Shown here: positions 1 through 64,000 of the stretch, piece after piece | Layout: the number at the start of each line of letters is the position of its first letter | How positions within the stretch are numbered: position 1 is the stretch's first letter | Source: Dictyostelium discoideum | Taxonomy: Eukaryota | Assembly: GCA_000004695.1 (NCBI GenBank) | Contig: CM000151.3 | Location: forward strand, 3,552,001 to 3,616,000 | Direction: 5' to 3' | DNA: 64,000 nucleotides | Translations under genes and position numbers: made by a program | Notes under the pieces: model-generated | Databases searched by the model: none | Seen by the model: the letters and a program-made list of their open reading frames with translations, nothing else | What the model was told of the DNA's origin: nothing

Positions 1-754
1 AATTATTATTATTATTTTTTGTTTTAATTATTATTTGATTTGAATTTGGTGAATTAATATTATCATTTAATGATGTTTTAAATTCAATTGCTAATATACC
101 ACCATTTGCACTATTTAAATGATCATCATTATATTCTAATTGACCACCTTCTAATAGTTTATAATGTTGATATGATTGTGGTGACTCTTTTGAATTATGT
201 AATATAAATGTTAAACCATCAGTACCATTTGTTTCAACAGTATATGTAAATTCATTTATCCAACTTTTATTTTCAATATTAATCTCTTTATTATAAAAAC
301 ATGATCCAATCTTATCAGTTGTTGAATTTGTCAAAACCATCGTATTACAATTTTCCCATATTGTTGATCCATTAATAACACTATTTGATTCAATTAATCT
401 ATAAATTGATGTTGATATTGTGTTTGGAATAATTGGTTGTGTTTGTTGTTGTGTTTGTTGAATTTGTTGTGTTTGTTGTTGTGTTTGTTGTTGTGTTTGT
501 TGTTGTGTTAGTTGTTGTGTTTGTTGTTGTGTTTGTTTTGCAATAATTGGTTGTTGTTGAATATTATTATTTATGATTAATTTTGGTGATGATGATGAAA
601 ATTTTGATTTTGAAATTGATTTTTGTGAGGTTGTTTTTTTTACTTTTTTATAAATTCTTGGTAATGGTGAGTAGAGTAATTCATGTAAGTCAAACAATTG
701 GACTCTATTTCTTTTTGATAATTTGGTTGAACTTCTTGTTGCAATTTTAACCAT
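1..754 (-). CDS. Protein with Gln/Thr-rich (QQQT)n linker and an L-type (legume-like, concanavalin-fold) lectin domain; 5' part only, the gene runs off the window start
   Basis: Minus-strand ATG at about 754-752. The continuous reverse frame reads MVKIATRSS...QTQQQTQQQ..., then ...TDGLTFILHN...GGILAIEFKTS.... This matches the two signature blocks of L-type lectins (DGLAFxL and VAVEFDT). The frame is open to coordinate 1. The ORF track does not list it because it lacks a stop inside the window. Confidence 0.5.
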   Translation of the reverse strand, partial: MVKIATRSSTKLSKRNRVQLFDLHELLYSPLPRIYKKVKKTTSQKSISKSKFSSSSPKLIINNNIQQQPIIAKQTQQQTQQLTQQQTQQQTQQQTQQIQQTQQQTQPIIPNTISTSIYRLIESNSVINGSTIWENCNTMVLTNSTTDKIGSCFYNKEINIENKSWINEFTYTVETNGTDGLTFILHNSKESPQSYQHYKLLEGGQLEYNDDHLNSANGGILAIEFKTSLNDNINSPNSNQIIIKTKNNNNN

Positions 755-1186
755 TTTGTTTTTTTTTTTATTTTTATTTTTTTATTAATATATTTAATTT
801 ATTTGTTGTTATTTGTTAATGTTGGAAAAAAAAAATAAATAAAAAACATTTTATACTTGGGCTAAAAAAAAAAAAATAAAAAAAATAAAAAAAAAATAAA
901 AAAAAATAAAAAAATTTCTGCGAAAAAGTATTTTTAAAAATAAAGCTTGTTTTTTTTGTTTGTTGTTTATTTTTATAAATTTTAATCGAAATTAATTTTT
1001 ACAACCAAGATAATCAGTGTTACTTTACGAAAAAAAGAAAAATTTATAGGAAATAAAAAAAAAAAAAAAAAAACTTTTGTTTTTATTTAATTTTATTTTA
1101 TTTTCAATTTTTATTTTTTTAATTTTATATTTTTTTTACTTTTTTATTTTTTTATTTTAATTTTATTTCACGACGACATCCGATTT

Positions 1187-1244
<58 letters not shown>

Positions 1245-1420
1245 CTAATAATAAATTGGCGGTTAATAAAAAAAATAAAAAAAAATAAAAAAGTGTTATT
1301 AAATTTAATAAATCACGTGATTCTGTGAAGAAATTTATTTATTTATTTATTTATTTATTTTATTTTATTTGATTAAAATAAAATATATATTTAAACTTGA
1401 ACTTTTAAAAAAATTTAAAG

Positions 1421-1438
1421 TGGGTGGACCCACTTAAA
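1421..1438. promoter_or_regulatory. Perfect palindrome AAGTGGGT-GG-ACCCACTT in the 5' region of the 1792 gene. A CACGTG E-box-like palindrome lies at about 1315-1320
   Basis: Seen directly in the sequence. These are the only GC-containing motifs in a poly(dT)/poly(dA) promoter region. The function is an inference. Confidence 0.25.
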
Positions 1439-1791
1439 AAAAAAAAAAATAGTTTTTTAATAATCACCTTAATTTTTTTTTTTTACACTTTTTTTTTTGA
1501 AATTAGGTCCTAACGACAAAAAATAGAATGGAGCCTTTTTTTTTTTTTATAGTCAACGGTTTTTTTTTTCATTATTTTTTTTTTTTTTTCATTATTTTTT
1601 AATTTTTTTATTTTACTATTTTTTTTGTTTTTTGGGTTTTTTTTTTTTTATTTTATTTTCTTTTTTTTGGGTTTTTTTCAATGCATTAAACAAATATTGG
1701 AGATATTTATATATAAATATATATATATTACTTCACACAAGCACACACTTCCACATTATCTAGACATATATATAAAAATAATTTCAATTCA

Positions 1792-3544
1792 ATGGATTCC
1801 GATAACACAAAAAGAACAAAGGTAATATGGCCATCTGATATTGGGAATGAATTATTTGAATACTATGAAAAATATAGGGCATCAGGAAATTATGCCAATC
1901 AAAGAGAAGTTGTAGAAGCATTAGCTGAAATTGAAAGATTTAAATCATACACTCAAGATCAAATTTTTTCAAAAGTTAAAAATATGTCCTCAAGAAGTAG
2001 TAAACAAAATTATTCAAATACTCCAACAAAAGTAAATTTAATTTAATTTTTTTTAAAAAAAAAAAATTATTTATTTAAAAAAAATATATACAGAAAAAAA
2101 TAAAAAAAAAATAAAATAAAAAAAAATTTTAATTTTATACTTACATTTTTTTATTATTTTTTTATTGTTTTTTTTTAAGGAAGGTGAAATTTCAAAGAAA
2201 GTAACAATAGAAACTGAAAATGGTATTTTAACACCCGATAAAAAAAATGAAATTGAAAGTAAAAAAAGGAGACAAGATTCACCAATCTTAACCACACAAC
2301 CACAAATTTTAAAAAAAAGACAATTTAAAAATATTGACGATGATTCTGATCATGTAATCACAAGAAATGAATATTATTTTCAAGATGATGATTCTGAAGA
2401 TTATAATGAAGATTTTAATGATTTAGAATTTATAACTACTTCAACCACTACATCTTCTTCAAAGAATAATGAAATTAATAATAATAATAATAATAATATC
2501 AATAATATCAATAATAATAGTTCAAATAATAATAATCCAAATAATATCAATAATAATTCAAATAACAATAATTTAAATAATAATAATAATAATAATAATA
2601 ATTCACACAACAAAATAGATCATCAAGAATTAATGATTTCAAAAGAAAAGAATAAATTTTTATCGGAACAATTATTGATTTTAAAAGAAAAAAATAAATA
2701 TTTAAATGATCAATTATTCATAGAGAAAGAGAGTAATAAAAATAGAGATATTATAATATCAAAACTTAAAATAGAAAATCAATCACATGTAAAAAAGAAT
2801 CAATTACTCGATGAATTGGGTTATCATGATTCTGTAAGAGTATTCTCATCAAATTCAATCATTTCTAAAAGGGATGACCAAGGTAACTTGGTATACTTCT
2901 TTCCAATTCTTTCTCAAAATGGTACACAATCTTTAAAAATAGTTTCACCAAATACAATAACAGGTTCAATACCTACACCTATAATTTCTCAACCAACTTC
3001 AACCTCAACTTCAACTTCAACTACAACTTCAACTTCAATTCCAGCAAATAACTCGATTTCAAATTCAAATTCAAATTCAAATACAAATTCAAATACAAAT
3101 TCAAATACAAATACAAATGAAAATATAAATACAAATACAGTGACAACAACAACAACACCAACTTCTTCAGCTCCATTGGTACCATCAAATACAAATTCAA
3201 CATCAAATTCATCATCTTCTTCACCATCACCACCATCAACTTCAATTACCCAAATCAATACTAATACAACAACAACAGCAGCAGCAGCACCAACAACAAC
3301 AACAACACCAATTATAACATCTGGTGGCTCAACCCCAGTATGTAATGACTTTTTTAAAATTATAGTGGACGAGATTGAAAATGATAAAATTCGAACTCAA
3401 GTATTTTTACTTAAAAGAATCAATGATTACTCTCCACCTATAGTTTGTAAGTATGGTAAGAAAATGGCAGTACAAATGAAACATATACCACCTCCACCTA
3501 TTCAAATTCCAACATTTAGTGAAAGTAGTTTAAAAGATCTCTAA
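1792..3544 (+). CDS. Hypothetical Asn/Ser/Thr-rich protein with a central coiled-coil segment; 2 exons (about 1792-2031, 2180-3544)
   Basis: ORF 1792..2046 ends at a GTAAAT donor at about 2032. An AT-rich 148-nt intron ends in ttttttaag at about 2179. The downstream ORF 2165..3544 continues in phase (…TPTK|EGEISKK…). There are poly-N, (NSNT)n and T/S tracts. No recognisable catalytic domain. Confidence 0.55.
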
Positions 3545-3666
3545 AAAAAAATAAAAATAAAAATAAAAATAAAATAAAAAAAAAAAAAAAAAAATCTTAA
3601 ACAAATTAATGTTTTTATTTTATTTTATTATTTTTTATTTTTATAACTAATTTTTATGATAATCAC

Positions 3667-3698
<32 letters not shown>

Positions 3699-4411
3699 AT
3701 TTGGATTTTTTTTTTTTTTTTGATTATTAATTTTTTTTTGATTATTAATTTTTTTTTTTTTTTTGTGGTTATTGTAAAAATGTATTATCTAAGAAAAAAA
3801 AAAAATCATTGGATAATCCAAATTAAGTGCAAATATTTAAAAAAAAAATTTTTAAATAAAAAAAAAAGGATTCAAGCAAATCAAATCAAATTAAAAAAAA
3901 AAAAAAAAATTTAAAAATAAAAAAAAATAAAATCAATTATTAAAATTTATTTTTTAACGCCCAAACACAAAAAAAAAAAAAAATGCAAAGATTGAAATTA
4001 ATAAGTGGTTTATTGGAGTGAAGTTGATTTTTCTTTTCAGAAACTAACCAAAAATAAATTAATTTTTTGATTATTATTTTTTTTTTCATTAAATTTTTGG
4101 ATATCATTAAGTTTAGGGGTGGTGTTGATTTTTTTTTTATAAAATAAGGAAATTTCACACTCTGTTAAAAATGGTGAGTGGTTTTTTTTTCTAAATAAAT
4201 CATGGTTGGTTTACAAAAAAAAAAAAAAAAAAAAATTAAAAAAAAAATAAAATCTAATTACAAAGTAGTTTAACTTCATAGTGTTAAAAAATCAATAATA
4301 AAAAAAAAACTATAAATAAAAGAAGTTTTTTTTTTTTTTAATCATTAAATTGAAAATCAAAATTTCATTAATTCAAATTATCTTTTAAATATTAAATTCA
4401 ACACAAATAAA

Positions 4412-5173
4412 ATGTCTACCCAAGGTTTAGTTCAACTCCTCGCAAATGCTCAATGCCATTTAAGAACCTCAACCAATTACAATGGTGTCCACACTCAATT
4501 TAATTCTGCCTTAAACTACAAAAACAATGGTACCAATACCATTGATGGTTCAGAAGCTTGGTGTTCATCAATCGTAGATACCAACCAATACATTGTTGCT
4601 GGTTGTGAAGTTCCACGTACTTTTATGTGTGTTGCTCTCCAAGGTCGTGGTGATGCTGATCAATGGGTTACATCATACAAAATCCGTTATTCATTAGATA
4701 ATGTTTCCTGGTTTGAATATCGTAATGGTGCTGCTGTTACTGGTGTAACTGATCGTAACACTGTTGTTAATCATTTCTTTGATACTCCAATTAGAGCTCG
4801 TTCAATTGCTATCCACCCATTAACCTGGAATGGTCACATTTCATTAAGATGTGAATTCTACACTCAACCAGTACAAAGCTCAGTCACTCAAGTTGGTGCA
4901 GATATTTACACTGGTGATAACTGTGCCTTAAATACCGGTTCAGGTAAACGTGAAGTTGTTGTCCCAGTTAAATTCCAATTTGAATTTGCTACTCTCCCAA
5001 AGGTTGCTCTCAACTTTGATCAAATCGATTGTACTGATGCCACCAATCAAACCCGTATTGGTGTCCAACCAAGAAATATTACCACCAAAGGTTTTGATTG
5101 TGTTTTCTACACTTGGAATGAAAACAAAGTTTACTCATTAAGAGCTGATTACATTGCTACCGCTTTGGAATAA
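4412..5173 (+). CDS. dscA: Discoidin I (galactose-binding developmental lectin; N-terminal discoidin/F5-8 type C domain, C-terminal H-type lectin domain, RGD motif)
   Basis: Single 253-aa [33 protein letters not shown]...[11 protein letters not shown]...[13 protein letters not shown] matches discoidin I chains as I remember them. I cannot tell from memory whether this is the dscA, dscC or dscD copy. Codon usage is unusually G/C-rich at third positions, as expected for this very highly expressed gene. Confidence 0.9.
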
Positions 5174-5232
5174 ATTATTTAAATAAATTTTCATACTCTT
5201 AATACTTTTGTATTATTACTCAATTTAAATTT

Positions 5233-5272
<40 letters not shown>

Positions 5273-5949
5273 AATAGTTAATAATAATAATAATTGTAAT
5301 ACCTTTTTAGATCATCATGATTTAAAAAAGTATTATAATTTTTATAAATTTTTCCACGATTACTAAGATTGTATTTTGTAAGGCTTAGCTTGGAAGACAG
5401 TAAGCTTTGGGAATTTGAATTTTATTATTTTAATTTTAATTTTAATTTAAAATAATCATTAAAAATATTATTCGGCAAAATAAAAAATAAATTATTAAGC
5501 AATCATAAAAAATATAATTCTCGTCCACTTCAAAACATTGGTTTAATAATCACCCTTTCTCTTAGTGATCAATGTTGTAAATTGTAAAAAATAAAATAAA
5601 AAATAAAAAAAGAAACAAAGAAACAAAGAAAAATCATAAAATTATGGAGGGATATCTTATTTTTTTTAAATGACTTTGAAATTACAAGTAAAAAAAGAAA
5701 ACTATTAATTAAAAAAAGGTTAATTTAAATTTTAAAATCTTTTTTTATTTATTTTCCATTAAAAAGGTTAATTCAAATTCTAAATACAAATTTTTTTTTT
5801 TTTTTTTTTTTTAATTTAAGTTCAAAATAACTAATTTTATTTTATTTTAATTTAATTTTCTTTTCTTCTTTTAGATTTTAATTTTAATTTTAATTTTTTT
5901 TTTTTTTTCTAATTTTAATTTTTTTTTTTTTTTTTTTTTTTCTAATTTT

Positions 5950-5989
<40 letters not shown>

Positions 5990-6113
5990 CCTTGGATCTA
6001 TTAAAATAGTTCTCTTGTTCAAATTTTTAGTTTTTTTTTAAAATTTTAAATATTTAATTTTATAATTATAAATCTTATAATAAAATAAACCAAATAAAAA
6101 AAAAAAAAAAAAA

Positions 6114-6465
6114 ATGTCAATGAAAGCGGCTGTGTTCAAAGAAAAGAATGGGAAATTAGAGGTAGTACAAATGCCAATTCCAGAACCTCAACCAGGATGG
6201 GTTAGAATTAAAGTTGAAGCATGTGGAGTTTGCCATAGTGATTTCTTTGTTAAATATGGTAATTAATTTTTTTATTTATTTATTTTTTTAATTTAATTTT
6301 TAATTAACTAATTTTTATTTTTATAATTTAATATTAAATTAACAAATTTTTTTTTTTTTTAAAAAAAAAAAGGTGGAATGGGAAATAAATTTCCAAGGGT
6401 AATTTTTCTAATATATAATAATATTAATTTAAAATAAATAATAAATAAATAACTTATTTTCTTTT

Positions 6466-6496
<31 letters not shown>

Positions 6497-7340
6497 CAAT
6501 AAAAAAGGTACCAGGTCATGAAGTAATTGGAAAAGTTGATAAATTAGGACAAGGTGTTAATAATGAAGAATATGGAATTGGTAAAATGGTAGGAGTTGGA
6601 TGGTTTGGTGGTAATCATTGTGGTAAATGTGAAGATTGTAAAGAGAATGAATGGGTACATTGTAAAGAATCCTATGTTTGTGGAATTCATTATGATGGTG
6701 GATATGCAGAGTATATGACAGCACCAGCAGATTCACTAGTTCCCATACCAGATTGTATGGATCCAGTTGAAAGTGCACCATTGTTATGTGCAGGTGTAAC
6801 TGTATTCAATTCATTTAGAAATCAAAAAGTTAAAGCACCTGCATTAGTTGGAGTTCAAGGTATTGGTGGATTAGGTCATTTGGCAATTCAATTTTGTAAG
6901 AAAATGGGTTTTGAAGTGATTGCTCTATCAAGTGGAAATTCAAAAGAACAATTAACCAAAGAATTGGGTGCTCATTATTATGTTGATACTTCAAAAGATG
7001 GATACATTGATAAAGTTAAATCAATTGGTTCAGTCAAATGTATTTTAGTAACTGCTCCATTTGCATCGGCTGTACCAGGTCTATTAGAATGCTTAGGTAC
7101 AAATGGTAAATTAGTCATCCTTGCCGCATTTAATGAACCATTTAATGCAAGTTCTATAGCAATGATTGGTGGTTCGAAATCAATTATTGGTTGGGCTTCT
7201 GGAGATTCTCGTGACTCTTCTGATACCTTTAACTTTGCTCGTAATAACCAAGTTAGACCAATGGTAAAATCATTCACATTAGAAGAAGCAAATGAAGCAT
7301 TAGATGGAATTAATAATGCTAGATTTAGAAATGTTATTAA

Positions 7341-7347
<7 letters not shown>
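6114..7347 (+). CDS. Zinc-dependent alcohol dehydrogenase-like protein (MDR superfamily); 3 exons (6114-6258, 6373-6398, 6508-7347)
   Basis: Exon 1 reads MSMKAAVFKEKNGKLEVVQMPIPEPQPGWVRIKVEACGVCHSDFFVKYG with a gtaatt donor. The 26-nt micro-exon reads GMGNKFPR with a gtaatt donor. Exon 3 starts VPGHEVIGKV, then the structural-Zn motif CGKCEDCKENEWVHC and the Rossmann motif GVQGIGGLGH. All phases are compatible. Confidence 0.75.
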
Positions 7348-7375
<28 letters not shown>

Positions 7376-8970
7376 GAATTTCTAAATTTAATTTTATTAA
7401 AATTTAATAAAATTAGTTTAATTTAATACTTATTTTTAAATTCATATAAAAAATAATAATAAATAAAAAATAAAAAAATAATAAAAATCGAAAAGAGAAA
7501 AAAGAAATAAAAAAATTATTTGATTTGATTTTTTTTTTTTATTTTTTATTTTAATTTTTTTTTTTTTTGTAAAATTTATATTTTTTACTTTATTAGAATT
7601 ATTTTCTTATATTTTAAAATTTTAAGGTATACAGATAATCTAGATATTTTCAAACTCTTGTTTTTAAATGGATTAATTAAAAAATAAACAATTCGTAATT
7701 TCCTATTATGTCAAAATATTGTTAAAAAGGTTAAAAATAACTTTATTCGGAAAAAAAGTGGGTTATATTTAAAAAATTTGTAAACACAAAAAAGGGAAGT
7801 TATAGAAATTTATAAATCTTTTTTTTATTTTTTTTTTTTTTTTATTTTTAATTTTTTATTTTTTTATTTTTAATTTTTATTTTTTTTTTTCTTTTTTTTT
7901 TTCTAAGCAATTTTGTCGGCCATTTTTCTTTTTTCATTTTTTTTTTTTTTTTTTTTTTAAATTAAGAATTATTTTGGTAAATTAATATATCTAAGTGAAT
8001 AACAATATGAGCTAACAAAATTATTTAAATTATTTTCTCCTTGAAGAATTTTATTAGAACAATAATTATTATTAATTGAAATTAAAGATGATTTTGATTG
8101 AATTGGTTTATTTATAATTGATTCTAAATTTAGAAAAAAGAAAAACAATTTTAAATTAGAATATTTTCATTCCAGAATTTTTTTTTAAAATAATTTACAA
8201 ATTAAAAAATTACATACTAAAAATAGACATTTTGGGAAATTAAGTATTTTAGTTTATTAGTTAATTTAAAATTTCTTCTTTTTTTAATTTTGGTTGTTAT
8301 TTTTTTCTTTTTTTTTTTTTAATGAAATAATTTATTTTTTTTTTCTTCTTTAAATATTAATTTTTTTTTAAAGAAATAAAATAAAATAAAATAAAAATAA
8401 AAATAAAAATAAAATAATAATTTTATAAATAAAATTACAATAATTATAGTAAAAAAATAAAATTAACCAATTATATGTTGATGTAATTTTAATACTTACT
8501 TAAATTGCTAAATACGGTTATGTTGATAATACATTTCAAACTCCCTTCATTGCTACCAACACTTATATAAGTGGGTATTTTCTAATTGTTTTTTTTTTTT
8601 CTTTTTTCGGGCGAGTGATAATAATTTTAATATTTAAAATGATGTCGTTAATTCATATAGAATTAAGTTATATATCATCATCATTTCCACGTGAACCCTA
8701 ATGAAATAAAAGTATTATTTTTGAATAGAAATTAGAAAACAAAATAATATATATACCCTATTATTATATACTTTCAAAACCAACAACTAAATATTTATCA
8801 TGATAACGACCAACTTTTTATAATTAACTGACTTTATACTTATAATTTACCAACAATGTTTATCAAATATTAACTTTGAATGTGTGTGTTGGTTTGGATG
8901 TATAATTTTGTGTATGCGTGGGGAAAAAATTATTGTTATTTTTAATAAAATAAAATAATATTAAGAAATA

Positions 8971-9014
<44 letters not shown>

Positions 9015-9435
9015 AAAAAAGAAAAATAAAAAATAAAAATAAAAAAAGTAGTAATTATTATAATAATTGTAAAAAAAAAAATCAAATTTATTATAAAGAT
9101 AAAATAAAACATTTTTGACACACACTTAATACGATTAACGATTTTAATTAAAAAAAAAAAAAAAAAAATTTTACTAATTACAGGATTACAATTTGTAATT
9201 TTTATTGCATTTATTAATTTTATTTTTTTAATAAAAGATGAGCTTTAAGATTGAAATTTGTAGTATGTACTTTTTTTGACAAGAAAAAAACCTTTTTTTT
9301 TTTTTTTGGCAATGAATAAATAATATTATTATATATTATCTTTTTTAAATGGTTTTTTTTTTTTTTTTTTTTTTTTTTAAACAGTTTTAATTATTATTTT
9401 TTTTTTTTTTTTTTATATTTTGGTTTTTGTTAAAT

Positions 9436-9471
<36 letters not shown>

Positions 9472-9477
<6 letters not shown>

Positions 9478-9859
9478 TATTAGTTGTGAAGATTGAGAAT
9501 TTATATTATTACTATTAATAAATTCAGAAACTGATTTATTTGATAGGAAATGTAGTTTTAATCTTTCAAGATGTGGATATTTTTCATTAAAATGATGTGC
9601 CAAATGACCATGATTTTCCAAGTATCTTAAAGTTATATCGTATAAAATAAATAAATATAAATCAGCCAAGGTTGTACTATCGCCGGTGCTGAAAATGTTG
9701 ATTTTGATAATTGATTTTCGAAATCATTGAAATGTGTACATAATAATTTTGTAATTTCTTCATTCTATTTATTTAATTAAAAAAAAAAAAAAAAAAATTA
9801 AATTAAAATTGGTACTAAAAAAAAAATAAAAATAAAAAAAATAAAAAAAATCTAAAAAT

Positions 9860-9907
<48 letters not shown>

Positions 9908-10229
9908 AAAAACATACAATAATATTTGAATTAATAATTGGTAAAACATATTCTTCAATTATTTCTAAAACTGATTCTACAATATCATCAACACGAGCGC
10001 TTTCTTGTAATGATTTACCAGAAAAATTATGATTATTTGAAATATATCTAGAAATGACAGCAGATTGGCCCAATAAATAATCTTCATCTTTTTGTGTATG
10101 TTTTATAAATTGATTATATGATTCCAATTTATTTGTAAATTCTTGGTTAATTTCACTTAATTGATTTATTTCATATTCTACACCCAAATATGATAATAAA
10201 ATTTTAAAAATATAAATTGATGATATCAT
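9472..10229 (-). CDS. Glutathione S-transferase-like protein, 2 exons (10229-9918, 9764-9472) with an apparent 1-nt frameshift in exon 2 (possible pseudogene or sequence error)
   Basis: Exon 1 reads ...LLGQSAVISRYISNNHNFSGKSLQESARVDDIVESVLEI.. (GST N-domain/linker pattern). A GTATGT donor lies at 9917 and an aaatag acceptor at 9765. Exon 2 begins NEEITKLLCTHFNDFENQLSKSTF in one frame. The GST C-domain TGDSTTLADLYLFILYDITLRYLENHGHLAHHFNEKYPHLERL.. is in the -1 frame. The switch is at a TTTT run near 9690. Adding one T would give ...STFFSTGDSTTLADLYLF..., a typical GST motif. The predicted N-terminus looks about 10 aa short, so a 5' micro-exon may be missing. Confidence 0.55.
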
Positions 10230-10889
10230 AATTTTTTTATTATTTCTTCTTTTATTATAATTATTATTTTTATTATTAATTTTTATTTTTTATTTTTTTT
10301 ATTATTATTTTATTTTTTTTTAAACAGTTCTAGTTTTATTTTAAAATAAAATTAAAATTTTTTAAAACAATAACTACTACAATAATAAATAATTATATAT
10401 TATTTTTTTATTTTTAATTATAAATATAAATATAAATATAAAAAAAAAAATTGCAAAATTATTTAATAAAATAAAATAATTTTTTTTTTTTTTTTTATAT
10501 TAAAATTTTAAATAAGGAAAAAATGTGTGTGTGGAATATATATAGATTGTAGTTTTGTTTGGTTTTAAACATAATTATGTGGATCTAGATGATAACATAA
10601 AAAAACACAAAAACTTTAAAATTTTATAATAACTAAAAATTACTAAAAAGACGTAAAATTATAAAACACAAAAAAGACTGAAAAAAAAAAATTTTATTAT
10701 TATGGTAATTATAAAAAAGGAAAAATAAAAAGAAAAAATAAAAATCAAATAAAAAAAAAAAAAACAAAAATAAAACTACTGAAAATAATGAAAAATAATT
10801 AAATAAATATTAAAATAATAATAATAATAATGATAATAATTATTATTTTTTGATGGGTTGTGGGTTATTATTATAATAGTTGATTTTTT

Positions 10890-10938
<49 letters not shown>

Positions 10939-11813
10939 TGTATATATAAAATTTAGAAATGATGGCACTACTGTTTAAATAATATTTATATATTTATTTA
11001 TTTATAATTATTATATTGTTTTTGTTGTGTTGTCTTTGAGCAGAAATTTGGTTTTCAAATTCAAATAAATTTAAAATTAATAATTATTAAAAAAAAAAAA
11101 TATTTTGATATTTTTTTTTTTTTTAATTTAATTTTAATTTTTTTTAATTTTTTTTTTTAATTTTTTTTTTTTTTTATTATTATCTTAAAAATCGATGATA
11201 GAACGTCAAGAATATTGGTGGGAGTGTTGAAATTTTGCACCAGCGTGTGAAAGTTTAAAATTAGGTGTTTTGTTTTTTTTTTTTCCAATTTTTTTAAATC
11301 ACGCCAAAAGGTTGGATTTTTTTTTTTTAAAATTTTATTATAATGTATAATGCTATCGTGGGTGAACAAAGAAAAAAAAAATATATTGTAGAATGAAAAG
11401 AATATTGTGTGTGTGTGAGTGTGTGTGTGTGTAAGAAAATAAAAAATAAAAAAATAAAAAATAAAAAATAAAAAATAAAAAATAAAATAATAAAACAAAA
11501 TTTAAATATGTATGAGAGAATACAAAAAAAATTAAATAAAAATAAAAAAAAAAAATAAAAAATAAAATAAAATAATAAAATAAAATTACAATGAAAATTG
11601 AATCTTCAGTTTCAAATAATAAAATAATATTCACCAAAAAAACTTTTTTTTTTTTTTTTTATTTTATTTTATTTTTTTTTTATTTTTATTTTTTTTTTTT
11701 GATTGACAACTTAATCTATACTAATTATTAGAAAAAGATAATTATTTGTTTTTACATTTTTTGAAAAGAAACAAATTAAAACCATTTTTTCACCAAGTAA
11801 CCGGAAAAGAAGT

Positions 11814-11891
<78 letters not shown>

Positions 11892-12871
11892 CTAATATTC
11901 CAAAAGGTATTGACGTGGAATTTTTTTTTTTTTTTTTTAATTGAATCATTTATTATTATTATTATTATTTTCTTATTATTTATTACGCAATCAATATTGT
12001 GATTTTTTCAATCATTATTAAAAAAAAATAATAATAATGTGGGAAGAAATTTAAATTAATTTATTTAGTAAGGAATACATTACTTGTTTGAAAACATTTT
12101 TATTTGGCATTATTACGTAAATTTTATAATAAAAACTCTAATAAAAAAAACAAAAAAAACTACAATAAAATCTTATTTTCCTGTCATCTAAATTATTTAC
12201 AAAATAATTTTGTCAATTTCGAATAAATATAACGAAAACAAATTTTTTAAAAAAATGACTCTTTTTAAAAAGTTCATAATTTCACATTCAAATATTAATT
12301 ACTTATTATGAATAAGGATGAAATAAAAAAAAAAAAAAATAAAAAATAAAAAAAAATTGTTTTGTTACCCAAAGATAAAAGATCAAAAAAAAAAAAAAAT
12401 TAAAAAAAAATTAAATTAAAAAAAAAAAATTTAATTTTTAAAAAAAAAAAATTAAAAATAATTAAAAACGGAACTAAAAATCATTTTCATGAAAATGCAT
12501 ACCTGGTAGTTTTTTTTTTTTTAATATTTTTAGTCGAAAAAAAAAAAAAAAAATAAAAAAGTGTGACAAAAATAAATTAATTTATTATAATTTATTTATT
12601 TATTTATTAATTATTTATTTATTTAAAAACTTTTACACATAAAAAAAAAAAAAAAAAAAATTCAATTTTCACACATTTCTCCCAATACAAATAAAACTTT
12701 TTTTTTTAATAATTTGTATTTTTTAAATTTTCACACTACAACGACAACAAATATAATTCTTCATTATACAATACTTATATAATATACCACCTTATACAAA
12801 CATACATACATACATACAAACATACATACATTCATAATATATAATCAATACATATAATTTTAAAATAAGAA

Positions 12872-13597
<726 letters not shown>

Positions 13598-14227
13598 AAA
13601 AAGAATAACGAAATATAAAAGGAAAAAAAAAAAAAAATTAACAATTCAATCATATATAAACTCATACAAACAAACAACAACAACAACAACAACAGCAGTA
13701 AAACATCAATAATATACTTCATACAAATCTTTGGATAATTAAAAGCGCATACTTTTTTATTTTTATTTTTTTTTTTTTTTAAAAAAAAGCAATAACAACA
13801 ATAATAAACCTGTAAATAAATAAAACACAACTGAATACAAATTATAAATTTTACTTTATATATTATTTTTTTTTATTTTTCTTTTTATTTTCATTTTACA
13901 AAAAAGTAATTATGAATTAGCTTAAGATTTTTTAAAAATAAAATCATGATTAAATAAATAAAAAGTTTAAAATTTTTAGAAACTCATTAAAAAAAAAGGA
14001 ATATTTTATTTGTTTATAATTTTTAATTATGCAAACCCACATCAAAACATATCACATCACATCACATCACACATTCAGATATTAATCTTATTTTTATTTT
14101 CTTTATTTTTTTATTTTTTTTATTTTTTTTTTTTAATTTTACAAAAATAACCCACAAAATATCTAACATCATCCCTAATTCTATATTATTCTTCAATTTA
14201 ATAAACTTTTTAAATCATATTGAACTT

Positions 14228-14345
<118 letters not shown>

Positions 14346-14829
14346 AATAAATTTTTTTTTTTTTAATTTTAGAATTTAATATTTTTATAAAGTTTATCTT
14401 AACATACCATATTTTATAATTTAATTTCAAAAAGTAATTACTTGATTTAAAATTAATTTTTTGAAATATTTTTTTTCTTATAACCCCTTCCATTCCACCA
14501 TCTACCACTATTAATAAAAATAAAATTTCAAATAAACAGTTTATTAATTATTTCATAAAAAATGAGATATTTCAAATAATTTGATAATTAATACCATACA
14601 TTTTAATCATTAGTATTGAATAGTGTAAAAATAGTCTTTAAAAATTTTAATTGAAAAAAAAAAAAAAAAAATTATTGGTGAGAGTATGTGTGTAGGTGGG
14701 GGTGATTATATTTGTGTGGGTTCAATTAAAATTTTAAATTGTCTAGAATTGAAAATTGAAACCTTTTATAAATTATTATTTCTAATAAAAATACTATTTT
14801 TAATTCTATTTTAATAGATTTAATTGTCA

Positions 14830-15060
14830 ACAAATGAAAAAGTGTTGCTATTAGTATTCTAAAATCACTTTATAATATTACTTCAATTAATATGGTAAAC
14901 TCTTCAAACACTTTAATTGTGAGCCAGGATCTCAGTTTTTTCACCAACTATATTAAATTAAAAATTAAACTTGTTACTTCATTTTATAATAAATCTCTTC
15001 CTCAATTAAAGAAATTAGATAATTTGTAAATATAAATTATTATTTTACATTTACCTTATA
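14830..15060 (+). pseudogene. Decayed fragment of the secreted-protein family found at 15518 and 17600
   Basis: Nucleotide similarity to exon 1 of the downstream copies: ...ttctaaaatcactttataatatt..., ...caggatc..., ...cattttataataaa...ctc(c)tt..ttaaa(g/a)aaatt.... There is no signal-peptide start and several stops. Confidence 0.35.
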
Positions 15061-15517
15061 TAATATAATTACATTAATTTAATTTTTTTTTTTTTTTTTT
15101 TTAATTAATAGGGAAATTTCTAAAATCTTATTATAAAAACAAATATATTATTCAAAAACAGTTTCTTTAAGAAATATTTCTACAAAAATAAAAATAAAAA
15201 ATTTTTTATATTTTTCATTGATAAAATTTAAATTAATTTCCATTCATAAATATATAACCTTACTTTTAATCATTTTGATATATATAGTCTTAAAATAGAA
15301 AAAAAACATTTCTTGTGAGTGATTATTTTAGTGTTTTTTATTAAAAAAATAAAAAAATAATAATAAAAAATTTATAATATATTATAATTTATTATTATAA
15401 TTATTTATTTTTATAATTAAATTTTTATTATTATTATTTTTTTTTTTTCTTAATTTTTTTTTCTTTATAAATAATTTGAAATTAATTTTTTTTTTTCCTA
15501 ACTAAATTGTTAAAAAA

Positions 15518-15942
15518 ATGAAATATATTAAATTAATTTTTATTATAATCTGTTTTTATATAAATTATCAAAGTATTAGTTCTCTTGGAAATCAAGTATC
15601 CATAAATGAAGCTCTTGTTGCTATAGGTATTCTAAAATCACTTTATAATATTGGCACAAACAATTTTAAAGAAGTTTGTGATTATAATGATTGTTTTAAA
15701 TGTTCATTATATAATGTTTCAAAACTATATACTATAACTTCAATTAAAATGCAAAAATCTTGAAATATTTTTATTGTTACCCAGGATCCCAATGTTTTTA
15801 AATCCTTAACTAAATTAGTAATTGGTGAAAAAGTTCAACTAACAACTTTGTTTTATAATGAAACACTCCCTTTATTAAAAAATTTAAAAAAATTGTAAAT
15901 ATGTATTATAATTACTCAACTTTGTTATAATAACATTATTTT

Positions 15943-16001
<59 letters not shown>

Positions 16002-16790
16002 AATAGAGAAATTTCAAACCAAGAACATCCTTTCCCAGATAAATTTAATATCCCAGATAAATTGTCAGGAGTTCAATTTAATTCAATTTTTGTACCATTA
16101 AGTTCAATTTGGTTTTAGGCAAATATTTATTCATTATATGTTTATAATACATTACCTGGTTTTATATATCCAAAATTAACAAAAAAAATATAAATTTAAA
16201 TATAAATGGATTTATATTTGACACTCAATCATATTGATAGTAATGTACCATCATTGAAATTAATCAAAAATTTATTAGGATTGGGATTTGGAATTTATAA
16301 TGAAATGTCTCAAAAAGGTTACAAGAATTTTTCAATTGATTCAATTAATCGAGTATATAAATGTGGCATTGGAGTTCAATTTCATTAACTCTGGTAATGA
16401 AGCAACAATTCAAAAATTCACATCACAACAATCATTAATTTCAAAATTTAAACTTTGTTGGTTGGTTTTCAAAGGAATTAGTTTTACTCTTGATCCATCT
16501 ATTGGTTATTTATTTAATAATTTTTCAAAGATGGATGATATATATGGTATTGATTTATATGTATAAATATATTGCTTTTAAAAATTTTTTTTTTATGTAT
16601 TATTAATGTAATTTATAATATTTTTTATTTTTAAAATAGGAAAATAAATGGAACTTGTGATCTGGTTAATGAATGTAAAGTTACAAATTGTGTTGTACTA
16701 CCTACTGTTACATCAACCTCACATAATACATTTAGAAATATTTGTTGTAAAACTACCTCGGTAACACCAGTTGATTATTTGATTGTTTAT
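15518..16790 (+). pseudogene. Frameshifted paralog (pseudogene) of the secreted protein gene at 17600..18828
   Basis: Same N-terminus (MKYIKLIFIIICFYINYQSI..) and the same 3-exon layout as the 17600 gene. The exon 1 frame breaks after ...SIKMQKS (stop at 15763) while homology continues in another frame (…LPLLKNLKKL). Exon 2 is split between two overlapping frames (ORFs 16206..16388 and 16288..16566). Exon 3 homology (..GTCDLVNECKVTNCVV..) runs to about 16790. Confidence 0.5.
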
Positions 16791-17149
16791 TAAAAAAAAA
16801 AAAAATGGAATGTTTGGCTTTCCAACTCCACAATGGTAATAGCAATGTAAGAGGATTATCTTTAGCACTAAATCTGATCCCCTCCCTTCTTTAAAATTAA
16901 AAAATTGATCATTTTTATTTAATTTTAGAATTTAATATTTTATAATGTTTTTCTTTATATCACAAATATTTAAAAATTTTAATTAAATTGCATCCATAAA
17001 CAGTTTCATAAATCTAGGATGTTTTAAATAAATTAGTGTAATTATTATGAAATTATTTCGATCTATTAATTATACCATACTTTTAATCGATACAATAAAC
17101 ATATTATTTATTATTAAAATAGTTTTTAAAATTTGGAAAAAAAAAAAAT

Positions 17150-17400
17150 AATTTTAGTGGGGTATGTGCAGGTGAGGGTGAGATTGTATCCGTGTGAAGT
17201 GTTAATTGGGGTTGAATTAAAATTTATTACCATTCACTAATATTTAAAGCCATACTTTTAATCATTATGATATATAGTCTTAAAACAATAGCAAAAAAAA
17301 TTTTAGTGGGGGGGTGTGATTATTTCTGTGTTTATGTGTGTAGGTCAAGGTGTGATTATTTCTGTGTAAATATTTTTAAAGGGGTTGGATATAAATTATC
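17150..17400. promoter_or_regulatory. GT/G-rich elements (G-box-like) upstream of the intact secreted-protein gene; the same motif class recurs at about 14683-14720 upstream of the pseudogene copy
   Basis: gtggggtatgtgcaggtgagggtgag..., ttttagtgggggggtgtgattatttctgtg..., gtgtgattatttctgtg appear in otherwise about 85% AT DNA. They are duplicated together with the gene unit. They resemble the GT-rich G-boxes bound by G-box binding factor in Dictyostelium post-aggregative promoters. This is inference only. Confidence 0.3.
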
Positions 17401-17599
17401 ATTTATCAAGAATTATATGTCTTAATAAAATTATATTATAATTCATTTATTATTATTTTTATATAATTTTAATTATTATTATTTTTTTTTAATTTTAATT
17501 ATTGTTGTTTTTTTTATTTTTATTTTTTTTTTTTTTCCTTTATAAATAATTTGAAATTAGTTTTTTATTTTTTTATTTAAAATTAAATTTTATAAAAAA

Positions 17600-18018
17600 A
17601 TGAAATATATTAACCTAATTTTTATTTTAATTTGTTTTTATATAAATTATCAAAGTATTGGTGCTGATAGAAATGAATTCCCCATAAATGAAATTCTTGC
17701 TGCTAAAAGTATTCTAAAATCACTTTATAATTTTGAAGCAAAAACTTTAGAAGAAATTTGTTTTTATGGTTGTTTTGTATGTTCACCTATTTATGAACCA
17801 AAAACATATGGTATAACTACAATTAGAATAAACTCTACAAGATTATCTTTTGTTTCTTATGATTTCAGTATTTTTCGATATTTATCTGAATTAATAATTG
17901 AAGAAAATATTCAAATACAAACCGTATTTTATGAAAAAACACTTCCTTTATTAAAAAATTTAGAGCTTTTGTAAATATAAATGATAATTACTCTCATTTG
18001 TTATAATTTCATTATTTT

Positions 18019-18068
<50 letters not shown>

Positions 18069-18828
18069 CTCTAATTGATATAGAGAAGTTTCAAAACAAG
18101 AACAACCTTTCCCAGATAATTTTAGTCCCCCAGAAAAATTGAAAACTGTTCAATTTAATTCAATTTCTGTGCCATTAAGTTCAATTTGGTTTGAGGGAGT
18201 TATTAATAGAATAATTGTTAAAAAAACATTACCTGGTTTTAAATATCCAAAACTAACAAAAATAAATACATATATAAATACATTGAGTTTATCACTCAAT
18301 CATATTGATACAAATGTACCATCAATGGATTTATTCCCAAATTTAGAATTAATAAATTTTCAAATTCATAATGAAATGTCTCAAAAAGGTTACAAGAATT
18401 TTTCAATAGATTCAATTAATCAAGATTGGTATAAAAGAGTCAATGCAATGGAAATCCAATTCATAAACTCTGGTAAAGAAGCAACAATTCAAAAATTCAC
18501 ATTACAACAATCATTAATTTCAAGATTTAAACTTGACTATTTACTTATAGATGGAATTGGTTTTACTGTTGATCCATCTATTGGTTATTTAAATTTTTCA
18601 AAGATGACTGATAAAGGTTTTGTTTTGTATGTATATATATATTCTTTTTAAATAATGTTTTTTTAATATCTTATTAATGAAATTATTATTATTTTTTAAA
18701 ATAGACATATAGTAGGAGATTGTGATCTAATTAAAAAATGTAAAATTTCTAATTGTGTTGTAATGCCTAATGTTGCAGGAAAAAAATACCAAAATGAAAT
18801 TATAGGTCCTTGTATTACTGGTCGCTAA
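17600..18828 (+). CDS. Secreted Cys-containing protein of unknown function (about 346 aa, N-terminal signal peptide); 3 exons (about 17600-17970, 18084-18626, 18705-18828)
   Basis: Exon 1 reads MKYINLIFILICFYINYQSIGADRNE... and ends at a gtaaat donor. Exon 2 reads EVSKQEQPFPDN...KMTDKGFV and ends at a gtatgt donor. Exon 3 reads (L)HIVGDCDLIKKCKISNCVVMPNVAGKKYQNEIIGPCITGR with a stop. Phases are consistent. It is the intact member of a local 3-copy tandem array. Confidence 0.6.
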
Positions 18829-19367
18829 CACCAAATATAATTGATTCATCATCTAAAACTACCTATTGAACAACAAACAACAGCAACAACAGGAACTAAT
18901 TCAACACAGCTTGATGATAATAATTTTCATTAAATTAAACCTATCATTGATATTTAATAAAAGTTTATATTATAATTATATATATTACATATTATATAAT
19001 ACAGTTTAAAAAGAAATATGAGTGCATTAATTTGATTACTTAAAAAAATGGTTTTAACACAATTGTGTTTTGTCTTTTAATTTCCAATTTATTAAGAAAA
19101 TTGTAAATGTTGCAGGGAATTTTCAATAAAATTTCTTTCCAGTGAATTTTTTAATTTAATTTCCCTACACTAACTGAGAGAAAAAAAAAAATCATTGACC
19201 ATTAATTTTTTTTTTTTTAAAAAAACAAATAAAGTTTATTATTTTTTGTTTTTCAATTATTATTTATTTGTTTATTATTATTAAAATCCCTCAGGTGATT
19301 TTTTTTTTTTTTTTTTTTTATTTTTTTTATTTTTTTTTTAATTTTTTTTTTTATTATATTGAAATTC

Positions 19368-19413
<46 letters not shown>

Positions 19414-19467
19414 TTTTTGGTTCAAGAAAAAAAAAATGTAATATAATTTTTATAAAATACAATTAAA

Positions 19468-19538
19468 ATGAGTAAAGAATATGAGTAAGAATCTATTTTT
19501 TATTTTTTTCTTTTTTTTTTTTGTTGAAAAAATATTAA

Positions 19539-19581
<43 letters not shown>

Positions 19582-20222
19582 TAGACACTTATTCAAATTT
19601 GTACTTGCAGGTGATAGTGGAGTTGGTAAATATTAACTGCAATAAATAATAAATAATAATAATTAATAATTAAATAAATAAATTAATTATTAATTATTAA
19701 AAAAAAGGTAAAACAAGCATTTTATTTAGAATTACAGATGATACATTTACTGAAACACATATAACAATTGGTATTGAGTTTAAAATAAAGACAGTTTATA
19801 TTGAAGGTAAACCAATAAAACTTCAAATTTGGGATACAGCTGGAGAAAAGCGATTTAGAGTTCATAATTCACATTATAGAGGTTGTCATGGAGTTATTAT
19901 AGTTTATGATGTTACAGATCAAAGATCATTTGAAAATGTTCCCTCATGGATAGAAGATATCCGAAGATATGCAAATGAAAATGTCATTAAAATTATAATT
20001 GGAAATAAAAATGATTTAGTCTCACAAAAAGTGGTTGACCCTTTTTTAGCTCAAGAATTTGCCGATTCTTTAGATATTCCATTCAAAGAAATAAGTGCAA
20101 AACAATCAATTAACATTGAAGAGGCTTTTATCTCTTTAGTAAAGCTTTGTATAAATAGAATTGAAGAAACTTCTCTAAAAAAAACACAATCCCCCGAAAA
20201 AAATAATTGTATAATAAATTAA
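19468..20222 (+). CDS. Rab-family small GTPase (about 190 aa); 3 exons (19468-19484, 19585-19625, 19708-20222)
   Basis: Exon 1 reads MSKEY(E) with a gtaaga donor. Exon 2 reads HLFKFVLAGDSGVG with a gtaaat donor. Exon 3 reads GKTSILFRITDDTFTETHITIGIEFKIKTVYIEGKPIKLQIWDTAGEKRF...IIGNKNDL...EISAK.. This carries the P-loop, the effector TIG(I/V)EF, WDTAGQE-like, NKxD and SAK motifs. The C-terminus ...NNCIIN lacks the usual CC or CXC geranylgeranylation motif. Confidence 0.8.
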
Positions 20223-20715
20223 TAAAAAAAAAAGGATTTACACTTACACAAACCAATTATTACTAGATATTTTTTTTTTTTTTTTAATAAAATTCAAATC
20301 ATTTTTAAAATTTTTTTTGGATATTTTAAAAGATGCAAAGCAACACATTTTTTTTTAAAAAAATACACACCTTTTTATAATACTCTTTTTTTAGGGATTA
20401 CAATTGACACAAATTTTTTTCGAGTGCAAAACGGTATTTTTTTTTTTTTTTTTTATTTAGTTTTAAAAACAAATAATAATACTTAAATATAAATAATTTT
20501 TTGTAATATATTATTATTTTTTTTTTTTTTTTTAATATTATAAAATTTCTTTTTGATAAAAAAGTTAAAAAAAAAAAAAAAAAAATTCCCAAAAAAAAAA
20601 AAAAATCCCAAAAAAAAAAAAATATCAGTTTTTTATTATTATCATAAACAAATCGATTTTACCAAGAATTTAATAATTAATAGTAAATATAACGAGACTC
20701 TTTTGAAATAAAAAT

Positions 20716-20747
<32 letters not shown>

Positions 20748-20850
20748 CTTTAACACACTACTTTTTATTTTTTTTTTTTTTTATTTTTTTTATAATTATT
20801 CATCACAAACTTCATCGTTGAGCAAGTTAAAAAAAAAAAAATAAAATAAA

Positions 20851-21429
20851 ATGGAAAATTATTTATTTCGCGATGCAAATTCAGAAGAATTAAAAGAAAT
20901 AGAAGGATTAAAACCAATTAAAAAATTAGAAAATATTTTAAAAGATATTGGTGCACCAAATAAACAAATTACAACATTAGAAAATTATAAAAATTATTTA
21001 AAAGAAGATGCATTATCTAAAAAATCATGGGGATTAGAATCATTTAATCAACCAAATCAAACTGACGATGATTTATTTAAAGAGACTGTATTAATTGAAG
21101 GTGGTGATAATACTAAACATGTATATTGTTTCATTGATGCCTATACTGCAAATCCTGTAACTATTAAAGTAACAAGACCAGATGCAAATTCATTACAACC
21201 CTTGACCAATGTTGAATTATTAGCAATTTATTCAAAAGCTTTTCAATTCATCTATGAAGAAGAGGAAAAAGAAGTAGGTAATCCTGGTCACATTCAAGGT
21301 ATGCTTAATAGAGGTGTTTCTCATGGCAGATATGGAATTTGGGGTCACGATCTTTCAGATTTAGTTTACAATGGTTTTTCAGATGTTTTAATCTATAAAG
21401 ATTTCATTTTTTGTGAATTTAGAGTAGAT

Positions 21430-21435
<6 letters not shown>
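20851..21435 (+). CDS. Hypothetical 194-aa protein; paralog of the 22169 gene through a conserved C-terminal domain of about 110 aa
   Basis: Single ORF. Blocks shared with the neighbour: HVYC(F/V).., (V/I)KVT(R/K)PD.., LLAIY(S/T)KA(F/Y)Q(F/Y)(I/M)Y(E/K)E.., HG.Y..G..D..YNG(F/L)S..I.(K/F)D.F..C.F.VD. No signal peptide. Confidence 0.5.
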
Positions 21436-21472
<37 letters not shown>

Positions 21473-21727
21473 ATAATAAATAAAATATCTAAAAAAAAAA
21501 AAAAATATTACAAAAATAGAAAAATTTAGATTTTTTTATTTTTTTTATTTTTTATTTAATTTTCTTTTAATCTATTTTTGTAATTTTTTTGTTTTTTTTT
21601 TTTAGAAATTTTGATTTTTTTTTTTTTTTTTATTTATATTTTCTTTTAATCTTTTTAATTAAATTTTTTATAATTTCCATTTTAAGCACCAAGATCCTGG
21701 CTCTTTTTCATATTGCCTCTTGAATTG

Positions 21728-21783
<56 letters not shown>

Positions 21784-22168
21784 TTTAAATTTTTTTTTTT
21801 TTTTTTTTTATTATTTTTTTTTTATTTTAACAAAAATGGAAGATTACTAAAAATATATATTTGTATTATTTTAGAAATTTTTTTCATAAAAAAAGATCCA
21901 TAGAACATGATATATAACCTTTAAAATAAACTTTGTTTTATTTTATTTTATTTTATTTTTTTTTTTTTTTTTATTTTTTTTTTTTTTTTTATTTTTTTTT
22001 TTTAAAAATAAAACCTCATATTAAAATTAAACTATAAATAAGGATTTTAAAATTGAAATTTTCATTTTCATTTTCATTTTAATTTAAATAAATTGAAAAA
22101 CAAAAAACAAAAAAAAAAAAAAAAAAAAATATTGTTTCATAATAAAAAATAACCAAATAATAAATAAA

Positions 22169-22855
22169 ATGTTTGAAATTAATAAAATTTATATGGATAA
22201 TGCATCAGAAGATGAAAGAAAAATAATTTCAAAATCAAAAATTCAAAAAATTGATAAAGAGATATTACCAGTTTGTGCATCACCAGCATCTAATGTTAAT
22301 GATATTGATAATTTTCAAAATAAATTAAATAATCAATTAAATGAAAAGAAAAAGAAGATTAAAAATCAAGGTATTGTATCAATCGATAGTAATTCATTAC
22401 CAATAAAGAATAAGAATGAATTAATTCAATTCAATAAGCTATTATCAGAATCAAATGGTAATTTAAAAAATGAAAAAACAGAGTCATTTATTAATGACAA
22501 ATTAATCGTTGACAAGGATAAAAACCTGTATGGTGTTGGTAGATATGTGGATCATGTCTATTGTGTTTTTGGTAAATATCAATTAAAGAAATCCGTTATT
22601 AAAGTCACAAAACCTGATCCAAACATTCCAATTTCCTCTTTGGATTTATTGGCAATTTATACCAAAGCATATCAATACATGTACAAGGAGCAAAAACAAT
22701 GGTTTGACTATAAGAAAACTAGAATTAACATTTCAAATTCTCCTCATGGTATTTATCGTTATGGTATTAACGATATTCATTATAACGGTCTTTCAACAAT
22801 CATAGAGTTTGATACTTTTTTAGTTTGCTCTTTTGATGTTGACCCAATTAAATAA
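22169..22855 (+). CDS. Hypothetical 228-aa protein, paralog of the 20851 gene
   Basis: Single ORF with the same C-terminal conserved blocks as 20851..21435. The N-terminal half is diverged and Lys/Asn-rich. Confidence 0.5.
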   Translation: MFEINKIYMDNASEDERKIISKSKIQKIDKEILPVCASPASNVNDIDNFQNKLNNQLNEKKKKIKNQGIVSIDSNSLPIKNKNELIQFNKLLSESNGNLKNEKTESFINDKLIVDKDKNLYGVGRYVDHVYCVFGKYQLKKSVIKVTKPDPNIPISSLDLLAIYTKAYQYMYKEQKQWFDYKKTRINISNSPHGIYRYGINDIHYNGLSTIIEFDTFLVCSFDVDPIK

Positions 22856-23066
22856 TTAAAATTACTGGTCTTTTTAATATTAAAAAAAAAAAAAAAAATA
22901 AAATAAAGTTAATAATAAAAGATTATAAATTTAACACAAGATTTTTTTTTTATTTTTTTTGTAATTTTAAAAATTTTTTTTTTTTTATTTTTCTCCTCTG
23001 TCCCATTTCCCCTCTTTTTTTATATAAAAATTAATTATTATTATTATTTTATTTATATTATAATTA

Positions 23067-23117
<51 letters not shown>
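23067..23117. repeat. (ATT)n microsatellite
   Basis: Perfect att run of about 17 units. Confidence 0.9.
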
Positions 23118-23431
23118 TTTTTTTTTTTTTTTTTTTGATTAATATTTGACAATTGTCAAGGGATATTTATTGGGTTTTCATTTGTTAATTATATATTAAG
23201 ATTTTTTTATTGGGTGGTATAGAATTTTAATTAAAAAAAAAAAAAAAAAAATGATAAAAAAAAAATATTTTATTTTTATAAAAAACATGTTAAAGAAGTA
23301 AAAAAGAATTTAATACAAAAAAACAATTTGTTTATGTGTATTTTAATTATATAATTAATTTTTTATTATTAATTGGTTTTTTTAATAGATAAAGATTTTA
23401 ATTCGTACCACAGATTAATTAAATAAAATTG

Positions 23432-23493
<62 letters not shown>

Positions 23494-23666
23494 TGGCATT
23501 TAATTTTTTAGGATTGACCCCAAGATTTTTTTTTGAAAATAAATTAATTTTTTTATTTTTAATTTTTGTAATTTTTTTTTTTTTATTTTTTATTTTTTAT
23601 CTATTATATAATTTTAAAAAAAAAAAAAAAAAAAATTTATTGCAATAAAACTACAAGTAAAACATA

Positions 23667-23824
23667 ATGGAGTTTTTAAAATTAATATTGTTTCTAATAA
23701 TTTTTTATATAATCCATAATACTGTTTGTATTTTTTCTTTAATTTTAATAAAAAAAAAAAAAAAAAAAGGATAATAATAATAATTATACTTTTTTCTAAA
23801 CACAGATATGGTAAAATTTAAATA

Positions 23825-23868
<44 letters not shown>

Positions 23869-24182
23869 GAAATTAAATCAATTTTTATCAGTATATTAAA
23901 TTTAAAAAAATAAATAAAAATGAATTAAAAGGACCAATTCCAATTCCAATTTTAGGAAATTTATATCAACTTACAAGTGGTTTACCACACAGAGATTTAA
24001 CTAAAATATCTGAAAAATATGGTGGAATTTATAGATTTTGGTTTGCTGATTTATACACTGTTGTATTATCTGATCCAATTTTGATTAGAGAAATGTTTGT
24101 TAACAATGGTGATTATTTCCTAGACAGACCAAAAATACCTTCAATAAGACATGCAACTCATTATCATGGTATTGCAAGTTAG

Positions 24183-24219
<37 letters not shown>

Positions 24220-25533
24220 AAAAAACTAAAAAAAAAATTAATTATTAATTTTTTTTTTTTTTTTTTTTTAAAAAAAAAAGCATCTTCTGGTGAATATTGG
24301 TTAAAAATTAGAGATATAATTAATAAAGCAATGAGAAAAACCAATTTAAAATTAATTTATGATTCATTAGATCAACAAGTTGATAATTTAATTGAATCAA
24401 TGAATAAAATTGAAAGTGATGGACAAGTATTTGAACCACGTATTTATTTTAAAAAATATACAATGGCAGCAATGTATAAATTCATTTTCAATGAAGAAAT
24501 AAATTTTAATAATGAAATATCTGAATTAATTGGGCCAATTGAACAAGTTTTCAAAGATTTAGGAAGTGGTAGTTTATTTGATGTTTTATTAATATCAAGA
24601 CCATTATATTATCAATGGATTGAACATACTGATAAAAATTATCCAAAAATTTTAAATTTTTTAAAAAAAAAATATCATCAACATTTAAAAACTTATAATC
24701 CAGAAATTCAAAGAGATTTATTAGATTTATTAATTAAAGAATATTATAGTGGAAGTGATGATGATATTTTAACAATTATTGCAACTATAAATGATTTATT
24801 TTTAGCTGGTTTGTATTAAATTAGTTTTATTATTTTTTATTAAAAAATTTCAATTATTAATAAATTTATTTAAAATAGGTACTGATACAAGTAGTGCTTC
24901 ATTAGAATATATGGTTATGATGTTAGTTAATTATCCAGAAATTCAAGAGAAAGTATATGATGAAATTAAATTAACTGTTAACGGTAGAAATAAAGTTTTA
25001 TTATCTGATAGACAATTTACACCATATACAGTTTCATTTATTAAAGAAACATTAAGATATAAACCACCATCTTCTGTTGGTGTACCAAGAACTACTTCTC
25101 AAGATATTATAATTGGTGATAAATTCATTCCAAAAGATGCTCAAATTTTTATAAATTATTATGGACTTTCAAGAAATCAAGATTATTTTGAAAATCCTGA
25201 ACAATTTGAACCATCAAGATTTATGAATCCAGATACAAATATTGCATTTTTACCATTTAGTATTGGTACAAGAAATTGTGTGTAAGTAAAAAAAAATTAT
25301 TTATTTTATTATTTTTTTTAATTATTTATTTAAAAATTGTTAAATTAATTTTTTTTTTTTTTTTAAGTGGTCAAAATTTTGCATTAGATGAAATGTTTCT
25401 TGCATTTTCAAATATAATTTTAAATTTTAAATTTAGTTCAATTGATGGGAAACAAATTGATGAAACTGAATTGTATGGAGTTACATTAAGATGCAAGAAT
25501 AAATTTAATGTATCCATTAAAAAAAGAATTTAA
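23667..25533 (+). CDS. Cytochrome P450 (array copy 1); 5 exons (about 23667-23723, 23892-24177, 24281-24808, 24879-25281, 25368-25533)
   Basis: Exon 1 is a membrane anchor, [19 protein letters not shown], with a gtttgt donor. Exon 2 reads ..[14 protein letters not shown]...[18 protein letters not shown]. It reads straight through the intron position used by copies 2 and 3 and ends at a gttagt donor. Exon 3 reads (T)[19 protein letters not shown]...FFLAG with a gtttgt donor. Exon 4 reads (G)TDTSS...ETLRYKPP...PSRF...PFSIGTRNC with a gtaagt donor. Exon 5 reads (V)[10 protein letters not shown]...KKRI with a stop. The ETLR, PxRF and FSxGxRxCxG heme-loop motifs are present. Confidence 0.75.
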
Positions 25534-25577
25534 TTCATTGTAAAATTTAATAAAAAATAATTAATTATAATAAATAA

Positions 25578-25630
<53 letters not shown>

Positions 25631-26371
25631 CTGTGAGCGTGTAAATATTGGATTAAATTTTATTGAATATTATTGTGTCCAAATTTAACCCAATACAAAA
25701 AAAATTATAATTTTTTATTATTTTTATTATTATTTTCATTATTTTTTTTATTTTTTTTTTTATTTTTTATTTTTTATAAAATCTCAAAAATTGAGAATAA
25801 CAATGAAAAAAAAAAAAAAAAAAAAAAAGAAAAAAAAAGAAAAGAAAAAAAGTGTGTGTATTTTTTGTGCATATTGAATAGAAAATGTGTGGGGATCTTA
25901 AAATTTTTTTTTAATTTTTTTTTTTTAATAATGGTGTTAGTATTATTTTTTTATTTTTTATTTTTTTTTTATTTTTTTTATTTTTTTTATTTTTTTTTAT
26001 TTTTTTTTTTTGTACATTAGATTGTGAGGAGACATCTTACTCAGTTGAGAAAACAATAATTTATTTTTATGATTCATAGATTTACTATGTTAATCATCTA
26101 TGTTGTCAGTTTTAATTCAAACATTATTAAAATAATTTTTTTTTTTTAATTTTTTTTTTTTTATTTTTTTTTTTTTTTTTTAAACTGTTGTTGAACAAAA
26201 AAAAAAAAAAAAAAAAAAACAAAAACAAAAACAAAAAAATATTTAAACCAAAAATTAAAAATATAAATAAAAATATAAAAAATAAAAATATAATTGTTGA
26301 AAAGAAAAAAAAAAAAAAAACAAAAAAACAAAAAAAAAAATTACTTGCACACAAGTGGTAATTTAAAAAAT

Positions 26372-27703
26372 ATGGCTTTATTTGAAATTATTATTTCATT
26401 ATTTGTTGTTTATATTATACATAATGCTGTAAGTCCTATTATTTTATATTAAAAAAAATAAAAATAAATATAATTAATCTAAATTATTATTATTATTATT
26501 TTTAAAAATAATCATTTTTTAATTTTTTAATTTTTTATTTTTAAAATAATTATTTTAATTAATCAGATTTCAAAATATAAAAAAATTCATGTTAATGAGT
26601 TATGTGGTCCAACCCCAATTCCAATTTTAGGAAATCTCCATCAATTTGGAGAATTACCTCATAGAGTATTAACAAAGATGACTAAAAAGTATGGCCATAT
26701 TTTAAGGGTTTATATGGCAGACATGTACACTGTTGTTGTATCTGATCCATTATTAATTAGAGAAATGTATGTTGATAATTCTGATATTTTCACCGATAGA
26801 GTTAAAAAACCAGTATGTATCAAAATTAAATAATTAATAAATTGTGTGTTAATTTATTTTTTTTTTAATTATTAATTATTTATTTATTAATTATTAATTA
26901 TTAATTATTTTATTTAAAAAATAAAAAATTTATAAATAATTAATAATAATAATTAATTAAAATAATTAATAATTTAAAAAAAAAAAAAAAATTAATTATT
27001 AATTATTAATTATTTATTTATTAATTATTAATTATTAATTATTTTATTTAAAAAATTAAAAATTTAAATAGTCAGTTGAACATGGAACATTTTATCATGG
27101 TACAGTTACAAGTTATGGTGAACATTGGAAAAACAATAGAGAAATTGTTGGTAAAGCAATGAGAAAAACAAATTTAAAACATATTTATGAATTATTAGAT
27201 AAACAAGTTGATGTATTAATAAGATCAATGAAATCAATTGAAACCAGTGGTAAAACATTTGATACTCGTTATTATATTACAAAATTTACAATGTCAGCAA
27301 TGTTTAAATTTCTTTTCAATCATGATATTCCAGAGGATGAAGATATTAATAAAGGTGATACACAAAAATTGATGGGTCCAATGTCTGAGGTTTTTCAAAA
27401 TGCTGGTAGAGGTAGTTTATTTGATGTCATAAATATTACTCAACCACTTTATCTTTTATATTTAGAAATGTTTGATCAAAGTTTTAAAGATATTATGAAA
27501 TATCATAGAGAGAAATATAATGAACATTTAAAAACCTTTGATCCAGATGTTGAAAGAGATTTACTTGATATTTTAATTAAAGAATATGGTACTGATAATG
27601 ATGATAAAATTTTATCAATTTTGGCAACAATTAATGATTTTTTCTTAGCAGGTTTGTATTTATAAGTATTTATTATTATTATTATTTAAAAAAATAATAT
27701 TCT

Positions 27704-27739
<36 letters not shown>

Positions 27740-28384
27740 GTGTTGATACAAGTTCAACTGCTTTAGAATCAATGGTATTGATGTTAACAAATTATCCAGA
27801 AATTCAAGAAAAAGCATTTGATGAAATAAAGACAGTTGTAAATGGTAGAAGTAAAGTTAATTTATCAGATAGACAATCAACACCTTATTTAGTTGCTGTA
27901 ATAAAAGAAACATTAAGATATAAACCAATGTCACCATTTGGTTTACCAAGATCTTCATCAAAGGATTGTATGATTGGTGGTCATTTCATTCCAAAGAATG
28001 CACAAATTTTAATTAATTATCAAGCACTTGGAATGAATGAAGAATATTATGAAAATCCAGAACAATTTGATCCATCAAGATTTTTAAAAGTTGAATCAAA
28101 TGTTGCATTTTTACCATTTAGTATTGGTATTAGAAGTTGTGTGTATGTATAATTAATTTTTAAAAAAAATTAAAAAATAAACAATTAATTAATCAATTAA
28201 ATTATTTTTTTATAGGGGTCAAAGTTTTGCTCAAGATGAGCTATACATTTGTATTTCAAATATTCTTTTAAATTTTAAATTAAAATCAATTGACGGTAAA
28301 AAGATTGATGAAACTGAGGAATATGGCCTCACACTAAAAACTAAAAATAGATTCAATGTAACTCTTGAAAAAAGAATTATCTAA
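26372..28384 (+). CDS. Cytochrome P450 (array copy 2); 5 exons (26372-26428, 26567-26812, 27072-27651, 27740-28142, 28216-28384)
   Basis: Exon 1 reads [19 protein letters not shown] with a gtaagt donor. Exon 2 reads [27 protein letters not shown]...DRVKKP with a gtatgt donor. Exon 3 reads [10 protein letters not shown]...FFLAG with a gtttgt donor. Exon 4 reads (G)[26 protein letters not shown] with a gtatgt donor. Exon 5 reads (V)GSKFAQDELY...EKRII with a stop. All phases verified by hand. Confidence 0.8.
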
Positions 28385-28419
28385 TTTTTATATTTATTTA
28401 AATAATTATAATAATAATA

Positions 28420-28465
<46 letters not shown>

Positions 28466-28567
28466 AATTTAAAAAAAAACTATTTAACTTCAAAAACAAA
28501 AAAAAGGATTCATTGTGACTCAAAAAAGAAATAACAAATTTTTTAATATATTTTTTAAATAATTAAA

Positions 28568-28600
<33 letters not shown>

Positions 28601-28949
28601 AATTAAAAATATAAAATTAATAAAAATACTAGTTAACGCGATAACCTTATTTTTATTGGTTTGATATTTAACTTTATTATTCAAGAATTTCATTTTTTAC
28701 TTTCAAATTTAATAAAGATTTTTTTTTATTTTTTTTTAAAAAAGAGGGTTGGTTTTTTTTTTTTTTTTCAATTTGAAAAGAATCTTTACTTTTGAAGATA
28801 TTTATAAATTACTATAATTAATTTTTATTTTTTTTAATTTTATTTTTTTATTTTTTTTTGGCATATTTTATGGTTTTTTTTTTTGATTTTATAATTAAAT
28901 TTTTTTTTTTTTTTTTTTTTTTAATTTCATAAAATCAATTTTTAAAAAA

Positions 28950-30749
28950 ATGATATTTGGCATCATTGTGTATCTATTTTTAATTTATATTTTACATAAT
29001 GCTGTAAGTATTTTTTTATTATTTTTTCTTTTTTTTATTTTCTAAAAAATTTAAAAAACATGTTAGTCTACCAAAAAAAAAAAAAAAAAAAAATAAAAAA
29101 AAAAAAATAAAAATAAAAGTATTCAAAATATAAAAGATTAAATGAAAATCAATTACCAGGTCCTTTTCCAATTCCTATATTGGGCAACATTTATCAGTTA
29201 ACCAATTTACCTCATTTTGATTTAACAAAGATGAGTGAAAAATATGGTAAAATCTTTAGAATTTATTTAGCAGACTTATATACAGTTATTGTTTGTGATC
29301 CAATAATTGCAAGAGAGCTATTTGTTGACAAGTTTGACAATTTCATTGACAGACCAAAAATACCAGTATGTAAAATTTTTTTTTTTTTTATAATAGTTTT
29401 TATTTCTTTTTTTTTTAATAATAATAAATAAGATTAATTAATTAAATAAATAAAATAAAATAAATAGTCAGTAAAACATGGAACATTTTATCATGGTACA
29501 GTAGCATCAATGGGTGATAATTGGAAAAATAATAAAGAGATTGTTGGTAAGGCAATGAGAAAGACCAATTTAAAACATATTTATCAATTATTGGATGATC
29601 AAGTTGATGTATTAATTGAATCGATGAGAACCATTGAATCCAGTGGTGAAACATTTGATCCACGTTATTATTTAACCAAATTTACAATGTCAGCAATGTT
29701 TAAATATATTTTCAATGAAGATATTTCCAAAGATGAAGATGTGCATAATGGTCAATTAGCACAATTAATGAAACCAATGCAAAAGGTATTCAAAGATTTC
29801 GGTACTGGTAGTTTATTTGATGTTTTAGAGATAACAAGACCATTGTATTTCTTATATTTAGAATGGTTTACAAGTCATTATTATCAAGTTATTAATTTTG
29901 GTAAAATGAAAATTTATAAACATTTAGAAACTTACAAACCAGATGTTCAAAGAGACTTAATGGATCTATTGATTAAAGAATATGGTACAGAAACTGATGA
30001 TCAAATTTTATCAATCTCTGCAACAGTTAGTGATTTCTTTTTAGCTGGTGTTGATACTTCTGCAACTTCTTTAGAATTAATTGTAATGATGTTAATTAAT
30101 TATCCAGAATATCAAGAGAAAGCTTATAATGAAATTAAATCAGCATTATCATCAAATGGTGGCGGTGGTGGTGGTGGTTTAACTCAGAGAAATAAAGTTT
30201 TGTTATCAGATAGACAATCAACACCATTTGTTGTATCATTATTTAAAGAAACATTAAGATATAAACCAATATCACCATTTGGTTTACCAAGATCAACTAC
30301 CTCTGATATCATTTTAAATAATGGTCAATTTATTCCAAAGAATGCTCAAATTTTAATTAATTATCATGCATTATCTAGAAATGAAGAATATTTTGAAAAT
30401 CCAAATCAATTTGATCCAACTAGATTTTTAAATTCTGATTCAAATCCAGCTTTCATGCCATTTAGTATTGGTCCAAGAAATTGCGTGTAATGTATCTAAA
30501 TTATATTCTCACTCAATTACTTAATTGATTTGAGTATTATCATGTATATATTTTCAGATATTAATTTTTTATTTTTAATAATTTAGTGGAAGTAATTTTG
30601 CCCAAGATGAAATTTATATTGCATTATCAAATATGATATTAAATTTCAAATTTAAATCAATTGATGGTAAACCAGTTGATGAAACTCAAACTTATGGTTT
30701 AACATTAAAACCAAACCCATTCAAAGTAATTCTTGAAAAAAGAAAATAA
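28950..30749 (+). CDS. Cytochrome P450 (array copy 3); 4 exons (28950-29003, 29120-29365, 29468-30486, 30587-30749)
   Basis: Exon 1 reads [18 protein letters not shown] with a gtaagt donor. Exon 2 reads [27 protein letters not shown]...DRPKIP with a gtatgt donor. Exon 3 runs [10 protein letters not shown]... through [12 protein letters not shown] (no intron at the LAG|VD position). It contains a (Gly)8 insertion, [12 protein letters not shown] and PFSIGPRNC, with a gtaatg donor. Exon 4 reads (V)[10 protein letters not shown]...EKRK with a stop. Confidence 0.8.
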
Positions 30750-30852
30750 AAAAAATAAATAAATAAATAAATAAATAAAAATATATTTATTAATTTAAAA
30801 GTACAAAACATATTTTTTATTTATTGTTTTATTATTATTATTTTAAAATTTA

Positions 30853-32506
30853 TTATTTTGTCCCCATAATAATTTTAACTTTTGGTGGAAATGGTACTTT
30901 ATCTTCAAATTTATAATTAATTAAATGAATTGTTTTTAAAGATGATGGGAAATTTTTAATTGGGTGGATAATGTTATCAAGATAAAGAGTTTCAAGTTGA
31001 TCAGGTAATTCAATTGATTCATTATTGAATTGATTATGAAGGTATAATATTTTAATTGAGCTTGGTATTGACAATGCTTGTCTTTTAATATCATATAAAT
31101 GTAATTCTTGAATTGATGATGGTAAAACACCATATCCTAATGATTTTGAAAATCCATCATGTATATGAAGACATTTTACATTCTTACCAATTGATTCAGT
31201 TGTTAATGGTTCATTAATTCTATAAAAGTGAACTGTTTTAGCTGAATCTGGTATAACATTCTTTGTGAATTTAATTTTACAATTATCATGAAAATGAATT
31301 TCATTAACTGAACTGCATTGAATATAGAATGCATGTGATTTTTTAATATCACCAATGTGTAGTACTTTAATTGATTTTGGAACAGAGTATACCAATTCTT
31401 TAAATCCATCTAATAATATTAATGTGTCAACTGAATTTGGTAAATTACCTTTAACAATTGGCCATGTATCTGCATAATCTCCATCAATCGATACACTCTT
31501 AACACCTGATTCAACTTTACCAATTACATATTTATTACTATTATTTTTAAAAATTTCAATTGATGCTACTTTTTTAATTTCAACCGGTGTAATTTTATCC
31601 AATGAAATTGTTGTTGTTGTGGTTGTTGTGGTGGTTGTATTTCTATTATCATACATTGTTGTTGAGTCTGGTAATGGAGCAGTTGGAATTGGTTGATAAT
31701 AAATTGGAGAACTCAAATTTGGTGTTGATAATGCTGATGATGATGAAATTATTGATTCTAAATAATTTATTTTTTCTAATAAAAATGAGGTGGTTTTTTG
31801 ATTACTGATATCTAATTGTTGGATTTTATCATATAATTTATTGAGTATTGGCGATAATGCAATGTAATGACAATTTGATTCATGTGATTGCAATTCTTTA
31901 ATTGGACCAACCCATGAACACATTAATGAACTTGCATTACATTTAACTGATTTTGAAGTACATTCATTTGAGTGTAATTTTAATTGTTCTCTTGTAAATT
32001 GTTGATTACAATCAATACATATTACTTTACAAATTCTTTCAAAATGATTTCTATATTCACAACGACGAATTAATTGATTTCTATCACTATTACTATTGAA
32101 TTCACAACCATCTGTATTGCAATAAACTAATAAACTATCTAATGTATTTGTTACAAATTTTGGTGGTAAACTAACTGATTTTATATTAAATGATTGTTGG
32201 CAATATGGACATCCTTTTTGACCTTTTTCAATAGACCAATTTGTTAAACAATCTTTACAAAACTAAAAAACATTTTTAAAAAAAAAAAAAAAAATTATTA
32301 AAATTACATTCATTACATTATTTTTTTTTAAAATTATAATAGTTTACCATTTGTCTGCAATTTGGTTCGACTACTGGTTCCAAAAGTGGTAATAAGCAAA
32401 TCATACATTCTAACTCTTTATCAATTTCAATTGGTTCTTTATAATTGTAAGTGATAGTTTGTAAATTTTTAATTTCATTACCATTTATTTCATAATTAAT
32501 TGCCAT
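30853..32506 (-). CDS. FNIP-repeat protein with N-terminal RING-type and TRAF-type zinc fingers (about 522 aa); 2 exons (32506-32348, 32262-30853)
   Basis: Exon 1 reads MAINYEINGNEIKNLQTITYNYKEPIEIDKELECMICLLPLLEPVVEPNCRQM with a gtaaac donor. Exon 2 begins FCKDCLTNWSIEKGQKGCPYCQQ... (RING-like C-x2-C...C-x-Q-x-FC-x2-C...C-x2-C, with Gln where the RING His normally sits). Then comes a TRAF-type Cys/His finger (CEYRNHFERICKV..C..C...H..C). The long ORF 30853..31923 carries repeated ...SIK(V/I)LH(I/L)...F..S...LP.S(I/L)..L.L motifs typical of Dictyostelium FNIP repeats. Confidence 0.7.
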
Positions 32507-32649
32507 TTTTTTTTTTTTTTTTAACTCTGAAAATAAAAAAAAAAAACAAATCAAAAAAAAAAAAAAAAAACAAATCACAAAAAAAAAAAAAAAAAAAGAA
32601 TTAAAAAAATTAAAATTAAGATATTTTTATTTGATTTCAAAGAAAATTA

Positions 32650-33080
32650 TTATGTATAATTATTTTTTCTTTTTTTAAATACAAGAATAATGTTTATTAT
32701 AGATAAAATTATCAAAACAACCAAAAAAATAATTATTGCTATCATGAAATGAGTAGTGGATTTATTACAATCACAAGTTGGGCATTTAATATTATCATTA
32801 TTACTACTATCACTATTATGATGACTATTTTCGCTACCATTTCTACTACCATTATCACTTGTAGTATTATTATTATTTTGGCTACCACTACTATTATTAT
32901 TTATACATTCACCTGCCATACATGTCATTGGAATTACTGGTAACATTTGGTTAATAACATTTTGGCTAAAAACACAATTATTACTATTACTACAATTAAA
33001 AAAAGCATCTCCTTCAACAGCTGATATTAAACCATCAAGGATAAATCCACAATAGGTCGTGCAATTACATGTATGTAATT
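32650..33080 (-). CDS. Cys-rich, Asn/Ser-rich segment ending in a single transmembrane helix. Either a small separate gene (M at 32946) or a further 3' exon of the upstream GDPD gene
   Basis: ORF 32650..32946 reads MLPVIPMTCMAGECINNN...KCPTCDCNKSTTHFMIAIIIFLVVLIILSIINIILVFKKRKNNYT. The frame stays open a further about 45 codons upstream (ELHTCNCTTYCGFILDGLISAVEGDAFFNCSNSNNCVFSQNVINQ) to an acceptor-like ttttaaag at about 33081. There is no ATG between there and the GDPD stop at 33213. A weak gttttt donor directly after ..KTVI(G) in the GDPD last exon would splice in phase (phase 1 to phase 1). That would append this segment as a C-terminal membrane anchor. Confidence 0.4.
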
Positions 33081-33212
33081 CTTTAAAATATTAATATTTT
33101 AAAGAAAATATTAATATTTTTTAAAAAAAAAAAAAAATACTTTTTTTTTTTTTATTTATTTATTTTATTACCTTTTTTTTTTATATATATTTATGTATAT
33201 GTTATTTTTTTT

Positions 33213-34044
33213 TCAAAAACCAATAACGGTTTTATTTAACTTTGTAATATTATCAGCTATGATTCCATCAACACCCAATTCTTTTTGAATTTTTACATTA
33301 ACAGGATCAACACTGGAAAAAAAAAAATAAATGTTAATATCTTTTTATAGATAAATTAAAAAATTAAAAAATTAAAATAAAATAATATAAAAAAACTTAC
33401 TTTTTACTACCATAAGTGAATAATAATAAATTATCACTATGAATTAAATTTACAAAAGAATGATTATTTAAAATTGTTTGACTATCACAAACAATACCAT
33501 CCAAATTTACAGTTTTAACAAAAGATATTGCATTTGTAATGCTATTACCTCTATTATCATTAATATTTACATCTGGGTCGAATTCTTCAAAGAATGTTGG
33601 TGTATCACAACAAACTAAAAATAAAACTGGATATCTAAATTGTTTAGTTCTTAATAAAATTGCGATATCTGGATCAAATGTTAAAAATGCAATTCTTCTA
33701 TCATTTGTTTCATTAAAAACAATCTATTTTTAAAATTAAAAAAAAAAAAATAATAAAAATAAAAATAATTAATTTTTTAAATTTATATAAATTAAAGGGA
33801 GAGATTAAGATTTAAAAAATTACATACATTTAAAATTATATCAATAAATTCATTTCTTTCAGGTGCTTTAAACTTACGTAAATTTTGCATTGCTAAATTT
33901 GGATATTTAATTTCAATCATAAAACCAATTTCTTGTGGTACTAAATGAAAAGCATCTTGAAGTGTTGAAAAACGATCATGAATGATACTAGATGGTCTAA
34001 TTGTATTATTATTTTTATTATTATTATTATTATTATTATCATTA

Positions 34045-34100
<56 letters not shown>

Positions 34101-35927
34101 GTTGTTATTATTATCACTGACAACCAAATTACTATTACATTGTGTAACATTTTCTAAAAATGAGGAAGGATCAAATGAAGTTGAAGATGGACAACTTGAT
34201 AATGATAATAGATCACTTGTACTCTTTGAAATACGTAATGATTTTAATCTTTTCAATTTTTGACTAATTAAATCACTTTTGTTTGTTGTCGGTTTCACCT
34301 TTAAAAATTGTTCCAATGTTAAACGATTGATTGTCTCTTTCATTGTGAAACCTTCATTTGTTTCAATTTCAATTTCATAATCATGGAAAATCACTGGTAC
34401 ACCATCAAAGGTTAATTGTAAATCGAATTCCACCATTTTAGCTCCAAATTGAGCCGCTGTTAAAAATGATAAAATTGTATTCTCTGTGACAGCGTTTGCA
34501 TTGATACCAAAATTGTTCTTACCATTACCACGATGTCCAATTAATGTTTGAGGTTGTTCAACGAATGAATGCCAAAGATTTGATAGTGAATTTTGAGGAT
34601 GAGAAAATGGTGTCACCACTAAATAGTTGCAACGAAATTCACCAATTGGGAAATACTTCTCCCCAATTATTGGAGTATATAACTTACCCCATAAATCTGT
34701 CGAAACTTGATTAGAACAAATATATGATTTACCTAAAACTTTATAACCATTTGGTGATGATGGATATGATGTTGGAGATGATGCACCATTACTACCAATA
34801 TTACTATTGGCTGTGGCGGTGGTGGTAGTGGTAGTAGTAGTAGTTGTATTGTTGGTAGTGGTGGTAATTGGTAAATTCAAACCATCTTTTAATAATAAAG
34901 TTACACTAAAACTAAAAGAAGATAATGAATGAGTATGTAATACCAATTCGGTGAAACCAGTCATTGGTAAATGAAAATCTTGTGATAAACCAAATGGATC
35001 ATGTAAACGAAGTACCAATTGATTTTGTTCAATTAGATGATCATATAGATGAACTGGTGATTGATTATCGTCACATTGTAATTGAATACGTAATTGATAT
35101 TCATCCTCTGGTAACCAACCTCTACCAATCCATGGTTTTGAACCAGACTCTAATACTCCAAATAACCCATCATTAACAAACATATCAATACCTTCAATTG
35201 ATAATGTTCTACTCAATCCCTTACTTGCTTCCCATTCAACTAAATTTGATTTACTTGTAATTGATGACGATGACGATGATGTTGATGTGATTGATGATGT
35301 TGACCCATTGCTATTAATTAATTGATTTCTGTGATGATGATGATGATGATGATTATTTTGATTTTGATGATTACTATTATTACTATTTGATTTAATGATA
35401 TATTTATAATTGATTCTAGTTGCTTTTGGGAATGATAAAATTATAGTCCAAATTAAATGAGTATCTGTACATTCGGAATTAACCATTTGAGGTGCATCCT
35501 TTGATTTCCAATTTCCAATCTCTGCACTATCACCAATGATTGCTAAAACATTATTCTCTCTAACGTATCCAATTGGTGTTTCAACTTTAAATGTTACTCT
35601 TGTTAATAATACTTCATGTGGTAATATATTCCTACTTCTTTTGACTTCACAAGAATCTCCACCACCATCTCCTCCAATTAATGGTGTTGATGTTGTTGTT
35701 GTTGTTGTACTACTATTATTAATATTACTGCCTTTATTACTATTATTATTATTATTATTATTATTACTAGAAAATGATATATTATCATCATTATGGTGGT
35801 GGTTTCCAAAATTATTTATTTCATTATTATTATTATTACTATTACTATTACTATTACTGCTGCTACTGTTGTCGATGTTATCCTCTTTTAATTTTTTAAT
35901 TTTTGTTATTGGAGATGAAATTACCAT
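33213..35927 (-). CDS. Glycerophosphodiester phosphodiesterase with an N-terminal CBM20 starch-binding domain (GDE5/GPCPD1-like architecture); at least 3 exons (35927-33828, about 33723-33401, about 33312-33213)
   Basis: The long ORF 33792..35927 contains a CBM20-like block (…EVLLTRVTFKVETPIGYVRENNVLAIIGDSAEIGNWKSKDAPQMVNSECTDTHLIWTIILSFP..). It also contains the GDPD catalytic start HRGNGKNNFGINANAVTENTILSFLTAAQFGAKMVEFDLQLTFDGVPVIFHDYEIEI. Poly-N/H/T/S tracts lie between them. A GTATGT donor follows ..IDIILN. Exon 2 (IVFNETNDRRIAFLTFDPDIAILL…TYGSK) and exon 3 (NVDPVNVKIQKELGVDGIIADNITKLNKTVIGF, stop) complete the GDPD fold (GVDGIITD signature). The coding sequence includes long (AAT/ATT)n runs encoding poly-Asn. 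Confidence 0.75.
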
Positions 35928-36478
35928 ATTTAAAGTTTTTTTTTTTTTTTTAAAGGTTTGTGAAATTATTATTATTATGTATGTTATAGTTTTGGTATTA
36001 TATTATTAATAATTTTTTTTTTTTTTTTTTAATGTACAATTTTAATTATATGAAAGGAAGAAAAAATAAAAAAAATAAAAAAAAAAACAAAAAAAAAAAA
36101 AAATGGAAAATTATAATTTAATTTTGAGGGTTTTGTTGTTATTATAAATAAAAAATTAAAAAAAAAAAAAAAAACTGAAACTAAACCGAGTTGTTGTTTA
36201 TTTTTGAGAGAAAAAAGTAAAAAAAAAAATTAAAAAAAAAAAAAAAAAAAAAAAGATATTTTTTAATAATATGGTGTTAGATTACTATTATAAAGAACCA
36301 ACAGTCACGCCTGTTTGCAAATATGTCATAATTTAATTTAATTTATTTTTTTTGAATTTTTTTCTTTTTTTTTTTTTTTAGAATTTTCAACCTTTAGAAA
36401 AAAAATCTTTTATTTTTTTTTTTAATTTTTTTTTTTTTTTTCTTTAGATTTCTTTTTCCTTTTTTCCAACTTATTTGA

Positions 36479-36492
36479 CCACGAGCTCGTGG
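36479..36492. promoter_or_regulatory. Perfect 14-bp GC-rich palindrome ccacgagctcgtgg, followed by gggttcgaaatgcccatactcg, in the divergent intergenic region between the GDPD gene (-) and the large RING-H2 gene (+)
   Basis: Seen directly in the sequence. It is the only GC-rich island in a 1.4-kb spacer that is about 85% AT. The function (shared promoter element, small RNA, or tRNA-derived remnant) is unknown. Confidence 0.25.
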
Positions 36493-37045
36493 GTTCGAAA
36501 TGCCCATACTCGTTTAATTTGGATAATTTTCGGGTTTGTGTGTGAAAAAAACAATATACATATAATGAATAGTAATAATAATAATAATAATATTTACCTT
36601 TTTCCATTTTTTTTTTAAAAAAAAAAAACTTATTGAATTTAAATAAATAAAAATTTATACATACAAAGTTTAAAAAAAAAAAAAAAAAACAATTTTTTTT
36701 TTTTAATTATTCATAATTTTTTTTTATTAAAAAAAAAAATAAATAAAAAAAAAAAAAATTAAAAAAAATAAAATTTAAATTGATTCGCCACACAGGTAGT
36801 ATATTTTTAAAAGAAATATTTTTTAATTTAAAAATGAATAAAATGTGATTTCTTTTTTTTTGTTTTATTTTTTATTTTTTTTTTTGTTGTGCACTTAAAA
36901 AAAAAAAAAAATTAATTAAATTAATTTTTTAAAAAAAAAAATAAATAAAATAACATAAAATTTAGGTGTAACAAAAAAAATTTTGCTTTTTTGATTTTTT
37001 CAAATATTTCATTATTTATTTGAATATGAAATTTTAAATCTTAAG

Positions 37046-37077
<32 letters not shown>

Positions 37078-37327
37078 ATGCATTTTTTTAAAAAGAAAAA
37101 GAAAAAGAAAAATATGAAAATAAAAAAATAAAAAAAAAATCTTTTTCAAAACAAAAAAAAAATAAAAAAAAATAAAAAAAAAAAAAAAATAAAAAAAAAA
37201 TTCAATTTTTTTATTTATTGTCATTGTTATTTTATTTGTACCATTTATTTATTTTACTTTTTATTTATAAACAAAAAAATACATTAAAATTATTTAAACA
37301 ATAAATTGAAAAAAAAAAAAAAAATAA

Positions 37328-38803
37328 ATGACCAATGAAGAGGAACAACAAACAACAAATCAACAACAACAGCAACCAACACCACAATTAGTTATAAATG
37401 ATTTAGATAGTATATTATCACCAATAGGTGGTGGTGGTAGAGTAAAGTATACATGTTTAGATGTTTCAAAAAGATATTTAGCATTGGGTGCAAATACTGG
37501 TAGTTTATATTTCTTTGAAAGGAAATCAATGTCATCAATAATTCCAAAGAATAAAAATCAAGATAATCAACAACAACTACAACCACAACTACAACAACCA
37601 CAATCATATTTATTACCAACAGTTAAAATATTTACAAATGAAAATTTATCATTCACACAAATTTTATCATTAAATGATATAAGGGATCAAATTTCAATTA
37701 TAAAGATAAATCCATGTAATGATAATTTAGTAGCGATTGCAACACATAAGACCATATTCATCATTGAACCGAATATATCAATTCGTAGAGAGAAAGAGAA
37801 AGTATTGGTCAAGATGACAGATCATCCAAAAGATGCAGAAATTACAACATTGATATGGAGTCATTGCGGTGGTTATTTATTTAGTGGCGATGATTTGGGT
37901 AACCTTTATTGTTGTTCCGTCACAAAAGCTAGAAAATCATTCTTTTTCTCTGCTGACCTAGTTTATAAATGTGATTCAAAACTTGTACAATTGGATATAA
38001 TACCATCGATACCAACAATAACAAATACACAACTACACCAGGATATTCAATTAACCACAAACTCAAATTCAAATTCGAATAATTCGTCATTAAATAATCA
38101 TCATCAACAACAACAAAATATTGTACATACTATACCAATAACAAATTCAATACCACCAGTAAACTCAATCACTATTTCAATATTAGCAAGCACATTAACC
38201 AAATCGATAGTTGTAAATTTTCAAATACTAACAGCTACCAATGTTGGTAAAGTATTGAGTATCATTCAAATTGGTAAGAAACAACGTGAGAATACTAAAC
38301 AGGGTGCTTGTTTTCACCCATTTTATAAATCCTCTGTTTACACATCAAGACCTGGCAAAAGATTATGGTTAGCCGATCCAATTGATGGTCGTGTTTTATC
38401 GACTATGAATTTCACACCATCCTCAACCACAAACGAAGATGGTACTACAAATCCAATACCAAATATAATATTGAAACCAAAACCATTAATATCTTCAAAT
38501 TCATCCAATGATGCAAATACTTATCTCACTGGTAAATTCCCAATGATATTCTCAAAGTTATTACCATTTGGTAATTACTTAATATCATATGATGAATTAT
38601 CATTACTCTTAATCGATGTTAATGAAGTTGAAGTTTTAGAATGGAAATTAGATACAAATCAAATTCATGACTTGGTTGTTTATCATGATTCAATCTATGC
38701 ATTACATGGTCAAAATCATTCTATCTCTAGAATTTTCACTTCAATTCCTTTAGAAATTTTACCAACTCCTCAAGAATTACAAGAACAATCTGATCAATTA
38801 CAA

Positions 38804-38839
<36 letters not shown>

Positions 38840-41800
38840 CCTGAGGAAATAATAAGTGAACCACAATCACAACCACAACCAATAGCAATAGCCTCATTAA
38901 TTGAGGAAAAGAAAGATGAACAATTACAACCAAAGAAATCTGAATCACAAGGTAATTTTTTTTTTTTTTTTTTTTTTAAAAAAAAAGGATACTTTAATGA
39001 TTTTGCTGAATTGATATATTAATACTTTTTTTTTTTTATTTATTTTTTTTTTTTTAAAAAAAGAGAATTTAACAACTTTATCAAATAGTGATAATATAAT
39101 TGGTAGTGAAATTGATAGTACAAATACTGATAATTCTACATTATCAAGTAGTACAAATTCATTAACTATTGAAGGTAGTGCAAGTTTGCCATTAGTTAGT
39201 GAATCATCAAACCAACAACAACAACAACAACAACAACAACAACCTTCATCATTAAAATCATCAACTGATCAATTCGTTGATGATAAATTATTGGATAGTA
39301 CAACAACGACAACAGCAGTTGAAACATCAATTCAAAGAGTAGCATCAAAAGAATGTATTTTCTCAGATATTCCTTTATCATCAGAACCATTAATGGTATC
39401 AACAAGTGTTAAAGATCCAACTTTAGCTGCATCAACAACTAGAAAGGTTATAAAGAAAAAGGTTATAAAAACAGCATTACCACAGGATCAACAATTAAAT
39501 GGAACAAATAATACAGCAACTCTATCAACTTCACCACCACAATCAATAGTATCATCATCAACAACAGCAACAACAGCAACAGCAACATCAACATCAATAG
39601 GAGCACCAACAGAAGTCAAAAGAACAGTTATTGTAAAGAAAAAAATTATTAAAAAAGCAGCGGCATTATCAACTACAACTACAACCACACCACAAATCTC
39701 ATCGCCACCAATTTCAAATCCTACACCATCACCACCTTTATATGTAGAAACCGTATCATCATCAACAACAACAACAACAACCACACCAGCAGAAGTATCA
39801 TTATCACCAAAAAAAGAAGAAACTACAATAGCACCAACACCAACACCAATACCAACATCAGCAACAACAGTTACAGCTAATAATATACAACAGGGTATTT
39901 TTAAAACATTAAATTCAGCTACATCATCATTCTTGGAGATTAAGCAATTTGCATTAAATAAAACAAATGAAATTAAATCTGATATTACACATAAAATTTT
40001 AGGTCCATCAAGTGGTGATGATATAAATTCAAGTAATAATACAAATGTAACATTAAATAATACAACAACAGCAACAGCAACAGCAACAACAGCAACAACA
40101 ATAACAGATAATTTAAATACAACAATAGTAAATGAACAACAATCACAACAACATCCAATTGAAGTTTTAGAGAAATTAACCAAACAAACCTATGAATCTT
40201 TACAACAATATAAAGAGAATAAGACAAAAACAACATCATTTGAACCAATGTTACAAATTTGGGTACAATTATTTAATTCTATCGAAGATAGTGTTATTCC
40301 AAGTGATATGATAAAAGATATAGTTACAAGTTGTTTCTGTTTTGGTATAAATTTGAAATCTACTAAAGAGTGTAGTACTGGTGGTGGTAGTGGTAGTGGT
40401 GGAAATGGTAAAAGTTTAACACATACAAATAAACTTTGTAAGTGTTGGAATGAACAATTAGCAATTGAATTCATTAAAGAGTATTATCAATTTTTAAATA
40501 CCAATAGAGTTTATTTAAATTCAAATGAACGTAAATGGGATAGATGTATAGAACAATTGGTTGAATTTGAATCATTTACAAAACAAGAATCAAAGATAAT
40601 CTCAACCATTTATCAATTCATTGATTCTTCAGATTCTTCAACTTGTTTAACATTATTGGATAGTCATTGTTCAAATGATTATGGATTATTATTTAGATTC
40701 TTAAATCAATTATTAGAATTGGATCCAATTGAATCTTCAAAATTCTTTGCAAAACATTTCCCAATTATATTACCAAGAAATATTTTAAATTTTACAAATT
40801 CTTTAATTGAAAACGATGATATTATTATTAATAAAAGTAATGATAGTGGTGGTGGTAGTAGAAGTAATAAAGAATTAGGTAATTTAATTAAATTTGAATA
40901 TTTAAATCAATTAATGAAATTAAAACCAGAATGTAAATTTAATTCACTAGAATTATTAGAACAATGGTTCCTTTCAAATTTAATGAATAATAAACCAAAT
41001 CAAAATCAATTATTTGAAGAAAGAGAAGATATGTCAACAACATCAACAAGAAAATTTATACCAAAATTAAAATCAAATTTAATTGAATGGAAATCAAAAG
41101 ATACTTTAATACAAATTATTGATAATGTAATTAATAATGAATATGGTAATGGTAATTTATTGAAATCATTGGAATCAATGTCTGCTGAAAATGGTTTTCA
41201 TATTGGCCTTTATAAAATTTATGAACATTATTTCAAAAATGTTTATTCTATGAAATCCATTTTACATAATCAAGAACAATTGAATCATTATTCAAAGAAA
41301 CTCTTGGAATTAACCATTTTCACTGATGATAAAAAAGGTTTTTCAAATTGTTTTGAAAATAGTACATCAATTGAAATTTGGTCAAATACTTTAGAAATTA
41401 TGAAACAATTAAGAATTGATCAACATGAAAATGAAGATCAATCTGGTGAATCAAGTATTACATTTGAAATTTCAGAATTATTTATATTGGATTTAATTGG
41501 TAAAGCAATTGGTCCATTGGAAACTATTGAATTGGTTTGCAAATTTTCAGAAATGTTTGAAAAGAGTAAAATTGAAACTAAATTATTATCAGATTGGATT
41601 AAATTTGGAAAATGGTCGTTGTATGATAGACCAAAGTTATCATATGATATCTTATCACTTTTGGATAGTCATTTATGGTTAAAGAAACCCTTGACCATTT
41701 CACCTCAATTCTTAACTATGATTGGTCCTGAATTGGACCCAACTTTACCAAATAATCCATTCAAAGAATTCTTTAATAAACTTGGAACTTCAAGTCATGA

Positions 41801-42046
41801 TAGTGGTGATAATATCGATTTTAAAATACCTTCATTCTTTGAAGATAATTCACGTAGACATTGGGGTGTAGAAACTGAATTATCAACTGGTTCTTGTCCA
41901 ATTTGTACCTTATCTTTAGCTGAAAATCCTGAATCTTCATTTTTAGGTTCAACACCCGCTACAATTATAGTATTCCCAAATTGTGGTCATTCATATCATC
42001 ATTGTTGTATTGAAGATCAAGGTTGTATGTTATGTTTTTCAAAGAG

Positions 42047-42050
<4 letters not shown>
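37328..42050 (+). CDS. Large (about 1536 aa) protein with an N-terminal WD40/beta-propeller-like region, a long alpha-rich middle and a C-terminal RING-H2 finger. The architecture is reminiscent of HOPS/CORVET tethering subunits (Vps8/Vps41-like); 2 exons (37328-38951, 39064-42050)
   Basis: ORF 37328..39022 and the frame containing ORF 39186..42050 join through a gtaatt donor (after ..KKSESQ) and an acceptor at about 39063. This removes a 112-nt poly-T/poly-A intron in phase. The C-terminus reads CPICTLSL...FPNCGHSYHHCCIEDQGCMLC (C3H2C3). The protein has poly-Q and T/S/A-rich low-complexity inserts. The identity with Vps8/Vps41 is an inference from domain order only. Confidence 0.6.
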
Positions 42051-42102
<52 letters not shown>

Positions 42103-42232
42103 AATATTATTAATAATTATATAAATATATATATATTTCATTTTTTTTTTTTTTTTTTTTTTAAAAAAAATTAATTTATTTGTAAATAAACAAAAATAAA
42201 TAAAATAAAAATACAAAATTATTTATTATTTA

Positions 42233-44266
42233 TTACTTTTTTAAAAATGATAGTGCTTTTTTGATAAAATTATAATTATTACTTTTTGTTGGGGGTTGAA
42301 TGTCTACAGTTACCATCTGGCCATCTTTTTCTTCATCATAGCTTGATTTTAAATTTAATAAAAAATACTGCATACTTTGGCCCATTGCCATTTCGAAACT
42401 TGAAAATTTTGAGGAGATGGATTGTGGAATTGTTATATTATTATTATTATCATTATCATTAATATTATTAATATCTAGAATGTGAATTAAGTATAAAAGT
42501 GATTTTGAATAATCACAATAAATTGAACAAATAAATTTAGCTAATAAAGTTTTATCAATGATAAAACAAAGTTTTTTAATTTTTTTAATTGTTTTAAAAT
42601 TCTCTGATTTTAAATTACAAAATATTAAATCAGTTAGTGTTTTGCTATTACAAATTTCAATTAAAATTTCTTTTCTATTAAGAAAATTTTTTAAAAATCT
42701 TTGATTGATTTTATTTCTATTAATTTCATCAATTTTTGATTCAATTTCATATGATTTTAAAATGAATTTTCTTCTTCTTTCAGAGTTGAAAGGTAATTTG
42801 ATGCTTTGAATTTTTTCGTGTAGTGATAATGTTTCTTCAAAAGTTAACAATGGTAAAACTAAATTAAAAACAAAATCATAACCTTCACTTTCATTTGATG
42901 GTAATGAAAAATCAATTAAATCTAAATATCGATTTAAAACAATTTCAGAAAGGTTTGAAATTACATAAGATACCATGTTTTCATAATTTAATTCTATTAT
43001 AGTTAATAATTTTTCAAAGTTGAATCCAAATTTAACCAGATATAATTTGAATAAATTTAAATCTCTATTCATTATTTTACATTTATAAAAAAGTACTGAT
43101 AAAAACTCTGGTTTTAATAATAATTTATCATATTCTGAAAGATTGTTTGGATCATCATCATTTATACAATTTGAAGCGAATGAAATATTTTCAAACATTC
43201 TTTCATCACTGGCATAGAAGCCATTATTTAACATCTTGTCAATTGCATAATTTCTAAACTCTATTGAGGCTATTGTAAGTCTCTTTTTTTGTTCTTTTTT
43301 GAAATAGTTATTTGAAGAGTATACTCGTTCTATTAAAATTTTATAAAATGGTAATAATTTATCATTTCCTCTAAATGAATTAATACTAATTTTTAATTGC
43401 TCTAATATTTTAATTGAAATTTGAATATCCAATATTGTAACTATATCATCTGGATGGTGATCTGTTGGATTGGTTTGTTTTTTATCATATTTAAAAAGAG
43501 AAAGTAGCGATTTTAACATTTTTAAATCTTCATTTCTTATTGCATCTTCAATAAATCTTGTAAAGGAATTTAAACGTGAAAAATATTGATTTGACCTTTT
43601 TATTCTCTTTAGATATTCGTATTTTAAATCTTCATTTTTCCCATTTGAATAATACAATGAAAATATAGTATATAGATTATTTAAATCTTTTAAAGCATCA
43701 CTATTTAAATCTTTACAATTATCAATAAAATAATTTAATAATCTTATTGAATGAACCCCTCTATATACAAAGGCAACGATATTATCAAATTTAATTAATT
43801 TTCTAAATGTTTTTTTTTCTAAAAAGTGTATGAATTTATCATCACATATTTCAAAACCACTGGGGTTAATATATAATGTTATTTCATTCCGATTTTTAAT
43901 TTCATTTTCAAATATTCTTAAATAAAGATCAAATGATTCTAAATCCAATTCTTTCCATCCTAATAAAAGTAATATTTGCCCTTCATCAAATCTAATAAAA
44001 TATTTATGTACATTTGATTGATTTTCTTTGGTGAATCCATTCTCTTTTATTTCATTTTTAAGTTTTAAAAAATCTTTTAATTTTTCTACAAATAATTGTT
44101 GATTTTTTTTTTTTATTATTAATTCTAAAGGTAAATCATAATAATTATATCTGATATATTTTAATTTCTTATTATATTCTTTAACTTTATTAAATATTTC
44201 TCTATTAATATATTGATTTCTAAAAATTTTAAAAAATAAATCATCATTATTTGAAACCATTTTCAC
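42233..44266 (-). CDS. Hypothetical 677-aa Lys/Leu/Asn-rich protein, single exon, no recognisable domain
   Basis: Uninterrupted minus-strand ORF with AT-rich flanks on both sides. Predicted to be largely alpha-helical. Confidence 0.5.
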   Translation of the reverse strand: MKMVSNNDDLFFKIFRNQYINREIFNKVKEYNKKLKYIRYNYYDLPLELIIKKKNQQLFVEKLKDFLKLKNEIKENGFTKENQSNVHKYFIRFDEGQILLLLGWKELDLESFDLYLRIFENEIKNRNEITLYINPSGFEICDDKFIHFLEKKTFRKLIKFDNIVAFVYRGVHSIRLLNYFIDNCKDLNSDALKDLNNLYTIFSLYYSNGKNEDLKYEYLKRIKRSNQYFSRLNSFTRFIEDAIRNEDLKMLKSLLSLFKYDKKQTNPTDHHPDDIVTILDIQISIKILEQLKISINSFRGNDKLLPFYKILIERVYSSNNYFKKEQKKRLTIASIEFRNYAIDKMLNNGFYASDERMFENISFASNCINDDDPNNLSEYDKLLLKPEFLSVLFYKCKIMNRDLNLFKLYLVKFGFNFEKLLTIIELNYENMVSYVISNLSEIVLNRYLDLIDFSLPSNESEGYDFVFNLVLPLLTFEETLSLHEKIQSIKLPFNSERRRKFILKSYEIESKIDEINRNKINQRFLKNFLNRKEILIEICNSKTLTDLIFCNLKSENFKTIKKIKKLCFIIDKTLLAKFICSIYCDYSKSLLYLIHILDINNINDNDNNNNITIPQSISSKFSSFEMAMGQSMQYFLLNLKSSYDEEKDGQMVTVDIQPPTKSNNYNFIKKALSFLKK

Positions 44267-45026
44267 TTTATTGAAACATTAAAAAATAATAAAAAAAAAA
44301 AAAAATTAAAAAAAAATCAAAAAAAAAAAAAAAAAAAATCTAATTTCAAAATAAATATCTAAAAAACAAATATACCAGTATTAAATATATTTTTTTTAAT
44401 TTTTTTATATTAATTAAATTGATTTTTTAAACAATAATGAAAAATATATATTTCATTAACCTTTTTTAATTTTATTTTTTTAAGTTTTTTAATTTCTAGT
44501 TTTTAATTTATAAATGATATCATCTTCTTTTCAAAATGCCATAGTAATAAAATTATTTTCAAAAATGAAAATATTAATTATTTTTTTTTTTTTTTTAAAA
44601 TTTCATTTTCATTTCATTTTCCTCCACATCACTAAACATATAATAGAATTTAAATAATGTTTTACAATAAAATAATAATAGTATTATATTTTATTTTTAA
44701 AAAAAAAAATGAAAATCCAAATAAAACCACCAATTTCAACAATCATGATTTTTTAAAAATATCTTTTTTTTATTTTTAGTTGACTGCACAAAAAAAAAAA
44801 AAAATAAATATCTGACAATTAATTTAATTCATTTCAATTTTAATTTTTTCAATAATAATCACTCTTTTGATTTTTTTTAATGCCAAAGATATTTTAAAAT
44901 AAAAAAAAAATTAAAAAAAAATCAAAAGAGTGATTATTATTGAAAACATTAAAATTGACATGACGAAAAAAAAAAAAAAAATAATGCATATTGTTTTTAT
45001 TATTGTTATTATCAGTCAAATAGAAA

Positions 45027-49879
<4,853 letters not shown>

Positions 49880-50317
49880 TCAGCTTAATAAATTGTAGTT
49901 ACTTTTTTTATAAGAAAGTGGAAAGATGATAAATTTGTTAAAATGTTTAATAGAAAATTAAAAAAACTCTATTTAAATTTCCCCCCTTTTTTTTTTTTAT
50001 TGTGCGGATTGGCCAAACCAAACACTTTTTAATATTTTTTTTTAAATTTTTCAAATCAAACACTTTTTTTTTTTATTTTTTTTTTTTATTTGTTTTTTTT
50101 TTTTATTATTTTTTTTTTTTTTATTATTTTTTCTTTTTTCACCTTTTGGTATTGATTTTTTTTTTTTTCAGACCAGAAGTTTAGGTTTTGGCGATAAAAT
50201 CCAATGAACAGTTTTTTGTTTTTAATTAGAGAAAAAAAAAAAAAAAAAAAAAAAAAAAATTAGTACAAATATTTATATTCAATCTAAAATAATAAAATAT
50301 AATACCTCTAGAAGAAA

Positions 50318-50640
50318 ATGAGCATTCATTCTTTTAGGTTTCATTATATTATTGCTATTATTACTATTATTACTACTATATTGCTATTGCTATCACTATT
50401 GTTACTATTATTACTACTATATTGCTATTGCTATTACTATTATTACTATTATTACTACTATATTGCTCTTGCTATTACTGTTATTACTATTATATTATTA
50501 CTATTACCATTACTACTATATAGCTATTGCTATAACTATTGATATTAATATTTCTATTTCTATTACTATTATATGTATAATTAATTATATTATTATTTTG
50601 GTTTTATTAATTATGTTTTTTAAATTGTTTTTATTATTAT
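50318..50640. repeat. Complex minisatellite built from TATTACTAT, TATTGCTAT and CTATTACTA-type 9-10-mers
   Basis: About 300 bp of imperfect tandem units (attgctattactattattactactatattgctattgcta...). The ORF-track peptides here (LLLL/YYYY) are repeat artefacts, not genes. Confidence 0.7.
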
Positions 50641-51340
50641 AAACTAAAAGTGGTTTTTTTATTTAAAATAAAAAATGATCATTTGATTTTAACCAAAAAT
50701 ATAGATGTGATGGTTTAATATTATAATGGCCATAGTTTTTATAAATGAACAATTGTATTTCATTTTATTTATAGTTGGTTAAAATAATGAGTGAATTTTT
50801 TTTTTTTTAACTGTAAAACATTACCCTTTTTTTGAAATAAAAAGAAAATTAAAAAAAAAAAATCAAATTATATTAAATTAAAAACAGTTGGAGATATTTT
50901 CCCCCACTTTTTTTAAAATTAAAAAAAGAAAATAAAAATAAAATAAAAAAAAAATCTTTGATCAAAAATATATTAACTCGGTTGCAATGAAATATTTTAA
51001 GTATTTAAATAGATTTTTTTTTTTTTAACTTTAATTATTTTATTCACTCATATTTTATTTATCTATTATTTTTTTTTTTTCATATTTATTTTATTTATTT
51101 ATTATTTATTTATTATTTATTAATATCATTTTCGTTTATATATTTAAACATACCTCAATTTTATAATGGACTCAACCAAACTATATTGTAATCACAAACT
51201 CAATAGCAATTGCACCAGCCAAAAAAGAAGGGGTTCTACACCATGCCAACCATGCCCAGGATATCCTAAAAAATTAAAAATTTGTTAGAGTTGTTCCTTT
51301 CATCCAAAGGTAATTTGTTTATAAAATAAACAATAAAACT

Positions 51341-51342
<2 letters not shown>

Positions 51343-51410
<68 letters not shown>
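51343..51410. repeat. (AAT/ATA)n microsatellite
   Basis: Perfect trinucleotide run. Confidence 0.9.
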
Positions 51411-51412
<2 letters not shown>

Positions 51413-51839
51413 TAAAATAAATAAATTTTTTTTTATTTTCAAAGAAATTTTAGTATAAAACATTTTTATTGTGTAGTTTTAAATTTTTAAAATTAAAAAC
51501 AAATAAATATTCATAATGATTAACTTGGAAAGTTTTTTAATATTTTATAGTGAGTTTAAACCCTTTTTTTATTTTTTTTATTTTTTTTTTTTTTTTTTTT
51601 GTTTGACTTGGGTGAATTTTTTTAGTGTACACCGTTTAGAAAGCGAAATTTCAAAAAAAATTCCCTTCAACAATTAATTTGCTAAAAACGCACAATATTA
51701 ATTTTTTTTTTTTTTTTATAAAAACTCTATTAATTATTTCCCCCTTTATTATTATTTTTTATTTACAAATGAAAAATGAAACTTTAATTACATTTATGTA
51801 AAAATAATAAAGAGTTTACTTTCACTATTTGATTTAAAG

Positions 51840-53231
51840 ATAAAATAAATTACTATTACTCTTTTCAAGTTTTAATTGGCGAAAAATTAAATTTTGATCC
51901 AAGATTTATCAAAATTTTTCTCACACATTCCGATTATAAAAGTTTTAAGTATGTTGAGTCCAATGAAAAATTTCCAGAAATAGCTCCTCAAAGTGTTTAC
52001 CCAAGTAAGTAAAAATTTTTTAAATTTTTAAAATATAAATAACCTTGTTCTAATTAAAATAAAAGTTTTAGATTTACCCTCACTTTTTCAAAGCATTCAA
52101 AAAAAAGAACATATAACTCAAGATTTAGTTAAACCCTGTTCGAGTATGTATTCATTTTTTTTTTTTTTTTTTTTTTTTTTTGGTGAAAAATAAAAAATTT
52201 CCCAACCTTTTTTTATGTATCATTAAATGATATAATGAAAGAATGTATTTTCATATCAATGGATTTCAATGGTGGAGGTGATGCTTTAGTTGCTGAAGAT
52301 TTAAATCATTCAGATGAAATTGTATTATGTAAAAGGTTATTCAAGATCAGTTTTAGGTCTTTCTTTTTCTAATTCAAAATTAAATAAATTAAATGGAAAT
52401 GAAAATAAATTATTTAATTTAAATGATACGTTACTGAATATTGTAAAAAATAGAACTGATCAAACCAAACCATTAGCAATTTTCATTCATATTGATGAAT
52501 TTCAAATGGCACACCAATATGCAAAAGGATTTGGTAGTCAATATGATAATTTCGTTAAAAAAATGATATAGGCATTAGGAACATTCAAATGTACAGGTAA
52601 TAAAATTAATAAATCAAACGCACACAATAACAATATTTTCATCATACCATTTTTAACTGGAACCAATTCCGATTCATTAGAGATCGTTTTATCAAAATGG
52701 GAGATAGAGAATATAAATATTAAACCATTATCATATGAGTCATCAAAATTAAAAATTAAAAATAATGTTAAATATTTTCCACAATTAGATAATAATTTTT
52801 TTAAAATAATGGTTATCGATCTTGGTATTGTTCCAAGATACTTGGAATATTTGATATCTGATTTAGATGATCATTTTAATTCAATAAAACAAAGAGAACA
52901 TTTTAATAGTTACGGTTCAGATGCATTGATAGATATAGAAAATGAATCGGTTTCAATTCAAATGGTATCCAAATTTGGATTTTCACTCAAAAAACGTATT
53001 CAAAGAATGAGAATTGGTGGCTTCAATGATGAAACTTTGGAAACATTATTATGTTATTGTATATGTGGTAAATCAATCCAAGAATTATCATATGGCGGTC
53101 ACATCATCACACAAAATAGTAAAGGTAATGGTAATTTTAAAATCATCCTTCCTGTTATTGACTTAAACACTATGGCAACCAAATTAAATTTATTCGAATT
53201 TCAAACTATCACACAATTTCCATTATCTTAA
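51840..53231 (+). pseudogene. Decayed multi-exon gene of unknown function in the T1-T2 spacer (frameshift plus in-frame stop)
   Basis: Exon-like segments have proper gtaagt and gtatgt donors (..FQVLIGEKLNFDPRFIKIFLTHSDYKSFKYVESNEKFPEIAPQSVYPS | ..LDLPSLFQSIQKKEHITQDLVKPCSS | ..ISMDFNGGGDALVAEDLNHSDEIVLCK..). The frame then shifts at about 52330 into the ORF 52314..52571 frame. That ORF and ORF 52809..53231 share one frame and are separated by a single TAG at 52569-52571. Confidence 0.3.
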
Positions 53232-53763
53232 AAATTAATTGGTTTCAAATTCGAGTACATTACTGCTGTTATTTTAATGCTCAAAATAAACTGTACCCAT
53301 AATGTTAAAAAAATCATGGACCACTCACTTTGATTTTTGGTAACCATATAGAAAAAGAGTTTGGCAATCAAAAAGTTTTAAACAGTGTTGTCAGATTTAA
53401 AAAAATGAAATTGGTTTATGAAATTGAAAAGTGGATTATGTTAGTAAATATTTTTTAAAAAAAAAAAAAAAAAATTTTTTTTAATAATTAATTGCAATCA
53501 ACACCAAATTTACCACCTCTGGGAAGTATTTAAGTGAGGCTGATGTTAAAGTATTCATTCAACATATAGATAATTAAAATTAAGTTTCCCAAGTTTTATT
53601 ATTATACCAATTATAATTTCAAATTAAAAAGTTAGAGAATCTCAATTTCCAGCATACAAAGAAATTTTAATTTACCACCAACTTAACATCAATTCTTTTT
53701 TTTAAATACTATTTTGCATAGAGTAGATACAAAAAAATTAAATGAAATAATCTTGTAGTCTTA

Positions 53764-53950
53764 ATTAAATATCATGGTGAATCAACCTTTACACAAACAT
53801 CAATACCTACTATAATTTATCCAAATACAATGTTAATTAATGATGTCAAACCAACTGAAAAACCATTCATTATCAAAGTACAAGAAAATTCAAAATTCTT
53901 TTCAAATGAATTATCTGTTGTGTTGTTATTGTATCAGTTTCTTTCTTATT
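53764..53950 (+). pseudogene. Orphan fragment of a T-family gene (exon 6 portion), plus-strand, in the spacer
   Basis: It translates to HGESTFTQTSIPTIIYPNTMLINDVKPTEKPFIIKVQENSKFFSNELSVV. That is near-identical to T2 residues YYGESTFTQTSIPTISYPNAMLINDVKPTDKPFIIKVQEAFFSNEFTV. There is no flanking homology. Confidence 0.4.
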
Positions 53951-54160
53951 TTTTAAAAAAAGTAATTCAAAAAAACTCTAAGACAATTAAAACAATTTAA
54001 AAATAAATAAAATCCACTAGTTAAATATATTTTTTTTAAAAATTTTATTTAAATAATTCCATAGAAAAAATTAATTATTTAAAAATCTTTATTTAAACTA
54101 CTCCTTTTAAAAAGGAATAAACTTTTAAAAAATTAATACACAGTATTTTTTATTTGTTAA

Positions 54161-56407
54161 TTATGATAGTTTTTTTAATTTTCTATTAAATGTTTTTACA
54201 AATTTATCGTCTTTCCACTTTTTTATAATAAAATAAGAAGCTGCAACAACAACGACAGCAGCAAAAGCAACGGAACCAATAATAATACCAGCGAGTTGAG
54301 AACTTGTTAGTTTTGATTTATTTGATGTACAAATTGAATTATTATCATTATTTGATACTGGTTTACTATCTACTAATACTGAAAAGTCTGGATCAATAAT
54401 TATTGATTGTTTATAATTTGGTATTGTAATACCAATGAATGATTGTGATATTGATGATGTTTGAATTGAGTTCATTTTTGAATCTAATAATTGATTTTCA
54501 ATTGAAGATACTTTTGAATCGATGATTGCTCTTTTAATGAATCTACCATAAAGTGAATGATCATCAATTTGAATTTTAAAGAAGTTTGAATTATCACCAT
54601 CGCTTGTATCTCCAAATACTTTTAATGAACAAGTATCTTTGGAAGTTGATGATTCGAATAATGCTGACATTACAAGTTGAAGACTATTTAATTGATTTAA
54701 AAATTTATATTCTGTAATTTCAATTGTATATTTAATACTTGATGGATTCATTGTTATATTATTATTTGCAAATTGAATGATTGTTGTTTGATTGAACCAT
54801 TCTAAAGTTACAGTAATATTGGTTGTTAATGTATTTGTTGATTTTGTATCACCACTTTGAATACTTGTAAAGTATTGACTTTTAATATTATTAATTGGTG
54901 TATAAATCCATTTATCAAATGTATATAAATTAACTTAATTTGAATTAAAATCTAATTCTCTTAATGATACAATTGAAATCAATGATTTGAATAAATAATT
55001 TGTACTATTTGATGTTTGATTATTGTTATCGATAATTGGTAATTCAGTTGATGGTTGTGATGTATTTGTTGATGGTTGTGGTATAATTATAACTTGTGAA
55101 TTACAATCATTACCAATCCAAGGTGGATAACAAACACATCCACTTGATGAACAATATCCTTGTTTTGATCCACCACATAATGGTTCACCTAAACATGTTT
55201 GAGGTTTATTCGTTGGTATTGGTGATGATGTAGGTGTTGACGATGACGAGTCTATTGAAGAAGATGATGATGATGGATTTGGTGTTGGGGATTCTGTTGG
55301 TAATTCTGTTGGAATTGGTGGTACAAAACGAATATCAAATACTAATGGATAAACAGTGAATTCATTTGAAAAGAAAGCTTCTTGTACTTTGATAATGAAT
55401 GGTTTATCAGTTGGTTTGACATCATTGATTAACATTGCATTTGGATAACTTATAGTTGGTATTGATGTTTGTGTAAATGTTGATTCACCATAATATTTAA
55501 TTAATACTACAAGATTTGAAGAAAAGAAACCAGCACCTATTATCCATAATTCGCCACCACTTGTTGTAATTTGAGAAACTCTATAGATATCTAACCTTTT
55601 AGCAAGTCCTGATGATACTGCTTTCATTGAAAACTTATACGGGAATAGAATTCTTAGTGAGTCGCTTGAATAACCACCATAACAACCACCATTATTAATT
55701 AATCCATAAACACTGAATGTAATTTCTGAAGTGTACAATACACCTCTTGGTAAGTAAACGTAACATTGATAGGTTGCAGAGGTGATATTCTTTGATTTAA
55801 TAATTGTTTCACATTCAAATATTTGAAATTCAATTGCTTCAACGTAAACCATTGGATATTGAAGATCTTTTAATCCACTTTCGTAATCAGTTGCTTCAAA
55901 TGAGAAATATACTTCCATATGTCCATCTGCAGGAATAGCTACTTGTGGTGTAAATAATGTTAAAATTGGTGGTGAACTATCGATACCATCATTTTCACCA
56001 CTACACTTTTTATATAATTTATTTATTGTTGAGTCTAATAAATAATTTATAAATGGGTTATTAACACCACCACCTACAAATGATTCAGATACTGAAAAGT
56101 AGCAACCAATACCTTGAGTATCATATAATTTAACTTGTGTGATAATATAATTTTGAGATGCACATTTACTTGGTAAAGTTATATTAATTTGATAATCACC
56201 ATTAAATTTATCACCTCTTGTTAAATTTTGAGTTGTTAAATGGAATTTATAAGTTGAACTATCCATTTCACCTCTAACTATAATATCAGCATAATCAAAA
56301 CCATTAATTGGATCATCTATTGTAAATTTCCAACCAAATTCATTTGTTGAATTAACCTTTTCAATATTACTAAATATTGGTCCATATCCATCGAAATCTG
56401 TAGATTC

Positions 56408-56489
<82 letters not shown>

Positions 56490-58989
56490 TTGAAAACTAT
56501 TGATAAATTGTATTTATACCTATATTATAGATACTTACTTGATAATGTTACATATAGTTGTGCAGATGATGGTAAGAATTCACTATCTAAAGGTGTTGAA
56601 TAAGAGTTGATAAAGAATCTATATGGAATATGACCAGGTTGGGTATTTGCAGGTATTTTAAATTTAATTTGATACATTGATATTGTTGAATTCCAAGTTG
56701 AAAAGTATAGTGTTGAACTGTTGAAATGGTATTTACTATTCTTTACTAATGTAACTACGTCCATTAACATAAATCCAATTGGTTTTTCATCATTATCCAT
56801 TCTACCTCCATTATATGTAAAATAAACTACATTATCAACTGATTTATTTATTATATCGATAAAATTATTAAAAAATGTAATATTATTAATAAGTAATAAG
56901 TTATTATTATTATTATTATTTTTATTATTATTTTCATAAAATGAATCAATTTTTAAAAGTGGATTAACTGAATAATATTGACCGATTGAATATGTTTCTG
57001 TTTGTCCCAATCTATCGAATACAATAAATTTGTCAATTGGATATCTGTATGTATCTATAACTGCTGCAAATACAATTTCATCACCTATACTTTCACTATC
57101 TATCATTGATTCATATCTTAATGCAATTGTATTGACATCACCAATACCAACAAATGCTTCATATCCATTATCTTTTACCCTAAATTTTAATAAATAATTT
57201 CCTGAAAATAAATGAACCCATTCAAATTTTAAAAGAATTGGTGCATTTACAGTTGGTGCAACTATAATTTTTTTTTTTTTTTTAAAAAAAAAACAGTTTA
57301 TGTTTTAATGATAATAATAATAATAATATAATAAAAATATATATTAATATTAAAAAATTTAAATATTATTATTATTAATTATTATTTTAAATTTATTTAT
57401 AATAAATTATATACATACTTATATTTGAATTAATGTTGATTAGATTTGTTTTATCAACAGTAAAAACTTTTGGTGAACTAATGAGAGCCTTGTATCTCAA
57501 AAATGAAGCGGATACATTATAATTAAAATTATTACCACTTCCAAAACCAAATGGCCATTGAAAATCTTTTGTGAATAAACCAAATGAATAGGTTGTTGTT
57601 AAGAAATTAAATTGATTTGATGTGGTAATTGTAAACATTGATGAATTTAATAAAAAAATACCATCACTATTAAAGTATGTAACAATAAATGGATTTGGAA
57701 CAAAAGGTTCTTTACTAAATTCTAAATAAAATTATAATAATAAAAATTATTATCATTACTATTAAAATTCATTTATAAAGATATATTTTAAAATACTTAC
57801 TTGTAATATTTAAAATTGGTGTTTCATAGATTTTTATTAAAGAATTATTAAACTCTGAATAAATTGATAATTTTGAAGGTGCTGAATTAATAAGTTGACC
57901 TAAATATGTTACAGTTTTGTCATTTTGATATATTGGTGTTATTTGAGAATAGTTGCTAAACCCATTATTAACTTGAATATAAGGTTCATAATCAACACTG
58001 GTTTTATTTATTGTAACTGAATAAAGTGGAGAATTGTCATATCCATATTCAATTATATTTGTGCTTTCACTTGGATAAATTACAACTTTTGAATTGCTTT
58101 CATCAACATTATAATCTAAAAAATAATAAAATTAAACGAGGATTAATTATTTTTTGAAATTTTTAAATAAAAAAAAATAAAAAAATAAAAAAAAAAAATG
58201 AAAAGTGCAAGTTCAAAAAAAAATAAAAAAAAAATACCTACATGAACTAAATGATGATGGAAATTTTACTGTAATATTATTACCATTATTAAATAAAAGT
58301 GAAATTATATTTTCTTTTGTTAAATTTTGAAATTGATAATCAGAAAATGAAAAACTATTTGGAAATGTTGGTTTGACATTGAAAATTCCCCCACTCGAAC
58401 TTAATGATTTTAGTTTATTTTTTAATCCTGTAAATTGAATAATTCCATTCATTCCTGATTTAGATTTTTTAAAATTATTTGTTAATAAAACCTTATAACC
58501 CAAAGAATTAAATTCAATTACTTTTAAAAAAAAAAATTAGCAATTTAAATAATTTTTTAAAATATTAAATTAATTAATTTAATGGGGCAAATACAAACAT
58601 TCACATTTATAAGATATTGAATAATTTTGTTGAATTTTAATACCATCTGAATTTTCATAAGTTGATGTTAATATTAGACTATCATTTCCTAATGGCAAAT
58701 TTAAACCATTAAAAGATGCATATGCATGACCATCTTTAGTTATAAATGATGATGTATCCAAAACAAAAGATTTAGATAATAAAAATGAAAATGAACTTCC
58801 AGAATAATTTATTATATTAACAGTTTGGATAAAAAATTTAAAATTAAAAGAACAAGTTTGTGAATTTGATGAATCAGGATATACTATATACGAATTTGCT
58901 TCTGAAATATCTGTTATGTTCAATGATTGACTATTACAATAATTTAAAAAAATACAATAAAATAAATACAAAACAAAATTTTTATTCAT
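54161..58989 (-). pseudogene. T-family copy T2 (reverse strand): same 6-exon layout as T1 but with an in-frame TAA (54935-54937) where T1 and T3 have CAA
   Basis: Exon 1 is a signal peptide, MNKNFVLYLFYCIFLNYCNSQS (ORF 58579..58989). Exons 2-5 are homologous to T1 at about 30-45% aa identity. Exon 6 is ORFs 54935..56266 plus 54161..54751. The interrupting codon reads ..LRELDFNSN* VNLYTFDKW.. against ..FNSNQVNLYTFDKW.. in both paralogs. The tail is of the alternative type ..SYFIIKKWKDDKFVKTFNRKLKKLS. Intron 5 carries a (TAA)n microsatellite at 56410-56490. Confidence 0.55.
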
Positions 58990-59786
58990 TTTAATTAATT
59001 ATACAAAATGATTTTTAATATTAAAAAAAAAAAAAAAAAAAAATGAAAAAAAAAAAAAATACTAAAAATATTTTTCTATCCAACATTTAACAATATTCAA
59101 ATATTAACAACCCTGGGTCCAATTTTTTTTTTTTTTTTTTTTTTTTTGAGTGCAAATAATCATCGGTCGGAAAAAAAAAATCTTTGGTCGGAAAAATAGA
59201 TATTTTAAAAAAATAAATGGAAATGAAAAGCAAATGTCATGAATTATAATTTTTTAAAAAAACTCAAAAAAAAATTGATTTTTTTTTTTTATTTTTTTTG
59301 TAAGATAAAAACATCATCGTCAAAAGTAATTTAATGCGGAGCTGGCCTCTTTTTTATTTCCTACCCAAAGGGAGGGTCCCTTATTTTTTTGTTTAATTTA
59401 AATAAAAAAAAAAAAAAAAAAAAACTTTATTTTGATCATTTTGAAGTAAAAAAAACGAGGAAGCTAAATTTAGAATTAAAAAAAAAAATTTCATAAAATT
59501 CCTCAATTAAATTTATTATTTGAAGTTAAAAAAATGGTGAAAAGAAAAAAAAAAAGAAAAAAAAAAATTATCGTTCCAAAAATCATGATATTTTTTATTT
59601 TTTTTTTTTTCATTATCACTATTTTTATTTTTTTTTCATTTTTTATTTTTATTTTTATTTTGGATTTGGTTCGATAACCAAACAGAGGTGGTTTTTTTGG
59701 TTTTAATATAAAAAAATAAAAAAAAAATAAATAAATCCATTAAAAAAAAAAAAAAAAAACCAATTTAAAAAGATTAAAAACCTACA

Positions 59787-59823
<37 letters not shown>

Positions 59824-60303
59824 CCAAATCAAAAAAAAAAAAAAAATATCAATTTCATATTAAAAAAAAAAAAATTTAAATGCCAACAGATATTAAAATC
59901 ACAAATAGTTACAATGGAGGATCAACAGTGATAATAATATTCAAATTATATATTCTTTAATTTTTTATAACTCTAATATTTTTTTTTATTATAGCATCTT
60001 CAATTTGATCACAACAAAAAATTCCACCACAATTTTGGTTTCGTGTAATTGATTATAAATTAGAAGGTCAAACTTGGGTAAAAAAAAAAAAAAAAAAAAA
60101 AAAACCGATTTTAATATACAATTAACATCGTTTTTTAAATAAATAGGGAAGTGATCCAAATCTCTCTTTTATATTGGGTAATTTTTAATGTTTTTTTTTT
60201 TTTTTTTTTTTAATTTTTCTTTTTTCTTATTACCCTTTTTTTTAATAAATATAAAAATCAAATAAACAAAAAAAAAAAAATTGAAAATGCTAACAGATAT
60301 AAA

Positions 60304-60698
60304 ATGATAATTAAAAATAATGATGGAGAATCAACAATAAGTGGAAAAGGTAAATTATTTATAATAAATTGAAATAATATATCCAATTTTGTTTATTTAA
60401 ATATTTATTTCAATCCAACATTTAAAAATAATTTTTAGCAATCACATTACCAACTCCAATGATCTTTCCACCACCTCTTTTTATTCGTTTTATTCAATAT
60501 AAAACAGATGGTAAACTTTGGAGTAATGAAAATTTTGAAATCAATAGTGGAAAAGTTGAATGCAATGGAGAAGATTATGAACTTGTTCAATCAAGGTGTA
60601 TAACTCAGAAAATTGATGATGATTCAGAAAATGTAATGGACATTAGAATAATGCCATCTAGACCACTCAATAGAGATTTACCATATTTTAATTAAATT
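60304..60698 (+). CDS. Small (about 100 aa) hypothetical protein, 2 exons (about 60304-60352, 60437-60698). A degenerate tandem copy lies at about 59878-60090
   Basis: Exon 1 reads MIIKNNDGESTISGK with a gtaaat donor. An acceptor tttag precedes (A)ITLPTPMIFPPPLFIRFIQYKTDGKLWSNENFEINSGKVECNGEDYELVQSRCITQKIDDDSENVMDIRIMPSRPLNRDLPYFN (ORF 60459..60695). The upstream copy (MPTDIKITNSYNGGST.. / ..PPQFWFRVIDYKLEGQTW) has lost the donor. Confidence 0.3.
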
Positions 60699-60892
60699 TG
60701 AAAATAATAATTCAAATTTTAATTAAATATGATGATACTATCTATTAATTCCTTAGAAAATGTTTATAAAAATAAAAATAAATTTTAATTACCAAATATT
60801 AGTATATACCCAAGCCATAGTTAGAAAATTGTTTTTGTTGTCCTATTTATTTCTTTTTATTTTAATTTTATTTTAATTTTTTTCATCTTATA

Positions 60893-60958
<66 letters not shown>
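60893..60958. repeat. (ATT)n microsatellite
   Basis: Perfect att run of about 22 units. Confidence 0.9.
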
Positions 60959-61045
60959 TATTATAAAAAGAGAATTTTAGGATTATTAACTAATTTTTTT
61001 TTTTTATTAAAAAGTTGGGACGAAATCAATTATTTATTAAGCCGA

Positions 61046-64000
61046 TCAGTTCATTTTTTGTAATTTGTTTTGTACTTTTCTTTGGAACAAAACCGATTTT
61101 TTGTTTTTCACAACCAAGTAAACAACTGATACAATAACTACAGTGGCAAAAGCAACGGAACCAATAATAATACCAGCGAGTTGAGCACTTGTTAGTTTTG
61201 ATTTATTTGATGTACAAATTGAATTATTATCATTATTTGATACTGGTTTACTATCTACTAATACTGAAAAGTCTGGATCAATAATTATTGATTGTTTATA
61301 GTTTGGTATTGTAATACCAATGAATGATTGTGATACTGATGATGTTTGAACTGAGTTCATTTTTGAATCTAATAATTGATTTTCAATTGAAGATACTTTT
61401 GAATCGATGATTGCTCTTTTAATGAATCTACCATAAAGTGAATGGTCATCAATTTGAATTTTAAAGAAGTTTGAATTATCACCATCGCTTGTATCTCCAA
61501 ATTCTTTTAATGAACAAGTATCTTTGGAAGTTGATGATTCGAATAATGCTGACATTACAAGTTGAAGACTATTTAATTGATTTAAAAATTTATATTCTGT
61601 AATTTCAATTGTATATTTAATACTTGATGGATTCATTGTTATATTATTATTTGCGAATTGAATGATTTTTGTTTGATTGAACCATTCTAAAGTTACAGTA
61701 ATATTAGTTATTAATGGATTTGTTGATTTTGTATCACCACTTTGGATACTTGTAAAGTATTGACTTTTAATATTATTAATTGGTGTATAAATCCATTTAT
61801 CAAATGTATATAAATTAACTTGATTCGAATTAAAATCTAATTCTCTTAATGATACAATTGAAATCAATGATTTGAATAAATAATTTGTACTATTTGATGT
61901 TTGATTATTGTTATCGATAATTGGTAATTCAGTTGATGGCTGTGATGTATTTGTTGATGGTTGTGGTATAATTATAACTTGTGAATTACAATCATTACCA
62001 ATCCAAGGTGGATAACAAATACATCCACTTGGCGAACAAAAACCTTGTTTTGATCCACCACATACTGGTTCACCTAAACATGTTTGTGGTTTATTCGTTG
62101 GTATTGGTGATGATGTAGGTATTGGTGTTTGTGTTGGTGTTGGATCTATAAAATTATAAACTATTGGATTGACAGTGAATTCATTTGATGTGAGTGGTAG
62201 GTCTGAAACTTTGATAATGAATGGTTTATCAGTTGGTTTAATATTTTTAATAAACATTGCACTCCAATAAACTGTAGTTGGTACTATTATTTGATTAAAG
62301 CTTGAGTCTCCTTCATATTTTACATATACTTGTTGCGTTGAATTGAAACATCTACCTGTTATCCATAACTCGCTATCAAATGAATTAAATTTACTGCATT
62401 TTGTGATTTGTATTACTTTATTAAAAGCTATATTATTAATTGTATATATAAAAGATAAATTATTTAGTGATTCGCTTGAATATCCGCTATAATAACCGCC
62501 ATTATTAATGAATCCATAAACACTGAAAATAATATCTGAATTGTATCCAAATCCTATTGGTAAATTGATGGTACATGTATAGGTTGCAGCTGTTTCGTTT
62601 ATTGAAATAATAGATGATACACATTCAAGTGTTTGTGCTTCTATTGTTTGAATGTAAACAATTGGATATTGTTTATCTTTTAAACCACTTTCAATATCTA
62701 CTGCTTCAAAGTTGAATAATAAATATTGAGTACCATCACTATTTTGTCTTAATATTGGTATGAATGAAGTTAAAATTGGTGGTGAACTATCGATACCATC
62801 ATTTTCACCACTACATGTTTTATATACTTTATTTATTGTTGGATCTGATAAATAATTTATAAATACATTTTTAATACCATCTATTCCATTAACTACTGAA
62901 AATTCACCTGAATAACCTTGAGTATCATATAATTTAACTTGTGTGATAATATAATTTTGAGATGCGCATTTACTTGGTAAAGTTATATTAATTTGATAAT
63001 CACCATTAAATTTATCACCTCTTGTTAAATTTTGAGTTGTTAAATGGAATTTATAAGTTGAACTATCCATTTCACCTCTCACTATAATATCACCATAATC
63101 AAAACCATTAATTGGATCATCTATTGTAAATTTCCAACCAAATTCATTTGTTGAATTAACCTTTTCAATATTACTAAATATTGGTCCATATTCATCGAAA
63201 TGTTTAGAAACAACTATTAGTTGTGATGATAAAGGAAACATATCATTTGTTATTGCTCGAAAACCACACCATAAAAAGAAACTGAGTGGACCAGGTCTAG
63301 TGTTTGCAAGAACTGTAAATTTAATTTGATATTTTGAAATTGTTGAATTCCAAGTTGCAAACTTTAAACTATTGAAATCTATATTAGAATCTGTGGTATT
63401 ACTATTTAAAATAAAAAGTGAGAATGAAGCTGAAGGATTACTATGGGTTTGAGTACCATTATAATTGAAATAAATTATATTATCAACTGATTTATTTGCC
63501 ACATCAATATAATTTTTTAAAAATGTAATATTTTCTATTAAAACAGGTAATATTGTTGGAGCTTTATAATCTATAACTGAAAATGGATTAATTGAAAAAT
63601 AACTATTTAAATAATAAACTTGACTCTTTTTAAAAGTTGAATCTCCAATAGATAAAAATTGAAAACCACGCCCTTTAAAATCATAAACAATTTCATATAT
63701 ATTATTTTCAGCATCTACCAATGATTCTTGTCTATATATTCCATTTGCATCATCATCATTAATTTGAATGAAAAGATTATAACCAATCTCTTTATATGTT
63801 GGTTTTATTTTAATTCTTAATAAATGAAATTGTTCAAAAAGGTATATAACTTTACATGATTCTAATTCTAATGGTAGTAATGATGAATTTATTGCTATAT
63901 TTAAAAATATTTTTTAATGTTAGTAATTGTTTTGAGTGTGTGTGTGTTGTTCGGTAGTAGTTTAGAATATTAATGATTTTATATGTGTATATACTTACTA
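61046..64000 (-). CDS. T-family copy T3 (reverse strand), 3' part: fused exon 5+6 (61046 to about 63905) with the upstream exons beyond the window end
   Basis: ORF 61046..63721 is 891 aa. The frame continues to an acceptor aatatag at about 63905 (..ESCKVIYLFEQFHLLRIKIK..). It reads ...SSQLIVVSKHFDEYGPIFSNIEKV... straight through the position where T1 and T2 carry the microsatellite-containing intron 5. The C-terminal 400 aa are near-identical to T1 (same EGF knot, TM and tail VKNKKSVLFQRKVQNKLQKMN). Confidence 0.6.

Follow-up and report, generated by a model that had tools for sequence, protein, structure and literature searches.

A probable remnant of a lineage-specific gene expansion in Dictyostelium discoideum AX4, with G-rich promoter boxes conserved at the surviving copy

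A locus on chromosome 2 of D. discoideum AX4, lying in the 64-kb stretch of DNA that was analysed (the window), holds a gene fragment (A), a pseudogene (B) and a gene with an open reading frame (C, DDB_G0273049). We consider it probable that a Dictyostelium-only gene underwent a lineage-specific birth-and-death expansion of which this locus is what remains in AX4, with the G boxes of C as a putative GBF-type switch. In the ancestral product, a signal peptide would have been followed by an LRR-like ectodomain of ~300 aa and a small cysteine knot, with a Ser/Thr-rich stalk leading to a hydrophobic C-terminal tail of GPI type. One such gene is found in D. firmibasis and one in D. dimigraforme, against four tandem copies in D. 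cf. discoideum. In AX4, what is left of the ancestral first copy (A) is a 300-bp stub whose distal promoter (C box and G box) is orphaned. The second (B) is a full-length dead pseudogene with its G box eroded as well, and the third (C) would be the sole working gene, its stalk and tail lost through a frameshift. C would be driven by a duplicated G-box module ~230-450 bp 5' of its ATG together with a conserved TATA/leader block, and the G boxes would switch it on at the aggregate-to-mound transition via GBF or a factor of similar specificity.

RESULTS

Three tandem copies in different states of decay

An earlier reading made from the sequence alone (the sequence-only reading) had described a three-copy tandem array of a signal-peptide protein gene with its copies at different states of decay. 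Self-BLAST and translations confirm this array, with repeat structure found both between B and C (78% identity) and between A and B (73-95%). The copies are as follows.

14826 to 15127, forward strand: fragment A, holding what is left of exon 1 (14826-15026) and of intron 1 (15027-15113), then 14 nt of exon 2
15518 to 16793, forward strand: pseudogene B, with exon 1 (15518-15895), intron 1, exon 2 (16008-~16560) and exon 3 (16641-16793)
17600 to 18828, forward strand: gene C (DDB_G0273049/DDB_G0273933, Q556N0), 345 aa, with exons at 17600-17970, 18084-18626 and 18705-18828
18815 to 18990, forward strand: fossil, in the 3' flank of C, of the region coding for a Ser/Thr stalk and hydrophobic tail

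All copies are arranged head-to-tail. Copy B (15350-16712) aligns with copy C (17423-18777) over 1388 nt at an offset of 2065-2082 nt, a period of ~2.08 kb. The 300-bp fragment A, which had been placed at about 14830-15060 and extends somewhat beyond these limits, lies upstream of both and matches B at 95% identity over 14843-14879 and at 73% over 14867-15102. Because of deletions, the spacing from A to B is ~770-870 nt rather than 2 kb; thus, the repeat unit of ~2 kb that had been proposed holds for B to C but not for A to B.

The description of B as a frameshifted three-exon pseudogene from 15518 to ~16790 is borne out. Its three exons run from an ATG at 15518 to a stop at 16791-16793, with a T51 run in intron 1. 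In-frame stops are found at 15761-15763 (TGA) and 16116-16118 (TAG), and the indels include insertions of +5 and +1 near 16185-16215 and deletions of -5 and -3 near 16352, with at least four frameshifting indels in all. B combines these disabling mutations with 78% identity to C that includes the introns, and is an unprocessed pseudogene because the introns are retained. The AX4 annotation requires correction at this point: DDB_G0272907/DDB_G0273929 (98 aa) and DDB_G0272574/DDB_G0273931 (88 aa) are pieces of this one pseudogene, and a further, unannotated fragment lies upstream. These gene IDs were not found in the expressed-gene or differential-expression lists of PMC4403905.

That upstream fragment, A, has had its TATA box, ATG and signal peptide all deleted. 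It reads SVAISILKSLYNITSINMVNSSNTLIVSQDLS..., and by tblastn and translation it is nearest to P0003, the product of the first gene of the D. cf. discoideum array. Alignment to L003 g1 reveals a 1-nt deletion, an 81-nt internal deletion and deletions of 3 and 9 nt.

Gene C encodes a truncated, predicted secreted protein

The sequence-only reading took gene C to be intact. Indeed, the gene model is a clean 345-aa ORF, identical to AX4 protein Q556N0 (P0007), but relative to the ancestral gene it is 3'-truncated, with the stalk and GPI-like tail gone. The protein, which is uncharacterised, combines a signal peptide with an LRR-like domain and a Cys knot. The Pfam match to LRR_RPS2 is below threshold (18.2 bits versus a cut-off of 27.9), the AlphaFold model shows alternating strands at medium confidence (pLDDT 69), and LRR proteins dominate the top PDB matches listed by Foldseek, with weak scores (best E = 9.5e-4, TM ~0.3). 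The model and these matches suggest that the domain is LRR-like.

The lost 3' region is preserved in orthologues of the ancestral form. P0003, P0005 and P0006 extend ~90 residues past the knot; Ser and Thr make up a fraction of 0.36-0.39 of this stretch, and the final 18 aa are hydrophobic (Kyte-Doolittle (KD) hydropathy 1.9-2.3; alignment A1). By composition, all three have the signal peptide, Ser/Thr stalk and hydrophobic tail of GPI-type proteins, whereas AX4 copy C is without stalk and tail; from this composition we infer that the ancestral form was GPI-anchored. When aligned at the nucleotide level with L003 g1 and L005, C lacks 1 nt directly after TGTATTACT. As judged from these alignments, it is this deletion that removed the stalk and the hydrophobic GPI-like tail kept by the sister-species orthologues. 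In the fossil that remains in the 3' flank, the +1 frame reads SLTPNIIDSSSKTTY, ending in a stop, and another frame reads QQTTATTGTNSTQLDDNNF. With stalk and tail lost to the frameshift, C is predicted to yield a soluble LRR protein that is secreted. An uncharacterised prestalk gene gains a family, a domain architecture and a history, which would lead from a GPI-type surface protein to a predicted secreted one.

G boxes are dense upstream of A and C and eroded upstream of B

The array provides a natural experiment in promoter decay, in which one promoter can be compared between a living gene, a dead copy and an orphaned stub, with single-copy outgroups alongside. The promoter elements are as follows.

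14473 to 14515, forward strand: C-rich box of the ancestral distal promoter (AACCCC..CCACCATCTACCAC), now orphaned 5' of fragment A
14562 to 14613, forward strand: conserved promoter blocks ATGAGATATTTCAAATAATTTGAT and ACCATACATTTTAATCATTAG
14677 to 14723, forward strand: G/GT box of fragment A (ancestral first-copy promoter), 21 G in 50 nt
15255 to 15340, forward strand: promoter module of B, of the C2 type, whose GT box is eroded to the vestige CTTGTGAGTGATTATTTTAGTG (15312-15333)
15462 to 15517, forward strand: B core promoter and leader (TCTTTATAAATAATTTGAAATTA), with a 22-nt TATA block identical to that of C and conserved in all species
17075 to 17222, forward strand: C promoter module 1 with G box 1 (17152-17214), 21 G in 50 nt
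17248 to 17388, forward strand: C promoter module 2, a tandem duplicate, with G box 2 (17301-17367), the counterpart of the eroded box of B
17537 to 17599, forward strand: C core promoter and leader (CCTTTATAAATAATTTGAAATTA), conserved in B and in all orthologues

The C-rich box is found at about -500 in L002, L003 g1 and g2, and L005; it is deleted 5' of AX4 copy C and present in L002 g3. Blocks ATGAGATATTTCAAATAATTTGAT and ACCATACATTTTAATCATTAG are near-identical across AX4, L002, D. cf. discoideum and D. dimigraforme (alignment A2). The G/GT box of A contains five overlapping KGKGKGK matches (strict matches at 14687-14721) and aligns with the G boxes of L002, L003 g1, L004 and L005. TTGA-containing sequences, GGGGTTGAATTAAAATTT and AATTGAAAATTGAAAC (14748-14763), flank the G boxes and are conserved.

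Module 1 of C is homologous to the boxes of A, L003 g1 and L003 g2, with 93.7-95.4% identity among three D. discoideum lineages; its G box 1 has no strict KGKGKGK match, although it is G-rich and the better conserved of the two boxes. Module 2, with 93-97% identity among lineages, has KGKGKGK at 17307-17317 and 17335-17341. Both motifs quoted in the sequence-only reading are present (14677-14723 and 17301-17367), but their distances are not the 300-800 bp upstream that it gave: the boxes of C lie at -448 to -386 and -299 to -233 from the ATG (about 230-450 bp upstream), and that of A lies 103-149 nt ahead of its first coding remnant. Across four species, G boxes occur upstream of 9 of the 12 copies, at -170 to -450. 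No AT-rich 500-nt segment of the window exceeds 21 G per 50 nt (mean 10.6, 99th percentile 20), and the G boxes of A and C, which reach this density, are beyond chance.

The claim that each unit carries such boxes fails for B, where the best window has 8 G in 50 nt, under the background mean. The B module (15225-15306) retains 82% identity to 17215-17299 by self-BLAST, but the G-run and the downstream GT repeat are missing (alignment A3), and no strict KGKGKGK match occurs in the region upstream of B. Thus, the pseudogene has kept its promoter only in part, namely the TATA/leader block and the AT-rich part of one module; with its G box eroded, B is left with only the TATA/leader core. The retention of G boxes where the gene is alive (C) and their loss where it is dead (B) is indirect but useful evidence that the boxes are functional.

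Expression of C and the case for GBF

The induction of C coincides with the onset of GBF-dependent genes such as lagC. RNA-seq of gbfA-null cells has reportedly been performed by Katoh-Kurasawa et al. in 2021.

DDB_G0273049 is listed as UP_Hr09_gradual on filters and as UP_Hr06_rapid in cAMP-pulsed suspension in Additional file 7 of PMC4403905, appears among the 8,040 expressed genes in the lists of that study, and is a prestalk ('pst') reference gene in File S8 of bioRxiv 10.1101/2021.05.27.445976. By membership in the PMC4403905 lists, C has a post-aggregation onset and a cAMP response (induced within 9 h on filters and within 6 h under cAMP pulses), and the post-aggregation regulation proposed for the family holds for C. 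The GBF response element is quoted as (T/G)G(T/G)G(T/G)G(T/G) (PMC2257962), which the box of A and G box 2 of C match strictly at the positions above, as had been expected from their likeness to the known GBF target motif. The G-rich motifs bound by GBF include those of prestalk cprB and of prespore genes (PMC6598861), lagC depends on GBF (PMC2257962), and gbfA is a factor for the aggregate-to-mound transition (PMC4403905). GBF control of C is therefore plausible, motif and timing being what point to this factor.

It is possible, but rather unlikely, that the G boxes do act in cis but through some factor other than GBF (a prestalk-specific activator, for instance), with GBF not required directly. 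The prestalk-specific listing of C would suit such a factor, whereas GBF is needed for both prestalk and prespore genes (PMC2257962, PMC6598861); the lack of a strict heptamer in G box 1 and the conserved TTGA-containing sequences beside the boxes (GGGGTTGAATTAAAATTT; AATTGAAAATTGAAAC) would suit it also. However, there are several strict GBF-type heptamers in A and in G box 2, C is induced at the times given above, and prestalk sigN clusters have similar paired G boxes, with one member GBF-dependent (PMC2257962).

Are the G boxes more than copied repeats?

A distinctly unlikely reading is that the G/GT tracts are functionless microsatellite-like sequence copied with each duplication, and that the timing of C is set by other elements. 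The heptamer KGKGKGK is degenerate and low in information, with 55 matches in the window versus ~25 expected, some at unrelated sites (e.g. 11406-11432 and 63937-63947), and the D. firmibasis box is largely a (GT)13 run. The sequence of the box varies between species, and AT-rich blocks are more conserved, ATGAGATATTTCAAATAATTTGAT being at least as conserved as the G boxes; since close species can be aligned across the whole 500-bp promoter, the G boxes do not stand out by positional conservation alone. What argues against functionless tracts is composition: non-coding DNA here has ~7% G and mutation is AT-biased, yet tracts of 40% G are kept at the same position across four species. Moreover, the boxes are 93-97% identical among D. 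discoideum lineages versus 88% for coding sequence, and B, the one full-length copy freed from selection, has lost its box.

Gene C is maintained

The ORF of C is open in AX4, L002 and L006, D. discoideum lineages that differ at 11-12% of C coding nucleotides, and all indels are in-frame. In a neutral AT-biased simulation, only 0.3-0.5% of sequences were stop-free after 59 substitutions, per lineage. An open frame in three diverged lineages is thus very unlikely under neutral decay, and we conclude that C is maintained and not decaying. At the protein level, dN/dS (Nei-Gojobori) is 1.0-1.7, equal to the neutral expectation of 1.1-1.4, so that constraint on C is invisible apart from ORF retention.

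A dN/dS of about 1.0-1.3 against orthologues, which equals the neutral expectation, the 3' truncation through a frameshift and the deleted C box are what one would expect if all three copies were dead and C were the youngest pseudogene, its frame not yet struck, which is the literal sense of 'three stages of decay'. We regard this as very improbable given the open frames and the simulation, the listing of C as expressed, developmentally regulated and prestalk, and a C promoter that is more conserved than the C coding sequence.

Array copy number is 1 in D. firmibasis (L004), 1 in D. dimigraforme (L005) and 4, in tandem, in D. cf. discoideum (L003), and the structure of the locus differs in each D. 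discoideum lineage examined (L001, L002 and L006). Together with dN/dS values that equal or exceed the neutral rate, the frame retained in three lineages and the promoter conserved beyond the protein, these differences are the basis for a further suggestion, which we hold to be unlikely: that the anchor-less C-type copies form a fast-diversifying family of prestalk-secreted LRR proteins under positive or diversifying selection. If so, the proteins could serve self/non-self discrimination or interactions with microbes, by analogy with the polymorphic tgr loci.

That the ~130-bp module (ACCATACTTTTAATC ... TAGTGGGG ...) is a small non-coding RNA gene or mobile-element fragment instead of a promoter is scarcely credible: it occurs four times (14590, 15255, 17075 and 17248), and ACCCACAA at 14151-14158 resembles the Dictyostelium upstream sequence element of small RNA genes, but a search of 13500-19500 gave no Rfam match at E<=1, the window is free of tRNA genes, the module is found nowhere else within the window, and in every species it lies at a fixed distance 5' of the ATG of a family member.

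DISCUSSION

The promoters of this array resemble the GBF-dependent G-box/CA-rich-element promoters of cprB, cotC and lagC in having G/GT boxes a few hundred bp upstream with several consensus matches, in the onset of C at about 8-10 h with cell-type-specific expression, and in the C-rich box, in opposite orientation, of the ancestral promoter of the family. They differ in that G box 1 has no strict heptamer and in that the boxes sit in a duplicated 130-bp module with conserved AT-rich blocks. Similarly, the sigN clusters (PMC2257962) consist of genes that duplicated recently and encode small secreted or adhesion-type proteins; their promoters have paired G-rich boxes read as GBF sites, and like C they are expressed in prestalk cells, with induction at 10-12 h. 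However, the protein families are unrelated (small SigN versus ~345-aa LRR-like), and the sigN promoters are common to divergent gene pairs, while the copies of this array are head-to-tail and mostly decayed.

The array shares its history of turnover with birth-and-death tandem families: copy number varies from lineage to lineage within D. discoideum as well as among the sister species (1, 1 and 4), the live copy has a fragment and a pseudogene for neighbours, and the survivor has changed its architecture. It departs from the general model in one respect, as promoter decay can be traced element by element because the ancestral promoter is conserved in outgroups. We see this as ordinary, though instructive, gene-family turnover that leaves the current understanding of Dictyostelium gene regulation unchanged.

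The N-terminal ~330 residues of Dictyostelium LRR-like surface proteins with IPT/TIG domains (e.g. DDB_G0284073, 880 aa; D. purpureum DICPUDRAFT_151045) are homologous to the array proteins, with profile E-values of 1e-19 to 1e-40. Both groups have a signal peptide and are found in Dictyostelium only. Unlike these surface proteins, the array genes are without IPT/TIG domains and a transmembrane segment; in the ancestral array form, a Ser/Thr stalk and GPI-like tail make up the C-terminus, and in D. discoideum the copies stop immediately past the Cys knot.

Tandem array of three altered gene copies

The family forms a tandem array in which the copies stand at different stages of decay, as the sequence-only reading had proposed for a secreted-protein gene. 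In a self-BLAST, 15350-16712 and 17423-18777 match over 1388 nt (78% identity, offsets 2065-2082 nt), and a shorter self-match aligns 14843-15102 in the first copy (A) with the second (B) at 73-95% identity. Using either the third copy (C) or a full-length orthologue as query, tblastn finds family matches at three places only in the 64-kb window, namely A, B and C. The G+C content of the window is ~20%, and around the array the window is ~99% identical to a D. discoideum assembly (L001).

Features of the array (window coordinates, forward strand)
14677-14723: G box of A
14826-15127: A, gene fragment
15518-16793: B, pseudogene copy
15518-15625 + 15818-15892 + 16008-16115: DDB_G0272907/DDB_G0273929, 98 aa, AX4-annotated piece of B
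16300-16563: DDB_G0272574/DDB_G0273931, 88 aa, AX4-annotated piece of B, exon 2 in a shifted frame
17152-17214: G box 1 of C
17301-17367: G box 2 of C
17600-17970, 18084-18626 and 18705-18828: the three exons of C

The translation of A, SVAISILKSLYNITSINMVNSSNTLIVSQDLSFF...LPQLKKLDNL, is nearest to P0003, the protein of the first gene in the array of D. cf. discoideum (L003). Compared with that gene, A has lost the TATA box, the ATG and the signal peptide; deletions have also removed 1 nt and, internally, 81 nt, and A ends at 15127, which is 14 nt into exon 2. The 5' flank of A, including an (AAT)n tract, is common to the L003 first gene, and A is thus what remains of the ancestral copy. This tract is a long microsatellite (~40 units, 14229-14350) that lies between an upstream 180-aa gene and the array, and is also found 5' of the L003 first gene.

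B retains two introns, but is interrupted by in-frame stops (TGA at 15761-15763, TAG at 16116-16118). Indels have added 5 and 1 nt near 16185-16215 and removed 5 and 3 nt near 16352. The two small ‘hypothetical protein’ genes annotated within B (15518-16563) look like annotation artefacts; the model of DDB_G0272907/DDB_G0273929 bypasses the in-frame TGA with an invented intron. The array analysis gives useful annotation corrections for AX4. On the 3' side of the B stop (16800-16900), the sequence ...GGATTATCTTTAGCACTAAATCTGATCCCCTCCCTTCTTTAA reads RGLSLALNLIPSLL* in one frame and is kept in the diverged D. discoideum lineage L002 (~9301-9340); this reading may be what is left of the hydrophobic tail of the ancestor. 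An uninterrupted T homopolymer of ~50 nt is found in intron 1 of both B (15945-15995) and C (18021-18069), and a T run of ~20 nt in the intron relic of A (15085-15104); the retention of so long a run by both paralogues is striking.

C had been considered intact. Its spliced model encodes 345 aa, identical at every residue to the AX4 protein Q556N0, which is encoded by DDB_G0273049 and, in the duplicated part of chromosome 2, by DDB_G0273933; the window is therefore of AX4 type, and the ‘intact gene’ is an annotated, uncharacterised gene. A full-text literature search found no paper naming either ID, and neither is in the searched supplements of PMC6198379. The ORF is indeed open, but it stops early, ending ...CITGR* where full-length orthologues read on ...CITPSLTP... 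into a Ser/Thr stalk and a hydrophobic tail. On nucleotide alignment, the loss of 1 nt in C falls directly after TGTATTACT; the +1 frame past 18815, on the 3' side, still reads SLTPNIIDSSSKTTY*, with more relics (QQTTATTGTNSTQLDDNNF) after it. Thus, given the truncation of C and the lesions of A and B, all three copies are altered, although to very different degrees.

Predicted protein and its relatives

The full-length proteins are 412-420 aa long, with ~90 residues past the cysteine knot in which the S+T fraction is 0.36-0.39, and their last 18 residues are hydrophobic (Kyte-Doolittle hydropathy 1.9-2.3). The D. discoideum copies stop 21-23 residues past the knot. From composition alone, we infer that the ancestor was probably GPI-type anchored and that its derivatives are predicted to be soluble and secreted. 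Pfam reports no domain over threshold in C, with a weak LRR_RPS2 match of 18.2 bits. An AlphaFold model of C, made from six sequences, has a mean pLDDT of 69, and the best matches listed by Foldseek against the PDB are mostly LRR proteins (TIR1, LRRTM2, TLR2, internalins) with weak scores.

A word-indexed search returned only six homologues, all from Dictyostelium, while an exhaustive profile search returned 29 proteins, and all those looked up were from Dictyostelium species. The relatives found by profile include proteins of 700-1900 aa, such as DDB_G0284073, which carry this N-terminal region of ~330 aa ahead of IPT/TIG domains.

Selection on the reading frame of C

We compared codons 1-305 by the method of Nei and Gojobori. 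Under neutrality, simulated with the base composition of local non-coding DNA, this dN/dS is expected to be 1.1-1.4, and by this measure C shows no visible constraint.

Nei-Gojobori dN/dS
Full-length orthologues among themselves: 0.36-0.47
C versus its L002 and L006 counterparts: 1.0-1.3
L002 versus L006 counterparts of C: 1.68
B versus C: 1.7

A ratio near 1 might be taken as the sign of a pseudogene, but we rejected this reading of C, since the neutral value is itself that high and AT-biased mutation soon destroys an ORF. Indeed, a stop-free frame survived in only 0.3-0.5% of simulated neutral trials after 59 substitutions, which is half of the 119 differences that separate the coding sequences of C and its orthologue in L002. 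The frame is open in AX4, L002 and L006 (a further D. discoideum lineage), and all indels are in-frame. From the open frame in three lineages, together with rapid neutral loss of ORFs, we conclude that selection keeps the reading frame of C while its protein changes fast, which hints that the surviving copy is evolving rapidly.

G boxes and promoter architecture

Each unit was expected to carry G/GT-rich boxes upstream. For A and C, the boxes are real, conserved and statistically unusual: the A box and C box 1 both peak at 21 G per 50 nt, a value that no AT-rich 500-nt segment of the window exceeds (mean 10.6, 99th percentile 20). The expectation fails for B, in which the top 50-nt window has 8 G. 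The boxes belong to a promoter layout common to family members of all species, whose elements are a C-rich box (near -500), ATGAGATATTTCAAATAATTTGAT (near -400), ACCATAC(A)TTTTAATCATT (near -320), the G/GT box (-170 to -450) and CCTTTATAAATAATTTGAAATT (near -65). The G-box module is tandemly duplicated in C; B has the second-type module only, from which the G-run and, 3' of it, the GT repeat are missing, while the L002 remnant of the same module retains more of them (promoter-module alignment A3, read without rows L002x and L002_g2).

Among AX4, L002 and L006, identity is 93.7-95.4% in G box 1 and 93-97% in G box 2, and 87.7-88.9% in the coding sequence. Tracts of 40% G that are kept in live promoters and lost in a dead one, where non-coding DNA has ~7% G, argue for a function of the G boxes. 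A small RNA gene preceded by a DUSE-like motif was considered for the repeated ~130-bp module and dropped, as Rfam had no match in 13500-19500 (E<=1) and a tRNA scan found none. Conserved TTGA-containing sequences lie just 3' of the G boxes at 14746-14763 and 17205-17222 (AGAATTGAAAATTGAAACC; GGGGTTGAATTAAAATTT), which we take to resemble the TTGA repeats to which STAT proteins bind in Dictyostelium prestalk promoters.

G-box binding factor and developmental expression

PMC2257962 gives the response element of G-box binding factor (GBF) as (T/G)G(T/G)G(T/G)G(T/G) and describes prestalk sigN clusters that carry paired boxes; G-rich motifs in cprB and in prespore genes are bound by GBF (summarized in PMC6598861). 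The window has 55 occurrences of the (T/G)G(T/G)G(T/G)G(T/G) heptamer compared to an expected 25.4 +/- 5.7, with clusters in the A box and in C box 2; the window scan found no cluster in C box 1 or 5' of B. The heptamer is too loose a motif to prove anything alone. We consider it reasonable to infer that C may be controlled by GBF.

The proposal that the family is regulated after aggregation is borne out for C by list membership in PMC4403905. DDB_G0273049 is one of the 8,040 genes that pass the expression threshold, and its four occurrences in Additional file 7 include the lists UP_Hr09_gradual (filter development) and UP_Hr06_rapid (cAMP-pulsed suspension); the authors of that study place cAMP-pulsed cells ~4 h ahead. 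None of the four B-derived IDs is in the PMC4403905 files, which include the complete differential-expression lists and, at least up to the ID of C, the sorted list of expressed genes. DDB_G0273049 is marked ‘pst’ (prestalk) in the reference lists of File S8 of bioRxiv 10.1101/2021.05.27.445976.

History of the locus

The array exemplifies an ordinary turnover of tandem genes that have developmental G-box promoters. The syntenic locus holds a single copy in D. firmibasis and in D. dimigraforme and four tandem copies in D. cf. discoideum, and each diverged D. discoideum lineage is arranged differently. In L002 there are two open copies, an A/B chimera, an additional fragment of exon 2 and the remnant of a B promoter (8866-9285); between the open copies lies a stretch of ~1.1 kb (7157-8262), G-rich on the + strand, with no counterpart in the window array. 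In L006, A and B are absent, and two inserted, unrelated genes separate a truncated copy from the C orthologue. The inserted genes (10904-16235) are a RING/ZNF598-like gene on the minus strand and one with a 998-aa product; in the automatic annotation of L006, the C orthologue is run together with the Ras-family GTPase gene downstream of it (560 aa).

A CA-rich box, CCCACATCAAAACATATCACATCACATCACATCACACATTC, and the motif AACCCACAAAAT lie 5' of the (AAT)n tract (14036-14075 and 14148-14163) and are kept in L002 (3214-3260) and L003 (9155-9198). Since a degenerate copy of this box and motif is found 5' of the second L003 gene, the ancestral duplicated unit probably began near 14036-14163. At the other end of the array, an 83-nt imperfect inverted repeat (a long T-run at 19364-19446 and a long A-run at 19498-19580) lies between C and the downstream Ras-family gene.

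Follow-up and report, generated by a model that had tools for sequence, protein, structure and literature searches.

Probable intron loss and nearby intron gain among old tandem CYP508A paralogues of Dictyostelium

In P450 families of plants and insects, introns are lost and gained among paralogues. CYP508A3, CYP508A1 and CYP508A2 are three neighbouring genes on chromosome 2 of Dictyostelium discoideum, and their introns resemble three described systems. Exact absences, apparently lineage-specific new positions and a reading frame untouched by the losses are seen here as in the intron turnover of other paralogues, such as those of an alpha-amylase study (PMC3096672). Mutually exclusive intron positions lying close together in homologous genes are also a feature of cases discussed as intron sliding, defined as a migration of splice sites in which intron becomes exon and exon becomes intron, with relocation over 1-60 bases (Rogozin et al. 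2012, PMC3488318). An alternative-splicing intermediate has been modelled for sliding (Tarrio et al., as summarised in PMC3488318); statistical support exists for 1-bp slides only, and none for longer relocation (PMC3488318). Finally, a new intron at a previously intronless site recalls the fungal and algal intron transposition and introner-like elements of Torriani et al. 2011, as these are cited in PMC3488318.

The window analyzed here is a stretch of 64,000 nucleotides, in which cyp508A3, cyp508A1 and cyp508A2 are the only P450 loci. We built spliced models of the three genes by hand, translated them and compared them with the deposited proteins, which they match exactly:

23667-25533, + strand: copy 1, cyp508A3, 479 aa, identical to XP_001134606 'Probable cytochrome P450 508A3'
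23667-23723, 23892-24177, 24281-24808, 24879-25281 and 25368-25533, + strand: the five exons of cyp508A3, with the ATG at 23667
26372-28384, + strand: copy 2, cyp508A1, 484 aa, identical to XP_644330 'Probable cytochrome P450 508A1'
26372-26428, 26567-26812, 27072-27651, 27740-28142 and 28216-28384, + strand: the five exons of cyp508A1
28950-30749, + strand: copy 3, cyp508A2, 493 aa, identical to XP_644331 'Probable cytochrome P450 508A2'
28950-29003, 29120-29365, 29468-30486 and 30587-30749, + strand: the four exons of cyp508A2

The identity with proteins of the public D. discoideum models ('-1/-2' copies in AX4) implies the same exon-intron structures. P450 nomenclature places proteins in one family above 40% and in one subfamily above 55% amino-acid identity. 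The A3 protein shares 59% identity with A1, 60% with A2 and 55% with A4, and A1 shares 65% with A2; identities among the three copies above 55%, together with the UniProt names 508A3, 508A1 and 508A2, assign them to the CYP508A subfamily. All three match Pfam PF00067 (A3, E = 3e-94; A1, E = 9e-104; A2, E = 3e-90) over profile positions 2-445 of 462 or more, and all three translations contain the heme-binding loop FxxGxRxCxG with its cysteine ligand, ETLR (ExxR) and AGTDTS/AGVDTS (I-helix AGxDT). In the literature searched, we found no account comparing intron positions between cyp508A1, A2 and A3 or addressing their polarity.

We number the predicted introns i1 to i4 and call the shifted intron of copy 1 i2':

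23724-23891, + strand: A3 i1, phase 0, after ..IIHNT, 168 nt, donor GTTTGT
24138-24143, + strand: A3 site homologous to i2, CCT/TCA, junction between 24140 and 24141 after DRPKIP; read through, no GT
24178-24280, + strand: A3 i2', 103 nt, phase 1 in Thr codon a/ca, donor GTTAGT, acceptor ..AAAAAG; the exon resumes at 24281
24809-24878, + strand: A3 i3, in I-helix LFLA G/TDTS, phase 1, 70 nt, donor GTTTGT
25282-25367, + strand: A3 i4, phase 2, in the Val codon after the heme cysteine, 86 nt
26429-26566, + strand: A1 i1, phase 0, after HNA
26813-27071, + strand: A1 i2, canonical position, phase 0, after DRVKKP, 259 nt
27652-27739, + strand: A1 i3, FFLA G/VDTS, phase 1 within the Gly codon, donor GTTTGT
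28143-28215, + strand: A1 i4, phase 2, after the heme Cys
29004-29119, + strand: A2 i1, phase 0, after HNA, 116 nt
29366-29467, + strand: A2 i2, canonical position, phase 0, after DRPKIP, 102 nt
30044-30052, + strand: A2 site homologous to i3, GCT G/GT GTT, junction 30047/30048; no intron, and gapless against copies 1 and 2
30487-30586, + strand: A2 i4, phase 2, donor GTAATG, 100 nt
30158-30178, + strand: A2 (Gly)7 run, inside a species-specific insertion

Thus cyp508A1 has i1, i2, i3 and i4; cyp508A2 has i1, i2 and i4 and reads TTA GCT GGT GTT GAT without interruption at the i3 site; and cyp508A3 has i1, i3, i4 and i2' but not i2. In CDS coordinates the i2 site is at 306 (copy 1), 303 (copy 2) and 300 (copy 3). 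The three different intron sets claimed in a preliminary description of this locus are borne out by models identical to the deposited proteins, as are the phase 0 intron shared by copies 2 and 3 after DRVKKP/DRPKIP, the uninterrupted reading of copy 1 at that site, and the FLAG/xDTS intron present in copies 1 and 2 and missing from copy 3. For the shifted intron of copy 1, the donor at 24178 and acceptor at 24280 hold, but it lies 37 nt (12 codons and 1 base) downstream of the canonical site rather than about 14 codons. The introns common to all three copies, i1 (phase 0, after HNA/HNT) and i4 (phase 2, in the codon after the heme cysteine), had not been listed in that description.

A splice-aware alignment of the copy-2 protein to copy-1 DNA recovers i2' unaided. 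D. citrinum, D. firmibasis and D. dimigraforme each have it at the identical position and phase in their A3 orthologue; the A3 exon lengths are 57/286/528/403/163 in three species and, except for exon 3 (525), also in D. citrinum. Across the four species, the i2' donors are GTTAGT, GTATGT, GTAAGT and GTATGT and the acceptors AAG or TAG, while the interiors, 89-375 nt long, are unrelated; in D. discoideum the intron is almost pure A/T homopolymer. Were i2' retained, the reading frame would meet a stop within 1-7 codons in each of the four species; in D. discoideum, GCA AGT would be followed at once by an in-frame TAG. With GT..AG termini, a conserved position with diverged interior and a frame restored only by removal, i2' has the features of a U2-type GT-AG intron. 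We infer that the introns are spliced as modelled. That copy 1 might instead be non-functional or otherwise spliced, its intron map reflecting an annotation artefact or a pseudogene, seems barely credible. Such a reading could appeal to the D. discoideum donor, GTTAGT, which is not the commonest form, and to an alternative GT 9 nt upstream (G/GTATTG); yet the modelled donor position is conserved, the upstream GT is missing in D. citrinum (GGGATT), and the modelled splice yields a gapless alignment with the paralogues. The cyp508A3 contigs found in Logan are unspliced genomic DNA, with no transcript contig of the gene among them, and a scan of metagenomes found no spliced i2' junction; against the artefact reading, CYP508A3-2 is among the differentially expressed genes of an RNA-seq study (bioRxiv 10.1101/2022.07.08.499268). 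Moreover, the A3 reading frame is intact in four species, with dN/dS among orthologues of 0.09-0.22 (A1, 0.06-0.10; A2, 0.12-0.17). By these measures, all three are intact P450 genes under purifying selection.

D. firmibasis and D. citrinum have these genes in the same order at the syntenic locus, where D. dimigraforme has A3 and A1. Protein identity among the A1, A2 and A3 paralogues is only 59-65%, and their synonymous sites are close to saturation. This comparison indicates that the array predates the divergence of the four species and is old, not young as the preliminary description had it. The shifted intron is therefore an old, fixed feature of CYP508A3 and not a recent one.

The distribution of introns among relatives suggests a direction of change. 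The i1 position is occupied in 21 of 21 CYP508-type genes examined. A1, A2, A4 and D. purpureum 43840 carry i2; both i2 and i2' are absent from CYP508B-like genes, D. purpureum 92912 and the P. violaceum, C. fasciculata and T. lacteum homologues. A1, A3 and D. purpureum 43840 carry i3, which is missing from A2 in the three species having this gene (D. citrinum and D. firmibasis included), all reading through the site without a gap. At both sites, i3 in A2 and i2 in A3, gapless flanks combine with presence of the intron in outgroups, the signature of exact loss. A3 and A2 each lack one internal intron and keep its neighbours on both sides; A4 lacks both 3' introns, i3 and i4 together. We placed A3 by maximum likelihood (Gonnet+G4, 14 taxa, all 105 topologies of A1/A2/A3/A4/Dpur), with D. 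purpureum 43840 the one CYP508A gene outside the discoideum complex to break the stem. A3 is nested among the i2-bearing lineages with 96.6% of RELL support, against 3.4% for A3 as sister to all others; in a KH-type test the nesting is favoured, not significantly (delta lnL 15.2, SE 13.4, z = 1.1). Neighbor-joining trees also put A3 inside the i2-bearing clade, with internal nodes at only 43-71% bootstrap. A3 nested among i2-bearing lineages implies that it lost i2 and gained i2'.

We therefore favor, with a probability of roughly 0.8 on the sequence evidence, a history of old tandem paralogues in which A3 lost i2 and gained i2' 37 nt downstream while A2 lost i3. The ancestral CYP508A gene would have had four introns, i1 (phase 0, HNA), i2 (phase 0, DRxKxP), i3 (phase 1, in the Gly of AGxDT) and i4 (phase 2, heme cysteine), all of which cyp508A1 would have retained. 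On the A3 stem, after separation of the paralogues and before the split of D. discoideum, D. citrinum, D. firmibasis and D. dimigraforme, i2 would have been precisely removed and a new GT-AG spliceosomal intron, i2', would have appeared 37 nt downstream in phase 1, leaving the coding sequence intact on both sides. On the A2 stem, i3 would have been precisely removed. The losses probably occurred by recombination with spliced cDNA or by exact genomic deletion. Loss and gain had been offered as one possibility by the preliminary description, which pointed to other Dictyostelium species as a means of polarising the changes; the orthologue distribution and the likelihood analysis favor this possibility, as loss and gain in copy 1 and loss in copy 3. 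The A3 case is clean but ordinary intron turnover. It differs from other paralogue turnover in that one lineage shows a loss and a gain separated by just 37 nt, four species share the new position as a fixed feature, and the introns of the host genome are nearly pure A/T.

Alternatively, the ancestor may have been intronless in this region, i2 being gained by the ancestor of A1, A2, A4 and D. purpureum 43840 and i2' independently by A3, with no loss at all. Distant CYP508 genes without an intron at either site fit this improbable scheme, and the KH-type test does not reject the tree it needs, with A3 sister to all other CYP508A. However, such trees receive the 3.4% RELL share noted above, the best of them is 15 lnL units worse, and none is ever the best tree by neighbor joining; A3 also adjoins A1 and A2 physically in four species, while A4 and D. 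purpureum 43840 are located elsewhere. Still less probable is an ancestral micro-exon of 37 nt flanked by both i2 and i2', with i2 then disappearing in A3 and i2' in every other lineage. This would account for the proximity of the two sites without a gain on the A3 branch, but none of the 14 CYP508A genes examined carries both introns, and on the favored trees i2' would have to be lost independently three times or more and i2 once, where the loss-and-gain history needs a single loss and a single gain. The preliminary description had also raised intron sliding, in which the same intron would have moved through alternative donor and acceptor sites. The distance of 37 nt falls in the 1-60 nt defining range (PMC3488318) and the positions are mutually exclusive, as sliding would have it. 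Yet sliding would put former intron sequence in place of 37 nt of coding sequence, and in every copy and species these 37 nt hold 12 homologous codons, aligned without gaps, with S-x-x-H-x-T-x-Y-H-G conserved; moreover, the intron is in phase 0 at one site and in phase 1 at the other. The homology of the 12 intervening codons rules out drift of the splice sites, leaving sliding in the strict sense next to no probability: unlike the cases considered by Rogozin et al. (PMC3488318), the CYP508A genes conserve the coding sequence between the sites, which a splice-site shift cannot yield.

The loss-and-gain history leaves the proximity of the two events to be considered. Were the gain independent, it would fall within 37 nt of the lost intron, in a CDS of 1.44 kb, with a chance of about 5% (74/1437), a hint that the loss and the gain in A3 may not be independent. 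One way to couple them, unlikely but the least so of the alternatives, is a relocation in one step: after excision, i2 would have entered the cyp508A3 transcript again by reverse splicing, 37 nt downstream, and a reverse-transcribed copy of this product would have been brought into the gene by recombination. Such intragenic intron transposition is one form of the loss-and-gain history and has the same outcome. Mutually exclusive sites only 37 nt apart would be expected from it, and the family has a second cluster of near-identical intron positions, at the I-helix, where the intron occupies three positions within 12 nt in three subfamilies, two of them sharing the otherwise rare donor GTTTGT. 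On the other side, i2' has no detectable similarity to i2 (z -0.3 to 2.9), a comparison without power, since true orthologous introns score likewise (z -1.1 to 2.8), and intron transposition is documented in few lineages only (PMC3488318). That i2 vanished and i2' appeared in one event, and that CYP508 may have local hot spots of intron movement, is a slightly more doubtful proposition still. As to an introner-like or transposon origin, i2' has no significant match to other introns of the family beyond composition (A/T homopolymer and microsatellite), and no direct repeat is visible at its junctions, GCAA/gt..ag/CATC; in having neither a family of similar introns nor flanking repeats, it departs from the introner-like elements of Torriani et al. 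2011, as cited in PMC3488318.

If the polarity proposed here is true, cyp508A3 provides a dated and fixed intron gain, in a lineage where gains are thought rare, beside a precise loss and with the homologous coding sequence preserved between the two sites, and a useful textbook-style counter-example to calling nearby intron positions 'sliding'. It also offers a concrete case in which to study a possible coupling between a loss and a gain close by; were the one-event reading true, CYP508 would be a tractable natural system for intron relocation over more than 1 bp. Knowledge of P450 function or splicing is left unchanged by this case.

The glycine run in copy 3, previously given as eight residues, has seven (30158-30178); its place is taken by NNSDGGGS in the D. 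citrinum A2 orthologue, and D. firmibasis lacks the insertion. Within the i2 intron of cyp508A1 a segment of about 75 nt is duplicated (26862-26938 and 26996-27070), and the orthologues of this intron measure only 78-121 nt, against 259 nt in D. discoideum.

Positions 23667-30749 hold three genes arranged head-to-tail on the plus strand, in a window whose G+C content is about 20% and whose many homopolymers are characteristic of Dictyostelium. Splice sites were set by eye and their coordinates then confirmed with a script, giving the following exon structures:

Copy 1, cyp508A3 (A3): exons 23667-23723, 23892-24177, 24281-24808, 24879-25281 and 25368-25533, plus strand, 479 aa
Copy 2, cyp508A1 (A1): exons 26372-26428, 26567-26812, 27072-27651, 27740-28142 and 28216-28384, plus strand, 484 aa
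Copy 3, cyp508A2 (A2): exons 28950-29003, 29120-29365, 29468-30486 and 30587-30749, plus strand, 493 aa

The translations match, residue for residue, the deposited AX4 proteins 'Probable cytochrome P450 508A3', '508A1' and '508A2', and an exact-threading search returned no other exon structures for them. Each protein has a Pfam p450 match (E <= 3e-90) with heme loop, ExxR and AGxDT motifs, and all introns have GT-AG termini and 3-16% G+C. No further P450 locus was found in the 64-kb window by tblastn with copy 2 as query. As genes and models are present in public databases, the exon structures are already known; no paper on CYP508 intron positions was found in the literature searched. Differential intron loss with occasional gain is a well-known event type among paralogues, of which the CYP508A triplet is a tidy new instance, not a new phenomenon. 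AX4 is known for a large chromosome 2 duplication. The 8.48 Mb chromosome record lists every one of the three proteins under two GenBank EAL/EAS accessions, and the name 'CYP508A3-2' is in literature use; both fit this duplication, and the triplet is thus probably present twice in AX4.

The preliminary description had recognized three different intron sets in this triplet, and these were borne out at the same positions. Copies 2 and 3 share a phase-0 intron, hereafter i2, after DRVKKP and DRPKIP, respectively, and copy 1 does read through this site, with CCT/TCA at 24140/24141 and no GT. The shifted intron of copy 1, i2', was also correctly located (24178-24280, 103 nt, phase 1, within the Thr codon after HGIA), and a splice-aware aligner given the copy-2 protein and copy-1 DNA picks it unprompted. 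The shift itself, put at about 14 codons, is actually 37 nt, or 12 codons and one base (copy 1 CDS 306 to 343). Intron i3, which interrupts the I-helix at the AGxDT Gly (phase 1), occurs in copies 1 and 2 and not in copy 3, as described; the glycine run of copy 3 (30158-30178) has seven residues, not eight. Two introns common to all three copies had escaped mention: i1 (phase 0, after HNA/HNT) and i4 (phase 2, in the codon that follows the heme cysteine).

Comparative evidence argues strongly that i2' is a real intron. An A3 orthologue is found at the syntenic locus of D. firmibasis, D. citrinum and D. dimigraforme, with exons of 57/286/528/403/163 nt (exon 3 is 525 nt in D. citrinum). In these species i2' lies at the same nucleotide and in the same phase, TTGCAA being followed by GTAAGT in D. 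firmibasis and GTATGT in the other two. Its interiors are unrelated between species, lengths range from 89 to 375 nt, and in every species its retention leads to a stop within 1-7 codons. A3 orthologues show a dN/dS of 0.09-0.22, with similar values for A1 and A2. D. discoideum has another GT 9 nt before the donor; this GT is not conserved (D. citrinum has GGGATT), and its use would remove three aligned residues. CYP508A3-2 is an entry in an RNA-seq differential-expression list (bioRxiv 10.1101/2022.07.08.499268), so that cyp508A3 is transcribed. Logan contigs with a cyp508A3 fragment are unspliced genomic DNA from other strains that starts within the i2' poly-T, and a degenerate spliced-junction pattern (HYHGIATSSGEYW) had 0 matches in metagenome contigs. 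As deposited, the D. firmibasis A3 model (467 aa) has an apparent canonical 246-nt exon 2; this exception was ruled out, as the gene shares the shifted intron, and a homology-guided model (479 aa) has the same structure as in D. discoideum. The deposited model, RB653_010522 (10001-10230 of the D. firmibasis locus, L001), misplaces intron 1 and skips a conserved 13-residue segment. The D. firmibasis i2' (L001 10473-10847) measures 375 nt, enlarged by a long (ATA)n microsatellite.

We derived structures for 23 CYP508-type genes from D. discoideum, D. citrinum, D. firmibasis, D. dimigraforme, D. purpureum, P. violaceum, C. fasciculata and T. lacteum, and mapped 22 onto one protein alignment; L009, a D. 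purpureum contig, carries a second P450 gene that aligns poorly and was omitted. Among the mapped genes, i1 is universal and i4 widespread. Carriers of i2 are A1, A2, the D. discoideum paralogue CYP508A4 (A4) and D. purpureum 43840, and i2' is confined to the four A3 orthologues; none has both. Both introns are absent from the more distant genes (CYP508B-like, D. purpureum 92912, P. violaceum, C. fasciculata, T. lacteum). Carriers of i3 include A1, A3 and D. purpureum 43840; it is missing, with gapless read-through, from A2 in all three species having this gene.

Since i2' occurs only in A3 orthologues and distant genes lack both introns, the distribution points to a gain of i2' on the A3 stem, whatever the tree. 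Loss of i2 in A3, on the other hand, depends on A3 nesting among i2-bearing lineages. The comparison with clusters in other Dictyostelium species, proposed earlier as a way to tell gain from loss, favors this nesting. Neighbor-joining trees nest A3 among these lineages, with bootstrap values of 97-99% for the CYP508A clade and 43-71% for internal nodes. For maximum likelihood, we used a Gonnet-derived rate matrix, four gamma categories and 14 taxa, and optimized every rooted arrangement (105 in all) of A1, A2, A3, A4 and D. purpureum 43840. Two trees score best, (((A1,(A2,A3)),A4),Dpur), with lnL -9295.5, and ((((A1,A2),A3),A4),Dpur), with lnL -9296.9; the best arrangement with A3 sister to all others reaches -9310.7. 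RELL gives this last placement 3.4% versus 96.6% for the remainder, and a KH-type comparison alone is not significant (delta 15.2, SE 13.4). Gene order points in the same direction as the trees, as A3, A1 and A2 are physically adjacent in four species and A4 and D. purpureum 43840 lie elsewhere. We thus consider it likely, with a probability of about 0.8, that A3 lost i2 and gained i2'. These trees also imply that i3 was lost in A2 and, independently, in A4.

How could an intron disappear and another arise so close by? Intron sliding, in its usual sense, moves an intron to new splice sites by way of an alternative-splicing intermediate (PMC3488318), and here would put former intron sequence in place of the 37 nt. 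Yet the 12 codons separating the sites show clear homology and no gaps (for example SVRHSTHYHGIA in A3 orthologues and SMKYGTYYHGTA in other lineages), and sliding is therefore rejected. This leaves precise loss plus gain, as two events or one. If the two were coupled, the excised intron would reverse-splice into the same transcript, which would then be reverse transcribed and recombined into the gene. Proximity is the sole hint of such coupling: if gains were independent of losses, about 5% of them would land 37 nt or less from the lost site. In local alignments against shuffled controls, i2' and i2 score at background; orthologous introns also do so between species, and the dissimilarity thus says nothing on common origin. 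Neither a flanking repeat nor an AGGT proto-splice site was found at i2', where the spliced junction is CAA/CAT. Gene conversion near the i2 site, from a paralogue or cDNA, was rejected, as sliding-window nucleotide identity has no peak at nt 309-346. A possible duplication trace, in which the D. discoideum donor context GCAAGTTAGTAT resembles copy-2 exon ACAAGTTATGGT, was also discarded, since orthologues have GTAAGT or GTATGT.

The three genes occur in the same order and between the same neighbors in D. firmibasis and D. citrinum, with small ORFs upstream and, downstream on the minus strand, an FNIP/RING gene and a GDPD/CBM20 gene. In D. dimigraforme, the syntenic array (L007 7411-11870) contains only A3 and A1, and nothing fills the place of A2 before the FNIP/RING gene; as the A2 lineage predates the species split, a deletion is implied. 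Protein identity among paralogues is 59-65%, and their synonymous divergence of about 0.6 (NG86/JC) is no lower than the between-species value of about 0.44. By shared synteny and paralogue divergence, the array is therefore not young, and its intron differences were already fixed when these species diverged. The earlier interpretation, loss and gain or sliding inside a young tandem array, is therefore partly supported: loss and gain stand, sliding and youth do not.

CYP508A4 (L004 4001-5873) has a further distinct intron set: i1, i2 and a private phase-2 intron of 180 nt, 88 nt upstream of i2, whose retention leads to an immediate stop; both 3' introns, i3 and i4, are absent. A3 and A4 share 77-83% nucleotide identity over CDS nt 45-225, versus 68% overall, and more than A3 shares there with A1 or A2. 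An old conversion tract or local constraint could account for this stretch, which includes window positions 23712-23723 and 23892-24012 (copy 1 CDS nt 45-180).

The position of the I-helix intron differs among three CYP508 subfamilies, the three sites lying within 12 nt of one another (comparison loci L008 3952-4033, L010 with three genes, and L009 3001-4900). It lies inside the Gly of AGxDT in A-type genes (phase 1; 24809-24878 and 27652-27739), after AGN and before DT in CYP508B-like genes (+5 nt, phase 0), and after AGTDT in D. purpureum 92912 (+12 nt, phase 1). A GTTTGT donor is common to A-type (D. discoideum complex) and B-like I-helix introns, which suggests that they may be one intron shifted by 5 nt; in this gene set, the donor occurs in 12 of 13 I-helix introns versus 1 of 48 others. 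Copy 1 intron 1 has a GTTTGT donor (23724-23729) where orthologues have GTATGT or GTAAGT.

The i2 of copy 2 is 259 nt long, versus 78-121 nt in orthologues, and contains a direct duplication of about 75 nt (26862-26938 and 26996-27070, about 96% identity by Smith-Waterman) that extends to the 3' splice-site region. The Gly7 insertion of copy 3 occurs in D. discoideum alone, the A2 orthologues having NNSDGGGS (D. citrinum) or no insertion (D. firmibasis), and is thus a fast-evolving loop or microsatellite.

Follow-up and report, generated by a model that had tools for sequence, protein, structure and literature searches.

The window analysed here, a stretch of 64,000 nucleotides with about 20% GC on chromosome 2 of Dictyostelium discoideum AX4 (contig CM000151.3, positions 3,552,001 to 3,616,000), carries three paralogous genes, which are called T1, T2 and T3 in the following. 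T1 is an intact gene of six exons on the plus strand (45027-49879), the splice model of which exactly matches the 1408-aa protein XP_644336.1 (EAL70411.1, identical to EAL71088.1). T2 was assigned by exact-sequence look-up to XP_644339.1 (EAL70414.1, UniProt Q556L9). Its six exons are situated on the minus strand at 58599-58989 (exon 1, with the ATG at 58989 and the putative signal peptide), 58242-58520, 57801-58115, 57419-57721, 56539-57261 and 54161-56397 (exon 6, with the natural stop TAA at 54163-54161). The donors of T2 read GTAAGT (twice), GTATGT, GTAGGT and GTTTGT; its acceptors consist of T/A-rich sequence with a terminal AG. Comparison of the spliced models revealed six open exon segments that are collinear with those of T1; hence, the label exon 6 given to the terminal segment in the preliminary description is correct. 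T3 is also encoded on the minus strand and only its 3' part (61046-63721) is included, because the gene runs past the end of the window; the visible part is intact. A second AX4 copy of T2 exists as XP_645075.2 (Q558J3) with C12F as the sole difference, and such paired accessions for T2 and T1 are expected from the 750-kb duplication of chromosome 2 known in AX3/AX4 (PMC2643946). Among the neighbouring genes, an encoded protein of 675 aa corresponds to DDB_G0272903/DDB_G0273953 by an exact AX4 protein match. The window also encodes a 253-aa protein with F5/8 type C and H-type lectin domains, which we take to be discoidin I.

All three paralogs show the same Pfam order of DUF7035, DUF7034, DUF7949 (EGF-like) and the ComC supersandwich domain (ComC_SSD), with a hydrophobic stretch and a short tail at the C-terminal end. 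For T2, these domains scored 69.5, 74.8, 57.6 and 51.6 bits, respectively, against gathering cut-offs of 24-27. Exon 6 of T2 encodes the C-terminal part of DUF7035, DUF7034, the EGF-like DUF7949, the ComC supersandwich domain, the putative transmembrane helix and the tail. Inspection of the translations by eye shows a hydrophobic N-terminus (MNKNFVLYLFYCIFLNYCNSQ) as putative signal peptide and the stretch LAGIIIGSVAFAAVVVVAASYFII as putative transmembrane helix, and the family is classified from its sequence as Dictyostelium type-I membrane glycoproteins extending from a predicted signal peptide to a short tail. Homologs with the same domain architecture were found in dictyostelids only, in searches that are lossy for this N/S-rich family and initially missed even T1 and T2 themselves; a search with the 257 residues encoded behind the premature stop described below returned matches from distant species only. 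The relation to ComC is by domains, namely the matches to the Pfam ComC supersandwich domain and the EGF-like module, and the secreted plus transmembrane topology of comC (PMC4931340) is predicted for T1-T3 as well. An AlphaFold2 model of the equivalent region of T1 (pTM 0.72; pLDDT of about 87-94 in the strands on either side of the site of interest) displays a multi-strand β-sandwich of roughly 18 strands, which begins with the 12-residue strand KSLISIVSLREL.

The T2 gene harbors a premature in-frame TAA at 54935-54937 on the minus strand, which represents codon 1158 of the 1415-codon read-through model. The minus strand around this site (54952-54923) reads GAT TTT AAT TCA AAT TAA GTT AAT TTA TAT. 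When the window was searched with this 30-mer allowing 3 mismatches, exactly three copies were detected, the T2 copy with 0 mismatches and those of T1 (49088-49117, plus strand) and T3 (61837-61808, minus strand) with 2 mismatches each, both reading TCG AAT CAA, while 100 shuffles gave no match. The initial observation that T2 has TAA where both paralogs have CAA (49103-49105 in T1, 61822-61820 in T3) was confirmed by this search and by direct reading. The TAA is the sole internal stop in the 2106-nt frame from 56266 to 54161. Behind it, 257 in-frame codons (54164-54934) encode approximately 80% of ComC_SSD, the putative transmembrane helix and the cytoplasmic tail; with regard to the 222-position Pfam profile, the stop is located at about position 45 and the downstream codons cover positions 46-222. 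It is very improbable from base composition that 257 codons stay open (P = 5e-11), and none of 20,000 shuffles was stop-free. At 228-230 of these 257 positions, T2 is identical to T1 and T3. The remainder of exon 6 is in frame and conserved, as had been stated before; the divergent tail of T2 reads KKWKDDKFVKTFNRKLKKLS. Examination of all six exons and the GT..AG introns of T2 identified no lesion other than the TAA.

In the reference annotation, the stop is removed together with a 72-nt "intron" (55005-54934, minus strand, GTACAA...AATTAAG), which takes out 24 codons and replaces STNYLFKSLISIVSLRELDFNSN, the stop and the following Val by a single Ile. The 1391-aa protein XP_644339.1 (P0072) could be reproduced exactly only with six exons plus this skip, which creates the Ile junction codon (...QTSN-I-NLYTF...), and both AX4 duplicate copies of T2 (P0072, P0078) are annotated in this way. 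The segment encodes the first β-strand of the ComC supersandwich domain, the most conserved of its strands. Among the 24 deleted residues is the family-wide motif SLISIVSLRELDF, the best conserved one in the N-terminal part of the domain, with S78, R86 and E87 conserved to at least 90% in 21 homologs. In T1 and T3, 70 of the 72 nucleotides are identical and the same GT and AG are present. The segment is annotated as coding in T1, and its T3 counterpart lies within the open reading frame. Other in-frame introns starting upstream of the TAA were considered as well, but besides the 72-nt version only those of 171, 180 and 198 nt are available, and all of them end at one AG.

The premature stop is located inside a 3' block of T2 (54260-55230, minus strand) that shares 96-100% identity with T1 (48810-49780) and T3 (approximately 61145-62115). 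Over exon 6, the 5' two-thirds are only 50-75% identical among the three genes, in contrast to 96-100% in the last approximately 950 nt. The AX4 paralogs differ among themselves at 19-22 sites of the block, compared with 32-51 sites between AX4 paralogs and the copies in GCA_054859355.1, a second assembly labelled D. discoideum (ACTFIW_ locus tags), and 45 sites between AX4 T2 and its positional ortholog there. The closer similarity of the AX4 paralogs to each other than to the ACTFIW copies, including the positional ortholog, indicates gene conversion; judged from these differences, the block of T1, T2 and T3 is homogenised after the lineages split. Directly beside the stop, T2 keeps the ancestral TCA while T1 and T3 share the derived TCG, which shows that no recent overwriting of this stretch of T2 has taken place. 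Variants that set T2 apart from T1 and T3 are A at 54941, T at 54937 and A at 54832. Because the TAA resides in a block converting with T1 and T3, conversion with these intact neighbours could either repair it or copy it into T1 or T3.

The comparison with other strains is informative on the reality and the age of the TAA. The assembly GCA_054883475.1 (ACTFIT_ locus tags) is 99.77% identical to the window over 24.9 kb, with 12 substitutions and 4 indels, nearly all differences from AX4 being found in intergenic A/T runs, and it contains the identical TAA within identical T2-specific flanks. It was not copied from the reference, since poly-A lengths differ. Most likely it belongs to the Nanopore plus Illumina de novo assembly set of Holland et al. 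2025 (PMC12745789). Its near-identity to AX4 suggests that it probably represents AX2-214, and as a strain thus inferred to be NC4-derived like AX4 it speaks to the question of sequencing error and not to wild North American strains. AX2 and AX3/AX4 were derived separately from NC4; hence, if the assignment to AX2-214 is right, the TAA allele dates back at least to NC4. The second assembly, GCA_054859355.1, is about 92-94% identical at the locus and probably stems from CR116C or OT3A. There, the positional ortholog of T2 (L004 14955-19690, minus strand) shows AAT CAA GTT; its exon 6 runs without interruption over 745 codons, and the 1393-aa product annotated for it (P0079) contains ...LDFNSNQVNLYTF... 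at this place. At the stop column, T is found in AX4 T2 and C in all five comparison copies, i.e., T1, T3 and the three ACTFIW paralogs, which marks the T at 54937 as derived by a C-to-T change. The CAA and the open exon 6 in the ortholog of a diverged wild D. discoideum make the TAA allele lineage-specific, a statement referring to one CAA-bearing T2 ortholog (ACTFIW), because in ACTFIR, the other wild assembly, the contigs of T1 and T2 break off within or ahead of the shared 3' block. Exact matches from further strains are not on record for the T2 ORF pieces of 443, 196 and 193 aa, nor for the 78-aa Dicty_CAD ORF.

The dN/dS ratio between AX4 T2 and ACTFIW T2 was estimated for exon 6 by the Nei-Gojobori method at 0.33 overall, 0.28 before the stop and 0.36 behind it; the dS values were about 0.08-0.18. 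Besides the stop, T2 has only three nonsynonymous and three synonymous private derived changes in the 3' block. The absence of a second lesion in T2 and the ratio of approximately 0.3 on both sides of the stop point to a recent origin of the TAA, though the downstream region is a weak clock, as gene conversion also keeps it clean. Taken together, the sequence comparisons indicate that the allele is a real, recent and lineage-specific CAA-to-TAA change in the NC4-derived laboratory lineage. They support the previous suggestion of a young pseudogene or null allele as well as the proposal of a recent or strain-specific inactivation, considering that the wild ortholog has CAA with an open exon 6 and that T2 displays no decay.

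Hence, it is in our view highly probable that T2 carries a genuine young nonsense allele, null or truncated, on which an artefactual 72-nt intron has been annotated. A C-to-T transition has turned the Gln codon 1158 (CAA) into TAA in T2 of the NC4-derived lineage, and translation would end after residue 1157. In the resulting 1157-aa product, the N-terminal domains and the EGF-like module would be retained together with only the first β-strand of the supersandwich, whereas the membrane anchor and the cytoplasmic tail would be missing. In the AlphaFold2 model of T1, the Gln equivalent to the stop is positioned at the start of strand 2, so the truncated protein would end with one orphan strand of the sandwich. 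The product is probably unanchored and misfolded at its C-terminus, or no stable product is made. Exon-junction-dependent nonsense-mediated decay does not apply to a stop in the last exon; it is consequently not expected for T2. However, the resulting 3' UTR of approximately 0.8 kb could destabilise the T2 mRNA. From these considerations, we infer that the T2 allele is null or at best gives rise to a secreted truncated protein.

Some other explanations have to be weighed against this nonsense allele. It is distinctly unlikely that the reference is right and 55005-54934 is a genuine intron, perhaps using cryptic sites recruited after the mutation, such that T2 encodes a 1391-aa membrane protein without the 24 residues. 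The segment has GT..AG ends and its removal is in frame, XP_644339.1 is reproduced exactly with it, and its 72 nt are only slightly below the shortest real intron (real introns of T1 and T2 range from 78 to 179 nt). Moreover, a second pipeline chose the same skip for the TAA allele, because the 2025 ACTFIT model (P0077, product length 1378 aa) uses it too. However, both the T1 model and that of the CAA ortholog treat the identical segment as coding. The ACTFIW ortholog contains the same GT and AG and its model P0079 reads straight through; the locus-tag series suggests that the ACTFIW and ACTFIT models came from the same pipeline. Hence, the skip was apparently triggered by the stop and not by splice signals. 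The donor GTACAA is poor, given that nine of the ten real T1 and T2 introns start with GTA, which is mostly followed by AGT or TGT, and the AT content amounts to 81.9%, a value reached by only 7% of the exon windows, compared with 87.2-95.9% in these ten introns. A skip is also easily available by chance, since 92.5% of the positions in T1 exon 6 are covered by an in-frame segment of 51-198 nt with GT..AG ends, so that gene finders are nearly always able to bypass a stop. In addition, splicing would cost the supersandwich domain its first conserved β-strand. The coding state in T1 and the CAA ortholog, the poor donor, the low AT content, the chance availability of skips and the loss of a conserved strand make the "intron" most likely a gene-finder workaround, i.e., an annotation artefact. 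The variant termed intronization, in which the cryptic GT at 55005 and AG at 54934 are used in vivo to excise the 24 stop-containing codons, is very improbable. If it were true, one laboratory lineage would show in T2 an intron that has only just arisen, while two paralogs and a wild strain would still represent the unspliced ancestral state. An error in sequencing or assembly of the AX4 reference, with C as the true base, deserves hardly any credence. Precedent exists, because TAA-containing mini-introns in DDB_G0279477 were shown by RNA-seq to be errors (PMC5282741), and the site belongs to a block that occurs in three copies and is prone to misassembly. But the skip is present in the annotation of both AX4 duplicates, and the finding of the identical TAA within T2-specific flanking variants in the independent de novo assembly GCA_054883475.1 excludes the sequencing error that had been named as a possible refutation.

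The remaining alternatives accept the TAA and differ in its consequence. One of them, a real stop combined with a functional, secreted 1157-aa protein that has been selected as a soluble form and is no null, is unlikely. The first 1157 residues are intact and comprise the putative signal peptide, DUF7035, DUF7034 and the EGF-like module. However, a single orphan β-strand is left of the roughly 18-strand sandwich, and no sign of adaptation is seen, the downstream sequence being undecayed. A decoding of the TAA that would yield full-length T2, be it through programmed readthrough or as Gln, is extremely improbable. In its favour, the frame behind the stop is perfectly intact, the ancestral codon was CAA, and some protists use TAA for Gln. 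The preserved downstream region is, however, explained by recency and gene conversion with T1 and T3. A ciliate-like code with TAA for Gln is ruled out, because TAA terminates T2 itself and the five other ORFs of the window that were checked. To our knowledge, the context TAA-GUU-AAU matches no known readthrough motif. Stop-codon readthrough, which had been offered as an option, accordingly finds no support at a TAA that is followed by GTTAAT and acts as ordinary terminator at this locus.

Returning to the young nonsense allele, the event is of an ordinary kind: a nonsense mutation confined to one lineage has hit a clustered family of fast-evolving surface proteins, in combination with a known type of annotation workaround. 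Nevertheless, the apparently fictitious deletion in XP_644339.1, XP_645075.2 and KAM9952106.1 appears to be unrecorded, as does the notion that the laboratory lineage is probably null for T2 while a wild isolate is intact; no publication came up under Q556L9, Q558J3 or the XP accessions. Most probably, the protein described by XP_644339.1 (Q556L9) and XP_645075.2 (Q558J3), with a 24-residue deletion in a conserved β-sandwich, is never produced, and this probable error was carried into the 2025 re-annotation. Hence, it would probably be appropriate to mark T2 as a pseudogene or nonsense allele in the NC4, AX2 and AX4 lineage. One clustered ComC-type surface glycoprotein that is intact in at least one wild isolate is probably knocked out or truncated by nature in the standard laboratory strains, which is relevant for studies of the T1-T3 family and for comparisons between laboratory and wild strains.

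Artificial introns that bypass in-frame TAA codons in dictyBase models have been described before (Singh et al. 2017, PMC5282741). The T2 model is similarly kept open by an "intron" that evidently serves only to remove an in-frame TAA. However, the introns in the earlier cases were shorter than 5 bp and were traced by RNA-seq to genome sequence errors, whereas that of T2 has a plausible length of 72 nt and GT..AG ends. Since the TAA was confirmed by an independent assembly, the lesion underneath the T2 "intron" appears to be biological, unlike the lesions in those cases. A second parallel exists to the tgr family, for which 38 genes and 26 pseudogenes were counted in AX4, i.e., 26 of 64 loci are pseudogenes (Holland et al. 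2025, PMC12745789). Both families comprise clustered, fast-evolving membrane glycoprotein paralogs with frequent copy loss and local recombination or gene conversion, and T2 provides a tidy example of a lesion inside a gene-conversion tract common to two intact neighbours. In contrast to the tgr pseudogenes, T2 is listed as a protein-coding gene and not as a pseudogene, at least in the available portion of the records. The two families also differ in their domains, because Tgr proteins carry IPT/TIG domains, which are absent from T1-T3; only the C-terminal EGF-like and ComC_SSD part of T1-T3 is shared with some IPT/TIG proteins, at approximately 50% identity.

The three paralogous surface-protein genes T1 (45027-49879, forward strand), T2 (54161-58989, reverse strand) and T3 (3' part at 61046-63721, reverse strand; the gene extends beyond the window) share a near-identical 3' block, which lies at 54260-55230 (-) in T2, 48810-49780 (+) in T1 and approximately 61145-62115 (-) in T3. 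The paralog comparison revealed 96-100% identity over the final ~950 nt, which reach from the EGF-like module across the ComC supersandwich domain, and 50-75% in the remaining part of exon 6. Within AX4, the paralogs differ from each other at 19-22 sites of this block, whereas 45 sites differ between AX4 T2 and its positional ortholog in the diverged wild assembly ACTFIW. These counts indicate that the 3' block evolves in concert by gene conversion. The homogenised block excludes the transmembrane and tail region of T2 (downstream of ~54260), where the cytoplasmic tail is divergent and ends in TAA (54161-54163). T1 and T3 both terminate with TGA (49877-49879 and 61046-61048, respectively) in the context ATG AAC TGA TCA/TCG GCT TAA.

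In another wild assembly, ACTFIR, the contigs carrying T1 and T2 both break off on reaching the shared 3' block or shortly ahead of it (L005 at 13645 and L006 at 9707), and the T1 model, shortened to 972 aa, ends in a spurious tail. The convergent, near-identical repeats disrupt even a long-read assembly.

The structure of the cluster varies from strain to strain. In AX4, ~4.2 kb (49969-54169) lie between the convergent genes T1 and T2 and harbour a 367-aa multi-exon gene (~51516-53231, +), while in ACTFIW their stop codons are just 233 nt apart (contig L004, 14722-14955) and an additional 774-aa gene is found between a 675-aa gene and T1. Dicty_CAD, a cell-cell adhesion domain, is recognised in a 78-aa ORF between T2 and T3 (60459-60695, +; profile positions 21-82 of 82, E = 3.5e-29), which is probably exon 2 of a cad-like gene; at the corresponding place, 106-aa Dicty_CAD genes occur once in ACTFIW and twice in ACTFIR. 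Moreover, intron 5 is absent from T3, in which the equivalents of T1/T2 exons 5 and 6 form a single unbroken ORF of 891 codons, so that an intron has been lost or gained inside the cluster.

At the 5' end of T2, codon 12 of the signal peptide (58955) reads TGT (Cys12), and TTT (Phe) is found in the second AX4 duplicate copy (P0078), in the near-identical ACTFIT assembly and in the ACTFIW ortholog. Cys12 either arose by mutation in one of the AX4 copies after the duplication or is an error of the Sanger reference. The 2025 T2 gene models of three assemblies (P0077 on L003, P0079 on L004 and P0028 on L006) start with MNKNFVFQSLNITD and splice out LYLFYxIFLNYCNS, the hydrophobic signal-peptide core, which is probably a second pipeline artefact.

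Further tandem sets of similar ORFs exist at 24151-30490 (+) and 20851-22855 (+). The former comprises three ORFs (24151-24819, 27159-27665 and 29510-30490) with the common pattern MRKTNLK(H/L)IY…DxLIKEYG…FLAG; since the third alone goes on into an extended C-terminal part, the other two are possibly fragments or pseudogenes. The latter is a paralogous pair (20851-21435 and 22169-22855).
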